Origin: Candidatus Woesearchaeota archaeon
GTDB taxonomy: Archaea > Nanobdellota > Nanobdellia > Pacearchaeales > GW2011-AR1
Length of the DNA: 22,250 nucleotides
NCBI GenBank assembly: GCA_964444095.1
Contig: CAYUEW010000010.1
Coordinates: forward strand, 1 to 22,250
Reading direction: 5' to 3'
Of this stretch, positions 1 to 22,250 are shown piece after piece. Made by a program: the position numbers and the translations under genes. Position 1 is the first letter of the stretch. Each line of letters starts with the position of its first letter. The notes below the pieces were generated by a model that saw only the letters and a list, made by a program, of their open reading frames with translations, was not told the DNA's origin and did not search any database.

Positions 1-1
1 A

Positions 2-316
2 CCTGATGGAATTTTAACTAATTCTTCTTTGCAGTATGTTAGAGATTTTTTAATGGAGCACGCACAAATTGAGGCAGTTGTTAGTTTGCCACAGATTGCG
101 TTTAGTCATTTTGGAGCAGGTGTTAAGTCTTCTTTGGTTTTTATTAGAAAGAAAAAGAAAGATGAGAAGTTAGGAAATTATCCAATCTTTATGGCTATTG
201 CTGAGCATATTGGTTATGATGCAACAGGAAGGAAGGACCTGATAAATGATTTTGATAAAATTCTGGAAGAGTATGGAAAGTTTGAGAAAGATAAGAAAGG
301 TTATGGGGGTTGTTAA
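2..316 (+). CDS. hsdM: Type I restriction-modification DNA methyltransferase subunit (HsdM), C-terminal fragment; 5' end lies outside the window
   Basis: The frame is open from the left edge (nt 2: PDGILTNSSLQYVRDFLMEHAQIEAVVSLPQIAFSHFGAGVKSSLVFIRKKK...). This block resembles the conserved segment that follows the NPPF catalytic motif in N6-adenine HsdM-type methylases. The catalytic motifs themselves are not in the window. Stop TAA 314-316 is followed one nt later by the hsdS ATG. Confidence 0.75.
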   Translation, partial: PDGILTNSSLQYVRDFLMEHAQIEAVVSLPQIAFSHFGAGVKSSLVFIRKKKKDEKLGNYPIFMAIAEHIGYDATGRKDLINDFDKILEEYGKFEKDKKGYGGC

Positions 317-317
317 G

Positions 318-1622
318 ATGGAATGTTTTTGTGTAATGTCAAATGAAATTGAGGGGCGAATTGACCCTTTTTATTACAGGATGGAATTCCTGGAATTAGA
401 GAAAAAGGTAAAATTAAAGTCAAATAAAGTTTTGGGGGATTTTATTGTTGAGATTTCTGGAGGAGCGACGCCTAGTAGAAATAATGAAGAGGAATTATAT
501 TCTAATGAAAAAGAAGGAATTCCTTTTCTAAGAGTTCAGAATATTACTGAAGAGGGTTTAGTTCTTAACAATGTTAAGTTTATTACTAGAGAAGTTCATG
601 AAAAACAATTAAAGAGAAGCCAAGTAAAAGAAGATAATTTATTAATCACTATAACTGGGAGAATTGCTAGTTCTTGCGTGGTGCCAAAAGGTTTTGAAGG
701 GAATATAAACCAACACTCAGTTGTTATTAAAACGGAAAGTTTAGAGATTAGTAACTTATTAGCAAAATACCTTAATTCTTCAATTGGTCACAAACTTGCA
801 TTACGAAGAACTTCTGGGGGGTCTAGATTGGCTTTAGATTATATTTCTTTAAAATCTATCCCAGTTATTGAAGAAGCCAAAATAGTTGAATTAATGGATA
901 AAGCCTATCTTCAGAAAAAACAAAAAGATGCAGAAGCAAAGAAACTCTCGGATTCAATTGATGAATTTGTTCTTGAGCAGTTGGGGATAAAAATCCCTGA
1001 ATTAAAAAATAAAATGTGTTTTGTTGTTGATTATAATCAAATTCAATCTGGAAGAATAGACTCAGTTAATTTTGCAAATCCTCAAGATACCTTAAGCTCA
1101 ACTAAAATTAAAGAAAAAATTCTTGATGAAGTTGCAAGTTTAGTTAAGGGTCAAAGTATTACAAAAGAAAATATTACCTCTGGAAATTATCCTGTTGTTG
1201 CAGGGGGACAATCAAGCCCTTATTCAATTAATGCTTGTAATCATGAAGGTAACGTAATAACTGTTAGTGCTTCTGGAGCATATTCGGGTTATGTTTGGTA
1301 TCATTATAATCCCATTTTTGCATCTGATTGTACTGTAATAAAATCTTTAGATGAAAAAGAAGTTCCAACATTTTATTTATATTGTGTGATGAAAGCTAAA
1401 CAAAAATTTATTTACAATATGCAACAAGGAGCAGGACAACCCCATGTTTATTCGAGAGATTTATCAAATCTAAAAATTCCTTTACCTTCTCTTCCAATCC
1501 AAAATAAAATAGCTGAGGAAGTAAAACAACGAATGCACAAAGTAGAGCAGTTACAGAAAGAAGCAAAGGAAGAATTGAAAAAAGTAAAGAAAGAAATTGA
1601 AGAGATGATTTTGAGTCAATAA
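318..1622 (+). CDS. hsdS: Type I restriction-modification specificity subunit (HsdS), two target-recognition domains
   Basis: ATG 318 sits directly after the hsdM stop (ATG 338 is an alternative). The N-terminus ...EGRIDPFYY is typical of HsdS. Two variable halves are each followed by a K/E-rich helical spacer (KAYLQKKQKDAEAKKLSDSIDEFVLEQLGI, and IPLPSLPIQNKIAEEVKQRMHKVEQLQKEAKEELKK). This gives the TRD1-CR1-TRD2-CR2 layout. Confidence 0.85.
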   Translation: MECFCVMSNEIEGRIDPFYYRMEFLELEKKVKLKSNKVLGDFIVEISGGATPSRNNEEELYSNEKEGIPFLRVQNITEEGLVLNNVKFITREVHEKQLKRSQVKEDNLLITITGRIASSCVVPKGFEGNINQHSVVIKTESLEISNLLAKYLNSSIGHKLALRRTSGGSRLALDYISLKSIPVIEEAKIVELMDKAYLQKKQKDAEAKKLSDSIDEFVLEQLGIKIPELKNKMCFVVDYNQIQSGRIDSVNFANPQDTLSSTKIKEKILDEVASLVKGQSITKENITSGNYPVVAGGQSSPYSINACNHEGNVITVSASGAYSGYVWYHYNPIFASDCTVIKSLDEKEVPTFYLYCVMKAKQKFIYNMQQGAGQPHVYSRDLSNLKIPLPSLPIQNKIAEEVKQRMHKVEQLQKEAKEELKKVKKEIEEMILSQ

Positions 1623-1625
1623 AAA

Positions 1626-2765
1626 ATGGTTATTGTTTCTTATCAAATAATATTTACAGAAAATAAGGATATAAAAAAGGAATTAGTTGAATTACTAAAA
1701 AATGCTTTTACAGATAATTATGATGATTTTTCTGAAGAGGATCTTGATTCATTAATAGAAATCAAATATTTTAAACAAATTGATGAATACAAAATCTTGG
1801 TTGGTTTTGATATAACTTTCAATGAAATACGTATGAAAGTTGATTCTGTGATCTCTGATTTTAATGATTATTTGAATGAGCATGAAAATATCTCTTTAAT
1901 TGTTAAATTTTATGATGAAAACTTATTCTCAAATTTATCTCAAATATATAAAAGGATATTTAGTATTGAAATGCAGTTAAGAGAGGCGGTCACCCTTATT
2001 TTCTTAGATACATATAAGACCGATTACTATGATTTGTTAAAAGATTCTAATATAAATCCTTACTCTGGAAAAGACGGTTTGCCAAAAGATGAAAAACAAA
2101 AAAGAGATTTTTTGGAGAAAACATTAGAAAATGAGTTTTTTCATATTTCGTTTAATCAGTATATAAGTCTATCAAACATCAAAGAATTAAAACAAGAAGA
2201 TTTATTTCCAATAACAGAAGTATCAGAAAATTTTGCAGAATTTAAAGAAAAGATATTGAATAGGGGGATTACGAACAAATATTATAAAACTTTTTTAGAT
2301 GAAATAAAAATAATCATGGAAAATCTTGAAAAAATAAGAAATTGTGTTGCTCATAATAGAAATTTAAGAGAAGAGTTAGCAGTGTGTGAAAAATATTTTG
2401 AAGAAATTGAAGATAAATTAGATAATTTTTTTATCAATGTTTTTGAAGTAGATTATTTTGGACCTTTCACAGATATTTGGGAAAAAGGAGGAGGAGATGA
2501 AGTTGGTAATAATCTCAAGAGTTTTTATTTCAAAAAAGAAGTTTTAGATTTTTATGAAAAGGGAGATCAATCAGAGAAATTTATTGTTGAAAGAAGAATA
2601 ACAAGTTACCTTAGAGACCAAGGAGCGATATGGGGATTAAAATTTTCTGAAAATGAAGGAGTTCTTTCGGCTATACTTGTAGATCTAAAACAAATGCCAA
2701 GAATACATCAAGAATTGTGGGAGAAATATTTGATCCCCCTTCCCCACTCACACACACTTTTATAA
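1626..2765 (+). CDS. Hypothetical protein with a HEPN-type Rx4H (RNxxAH) motif; putative R-M-associated RNase or abortive-infection-like effector
   Basis: The 379-aa ORF starts 3 nt after the hsdS stop on the same strand. Motif R238-N-C-V-A-H243 (nt 2337-2354, context LEKIRNCVAHNRNL) is preceded by the helix-like IEMQLREAVTLIF. This is the pattern seen in HEPN families such as Abi_2 (AbiD/F), DUF4145 and Swt1-like. No P-loop is present. I recognise nothing in the N-terminal ~100 aa or the C-terminal ~110 aa. Confidence 0.55.
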   Translation: MVIVSYQIIFTENKDIKKELVELLKNAFTDNYDDFSEEDLDSLIEIKYFKQIDEYKILVGFDITFNEIRMKVDSVISDFNDYLNEHENISLIVKFYDENLFSNLSQIYKRIFSIEMQLREAVTLIFLDTYKTDYYDLLKDSNINPYSGKDGLPKDEKQKRDFLEKTLENEFFHISFNQYISLSNIKELKQEDLFPITEVSENFAEFKEKILNRGITNKYYKTFLDEIKIIMENLEKIRNCVAHNRNLREELAVCEKYFEEIEDKLDNFFINVFEVDYFGPFTDIWEKGGGDEVGNNLKSFYFKKEVLDFYEKGDQSEKFIVERRITSYLRDQGAIWGLKFSENEGVLSAILVDLKQMPRIHQELWEKYLIPLPHSHTLL

Positions 2766-2958
2766 ACCCACATCTTCATCAAATTATATAACAAATGGTT
2801 AGTAGGTCTTGAGCTTAAATGTCTCTTATGACTTACGCTCAAGAAGTAGCATATTTCTTGAATTTTGTTAATTGTCTTTATTGACTAGATAATGAATAGT
2901 TGACTGATTAAGTTGGCTTGCTGAATAGTTGAGTAATTGACTAAAAGAAAAATCGAAA

Positions 2959-4335
2959 ATGGAAAAATTCACAAAGTTAGGATTAAGCACAGAACTCACA
3001 GATGTATTGAGGCAATTTGGTTTCAAACAACCTTCTGAGATTCAGGAGAAAGCAATTCCTTTAGCAATGGCTGGGAATGATATTATTGGAGGTTCTGCGA
3101 CAGGAAGCGGAAAAACTTTAGCGTTCGCATCACCAATTATTGAAAACTTAAAACCAAATAGAAACATCCAAGCATTAATTTTAACTCCAACAAGAGAACT
3201 CGCAGAACAAGTTGCAACTGCAATTAGTGATTTTAGTAGAAACAAAAAATTAAATGTCTTAGCAGTTTATGGTGGTGTAAGCATTGAACCTCAAATGAGA
3301 AAACTTGCTATGGCAGATGTGCTCGTCGGAACGCCCGGAAGAATTTTAGACCATCTTCAAAGAAGAACATTAAATTTGAGTAATGTTAAATTCCTTGTTT
3401 TAGATGAAGTCGACAGAATGTTTGACATGGGTTTTTCTAGGGATGTTGAAAGAATCCTTCACGAATGCCCAGAAGACAGACAAACAATGATGTTCTCGGC
3501 AACAGTTTCAGGAGACATTGATTATCTATCTAAGAAATATACAAGAAACCCAATAGAAATTTCTGTAGAATCTTATGTTGATGCTTCTAAATTAGAACAA
3601 ATTTATTACGATGTGCCAGACAATAAAAAATTCTCATTACTAGTGCATTTATTGAAAAAAGAAGAAGCTGGTTTTGTTCTGGTTTTTTGTAGCACACGAA
3701 GAAACGTAGATTTTGTTGCAGATAATTTGATAAGATTAGGAATTAAAGCAAAAGCTATTCACGGCGGGCTTGACCAAAAAAAGCGATTAAGAGTTTTAGA
3801 TGAATTCAAGAAAAAAGGTGAAGGTGTTTTAGTTTGTACAGATGTTGCCGCAAGAGGTTTGGACATTAAAAGTGTAAGTCATGTTTACAATTACGACATT
3901 CCCAACGACCCTAAAGATTACATTCATAGAATCGGGCGAACAGCAAGAGCAGGAGAAGAAGGAAAAGCTGTAACAATTTTAGCCAGTAGAGATTACGAAA
4001 AATTCGGAGCATTGTCAAGATACGAAGAAATCAATATAACCCCTAATGACTTACCTCAACTTGAAATTGTTAGAATCAATATAGACTCTGGTAACAGAGA
4101 CAGCAGATTCAAGGGCAGTCCGAGAAGAAATGATTTTAACAGAGGACCTAGGCAAAATAATTTTAATCGTGGGCCAAGAAGTTCAGGAAGAAGTGATGGA
4201 AGAAGTCCGAGAAGTGATGATAGACCAAGAAGAAACGATTCAAGAGGACGAAGTTCATATAATCAAAGGCCAAATTCACGAAGACCTTCAGGGAGAAATA
4301 ATAATTTTAAAAGTCCGAGCAGACATAGAAGGTAA
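2959..4335 (+). CDS. DEAD-box ATP-dependent RNA helicase with an Arg-rich, low-complexity C-terminal tail
   Basis: Motifs read directly: Q motif (FKQPSEIQ), motif I (GSATGSGKT), Ia (PTRELA), Ib (TPGR), II as DEVD (VLDEVDRM), III (SAT), V (ARGLD), VI (HRIGRTARAG). The last ~85 aa are R/S/N/G-rich. Confidence 0.95.
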   Translation: MEKFTKLGLSTELTDVLRQFGFKQPSEIQEKAIPLAMAGNDIIGGSATGSGKTLAFASPIIENLKPNRNIQALILTPTRELAEQVATAISDFSRNKKLNVLAVYGGVSIEPQMRKLAMADVLVGTPGRILDHLQRRTLNLSNVKFLVLDEVDRMFDMGFSRDVERILHECPEDRQTMMFSATVSGDIDYLSKKYTRNPIEISVESYVDASKLEQIYYDVPDNKKFSLLVHLLKKEEAGFVLVFCSTRRNVDFVADNLIRLGIKAKAIHGGLDQKKRLRVLDEFKKKGEGVLVCTDVAARGLDIKSVSHVYNYDIPNDPKDYIHRIGRTARAGEEGKAVTILASRDYEKFGALSRYEEINITPNDLPQLEIVRINIDSGNRDSRFKGSPRRNDFNRGPRQNNFNRGPRSSGRSDGRSPRSDDRPRRNDSRGRSSYNQRPNSRRPSGRNNNFKSPSRHRR

Positions 4336-4812
4336 TTATTTTACTTTTTTCCAAACAAAATAAGAAAGGATTCCAAACACAATTGTTCCTGCAATAAATG
4401 CAGGTATTTTATTTTCTAGGTTTTTTACAATTCCTTCAATAATTAATGCTGTACCTGTGCCAATTCCAACAATCTGAAATGGTAGATAAGTGATGAATAA
4501 ACCACCTATTGATAAAATCAAACCTGCAATTACAAAAACATAAAATATTCTATTGTTATAAACATCTCTAGCTTCGTCATATTCATCCCCACATTCAGAA
4601 TAAAAATCACACCCCATATTTAACCATATTCCACCTTCATCAATACACTCTTGTTCAGTCCACTCTACTTTTTGAGAATAGCTATCTCTATCACAATAAT
4701 CATTATATTCTGGACTTGGGTAAAAAGCATACACCCCCAAGTTTATCAATCCAAAAAGAATTAATGCCAAAGCAATTCCCATTGTAATCTGCATCCCTTT
4801 TTTCTTTTTCAT
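4336..4812 (-). CDS. Hypothetical membrane protein with about 4 TM segments and a Cys- and acid-rich extracytoplasmic loop
   Basis: A hydrophobic N-terminal segment (MGIALALILFGLINLGVYAF) is followed by a ~60-aa loop with 4 Cys (YCDRD...QECIDEGG...MGCDFYSECGDEYDE). Three more hydrophobic segments follow. The gene converges on the helicase gene with adjacent stop codons. No family recognised. Confidence 0.6.
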   Translation of the reverse strand: MKKKKGMQITMGIALALILFGLINLGVYAFYPSPEYNDYCDRDSYSQKVEWTEQECIDEGGIWLNMGCDFYSECGDEYDEARDVYNNRIFYVFVIAGLILSIGGLFITYLPFQIVGIGTGTALIIEGIVKNLENKIPAFIAGTIVFGILSYFVWKKVK

Positions 4813-4831
4813 GTTGTTTAAAATATTTTAT

Positions 4832-5071
4832 TTATTCTTTAGGAACTTCTTCTTTTTTCTCTTCGACTTTCTTACCTTCAAATTCAGAATAATGACACTT
4901 ACCACAGTAAACTCTTCCTTGTGATTTCATTAAAAATACTCCTGGCCCACATCGCGGGCAAGTTCTTTCTCTTGTAATCTTATCTCCTTCAATTTTGTAT
5001 TTAGTATATTTCTTACTAGTTGGTTTGTTTTTGTGTGGTTTCTTTCCTTTTTTTATTATTTTTTTAGGCAT
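4832..5071 (-). CDS. rps27ae: 30S ribosomal protein S27ae (eS31)
   Basis: Lys-rich N-terminus plus the zinc ribbon CPRCGPGVFLMKSQGRVYCGKCHY. It sits in the conserved archaeal position after S24e. It has an extra K/E-rich C-terminal tail. Confidence 0.9.
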   Translation of the reverse strand: MPKKIIKKGKKPHKNKPTSKKYTKYKIEGDKITRERTCPRCGPGVFLMKSQGRVYCGKCHYSEFEGKKVEEKKEEVPKE

Positions 5072-5072
5072 T

Positions 5073-5342
5073 TTATTTTTTTCCTTTTACTTTCTTTTTT
5101 GGTTCTGCTTTTTCTTTTTCTTCACTTGAAGAATAAACATTTGCATTTACCATAAATATCTTCGCGCCGAATTGTCCATGTATTCCTTTAACTTCTACTG
5201 CTTCTGGTTGAGCTGAAAATTTCTGAGCAATTAAATTTTTTATTTCTTCTCTACTCGGAGTAATTGCAGCTTCTACACTTCCCTGAATTTCTTTTCGTGC
5301 AAATAACGGATTTTCTGTTTCTTTAATTATTTCTAGTTCCAT
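5073..5342 (-). CDS. rps24e: 30S ribosomal protein S24e (eS24)
   Basis: MELEIIKETENPLFARKEIQGSVEAAITPSREEIKNLIAQKF...GIHGQFGAKIFMVNANVY matches the S24e pattern (NPLL-RKE...TPSR...FG...Y). Synteny is spt4-S24e-S27ae. Confidence 0.9.
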   Translation of the reverse strand: MELEIIKETENPLFARKEIQGSVEAAITPSREEIKNLIAQKFSAQPEAVEVKGIHGQFGAKIFMVNANVYSSSEEKEKAEPKKKVKGKK

Positions 5343-5347
5343 AAGAA

Positions 5348-5536
5348 TTACCTTGTTTTAATTGCGAAATTTCCTTTACTTTTAATATCTAATTTTTGAG
5401 CTATTTCTGATTTTTCTGGATTTAAGATTACAATTCTTCCTTTGAAACTTTCTGTTGATTCCTTAGATTCACACTTAGGACATTTATCTCCTTCGTAAAT
5501 TGTGTTACAAATTTTACATGCTTTTTGTTTTACCAT
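5348..5536 (-). CDS. spt4: Transcription elongation factor Spt4 (RNAP subunit E'')
   Basis: 62 aa with the zinc ribbon CKIC...CPKC followed by FKGRIVILNPEKSEIAQKLDIKSKGNFAIK, as in archaeal Spt4. It lies immediately downstream of rpoE'. Confidence 0.85.
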   Translation of the reverse strand: MVKQKACKICNTIYEGDKCPKCESKESTESFKGRIVILNPEKSEIAQKLDIKSKGNFAIKTR

Positions 5537-6138
5537 TATTTTTTCTTTCCCGCCTTTGCTTCTTTATCTTGAATTTTTGCTACTTTCTCTGCATCTTTCT
5601 GTTTATTTAATCTATCTTCTTTAATCCATTCAATTTTACCTAAACCCGGTTGTCTCATAGTAAGTCCGATTTTTAATTCTCCGCCCTTGTGACTAATTGC
5701 GACGATTCTTGCAAGACATAAATCTCCTTGTTTTAAACTTCTTTTACTTGATTTACCTAATAATGAATTTGCTTTACTAAAACTAACATAATCTTCCATT
5801 GTTTGACTAATGTGGATCATTCCCCTCATGACACCCATGTCAATAAAAGCGCCAAAGTTCGCAATTTCTGAAATAACTCCATATACTAATTCATGTAATT
5901 CTGGTTTCCAAGCTAACAGTTTAAATCTTGATTTGTAATAAGTTGCTCCGTCGCCAGCAATGATTACTCCCTCGCCAACTTCTAAAACTTCAATCACAGA
6001 AACAACATGTCCTATTTCCTTATCGTAACTCCCAGTGTAGGTTTCATGGAGTTGCTGATTAACAGACTCTGTAGTAGGCAAACCAAATAATTTAGGTTCT
6101 ACTCGGATATGGTCTTCAATCTCAGTTAAATAAAACAT
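5536..6138 (-). CDS. rpoE: DNA-directed RNA polymerase subunit E' (Rpo7) with S1 domain
   Basis: The N-terminal Rpo7 fold signature (MFYLTEIEDHIRVEPKLFG...) is followed by an S1-like domain (GVISEIANFGAFIDMGVMRGMIHISQ...GDLCLARIV...LTMRQPGLGKIEW). It has a Lys-rich C-terminal extension and overlaps the spt4 start by 1 nt. Confidence 0.9.
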   Translation of the reverse strand: MFYLTEIEDHIRVEPKLFGLPTTESVNQQLHETYTGSYDKEIGHVVSVIEVLEVGEGVIIAGDGATYYKSRFKLLAWKPELHELVYGVISEIANFGAFIDMGVMRGMIHISQTMEDYVSFSKANSLLGKSSKRSLKQGDLCLARIVAISHKGGELKIGLTMRQPGLGKIEWIKEDRLNKQKDAEKVAKIQDKEAKAGKKK

Positions 6139-6186
6139 TTTAGATGCAATTTAGAGTAAAAATTGGTTTTTAAAAGTTGCTGTCGC

Positions 6187-6558
6187 TTAAATAACTTCTA
6201 ATTTCTTTTTCTGTCTAATTATTAATTTCTGATTGGGAAACTTCCCTTGCAATTCTTTATCCAATGTGGCAATGATAATGCTCTTGTCTTTTTTTGCTAA
6301 TTTTGCTATTCCATTATCTACGTTTTTATTTTCTAAACTAATTTTCTTAAATGGGCTTTTTTTTAACATATTCAACGCAATTTTGGCTTCTTCCCTAAAG
6401 CGAAGTTTTTTTTGTGATGTGCTAATTCTTTCTATCTCTTTGATAACCTGTTCTGGGATAATAATTGTTATTCCTAAGAGTTGAATCTCCTCAAAAAAAT
6501 CCACTTTATTTCTAATACAAGTCAAAATAAAATTTGTATCCAGTAATACTTTTTTCAT
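6187..6558 (-). CDS. PIN-domain protein, Fcf1/Utp24-like (COG1412-type), conserved neighbour of rpoE' in archaea
   Basis: Acidic PIN residues in typical contexts: VLLDTNFIL near the N-terminus, IIIPEQVIKEIERI, and IIATLDKELQ near the C-terminus. The position upstream of rpoE' matches the common archaeal arrangement. Confidence 0.75.
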   Translation of the reverse strand: MKKVLLDTNFILTCIRNKVDFFEEIQLLGITIIIPEQVIKEIERISTSQKKLRFREEAKIALNMLKKSPFKKISLENKNVDNGIAKLAKKDKSIIIATLDKELQGKFPNQKLIIRQKKKLEVI

Positions 6559-6614
6559 ATTTTAAAGATGTTTAAGAAACTTTTAAATATTGTCTTTGGT
6601 TTTGAAAATAAGAG

Positions 6615-7175
6615 ATGATAGAGAAAGAAAATATTCTTAACATTTTAAAAGAAACACAAATAGCGTTAAGAGCGGGGGATGTAGTTAAACTCAAAGAGAT
6701 GAGCAACCGCACGATTCACACTGCTTCGATTGAACAAGATTCTATCAGCCTTGTTTTGGCTGTTCTTATTTATTCTTTAAGTAAAATTCTTGAAAGAAAA
6801 GATTATCAAAAATATCCTGAGTGGAAAATAGTTTACAAATCAATTAGAGTTTCATTAGACAAAGCGATTTTGGCTGTCAACAAGGGTGATGAGAAGGCTT
6901 TGAGAGAAAATTTGAGTTTGACACGAAAATCTATTTTAAAGCTTTCTGGAAAATTAAAAATTTATATTCAAGATGTTTTTAGAAGAGCTAGTATAAATAA
7001 GGCTTCACGTCTCTATGAGCACGGGATTTCTTTAGAACGAACTGCTAGTTTGTTGGGTGTTACAATGTTTGAACTTTCTGAATATTCTGGGAGGACTGGA
7101 ATTTCTGATGTTCCCTTGGGAAAAACACTGGGCGTGAAGGAAAGACTTAATCTTGCAATGGAGATATTCAAATGA
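6615..7175 (+). CDS. Hypothetical protein with a C-terminal UPF0175 (COG2886)-like HTH; putative antitoxin-like partner of the downstream PIN-like gene
   Basis: The C-terminal segment ASRLYEHGISLERTASLLGVTMFELSEYSGRTGISD resembles the UPF0175 signature (LYexGkiSLgkAAelaGmsxxEFxelL), recalled from memory. The N-terminal ~125 aa is helical and unrecognised. The stop overlaps the next gene's start (ATGA at 7172-7175). Confidence 0.45.
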   Translation: MIEKENILNILKETQIALRAGDVVKLKEMSNRTIHTASIEQDSISLVLAVLIYSLSKILERKDYQKYPEWKIVYKSIRVSLDKAILAVNKGDEKALRENLSLTRKSILKLSGKLKIYIQDVFRRASINKASRLYEHGISLERTASLLGVTMFELSEYSGRTGISDVPLGKTLGVKERLNLAMEIFK

Positions 7176-7858
7176 AAAAAATCGAGAAAGCACTGATATT
7201 TGACGCAAGTTCGATAATTACTCTTGTTATGAATGGACTCTTGCCTGAGTTGGAAAAACTTAAAGAAAAGTTTAATGGGAAATTTTTGATACCTGCAGAT
7301 GTGCAAAGAGAAATTATTGATAAGCCGATGAAGATTAAGAGATTTGCTTTTGAAGCATTGAAAGTTAAGGAATTGTTTAATGCTAAAGTTTTGGAAACTC
7401 CTGCTTCTGTTGGCGTGGATGATAATTTAATTTCTAAAAAAGCAAAAGAATTCAAAGATGTAGCAAATAATCTTTTTGAAGCTAGGGGAAAACCATTACA
7501 CATTATTGATTTGGGAGAGGCTTCTTGCTTGGCATTGAGTCGGATTTTGGATGAAAAAGGCATAAAGAATATAGTGGTGGTTGATGAAAGAACAACTCGG
7601 ATGTTAGGAGAAAAACCAGAGAATCTAGAGAGTTTACTACGAAAAAAACTTCATACCAAAGTAACCTTAAAAGAGAAAGATTTCAAGTTTTTCGCGGGAT
7701 TTAAATTCATACGTTCAGCAGAGTTAATTTATGTTGCTTACAAGAAAGGTTTGACTAGATTTAAGAATGGAATTTTAGAAGCTTTGCTTTGGGCAATTAA
7801 ATCAAAAGGTTGTGCAATTTCTGGGGATGAGATTAAAGAAATGGTTAGGATTGGATAG
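7172..7858 (+). CDS. PIN-like domain protein (DUF3368/COG2405-like), enlarged; putative toxin-like partner
   Basis: LIFDASSIITLV...FLIPADVQREI at the N-terminus, then DLGEASCLALSR...VVVDERTTRML. This matches the vvDaSplIxL...iPxxVxxEi...GEaeaixLA...iDDrxaR pattern of this PIN-like family, recalled from memory. It is about 70 aa longer than typical members and is translationally coupled to the upstream gene. Confidence 0.5.
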   Translation: MKKIEKALIFDASSIITLVMNGLLPELEKLKEKFNGKFLIPADVQREIIDKPMKIKRFAFEALKVKELFNAKVLETPASVGVDDNLISKKAKEFKDVANNLFEARGKPLHIIDLGEASCLALSRILDEKGIKNIVVVDERTTRMLGEKPENLESLLRKKLHTKVTLKEKDFKFFAGFKFIRSAELIYVAYKKGLTRFKNGILEALLWAIKSKGCAISGDEIKEMVRIG

Positions 7859-7864
7859 TAAGAG

Positions 7865-7873
7865 TTAAAAATA
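7865..7873 (+). promoter_or_regulatory. TATA-box-like element for tRNA-Trp
   Basis: TTAAAAATA is centred about 25 nt upstream of the first tRNA nucleotide (7894), the spacing expected for archaeal TATA-to-TSS. Confidence 0.4.
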
Positions 7874-7893
7874 AGTTATTTCTTGTAGAATTA

Positions 7894-7964
7894 GGGTGCG
7901 TAGTTTAGTGGTAAAATAGGCGGCTCCAGCCCGCCAGCTGGGGGTTCGATTCCCTCCGCGCCCA
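7894..7964 (+). tRNA. tRNA-Trp: tRNA-Trp (anticodon CCA); no intron; CCA tail not encoded
   Basis: Folded by hand. Acceptor GGGTGCG/CGCGCCC (one G-U), discriminator A7964. D arm GTTT/AAAT with GG in the loop. Anticodon stem GGCGG/CCGCC with loop C-T-CCA-G-C (7924-7930). T arm GGGGG/CCCTC with loop TTCGATT. Confidence 0.9.
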
Positions 7965-8104
7965 TTTCTAAAATGTCATTTGATGGTTCACACTTAATTT
8001 GTAAAATCCACTTAGAGAGAACTATCTATTGTTGCATTGAAAAAAAGTGGATTTGTGTAAAATGTAGATTAGAAAAAATTTCACCTAATCCATCTACATA
8101 AAAC

Positions 8105-8111
8105 TTATAAA
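8105..8111 (+). promoter_or_regulatory. TATA-box-like element for the ArsR/Fe-S operon
   Basis: TTATAAA is centred 25 nt upstream of ATG 8133. This implies a leaderless or near-leaderless transcript. Confidence 0.4.
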
Positions 8112-8113
8112 GA

Positions 8114-8135
8114 CATATGAAGTACACTTCATATG
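8114..8135. promoter_or_regulatory. Perfect inverted repeat (10 bp arms, 2 bp spacer); candidate operator for the ArsR-family regulator
   Basis: CATATGAAGT-AC-ACTTCATATG was verified base by base. It lies between the TATA-like box and the start codon, and it covers the start codon (ATG 8133-8135). Confidence 0.55.
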
Positions 8136-8438
8136 AGCGATAATACATACCATCTCTTTTTCAGGAATCTTGCAAATCCCTTAAAGATAAAAATTATAAT
8201 TGCGCTAAGAGAAAAAGAAAATTCTGTTAGTGGTTTGTCTAGTGAATTAAAAATTGAACAAAGCAAACTTTCCCATGCTCTTACTTCTCTAAGGTGTTGT
8301 AATATTGTAAAAGTTAAACAAGAAGGTAAGCAAAGAATTTATTTTTTGAATAGAAATACGATTATCCCCATGTTAAAATTAATTGATGAACATGCCCAAA
8401 CATTTTGTGGTGGAAAATGTAAGGAGTGTGCCAAATGA
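8133..8438 (+). CDS. ArsR/SmtB-family winged-helix transcriptional regulator with a Cys-rich C-terminus
   Basis: FRNLANPLKIKIIIALREKENSVSGLSSELKIEQSKLSHALTSLRCCNIVKVKQEGKQRIYFLN is the ArsR HTH-plus-wing pattern. The C-terminal FCGGKCKECAK supplies extra Cys. Confidence 0.85.
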   Translation: MSDNTYHLFFRNLANPLKIKIIIALREKENSVSGLSSELKIEQSKLSHALTSLRCCNIVKVKQEGKQRIYFLNRNTIIPMLKLIDEHAQTFCGGKCKECAK

Positions 8439-9574
8439 AAAATATTTATTTAGATAACGCAGCGACGACAAAAGTCGATGGAGATGTTTTGAAAGCTATG
8501 CTTCCTTATCTCACAGAAAAATATGGAAATGCGTCTTCACAACATTCTGTTGGACAAGAAGCCAAGCAAGCATTAGAAAAAAGTCGGCGAGTAATTGCAA
8601 GAGCGATAAAAGCACGTTCTTATGAATTGGTTTTTACTTCTGGTGGGACAGAATCCAATAATCTTGCAATCAAAGGTTTGTTTTTTGCTAACTATCCAGA
8701 GAAAGATCATATTATTATTTCAAAGATTGAACATGATTGTGTTTTGAACGCGTGTAAGTGGCTTGAGACACAAGGGGCAAAAGTGACTTATTTAGATGTC
8801 GATGAAAAAGGATTTGTTAATCCGCAAGATATTGAAGAAGCTATAACTGAAAAGACTATTCTTGTTTCAATCATTCATGGAAATAACGAAATTGGTACTA
8901 TTCAAGATTTAGAAACAATCGGGGAGATTTGTAAAAGAAATGGGGTTCTGTTCCATACAGACGCTTGTCAGAGTTTCACCAAGGTTCCTTTAAATGTTAG
9001 AAAGCAAAAATTAGATTTAGTAACCTTAAATGCTCATAAGATTCATGGGCCTAAAGGGGTGGGTGTTTTATACATTCGAGATGGAATAAATATCACTCCC
9101 ATCGCTCACGGAGGAGGACATGAAAAGAATTTGAGAAGCGGGACAGAAAATGTTCCGGGAATTGTTGGATTTGCTAAAGCTGTTGAAGTTGCGAAAGTAA
9201 GAGATGTTAGACAAATGGAAGAATTAAGAGATAAATTAATTGATGGACTTTTGAAAATTTCAGGGGTGAAATTAAACGGTCCAAGAGAAAGGTTGTGTAA
9301 TAATGTGAATATTTCATTTGGAAACATTGAAGGAGAATCTATTGGTGGTTATTTAGAAAACTTCGGAATCTGTACTTCAACTGGTTCGGCTTGTTCGTCG
9401 CACTCGTTGGAAACAAGCCACGTGTTAAAAGCAATCGGTTTAACTCCCCTTCAATCAAATAGCTCTTTACGAATAAGTTTGAGTAAATATAATACAGAAG
9501 AAGAAATAAATTATTTCCTAGAAACTATTTCTAAAATTGTAGAAAAGTTAAGGAGAATTAGTCCATTAAAATGA
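8435..9574 (+). CDS. iscS: Cysteine desulfurase (NifS/IscS-type, PLP-dependent class V aminotransferase)
   Basis: IYLDNAATT, FTSGGTESNN, the PLP-lysine context LNAHKIHGPKGVG, RSGTENV, and the catalytic Cys loop STGSACSS. I prefer ATG 8435 (ATGA overlap with the ArsR stop) over the GTG at 8426. Confidence 0.92.
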   Translation: MKNIYLDNAATTKVDGDVLKAMLPYLTEKYGNASSQHSVGQEAKQALEKSRRVIARAIKARSYELVFTSGGTESNNLAIKGLFFANYPEKDHIIISKIEHDCVLNACKWLETQGAKVTYLDVDEKGFVNPQDIEEAITEKTILVSIIHGNNEIGTIQDLETIGEICKRNGVLFHTDACQSFTKVPLNVRKQKLDLVTLNAHKIHGPKGVGVLYIRDGINITPIAHGGGHEKNLRSGTENVPGIVGFAKAVEVAKVRDVRQMEELRDKLIDGLLKISGVKLNGPRERLCNNVNISFGNIEGESIGGYLENFGICTSTGSACSSHSLETSHVLKAIGLTPLQSNSSLRISLSKYNTEEEINYFLETISKIVEKLRRISPLK

Positions 9575-9771
9575 AAATAACAAAAAAGACAAAGATGAGT
9601 GATTTGATAGAGAAGTACCCTAAATCAGCAGAGATTTTGTTTAAGGCTGGGCTTTCCTGCGTGGGTTGTCCGATGGTAATGCAAGAAACAATTGAAGATG
9701 GTTGTCTTGGGCACGGTTTTACTGAAAAAGACATTGAAAAACTCATTAAAAAATTGAACGAGAAAAAATGA
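9571..9771 (+). CDS. DUF1858-type small redox-disulfide protein (hybrid-cluster-protein-associated/ScdA_N-like domain)
   Basis: 66 aa. MSDLIEKYPKSAEILFKAGLSCVGCPMVMQETIEDGCLGHGF fits the DUF1858 pattern with its CxxC, as I recall it. It has ATGA overlaps with both neighbours. Confidence 0.7.
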   Translation: MKITKKTKMSDLIEKYPKSAEILFKAGLSCVGCPMVMQETIEDGCLGHGFTEKDIEKLIKKLNEKK

Positions 9772-10160
9772 AATATTCAAAAAAAGTTCTGCAAAATTTT
9801 TTGCACCCAAAAAACATGGGAGAAATCAAAAACTCAGACGGGATTGGAAAAATTGGAAATCCGACTTGTGGAGATATAATGTGGGTTTATATTAAAGTTG
9901 GAGAAAAAAACGGGAAAGAATTCATCAAGGACGTTAAATTCAAAACGTTTGGTTGCACTGCAGCAATCGCTACTTCTTCTATGGTAACTCAACTTGCTAA
10001 AGGCAAGGAATTAGAAGACGCTAAAAAAATTACTCGTGATGATGTTGCAAAGTCCCTTAAGGGATTACCTCCAATAAAAATGCATTGTTCTAATCTCGCA
10101 AGTGATGCTCTGAAAAAAGCGATTGAAGATTATAAAAAGAAAAAGCAAAAAGAAAAATGA
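9768..10160 (+). CDS. iscU: Fe-S cluster assembly scaffold IscU/NifU N-terminal type
   Basis: The three cluster-ligand Cys are in canonical contexts: GNPTCGD, FKTFGCTAAIATSS, MHCSNLASDALKKA. It has a Lys-rich tail. Confidence 0.9.
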   Translation: MKYSKKVLQNFLHPKNMGEIKNSDGIGKIGNPTCGDIMWVYIKVGEKNGKEFIKDVKFKTFGCTAAIATSSMVTQLAKGKELEDAKKITRDDVAKSLKGLPPIKMHCSNLASDALKKAIEDYKKKKQKEK

Positions 10161-10957
10161 ATGTTGAACAAAAGTTCAAACAAACCTTGAAAGAAATTAA
10201 ATTAAGTAAAAAAGACAAAATTTTAGTCGCGCTTTCTGGAGGCAAGGATTCTGCGGTAACTGCTTATCTCTTGAAAAAGTTGGGATATAATATTAAAGGA
10301 ATCCATGTAAACCTAAGTGTAGGAGAGTATAGTGAGAAATGTTTGAAGGGGGTAAAAGAATTATGTGAAAGCTTAGGAATAAAACTTTATGTTTACGATC
10401 TTAAAAAAGAACAGAAAAAAGGAATGAAATATTTTTGGAAGAAAAATAAAAATTTGAATCACTGTGCAGTTTGTGGAGTTTTCAAAAAATGGATTTTAAA
10501 TCGCGAAGCGAGAAAATTGAAAGTTGATAAAATAGCTACAGGGCACAACTTAGACGACGAAGTTGAAACATTTCTTTTGAATGTTCTCAAGGGAAGTTTA
10601 CAATTAAGTTCTAACTCGGGAATCATTACTAAAAATCAAATAGATGCAAAATTTATCCCAAGAATTAAACCACTTTTCTATCTTCAAAATAATGAAGTAA
10701 AAGAATTTGCAGAGAAAAACAACGTGCCTTTCATAAAAGGAATCTGTCCTTATCGTGAAGATTCTTATAGAATACAAGTTCGTAAATTTGTAGAGACATT
10801 ATCTAATAAAGATAAGACAAACATTATGAAAAATTTTGAGGTTGTTTCTAAGAGATTAGAAAAACAAAAAGAGAATAAGATAAATTATTGTGAAATTTGT
10901 GGGGAGCCATCAAGAGGGCGAATTTGTAAAATGTGCCAATTAATGAAATTAAAATAA
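10157..10957 (+). CDS. PP-loop ATPase of the TtuA/NcsA/TtcA tRNA 2-thiolation family
   Basis: PP-loop LVALSGGKDSAV. Family motif ATGHNLDDEVETFLLNVLKG. Candidate Fe-S ligand Cys are CAVCG and GICPYR. The C-terminal zinc finger is CEICGEPSRGRICKMC. No N-terminal zinc finger. Confidence 0.78.
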   Translation: MNVEQKFKQTLKEIKLSKKDKILVALSGGKDSAVTAYLLKKLGYNIKGIHVNLSVGEYSEKCLKGVKELCESLGIKLYVYDLKKEQKKGMKYFWKKNKNLNHCAVCGVFKKWILNREARKLKVDKIATGHNLDDEVETFLLNVLKGSLQLSSNSGIITKNQIDAKFIPRIKPLFYLQNNEVKEFAEKNNVPFIKGICPYREDSYRIQVRKFVETLSNKDKTNIMKNFEVVSKRLEKQKENKINYCEICGEPSRGRICKMCQLMKLK

Positions 10958-10959
10958 AA

Positions 10960-11226
10960 TTATTTCTTTCTTTTTTTCTTAACAGATTTTTTCTTTCTTG
11001 AAACTTTCTTCTTTGGTTTCATTTCTGAAAAAAAGAAATAATAAAGAATTGGTAAAATTCCAACTGTATTTAATAACGCAAGAACAACAAACCATCCAAC
11101 TTGTTTCTTTCGTGCTGATTTCCATAATCCCAAAAGTTTCCAAACTAAAGACCAAATAACAATCATAACAAATAACCAAAGGGTCATTCCTAATTCATTA
11201 GCTAATTGTGAATAATAGTTTTGCAT
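10960..11226 (-). CDS. Small two-TM membrane protein with a poly-Lys tail (resembles the DUF5652-type proteins of small-genome archaea and CPR)
   Basis: LWLFVMIVIWSLVWKLLGLWKSARKKQVGWFVVLALLNTVGILPILYYFFF followed by KKKVSRKKKSVKKKRKK. The family assignment is from memory of the WK..ALWKAAR..WF....NT.GIL pattern. Confidence 0.55.
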   Translation of the reverse strand: MQNYYSQLANELGMTLWLFVMIVIWSLVWKLLGLWKSARKKQVGWFVVLALLNTVGILPILYYFFFSEMKPKKKVSRKKKSVKKKRKK

Positions 11227-11363
11227 AAGTTACCAAGTCTCCAGCGATTTAAAAAGATTTTGTTTTTTAGTGTTATCCTCATCAAGTACTGATAAATGTT
11301 TAAATAGTATTTCTTTCTCCATATTCCATCGTATTCCATATATAGTATATTGGAGTGCTGGAG

Positions 11364-11381
11364 CATACAAGATATTGTATG
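11364..11381. promoter_or_regulatory. NrdR-box-like palindrome upstream of nrdR-nrdJ
   Basis: CATACAAGATATTGTATG pairs at 8 of 9 positions. The inner 16-mer ATACAAGATATTGTAT matches the remembered NrdR-box consensus acaCwAtATaTwGtgt at about 13 of 16 positions. It lies 10 nt upstream of ATG 11391, downstream of the TATA-like ATATATAG (11338-11345). Confidence 0.55.
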
Positions 11382-11390
11382 TAATATAAG

Positions 11391-11828
11391 ATGGAATGTC
11401 CATACTGCATGAATAAAACTTCGCGAGTAACCGATAAAAGGGAATCTCCTTCTGGAATCAGAAGAAGAAGAGAATGTCTCAAGTGTAAAAAAAGATTTAC
11501 CACATATGAAAGAGTGGACAAAGGGGACATGTATATCCTAAAAAAAGATGGACGAAGAGAGCTATTTAATCGAAGAAAATTAGAAGAAGGGGTTAATCGA
11601 GCTTTTGAAAAACGAGCTATTTCACAAGAAAAAATAAACAAATTGGTTGAAGAGATTGAAGAGCAATTAAGAAGAAAGGGAGTTAAGGAAATAAAAAGTG
11701 AATATGTTGGGGGATTAGTAATGAAAAAGATAAAAAAATTAGATAATGTGGCTTACATCAGGTTTGCATCTGTGTATCGAGATTTTCAAGATGCTAAAGA
11801 TTTTAAAAAAGAGTTAAAGGAATTGTAA
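11391..11828 (+). CDS. nrdR: Transcriptional repressor NrdR (zinc ribbon plus ATP-cone)
   Basis: MECPYCMNKTSRVTDKRESPSGIRRRRECLKCKKRFTTYERV is the diagnostic NrdR zinc-ribbon N-terminus. The remaining ~95 aa look ATP-cone-like (...NVAYIRFASVYRDF). Confidence 0.9.
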   Translation: MECPYCMNKTSRVTDKRESPSGIRRRRECLKCKKRFTTYERVDKGDMYILKKDGRRELFNRRKLEEGVNRAFEKRAISQEKINKLVEEIEEQLRRKGVKEIKSEYVGGLVMKKIKKLDNVAYIRFASVYRDFQDAKDFKKELKEL

Positions 11829-14633
11829 ATGGCTAAAGGTAAATTAAAAATAAATAGATATCTTACAGAAGCAGGGAAAGCACCAGGAGATTACTTTGAA
11901 TGGGAAAAATCAGATGTAGATATTACAGATGGAGATAATAAAGTAATATTTACTCAGAAAGAATCAGAATTTCCTGAAAGATACAGCCAGCTAGCAAGAC
12001 AAATTATTGCATCAAAATATTTTTTTGGAGAGATTGGAACTCAAAATAGAGAAAATTCATTGAAAGACCTTGTTGGGAGGGTCACTACCACAATTGAAGG
12101 TTTTAGCTATGGAGATGGTTATTTTTCTAAAGAAGATTCTAAGGCATTCCAAGAGGAACTTACTTACATATCATACAATCAAATGATGGCATTTAATTCT
12201 CCTGTTTGGTTTAATGTTGGGACACATAATTTAATAGAACCAAGTAGTGAGAAAAAAGAAGCGTGGAGAATTGCTGAGAAAGATAAGAATATTATCTATG
12301 AAACTCCTTTTGGACCTATAGAAATTGAAATTAAAAAAGGGACTGCAATCCCAATTGAAATTGGAGAAGATAGATTATTCCCCCAAACCTCTGCTTGTTT
12401 CATTCAATTTGTTGAGGATAGTATGGAAGGTATTATGAACCTTTCTAAAAAAGAAGCATTGTTATTCAAATATGGTTCTGGAACTGGCTCAAATCTTTCA
12501 ACACTTCGTTCATCTTATGAAAAACTTTCTGGTGGAGGAAAACCCTCTGGACCACTAGCCTATTGGGCATTTTATGACAAGGTTGCAGGAATTGTAAAAT
12601 CTGGAGGAAAAACAAGAAGGGCAGCTAGAATGAATTGCCTTGATGATGACCATCCCAACATATTAGAATTCATAGATTCGAAGATGGTGGAAGAAAAGAA
12701 GTTACATATTCTTATAGACAATGGAATTCCTTTTGAGAATGCACAAGACAGTGTAAATTATCAGAATACAAATATTTCTGTGAGGGCAAGTGACAAATTT
12801 ATGAATGCTGCACTTAATGACGAAGAATGGCAAACAGTTCCAGTTCATAATAAAGAAATGGCAGATGAAATGCCAAAATATAAGGCTAAAGATTTAATGA
12901 GAAAAATTGCAGAGAATACTCATTTTTGTGGAGACCCGGGGATGCAATTTGGCGATACAATAAATAAATGGCATACTTGTAAAAATTCTGGTAAAATAAA
13001 TTCTTCAAATCCTTGTTCAGAATTTATGTTCTTAGATAATTCTGCGTGTAATCTTGCTTCATTGAACTTAGTATCTTTTCTGGAAGGAGAAACCTTTGAT
13101 GTTGAATTATTCAAGCATGTTACTAAATTAACAGCAATTTCCCAAGACTTGCTAATAGATAATTCGTCTTATCCTACTAAAGAAATTGCAGAAAATTCTC
13201 ACTTATTTCGGCCTCTTGGAACTGGTTATGCTAACCTTGGTGCCCTAGTTATGTCTCAAGGATTGCCTTATGACTCGGATGGAGCAAGAGCCATAGCTGG
13301 TGCAATAACTGCGTTAATGACTGGAACCGTTTATGAAACTTCAACTGAGATGGCAGAAAAGAAAGGGACCTTCAAAGAATACAAGAAGAACAAGGAACCG
13401 ATGATGGAAGTTATGAATATGCATAGAGAAGCATTAAAAGAAATTGATAGAAAAAAATTACCAAAAGGATTAGAAAATATTTTAGATGAAGCAGAAAAAA
13501 CATGGGACAATGTGATAGCGAGGGGAGAAGAATATGGATTTAGAAATGCTCAAGCAACGGTTCTTGCTCCTACAGGAACAATAGGTTTTATGATGGACTG
13601 TGATACTAAGGGAATTGAACCAGAAATTGGATTGGTGCAAATGAAGAAACTTGTGGGGGGAGGAATATTAAGATTAGTCAATGGAACAGTAATGCCCGCA
13701 TTGGAAAGATTAGGATACGATAAAAATCAAATGAGTGAAATAGAAAAATATATCGAAGACAATGCAACTGTCGAGGGAGCACCCCATATTAAAGAAGAGC
13801 ACATCCCTATTTTTGATTGCTCTAATAAACCTAAACAAGGAACAAGAACAATTTCTCCATTAGGACATCTAAAAATGATGGCGGCTGTTCAACCTTTCCT
13901 TTCTGGAGCAATTTCTAAAACAGTAAATATGCCTGAAGAAGCTACAGTTGAAGAAATAAAAGAAACATATAATGATGCTTGGAAAATGCGGTTAAAGGCC
14001 GTTGCTATTTATAGAGACCAAAGCAAGAGATCACAACCACTTAGTTTTGCTGAGAAGGAAAATCTTCTTGAAGAGAAAGTTAAGCCAGTAAGAAGAAAAT
14101 TATCTAATACAAGAGATGCCATTGTTCATAAGTTTGAAATTGCTGGAGGACATGAAGGCTATTTGACGGTGGGGATGTATGATGATGGAACCCCGGGAGA
14201 AGTATTTATTGATATGAATAAAGAAGGAAGTACAACAAAAGGATTGGTAGATGCAATTGGAATTTTGACTTCAATGTCTTTGCAATATGGTGTTCCATTA
14301 CAAAAAATAGTTGAAAAATTTAGACACCAAAAGTTTGAACCATACGGAATGGTAAAAGGACATCCAGAAATCCACACAACAGATTCAACTATCGATTACA
14401 TTGCTAATTTCTTAGGGAAAAAATTCTTAGGAAATGGTAACGAAGAAAATGGAAACGGGAAGGGGAATGAACAACCTGCTGAAATAAAAAAAGAAAAGAA
14501 ACAGAAGGAAGAACCTATGGAAGAAACAGGAGGCTTTTGTATTGTCTGTGGATCCTCTATGATAAAGAAAGGACACTGTTTAGAAAAATGTTCAAAATGT
14601 GGATGGGAAAGTCCAAAAGGTTGTGGAGAATAA
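11829..14633 (+). CDS. nrdJ: Class II (adenosylcobalamin-dependent) ribonucleotide reductase NrdJ with a C-terminal Cys-rich zinc finger
   Basis: Motifs: FPERYSQLARQIIASKYF, NSPVWFNVG, TSACFIQ, GSGTGSNLSTLRS, the catalytic NPCSEFMFLDNSACNLASLNL, VLAPTGTIGFMMDCDTKGIEPE, ISKTVNMPEEATVEEI, AIYRDQS. The tail GGFCIVCGSS...HCLEKCSKCG follows a G/N/K/E low-complexity linker. The start codon directly follows the nrdR stop. Confidence 0.92.
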   Translation: MAKGKLKINRYLTEAGKAPGDYFEWEKSDVDITDGDNKVIFTQKESEFPERYSQLARQIIASKYFFGEIGTQNRENSLKDLVGRVTTTIEGFSYGDGYFSKEDSKAFQEELTYISYNQMMAFNSPVWFNVGTHNLIEPSSEKKEAWRIAEKDKNIIYETPFGPIEIEIKKGTAIPIEIGEDRLFPQTSACFIQFVEDSMEGIMNLSKKEALLFKYGSGTGSNLSTLRSSYEKLSGGGKPSGPLAYWAFYDKVAGIVKSGGKTRRAARMNCLDDDHPNILEFIDSKMVEEKKLHILIDNGIPFENAQDSVNYQNTNISVRASDKFMNAALNDEEWQTVPVHNKEMADEMPKYKAKDLMRKIAENTHFCGDPGMQFGDTINKWHTCKNSGKINSSNPCSEFMFLDNSACNLASLNLVSFLEGETFDVELFKHVTKLTAISQDLLIDNSSYPTKEIAENSHLFRPLGTGYANLGALVMSQGLPYDSDGARAIAGAITALMTGTVYETSTEMAEKKGTFKEYKKNKEPMMEVMNMHREALKEIDRKKLPKGLENILDEAEKTWDNVIARGEEYGFRNAQATVLAPTGTIGFMMDCDTKGIEPEIGLVQMKKLVGGGILRLVNGTVMPALERLGYDKNQMSEIEKYIEDNATVEGAPHIKEEHIPIFDCSNKPKQGTRTISPLGHLKMMAAVQPFLSGAISKTVNMPEEATVEEIKETYNDAWKMRLKAVAIYRDQSKRSQPLSFAEKENLLEEKVKPVRRKLSNTRDAIVHKFEIAGGHEGYLTVGMYDDGTPGEVFIDMNKEGSTTKGLVDAIGILTSMSLQYGVPLQKIVEKFRHQKFEPYGMVKGHPEIHTTDSTIDYIANFLGKKFLGNGNEENGNGKGNEQPAEIKKEKKQKEEPMEETGGFCIVCGSSMIKKGHCLEKCSKCGWESPKGCGE

Positions 14634-14657
14634 TATCTATCTTTAATCATCATAATC

Positions 14658-14665
14658 TATATAAA
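14658..14665 (+). promoter_or_regulatory. TATA-box-like element upstream of the ThyX-like gene
   Basis: TATATAAA is centred about 25 nt upstream of ATG 14686. Confidence 0.35.
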
Positions 14666-14685
14666 AAATAATAAGACATAATAAT

Positions 14686-16242
14686 ATGATAAAAGTGGTT
14701 GAGCCAAAAGTTAATGTTATTGATTTTGGTCCTAAGTTGATTCTTAAGGATGGAACAGCAATAACTCCTGATGAATTCGTTTATGGAGCTGCTGGAATTA
14801 CTTACAAGGATGTGGGTGCCTTGAGTGAACTTATCGAACTAAAAAAGAATGATGTTGAAATTCGAGAAAAAATAAAAACTAGTTTAATAAAATCTGGTGG
14901 TGCAGGACATGCTTCTATGGCAACTACTCCTGGCATGTGGATTTTTTTAGAAGGTAATTGTTCGAAGCTCGTGGATTCTATTTTTACTGGTGCTAGATTT
15001 GCAAGTTCTTTAATGCCTTCTGGAAGAAGAATTCCCATCACAAAAGACCAAATTGTTGTTCCAAGAGGAATTCATAAAAGAGGGAAAAGTGCAGAGAATG
15101 TTTATGTTCAAAGTCTTGAAAATTGTATTGGTGCTTATGAAAAATTGCAAACCCAAGGAGTTCCGAAACAAGAGGCAAGCAAAATTGTTCCTTACGGACA
15201 TAGGGGAGGGGGTTTTGTGTTTATGCCTATGGAAACATTAATCTCAATATCTAAAAATATGGGATATGCTCCAGAAGATATTCCTGAAGAAGGAAGAATG
15301 ATTGTTTCTCAATTAGAAGAATTCATTCATGGTAATGGAATGGAAATAACTTATGAGGCAAGGAAGGCTGCTCCGCGAGAGGGTTGTCCAAATCCAAATA
15401 TTTTTCACCACCGAAATAATTTAGCACAAGAACTTATAATGCAAGGGGAAAGTGAATTACATACTCCAACACTCTTAACTGAAAGTTACATTCCTAGCTT
15501 AGAAAGAGATGGAAGGATAGCCCAATTTCTAATGCAAAGAGAAGAATTATTTGAGAAACATCCAGAAAACATATGGAGAGAATGGCCCAACTTATTATCT
15601 AAACTTGATGAAATTGTTCAAGATTATAATAATTCTATTCAGGTTACTACATTGTCTAATTCTCCTTGGAGAGTTTGGGGAGAAGTTAAAAGACATAGAA
15701 CACTCCCACAAATAACAGAACCTATTTATCATGCTGTTGAACGAGCTAATCATATCAAAAATCATAATTTAGATTCTCCGTTGGTAGAGGATGTTTTTTC
15801 CCTTCCTGAATCTGTAAAAAATGAAAAAGAAAATTTTCATCTATGGAAAGACACGTTTATGGATTCTCTAACGGCTTATAATTCTTTAACAAAAATGGGT
15901 GTTTTAGAAAGTGATGCTATTGCTGTTATTCCTCGTGGATTAAAAATGGGAATTGTAAAAACCTTTGATTTGTTTAATTTAACAACAGGATATATGTCTT
16001 TAAGATTATGCACAACTGCTGAACCAGAAATGAGAGAAACAACTGAATACGAAAAAACTTTGTTTTTGGATTCAAATATGCCAGAAGCAGTAAAAAAAAT
16101 AATAGAACCAAAATGTGCATATACTGGTTTCTGCCCAGATAGGAATTGTGGTAAAGTTAAAAATTATGTCCCTTCTTATGACAAAGAATTTCATAAAGAA
16201 ATGCAATTAATTAGAGAAAAAGAAATTAAAGCTGTCATATAA
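14686..16242 (+). CDS. Tandem-duplicated, divergent ThyX-like (flavin-dependent thymidylate synthase-like) protein
   Basis: The N half ...GAGHASMATTPGMWIFLEGNCSKLVDSIFTGARFASSLMPSGRR...YEKLQTQGVPKQEASKIVPYG... aligns ungapped with the ThyX core (GHxSxxEH..FxF.i.g.SR...qxxRHRxxSxxxxSxRY...G.p.E.AR.vLP). The C half ...VTTLSNSPWRVWGEVKRHRTLPQ...YNSLTKMGVLESDAIAVIPRGL...LRLCTTAEPEMRE repeats that layout and keeps RHR (nt 15691-15699). The position between nrdJ and dut fits a dTMP-synthesis role. Confidence 0.55.
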   Translation: MIKVVEPKVNVIDFGPKLILKDGTAITPDEFVYGAAGITYKDVGALSELIELKKNDVEIREKIKTSLIKSGGAGHASMATTPGMWIFLEGNCSKLVDSIFTGARFASSLMPSGRRIPITKDQIVVPRGIHKRGKSAENVYVQSLENCIGAYEKLQTQGVPKQEASKIVPYGHRGGGFVFMPMETLISISKNMGYAPEDIPEEGRMIVSQLEEFIHGNGMEITYEARKAAPREGCPNPNIFHHRNNLAQELIMQGESELHTPTLLTESYIPSLERDGRIAQFLMQREELFEKHPENIWREWPNLLSKLDEIVQDYNNSIQVTTLSNSPWRVWGEVKRHRTLPQITEPIYHAVERANHIKNHNLDSPLVEDVFSLPESVKNEKENFHLWKDTFMDSLTAYNSLTKMGVLESDAIAVIPRGLKMGIVKTFDLFNLTTGYMSLRLCTTAEPEMRETTEYEKTLFLDSNMPEAVKKIIEPKCAYTGFCPDRNCGKVKNYVPSYDKEFHKEMQLIREKEIKAVI

Positions 16243-16263
16243 ACTTTAAAGAGAATTGGTATA

Positions 16264-16686
16264 ATGAAAATTAAAATTAAAAAACTTCATCCAGATGCTA
16301 TCATTCCAAAATATGCTCATTCGGGTGACGCGGGGATGGATTTGTTTTCTTTAAAAGAAATAACTTTAGTGCCACACTACCGTATTGCAATTAAAACCGG
16401 AATTTCTATTGAATTGCCAAAAGGATATGTTGGTTTAATTTGGGATAAATCTGGGGTTGCTTTAAAACAAGGAATAAAAGCTATGGCGGGCGTGATGGAT
16501 GCAGGTTATCGGGGAGAATACAAAATAGTTATGGTTAATTTATCTTCTAAAAATTTTAAAATTAATAAAGGACAAAAAATTGCTCAACTTTTAATTCAGA
16601 AAATTGAACGTCCAGAAATAGAAGAAGAACAAAGTCTTTCTGAAACTTCTCGAGGTGGAGGCGGTTTCGGAAGCACGGGTTCTTAA
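16264..16686 (+). CDS. dut: dUTP diphosphatase (trimeric dUTPase)
   Basis: SGDAGMDLFS, GLIWDKSG, GVMDAGYRGEYKIVMVNLS, GQKIAQLLIQKI, and the C-terminal motif V SRGGGGFGSTG. Confidence 0.92.
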   Translation: MKIKIKKLHPDAIIPKYAHSGDAGMDLFSLKEITLVPHYRIAIKTGISIELPKGYVGLIWDKSGVALKQGIKAMAGVMDAGYRGEYKIVMVNLSSKNFKINKGQKIAQLLIQKIERPEIEEEQSLSETSRGGGGFGSTGS

Positions 16687-16694
16687 TCAGAATA

Positions 16695-16702
16695 TTTATA
16701 AA
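16695..16702 (+). promoter_or_regulatory. TATA-box-like element for trx
   Basis: TTTATAAA is centred about 25 nt upstream of ATG 16724. This supports that start and a leaderless trx transcript. Confidence 0.4.
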
Positions 16703-16723
16703 TCTCTTTATTTCTATAAACCG

Positions 16724-17050
16724 ATGACAGAAGACAATAAAGTTTCTGAATTAACAAACGGAGAGTTTGAGGAATTTATCAAAGACGGAATTACATTAAT
16801 TGATTTTTTTGCGGAATGGTGTATGCCTTGTTTGATGCTGGCTCCTGTTGTCGAAGAAATGTCTAAAAAGTTTGATGGCAAAATAAAATTCGGCAAAGTA
16901 GATATTGATAGTAATCGCGAATTTGCACAAAAATTTGGTATTAATTCTATTCCAAATCTAGTTGTGTTTAAGGATGGAGAAGTTCTTGAACAATTTGTCG
17001 GCTTGATGTCTGCAGAAGATTTAGAAGAAAAGTTGAAAAAGTTTATTTAA
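16724..17050 (+). CDS. trx: Thioredoxin with the variant active site WCMPC
   Basis: 108 aa from ATG 16724. LIDFFAEWCMPCLMLAPVVEEMS (motif at nt 16817-16831), KVDIDSNREFAQKFGINSIPNLVVFKDGE. The ORF-track start at 16655 would overlap the dut C-terminus and adds non-thioredoxin sequence. Confidence 0.88.
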   Translation: MTEDNKVSELTNGEFEEFIKDGITLIDFFAEWCMPCLMLAPVVEEMSKKFDGKIKFGKVDIDSNREFAQKFGINSIPNLVVFKDGEVLEQFVGLMSAEDLEEKLKKFI

Positions 17051-17612
17051 AGATTTCTTTAAATGCCTCATTCATATACATAATCGCCCAATTTCTTAAA
17101 AACAATGCTCCGGGAAAACTGTCTACATTTTCTTGTGCGTAAACATAAACTTTATTTTTATCAAACTGGAATTCTTTTAATTTATTTTCTGTAAATTTAA
17201 TATATAAATTACCAAACGAGACACAATTAGAATCTTCTTTATTAAAATAAATGCCCCCACCAACATTTCTATTTATTGAAAAATTTTTAACTAATCCGTT
17301 TTTTGCAAGAAGTATCTTATCTTCCCATACACCAAATCTTTGAAAAGGACCCTCTTGAAAGACCTTTGGTTTTTCCCTTAAAAAAACTTCTTTGACCCAC
17401 CTTTCTTTTCCTTTATCTGAAAAAGGATAATTCCTTAATTCTTCATACCATTCTTTAGCGACTTGGGGGAAAATGCGATTGGCAATAGAACCATCAATTA
17501 CTATTCCTTCATTCAATAAACTAGGATGAAGGGGGATATAAAAGGAGGTTTCATAAAGGATAGGCAATTCTTCTTTTTTGAGGAATAATTCTTCCAATTC
17601 CATAAATTTCAT
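17043..17612 (-). CDS. Hypothetical protein, 189 aa, no recognisable motif
   Basis: This is the only long ORF in this interval. It is convergent with trx, and the two 3' ends overlap by 8 nt. Composition resembles the neighbouring genes. I recognise no TM segments, catalytic motifs or metal-binding motifs. Confidence 0.5.
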   Translation of the reverse strand: MKFMELEELFLKKEELPILYETSFYIPLHPSLLNEGIVIDGSIANRIFPQVAKEWYEELRNYPFSDKGKERWVKEVFLREKPKVFQEGPFQRFGVWEDKILLAKNGLVKNFSINRNVGGGIYFNKEDSNCVSFGNLYIKFTENKLKEFQFDKNKVYVYAQENVDSFPGALFLRNWAIMYMNEAFKEIFK

Positions 17613-17683
17613 TGAAGATTTTTATTTAAATAGATTATTGCGCCAAGGATTAATTTTATAAATTAAGTTTATCTAAAAAGGAT

Positions 17684-17758
17684 TATGGCTCCGTAGCTTC
17701 CCAGAAGGGATGGCCTGTTTGCAGGCCTCAGCTTAAAAGAAGCTTCGCATGTCAGTAT
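17684..17758 (+). other. Duplicate of the tRNA-Lys 5' end followed by three short hairpins (possible structured 5' leader, tRNA-like pseudo-structure or integration scar)
   Basis: TATGGCTCCGTAGCT at 17684-17698 recurs exactly at 17756-17770, where the real tRNA-Lys starts. The first copy is followed by three hairpins: TCCC-AGAA-GGGA (17699-17710), GGCCTG-TTTG-CAGGCC (17712-17727) and AGCTT-AAAAG-AAGCT (17730-17744). TATA-like TTTATAAA (17655-17662) lies about 25 nt upstream of the first copy. Confidence 0.4.
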
Positions 17759-17833
17759 GGCTCCGTAGCTCAGCTTGGTTAGAGCACTGGACTTTTAATC
17801 CAGGTGTCGAGGGTTCAAATCCCTTCGGGGCCA
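17759..17833 (+). tRNA. tRNA-Lys: tRNA-Lys (anticodon UUU); no intron; CCA tail not encoded
   Basis: Folded by hand. Acceptor GGCTCCG/CGGGGCC (one U-G), discriminator A17833. D arm GCTC/GAGC. Anticodon stem CTGGA/TCCAG with loop C-T-TTT-A-A (17792-17798). T arm GAGGG/CCCTT with loop TTCAAAT. Confidence 0.92.
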
Positions 17834-17965
17834 TTTCCCACTTTAGCAGGGTTTTCCTAGAAATTCCCATAAAACCCAAAGTTTTTTAAACCAAAAAAAA
17901 TAATCTTTTATTATTGTACAGTTGTAATTACTAACAGTACTCTCTAAACCCCCTTTTCATACACA

Positions 17966-18160
17966 ATGCACATTCTACAACCCAAACATACTAAACTAGG
18001 CGACAAAGAGATTGAAACTCTATTAACAAAACTAAATATTTCTAAAACACAATTACCAAGGATTCTTTTGAGCGATCCTGCTCTACCTGAAAACTGTCAG
18101 GTTGGAGATGTCATCCAAATTAAACGAATTGATGGAGAATACTTCCGAGTTGTCATATGA
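17966..18160 (+). CDS. rpoH: DNA-directed RNA polymerase subunit H (Rpo5)
   Basis: HILQPKHTKLGDKEIETLLTKLNISKTQLPRILLSDPALPENCQVGDVIQIKRIDGEYFRVV matches the RpoH pattern (vPkHxxlsxeE...LPkIxxxDPxa...GdvvxIxR...yR.V). It has an ATGA overlap with rpoB. Confidence 0.88.
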   Translation: MHILQPKHTKLGDKEIETLLTKLNISKTQLPRILLSDPALPENCQVGDVIQIKRIDGEYFRVVI

Positions 18161-21100
18161 AAACAAATAATCATCTTGTCGTAAAAAAGTATCTTAGAGA
18201 ACACTCTTTAGTTGAATCAAACTTAACATCATTTAATGATTTTATTGAATATAGGATGCAGGAAATTGTGGATGAAATTTCTTCAAACATTGACAATGAA
18301 GATTTTGAAATAAAATTAGGAAAGATTAAAGTTGAACGTCCAAAGATTATCGAAGCAGATGGTAGTTCTTCTTTGGTTCTCCCATATGAATCAAGAATTA
18401 GAAAATTAACTTATGCAGCTCCAATTACTCTCGAAATAACTGTAAGAAAAGGAGACCAAGTTGATTCTGAAACTGTAGAAATTGGAAAAATTCCAATTAT
18501 GGTAAAAAGTAATGTTTGCAATATTCACGGAATGTCAAAAGACGAACTCGTTAAAAATTATTCAGACCCATTAGATCCTGGAGGATATTTTATTATTAAC
18601 GGAAATGAAAGAGTAATGATTATGGCTGAAGACCTTGCTGAAAATCAGCCGTTCATTGAAACAGATTCTAAAGGTGTTTTGACTCTTCGATTATTTTCTT
18701 TGAGAGGGACATATAGAATTCCAATAAGAGTTACAGAAAATAAAGAAGGAATCTTTGAAGTTTCTTTTAGTCGATTCAGAGATTTGCCTGCAATCGTTAT
18801 CCTTAAAGCATTAGGGCTGACAAAAGAATCTGACATCGCGAAATATTTAGAAAAAGAAGAAGACAGTGTAATTGTTAATCTTTATGAATTTGCAGAATTA
18901 GCAACAAAGGAAGACGCAATGATGTACATTGCTGAGAAGACTAATTTGCAAGGTACGAAAAAAGAAATTCTTGATAGAGTAAAGCAAAGAATTGATTCTT
19001 ATTTGTTCCCACATATTGGACAAAAGAAAGAAGACAGAATGCGAAAGGCAATTACTCTTTGTAAATTAATAAAACAATTTTTGATTGCTAAGGATAATCC
19101 TACATTAAGAACAGACAAAGATCATTATGCTAACAAAAGAGTTAGACTTTCTGGGGATTTACTTGCAACATTATTTAGAGTGAATTTAGGAATTCTTATT
19201 CGAGACATTCAATATTCTTTACAAAAATCTTCTAAACGGAAGAAGTTTTTTTCTATAAAAATTATTGCTAAATCAACTTTATTTTCTCACAGAGTTGAAT
19301 CTGCAATTGCTACAGGAAGTTGGACTGGTGAGCGAAGCGGTGTAACTCAAAATATGGATAGAACAAATTATCTTACTCTTACTTCTCAATTGCAAAGAGT
19401 TTCAAGTATGTTGGCTTCTGACCAAGAAAACTTTATGGCGCGAACATTGCATCCGACTAATTATGGAAGGTTCTGTCCAATTGAAACCCCAGAAGGAACA
19501 GAAATTGGATTGAGAAAAAATCTTGCTATTTTGAGCAAAGTTTCAACAAGGGTGAATTTGGATAAAGAAAAATTTCTTAAGGAATTGGAATCAGTTGGTT
19601 TAGAAAAAGAAGGGGTTGGGGGAAGTGATGTTTTCTTTAATGGAATGTTTGTTGGAAGCGTCGCAAATGTCGGAGAATTTGTTAAAAATATTAGAGAAAG
19701 AAGGAGAGATTCTTCTTTGCCAGTTCAATTAAACGTTAGGGACAATTTTTATTTTAATATTGTTTCAATTTCAACAGAGCCGGGCAGAGTTTTGAGGCCA
19801 TTAATAATTCTTGAGAATGGTTCTTCTAAATTAAAGAATGAACATTTGATTCAATTAGAGCAAGGAGAACTTAGCTGGGATGACTTGGTGAAAAAAGGAA
19901 TTATTGAATACCTCGACGCTGCTGAAGAAGAAAATGCCCTTGTTGCACTTTATGAAGAAGAAATAACTCCCAAACACACACATCTTGAAATAGATAGTAT
20001 TGATTTATTTGGAGTTGTTACAAGCTTGGTTCCATATGGAAATCACGATCAGAGTTCAAGATTAAACAGAGGAAGTAAAACTCAAAAGCAGGCATTAGGA
20101 TTATACGCTGCGAATTATTTGTGCCGACTTGATACAGATGTAAGTGTTTTACAATATCCGCAAAAACCAATTGTTAGAAGTTTTGTTTATGATATTTTCA
20201 ATACTTATCCTGCTGGACAGAATTTAATGGTAGCGATTATGACTTACGAAGGATACAATATGGAAGACGCACTTATTCTTAACAAGGGAAGTTTAGACAG
20301 GGGTGTGGGAAGAAGCTTTTACTTTAGACCTTATTCTGCAGTTGAAATGAATTATGCTGGAGGATTAAAAGATGAAATTGCTATTCCAGAAAAAGATGTT
20401 TCAGGTTATAAAACTGAAATAAGTTATCATCTTTTAGAAAATGACGGGATTGTTTATCCAGAAGCGTCGGTTAAAGAAGGAGAAGTTCTTATTGGAAAAA
20501 TGTCTCCTCCAAAGTTCTTGTCAGAAGCTAGGGAAATTTCTGTAAAGACAAAAAAAGAATCAAGTGTTACAATGAGGCAAGAAGAAAGTGGAATTGTTGA
20601 TGCTGTTTTTGTTTCAGAAGATGCAGAAGGGAATAAAATTATTCAGATTAAAACAAGAAATCAAAGAATTCCAGAATTGGGGGATAAATTTGCTACCTCT
20701 CATGGACAGAAAGGAGTTGTAGGAATGATTGTTCCTGAAACTGACATCCCATTCACATCTAAGGGAATTAGACCAGATGTTATTTTCAATCCACACGGAC
20801 TTCCGAGCAGAATGACTGTAGGTTATTTGTTAGAATTATTAGCTGGGAAAGTGGGCTGTTTGAAAGGAGAAATTATGGATGGTACTTCTTTCTCTGGAGT
20901 TGGAAAAGAAAAACTTGAAGATGAACTTACTAGATTGGGCTTCAGATACGACGGTAAAGAAACTATGTACAATGGAATTACTGGACAGAGAATGGCTGCA
21001 AAAATCTTTATTGGAAACTTGTATTATTTGAAACTAAAATATATGGTTGGGAACAAGATACATGGAAGAGCTTCTGGAAAAGTTGCTTTACTTACAAGAC

Positions 21101-21411
21101 AACCAACAGAAGGGCGGTCTCGTGGTGGAGCATTAAGACTTGGAGAAATGGAACAACAAGCATTAGTAGCACATGGTTCATCTTTACTTTTGAAAGAAAG
21201 ATACAGTTCTGATAAAGTAGTATTGCCAATTTGTACTAACTGTGGAAGTATTGGAATTGATGATAATATTAGAAATAAAGTAATTTGTCCTATTTGTAAT
21301 AGTGAAGATGTTGAACCAGTAGAAGTTTCATATGCATTCAAACTTTTAGTGGAAGAACTTCAAGGATTACACTTACACACACACTTTAAATTAAAAAATA
21401 AATATGAATAA
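18157..21411 (+). CDS. rpoB: DNA-directed RNA polymerase subunit B (Rpo2), unsplit
   Basis: 1084 aa with canonical blocks: GGYFIINGNERV, TLHPTNYGRFCPIETPEG, LVPYGNHDQSSR, YEGYNMEDA, GDKFATSHGQKG, IFNPHGLPSRMTVG, RLGEMEQQALVAHG, and the C-terminal zinc ribbon CTNCGS...CPICNS. It is a single ORF, not split into B'' and B'. Confidence 0.97.
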   Translation: MKTNNHLVVKKYLREHSLVESNLTSFNDFIEYRMQEIVDEISSNIDNEDFEIKLGKIKVERPKIIEADGSSSLVLPYESRIRKLTYAAPITLEITVRKGDQVDSETVEIGKIPIMVKSNVCNIHGMSKDELVKNYSDPLDPGGYFIINGNERVMIMAEDLAENQPFIETDSKGVLTLRLFSLRGTYRIPIRVTENKEGIFEVSFSRFRDLPAIVILKALGLTKESDIAKYLEKEEDSVIVNLYEFAELATKEDAMMYIAEKTNLQGTKKEILDRVKQRIDSYLFPHIGQKKEDRMRKAITLCKLIKQFLIAKDNPTLRTDKDHYANKRVRLSGDLLATLFRVNLGILIRDIQYSLQKSSKRKKFFSIKIIAKSTLFSHRVESAIATGSWTGERSGVTQNMDRTNYLTLTSQLQRVSSMLASDQENFMARTLHPTNYGRFCPIETPEGTEIGLRKNLAILSKVSTRVNLDKEKFLKELESVGLEKEGVGGSDVFFNGMFVGSVANVGEFVKNIRERRRDSSLPVQLNVRDNFYFNIVSISTEPGRVLRPLIILENGSSKLKNEHLIQLEQGELSWDDLVKKGIIEYLDAAEEENALVALYEEEITPKHTHLEIDSIDLFGVVTSLVPYGNHDQSSRLNRGSKTQKQALGLYAANYLCRLDTDVSVLQYPQKPIVRSFVYDIFNTYPAGQNLMVAIMTYEGYNMEDALILNKGSLDRGVGRSFYFRPYSAVEMNYAGGLKDEIAIPEKDVSGYKTEISYHLLENDGIVYPEASVKEGEVLIGKMSPPKFLSEAREISVKTKKESSVTMRQEESGIVDAVFVSEDAEGNKIIQIKTRNQRIPELGDKFATSHGQKGVVGMIVPETDIPFTSKGIRPDVIFNPHGLPSRMTVGYLLELLAGKVGCLKGEIMDGTSFSGVGKEKLEDELTRLGFRYDGKETMYNGITGQRMAAKIFIGNLYYLKLKYMVGNKIHGRASGKVALLTRQPTEGRSRGGALRLGEMEQQALVAHGSSLLLKERYSSDKVVLPICTNCGSIGIDDNIRNKVICPICNSEDVEPVEVSYAFKLLVEELQGLHLHTHFKLKNKYE

Positions 21412-22250
21412 TGGAACCAATAAGAAAACAAATTAGTGAAATAAGTTTCTCATTAGTTAATCCAGAAACTATCAAAAAACTTTCAGTAGCAAAAATAATC
21501 ACACCTGAACTTTACAATATTGATGGTTATCCAGTTGATGGGGGATTAATGGATTTAAGATTGGGTGCAATTGACCCAGGAGTAAGATGTAGAACTTGTG
21601 GTGGAAGAATCAAAGAATGTTTAGGACATTCGGGAAGCATAGACCTCGCAAGACCGGTTGTTCATTTAAAATATGTTCCTTTAATCGAACTTGGATTAAG
21701 ATGTTTTTGTAAGGGTTGTGGAAAGTTAATGCTTGCAGATAAATCTTTAGAAAAATATTCTCCAAGTGAAAGAGCGAAAAAAGCTAAAGATTCTAAAAAA
21801 TGTCCTCATTGTGGTATTGAAAACGAAAGAGTTAAATTGGACAAGCCTACGAGTTTTTACGTCGGTAAAAAAAGACTTTTCCCAACAGAAGTGAGAGAAA
21901 TTCTTACAAGCATTCCTGATGATGAATTAAGAAAAATAGGAGTGAACCCTGCAACTTGTAGACCAGAATGGGCAATCTTAACTATGCTTTTAGTTCCTCC
22001 TGTAACTGTGAGACCAAGTATTATTCTTGAAAATGGTGAAAGAAGTGAAGATGACTTAACACATAAACTTTCAGATATAATTCGGGCGAATCAAAGGCTT
22101 TGGGAAAATTTGAACGCTGGAGCACCGGAAGTTATCATAGAAGATTTGTGGGATTTATTACAATTTCACATCACGACATTTTTTGATAATACAGTTGCAA
22201 GAATACCTCCTGCTCGACATAGAAGTGGACAACCTTTGAAAACAATCACA
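21411..22250 (+). CDS. rpoA1: DNA-directed RNA polymerase subunit A' (Rpo1N), N-terminal 280 codons; continues beyond the window
   Basis: This ORF is not in the supplied track because it has no stop in the window. I translated it by hand from ATG 21411, which overlaps the rpoB TAA by 1 nt. MEPIRKQISEISFSLVNPETIKKLSVAKI...GLMDLRLGAIDPGVRCRTCGGRIKECLGHSGSIDLARPVVH...CRPEWAILTMLLVPPVTVRPS...EDDLTHKLSDIIRANQRL are classic A' zinc-site and clamp motifs. Confidence 0.95.
   Translation, partial: MEPIRKQISEISFSLVNPETIKKLSVAKIITPELYNIDGYPVDGGLMDLRLGAIDPGVRCRTCGGRIKECLGHSGSIDLARPVVHLKYVPLIELGLRCFCKGCGKLMLADKSLEKYSPSERAKKAKDSKKCPHCGIENERVKLDKPTSFYVGKKRLFPTEVREILTSIPDDELRKIGVNPATCRPEWAILTMLLVPPVTVRPSIILENGERSEDDLTHKLSDIIRANQRLWENLNAGAPEVIIEDLWDLLQFHITTFFDNTVARIPPARHRSGQPLKTIT

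Follow-up and report, generated by a model that had tools for sequence, protein, structure and literature searches.

The restriction-modification (R-M) genes at the left end of a contig of Candidatus Woesearchaeota archaeon raise the question of whether the gene that directly follows them encodes a toxic RNase, and whether such an RNase would be governed by the enzyme encoded upstream. R-M backed by a caged toxin is a current theme in phage defence, exemplified by PrrC, Ronin, EcoR22I and PARIS. To our knowledge, all characterized cases concern type I or type III enzymes of E. coli. Unless stated otherwise, positions refer to the window, i.e. the whole 22,250-nt stretch that was analysed (contig CAYUEW010000010.1).

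A conserved gene behind the S subunit

The S-subunit gene ends with a TAA stop at 1620-1622. AAA comes next, and the ATG at 1626 opens a 379-aa reading frame (ORF; 1626-2765, + strand), the third gene of the locus. The original prediction of a 379-aa ORF starting 3 nt past the S-subunit stop is thus confirmed. The RNCVAH sequence claimed for it is present at aa 238-243 (nt 2337-2354, + strand), and a motif check agrees that it has no Walker A motif. Within the ORF, IEMQLREAVTLIF corresponds to aa 114-126; the first residue of FTDIWEKGGGDEV is aa 281, and that of IWGLKFSENEG is aa 335.

Approximately 0.56 occurrences of Rx4-6H are expected by chance in a protein of 379 aa, so that a single motif is not significant by itself; the RNCVAH motif was judged to be real because it is conserved among 164 family representatives. 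The ORF had been described as an orphan, but a profile search recovered 383 cluster representatives (about 400) from bacteria and archaea, the latter including DPANN lineages, methanogens and others. The UniRef name of the Methanocaldococcus fervens member is 'Swt1-like HEPN domain-containing protein'; M. fervens does not appear in a supplementary file of the 2013 HEPN survey (PMC3710099).

The signature of HEPN domains is Rx4-6H with a polar residue after the arginine, together with an upstream acidic residue, typically within Ex3[KR] (PMC3710099). Both elements are found in this family. Counted over the 164 representatives, with the ungapped sequences in each column as denominator, R238 and H243 of the R238-N-C-V-A-H243 motif, an Rx4H catalytic signature, each occur in 162 of 162 sequences, and the polar N239 in 161 of 162. 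Conservation of R238 and H243 among homologues, proposed earlier as a check of the idea, is therefore complete. The upstream acidic residue lies in E115-M-Q-L-R119 (1968-1982, + strand), an Ex3[KR] motif in which the glutamate is kept in 162 of 163 ungapped sequences and the arginine in 163 of 164 representatives. Judged from its sequence, ORF 1626-2765 is a real, conserved gene.

Assignment to the HEPN superfamily

The Pfam model Abi_2 (PF07751; AbiD/AbiF) matched the window protein with 19.5 bits (E 1.3e-3) over profile positions 9-182 of 184, which falls short of the gathering threshold of 25.6 bits. HEPN_Swt1 (PF18731) gave 12.8 bits (E 0.15), below its threshold of 27.5 bits; no Pfam match of this protein reaches a curated cut-off, and searches of NCBIfam and PHROGs gave no informative matches. 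A Pfam scan of 150 family members found Abi_2 in 38, HEPN_Swt1 in six and HEPN_MAE_28990 in three, and the only Pfam families matched by more than one member were HEPN families. The best Abi_2 match of any family member had an E-value of 9.6e-6. Significant similarity to a curated HEPN family was obtained with hhalign, in which the family profile (A3) aligned with a PF18731-annotated family (A5) at 93% (E 3.4e-7, 103 columns). This alignment covers the whole HEPN core and brings both motifs into register, E115-x3-R119 being placed opposite E178...R182 of the annotated family. The invariant RNxxAH and Ex3R motifs and the profile links to Abi_2 and HEPN_Swt1 thus bear out the earlier HEPN assignment and indicate a predicted HEPN protein of the Abi2/Swt1 branch, which would be a metal-independent RNase.

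In the superfamily, the motif is positioned where helix 3 ends and the loop to helix 4 starts, and an insert lies between helices 2 and 3 (PMC3710099). The HEPN domain of the window protein (aa 98-275; 1917-2450, + strand) was modelled by AF2 as a separate domain with a pLDDT of 87.1. In the AF2 models, a long helix (98-130) bearing Ex3R is followed by an insert of ~87 aa with the invariant residues E168-N169 and Y179; a helix at 218-243 then ends in RNxxAH and is joined by a loop (244-247) to a further helix (248-274). Judged on this predicted order of secondary structure elements, the motif appears to be placed as in other HEPN domains.

Structural searches, put forward earlier as a check of the four-helix HEPN core, recovered no HEPN entries and so did not confirm it. 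With the HEPN-domain model (pLDDT 87), the best Foldseek match had an E-value of 0.65 in the PDB and 0.71 in BFVD, and the full-length model gave weak ferredoxin-like matches in the PDB for the N-terminal domain only. Likewise, PDB sequences searched with the family profiles A1 and A3 yielded no HEPN structure, and a marginal RAM-domain match for the N-terminal domain. As no solved or viral HEPN structure was retrieved by Foldseek, it is sequence profiles and the position of the motif that carry the fold assignment. The Foldseek result, as well as the fact that all Pfam matches of the window protein lie under curated cut-offs, would be in keeping with a non-catalytic HEPN-like helical domain that binds RNA, nucleotide or protein, or with a non-HEPN protein carrying a convergent motif. 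We consider this extremely improbable, since both signature motifs are invariant over more than 160 divergent sequences and align with those of the PF18731-annotated family, and since Rx4-6H is usually lost in non-catalytic HEPN domains (PMC3710099).

Domains flanking the HEPN core

Both ends of the protein were previously held to be unassignable. For the N-terminal ~100 aa this no longer applies, because AF2, Foldseek and the A3 profile all point to a ferredoxin-like alpha/beta fold. The domain (aa 1-97; 1626-1916, + strand) was modelled with a pLDDT of ~90 as beta-alpha-beta-beta-alpha-beta. Its Foldseek matches are weak (S6, the NikR C-domain and CcmK, E ~1e-2), and in the PDB the A3 profile matched 2dbb_A, an Lrp/AsnC protein, at its RAM domain (E 0.0023). 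The N-domain is kept across the family and its HMM matches HEPN-positive loci only. With regard to a swappable adaptor that might be shared with other effectors of the same genomic slot, the N-domain HMM matched HEPN-containing proteins only. It would be the likeliest docking, dimerization or sensor element of the protein.

The C-terminal tail (aa 276-379; 2451-2762, + strand) gave a low-confidence model (pLDDT 30-56). The last 108 aa alone gave no matches in a database search, even to their own protein, and the absence of an assignable family for this ~110-aa region stands; the region is now recognized as a lineage-specific tail of ~105 aa that, in jackhmmer searches within the family, is confined to the six closest members (P0001-P0006).

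The upstream genes encode a BsaXI/BcgI-like enzyme

Only the 3' end of the first R-M gene (the last ~100 codons; 1-316, + strand) lies in the window, where Pfam N6_Mtase matches positions 2-313; its 5' part lies to the left. The complete gene is present at positions 2595-4391 of locus L001 from the same organism (99.7% identity over 5.9 kb) and encodes a protein of 598 aa, designated RM. In this protein, a PD-(D/E)xK nuclease (HSDR_N_2) at the N-terminus is joined to a gamma-class N6-adenine methyltransferase (Pfam HSDR_N_2, N6_Mtase and Eco57I). Among proteins of solved structure, its best relative is RM.BsaXI, a type IIB enzyme (E 4.7e-43). The S-subunit gene (246-1622, + strand) encodes two target-recognition domains, as judged from two stretches of Pfam Methylase_S (E 6e-22) and the PADLOC model Specificity_I; the start chosen by the gene caller on L001 (4348-5697) corresponds to window position 273. 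RM and S are fused in six loci (L005, L038, L053, L059, L062 and L064).

BsaXI has the composition (RM)2S, and its catalytic residues are E73, D90, E105 and K107 (PMC11997821). The present pair resembles BsaXI and BcgI in several respects: N-terminal nuclease and gamma-class methyltransferase share one RM polypeptide; the S subunit, which is HsdS-like and has two target-recognition domains, is encoded separately; and an E...D...ExK constellation is conserved. E46/E47...D84...E99-x-K101, together with DPACGSGGF and NPPFG, is invariant in 52-54 of the 54 RM proteins linked to HEPN genes. RM has 598 aa compared with 916 aa for RM.BsaXI; it is shorter, and the 'knob' and 'paddle' of BsaXI may therefore be missing. 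Based on this domain content, RM and S are predicted to form a BcgI/BsaXI-like (type IIB-like) R-M enzyme that would need no HsdR motor.

The original prediction regarded the upstream genes as hsdM-hsdS of a type I system and the ORF as occupying a prrC-like slot, with reference to the place of prrC between hsdS and hsdR in E. coli. Neither holds. A classical type I hsdM was rejected because of the nuclease domain fused to the methylase, whose best solved relative is RM.BsaXI, and a separate HsdR with helicase motor and nuclease was not found: hsdR is absent from all seven annotated homologue contexts. The next gene downstream of the HEPN gene, at 2959-4335, encodes a DEAD-box helicase. It was considered as a substitute for hsdR and rejected, as it has DEAD and Helicase_C domains and an RG-rich tail, and as homologues of the HEPN gene do not have it as a conserved neighbour. 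The best PADLOC model for the locus is 'MTase_I', which means that annotation pipelines are likely to label such loci as incomplete type I systems. With such a label, the nuclease fused to the methylase would be missed, and so would the third gene.

Linkage of the HEPN gene to RM and S

In seven of seven annotated homologue contexts, a gene for HSDR_N_2 plus N6_Mtase is followed by a Methylase_S gene and then by the HEPN gene, with gaps of -8 to +31 nt between S and HEPN. In a census of 59 species-representative genome loci, an S gene lies upstream of the HEPN gene on the same strand in 55, within 70 nt in 50 of these, and RM is present in 51; HEPN genes without detectable RM and S occur in four (L052, L054, L067 and L070). 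Pairwise identities of RM and HEPN proteins are correlated (r = 0.80), a value reached in none of 2000 Mantel permutations. The link to upstream R-M genes that had been proposed is therefore tight and specific, while it should be noted that co-divergence of HEPN with RM can arise by co-inheritance without functional coupling.

Viewed from the R-M side, the association is looser. Just eight of 45 related RM+S loci contain a HEPN gene, and in the others the slot after S is occupied by Mrr_cat, OLD-type ATPase-TOPRIM, AAA_15/AAA_21, DUF4268 (twice), DUF4365, PDDEXK_5, PDDEXK_9, Bro-N or Schlafen AlbA_2 proteins, serine recombinases or IS200. Since this slot holds varied, unrelated cargo, co-location is weaker evidence than it appears. 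It is in this setting that the HEPN protein might be independent cargo, i.e. an RNase with an abortive-infection or toxin function of its own, which detects phage by itself, rides the operon promoter and is unregulated by the restriction complex. The diversity of genes in the same position and the small share of RM+S loci with a HEPN gene agree with such a reading, and many Abi2-family proteins (AbiD, AbiF) work as single genes (PMC3710099). A free-standing toxin would, however, be expected elsewhere too, whereas 55 of the 59 loci, from many phyla and both domains of life, follow RM+S. Moreover, the HEPN gene co-diverges with RM and is start/stop-coupled to S, and besides RM and S no conserved antitoxin-like partner adjoins it. 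We therefore regard independent cargo as somewhat unlikely.

RM, S and HEPN form a mobile, translationally coupled three-gene module. It sits in differing genomic contexts in different hosts, is flanked by transposase genes in two loci (L008 and L009) and has a GC content of 25-27% vs 33% for the window. Such mobility would also suit an addiction module, in which RM+S neutralizes the HEPN toxin and loss of the module kills the cell; the HEPN gene would then serve post-segregational stabilization and take no direct part in phage defence. This is very unlikely in our view: R-M systems are already addiction modules by themselves, and the gene lies within a defence island, the module on L001 being closely preceded by genes for a TPR-HEPN_Swt1 and a DUF262/GmrSD_N protein. 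The PADLOC candidate PDC-M34B matches the window protein weakly over the HEPN core (E 1.7e-5) and the TPR-HEPN_Swt1 protein far better (E 7e-21); the strong PDC-M34B-like gene of the island is thus a different gene, paired with the DUF262/GmrSD_N protein. The literature searched yielded no description of PDC-M34. The neighbouring genes S27ae, S24e, Spt4 and Rpb2 are consistent with the archaeal host assumed earlier; a scan for sigma-70 promoters and terminators was uninformative, the host being an archaeon.

Proposed role of the HEPN protein

The R-M-controlled abortive-infection RNase put forward originally is kept as the best working model. With a probability of roughly one half, the HEPN gene provides a back-up 'suicide' defence, encoding a PrrC-like RNase that depends on a type IIB-like restriction complex. 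The (RM)2S complex would hold the RNase inactive, or would be needed for its activation. Failed restriction or an anti-restriction blockade by the phage would then free the RNase, which might cut tRNA or other RNA and so abort the infection, in the manner of PrrC and EcoPrrI.

That the genes are tightly coupled in translation and that HEPN co-diverges with RM would also agree with an integral RNA-targeting or regulatory subunit that acts during normal restriction and not as a fail-safe. Recruitment to unmethylated sites, or activation by DNA cleavage, might let such a subunit degrade invader transcripts without killing the cell; it could also tune restriction vs methylation. The nuclease motifs of RM are always intact in HEPN-linked modules, which implies that restriction and HEPN activity coexist; one member of the 150 scanned is fused to Mrr_cat, and HEPN domains are known to be fused to restriction nucleases and helicases (PMC3710099). 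On the other hand, RM+S pairs up to ~90% identical in RM occur without the HEPN gene, which makes it dispensable for restriction and modification, and an integral subunit is accordingly judged unlikely.

A bolder reading is, in our estimate, improbable: the HEPN protein could be a stoichiometric, regulated RNase arm of a type IIB complex that occurs in bacteria as well as archaea, switched by the state of (RM)2S, which it would read through its ACT/RAM-like N-domain. Candidate switches are an open/closed change on unmethylated DNA, the excised site-containing fragment of type IIB cleavage and blockade by a DNA mimic. If true, DNA restriction would be mechanistically coupled directly to RNA degradation, and the protein would be an archaeal counterpart of PrrC. 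We know of no case in which the type IIB restriction class has been linked to abortive infection.

Comparison with known systems

As far as gene order and domain content can tell, the arrangement is of a known kind, and the version found here appears to differ in the class of the partner enzyme and in the N-domain. One precedent for an R-M complex that cages a toxin is PrrC with EcoPrrI, a type Ic enzyme of E. coli (PMC3710099). A HEPN RNase gene lies within an R-M operon in both cases; the RNase gene occurs only with R-M genes, the four loci named above apart, and most such R-M loci lack an RNase gene. By analogy, the R-M complex is proposed to mask the RNase until a phage blocks restriction. 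In contrast, PrrC begins with an ABC-type ATPase with Walker A, whereas the window protein has neither, shows no match to an ATPase family and carries the ferredoxin-like domain of ~97 aa instead. The type I system of PrrC is motor-driven and has the RNase gene between hsdS and hsdR, while hsdR is missing here and a BsaXI/BcgI-like RM+S enzyme takes the partner's place. No relationship between the window protein and PrrC was detected at the sequence level.

By profile, the window protein falls in the same HEPN branch as the Abi2/AbiD/AbiF and Swt1-like families (PF07751 and PF18731), with which it shares an RNxxAHNR-type motif. Abi2/Swt1-like HEPN genes were reported in 2013 to be 'embedded in R-M operons' (PMC3710099). 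The window protein differs from these families in scoring under the Pfam cut-offs and in having an extra conserved N-domain and one specific RM+S partner; in addition, Abi2/AbiF/AbiD were bacterial in the 2013 survey (PMC3710099), whereas the present family is also archaeal. In the literature searched, no third, HEPN-encoding gene is described for BsaXI or BcgI, and no paper was found there on Swt1-like HEPN proteins or on HEPN together with type IIB enzymes.

For Ronin (an HsdM-HsdS decoy with RonA) and EcoR22I, experiments have shown that an R-M-like complex cages a killing effector, or triggers it, when anti-restriction proteins are met (bioRxiv 10.1101/2023.04.06.535777). Ronin no longer has its nuclease and uses a membrane peptide of 61 aa as effector, while the nuclease motifs are intact in the present module and the effector would be a predicted RNase, a soluble-type HEPN protein of 379 aa.

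With this HEPN family, the caged-toxin principle would come to cover BcgI/BsaXI-like enzymes as well as archaea, among them DPANN lineages whose genomes are tiny. RM+S relatives without the HEPN gene are natural, ready-made controls, and cultured bacterial hosts that carry the family include Cyclobacterium salsum, Deminuibacter soli, Flavobacterium selenitireducens and Dolichospermum sp. FACHB-1091.

The HEPN gene and its family

The ORF at 1626-2765 of the plus strand encodes a 379-aa protein, its ATG following the TAA of the preceding ORF (1620-1622) after the nucleotides AAA. The protein carries RNCVAH at residues 238-243 (nt 2337-2354) and IEMQLREAVTLIF at residues 114-126, and no Walker A motif is present in it; on recheck, the position of the ORF, the placement of RNCVAH and the absence of Walker A were all as originally described. 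As chance alone would give this protein about 0.56 Rx4-6H matches, a lone match has no meaning by itself, and its weight comes from conservation. A word-indexed search with the protein found only 19 relatives. An exhaustive profile search covering 1.84 billion cluster representatives retrieved 383 at E <= 1e-3 and 217 at E <= 1e-30 (median length 285 aa), and the ORF is thus not the orphan it was first taken to be. In the family-profile alignment of 164 representatives, R238 and H243, whose conservation was central to the original prediction, are found in 162 of 162 and N239 in 161 of 162. The upstream residues E115 (162/163) and R119 (163/164) are also near-invariant, as are N169 (163/164) and Y179 (164/164). 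E115-x3-R119 corresponds to Ex3[KR], and RNxxAH to Rx4-6H in which a polar residue follows R; these motifs are the two hallmarks of HEPN domains (PMC3710099).

The window protein lies under the Pfam cut-offs of both Abi_2 (19.5 bits against 25.6, over profile positions 9-182 of 184) and HEPN_Swt1 (12.8 bits against 27.5), and matches PDC-M34B of PADLOC (E 1.7e-5). Among 150 members, Abi_2 was matched by 38 (best E 9.6e-6), HEPN_Swt1 by six and HEPN_MAE_28990 by three; HEPN families were the only Pfam families matched by more than one member. UniRef gives the member from Methanocaldococcus fervens (WP_015791102.1) the name 'Swt1-like HEPN domain-containing protein'. The profile-profile comparison proposed earlier also gave a HEPN-type match: the partner was the family of a second, TPR-containing HEPN gene, whose members have the precomputed annotation PF18731, and the match (93% probability, E 3.4e-7, 103 columns) spans the whole HEPN core with both motifs aligned.

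Predicted structure

The full-length AF2 model (mean pLDDT 72.8) has three parts: a confident beta-alpha-beta-beta-alpha-beta N-domain (residues 1-97, pLDDT ~90), a helical domain (98-275) and a low-confidence C-terminal tail (276-379). Modelled by itself, the helical domain reached a pLDDT of 87.1; in it, a long helix bearing Ex3R is followed by an ~87-aa insert that includes short helices, then by another long helix with RNxxAH at its end, a short loop and a last long helix. Foldseek with the full-length model gave only ferredoxin-like matches to the N-domain (S6, the NikR C-domain and CcmK, E ~1e-2), and the helical domain matched no solved or viral HEPN structure in PDB and BFVD (best E 0.65). 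The HEPN assignment is therefore based on profiles and motifs, which together argue for it. That the protein is non-catalytic, or not HEPN at all, would account for the Foldseek result, but is very improbable given the conserved motifs.

The N-domain has a marginal profile match to the RAM domain of the Lrp/AsnC protein 2dbb_A (E 0.0023). It is conserved, was found only together with the HEPN domain of this family, and is the natural candidate for docking, dimerization or ligand sensing. The C-terminal tail is limited to the six closest relatives, and nothing was retrieved when the tail was searched by itself. About a fifth of the members (32/164) have at least 340 aa, with tails unrelated to that of the window protein. 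In the family alignment, one member is fused to an Mrr_cat restriction nuclease domain (E 2e-14) and another contains a Zn_ribbon_Top1 domain.

The partner restriction-modification enzyme

One of the two ORFs 5' of the HEPN gene encodes a Methylase_S protein (S; two stretches, Pfam E 6e-22), the other the C-terminal part of an N6_Mtase protein (RM). The complete RM gene is seen on L001, a longer contig from this organism that is 99.7% identical to the window over 5.9 kb. It encodes 598 aa and comprises the PD-(D/E)xK nuclease domain HSDR_N_2 together with N6_Mtase and Eco57I. Among solved structures, the top-scoring relative is RM.BsaXI (E 4.7e-43), which is the RM subunit of a type IIB enzyme and scores far above type I HsdM proteins. 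BsaXI has the composition (RM)2S, and the catalytic residues of its N-terminal nuclease are E73, D90, E105 and K107 (PMC11997821). The nuclease motifs E46/E47, D84 and E99-x-K101 and the methylase motifs I (DPACGSGGF) and IV (NPPFG) are invariant in 52-54 of 54 HEPN-linked RM proteins, and HsdR is absent from all seven annotated contexts of the family. Owing to the fused nuclease, the relation to RM.BsaXI, the intact motifs and the lack of HsdR, the module is best described, from its sequence, as a putatively self-sufficient BcgI/BsaXI-like RM+S enzyme with a third gene, and the classical hsdM-hsdS locus with a prrC slot, as first proposed, is ruled out.

Linkage, cargo and a possible mechanism

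In all seven homologues with gene calls, the HEPN gene comes directly after RM and S, which in M. fervens are one fused gene, and the S-to-HEPN gap is -8 to +31 nt. Scanning a single genome for each GTDB species yielded 59 HEPN loci from DPANN and other archaea, Chloroflexota, Cyanobacteria, Bacteroidota, Planctomycetota, Proteobacteria, CPR and others; genetic code 25 was needed to read three Gracilibacteria/Peribacteria loci. When these loci were searched with our own profiles, the association with R-M genes anticipated by the original prediction was evident: 55 of the 59 have S upstream on the strand of the HEPN gene (within 70 nt in 50), and RM is present in 51. Among the loci without RM, three are contig-edge truncations and one (L015) is decayed; neither RM nor S was seen beside the HEPN gene at L052, L054, L067 and L070. 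Pairwise identities of RM and HEPN correlate with r = 0.80, which none of 2000 Mantel permutations reached, and the RM-S correlation is weaker (0.61). One IMG/VR contig also carries RM-S-HEPN. The sequences show linkage and co-inheritance between a complete R-M enzyme that is type IIB-like and a HEPN-type protein whose catalytic-type residues are intact.

Some loci depart from this compact order. An 86-aa ORF and a DUF553 protein lie between RM and S at L006:5074-6364 and L007:5119-6409, ~1.2 kb is inserted there in a metagenome locus (L072, ~1770-2997), and 0.9-2.2 kb separates S from the HEPN gene in the three code-25 loci (L058, L063 and L069).

The reverse sample comprised 80 metagenome loci with close RM relatives (55-91% identity). 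In 45 of them the sequence extends 1.2 kb or more past S, and of these 45 only 8 have the HEPN gene; elsewhere another abutting gene often occupies the position: nucleases (Mrr_cat, PDDEXK_5, PDDEXK_9), ATPases (OLD-type ATPase-TOPRIM, AAA_15/AAA_21), DUF4268 (twice), DUF4365, Bro-N, Schlafen AlbA_2, serine recombinases or IS200. RM+S is therefore autonomous with a variable cargo site, and the HEPN gene virtually never occurs apart from RM+S, the same asymmetry as between prrC and type Ic hsd loci. At one locus (L128), a weak HEPN-domain match lies one gene beyond the slot gene.

The core idea of an R-M-guarded HEPN RNase survives. The model, to which we give roughly even odds, is that the predicted RNase activity would be kept masked, or else be licensed, by the (RM)2S complex and would serve as a second line of defence once restriction is blocked or overwhelmed. 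PrrC with EcoPrrI is a precedent for an RNase acting when restriction is blocked (PMC3710099), and the model conceptually resembles Ronin and EcoR22I, R-M-type complexes that cause cell death upon anti-restriction proteins (bioRxiv 10.1101/2023.04.06.535777). An independent toxin carried as cargo would suit the variable site, but is rather unlikely in view of the RM-HEPN correlation. That same correlation would suit an integral RNA-targeting or regulatory subunit, a somewhat more doubtful reading when most related RM+S loci do without the gene. An addiction module is more doubtful still. The RM+S-controlled RNase remains our preferred reading.

RNA-end-processing genes occur near some homologues: in M. 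fervens, a LigT/2H phosphoesterase (L005:9396-9917) ~235 nt downstream of the HEPN gene, and an RNA 3'-phosphate cyclase (RTC) ~6 kb upstream at L006:439-1515 and L007:473-1549. As HEPN RNases produce 2',3'-cyclic phosphate ends, these neighbours could be meaningful or a coincidence.

Relation to known systems

HEPN genes inside R-M operons are already known: at least 16 HEPN clades are linked to R-M systems, Abi2/AbiF/AbiD are listed as 'embedded in R-M operons', and the PrrC analogy has been proposed (PMC3710099). The ATPase and hsdR context that define PrrC/RloC are missing from the present family, which also lacks the defining features of Ronin. In the literature searched, we could not find this specific family and module described, that is, a ferredoxin-like N-domain with an Abi2/Swt1-type HEPN domain, strictly linked to a BcgI/BsaXI-like RM+S pair and present in bacteria and archaea alike.

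Genomic surroundings

Immediately left of the window start, L001 carries the second HEPN gene, encoding TPR and HEPN_Swt1, just upstream of RM (L001:360-1259, 299 aa; PADLOC PDC-M34B, E 7e-21), followed by a GmrSD_N/DUF262 gene (L001:1315-2559, 414 aa; PADLOC NsnA, E 5.5e-26). The motif IRNxVAHNRNL is common to both HEPN proteins. With these two genes beside RM-S-HEPN, the island holds two modules of restriction type, and each of them includes a Swt1/Abi2-type HEPN gene. Across S and the HEPN gene (1000-2500), GC content drops to 25-27%, compared with ~33% for the whole window, as would fit horizontally acquired DNA beside housekeeping genes (S27ae, S24e, Spt4, RpoE-like, tRNA-Trp, NifS/NifU, RNR and Rpb2).

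The DEAD-box RNA helicase after the HEPN gene (2959-4335) was rejected as part of the module, being housekeeping-type and not conserved beside homologues; it has a ~75-aa R/G/S/N/P-rich terminal tail with repeats such as RGPRQNNFNRGPR...SPSRHRR. Further along, between class II ribonucleotide reductase and dUTPase, a 518-aa ORF (14686-16242) about twice the usual ThyX length has a ThyX (Thy1) match confined to residues 327-453.
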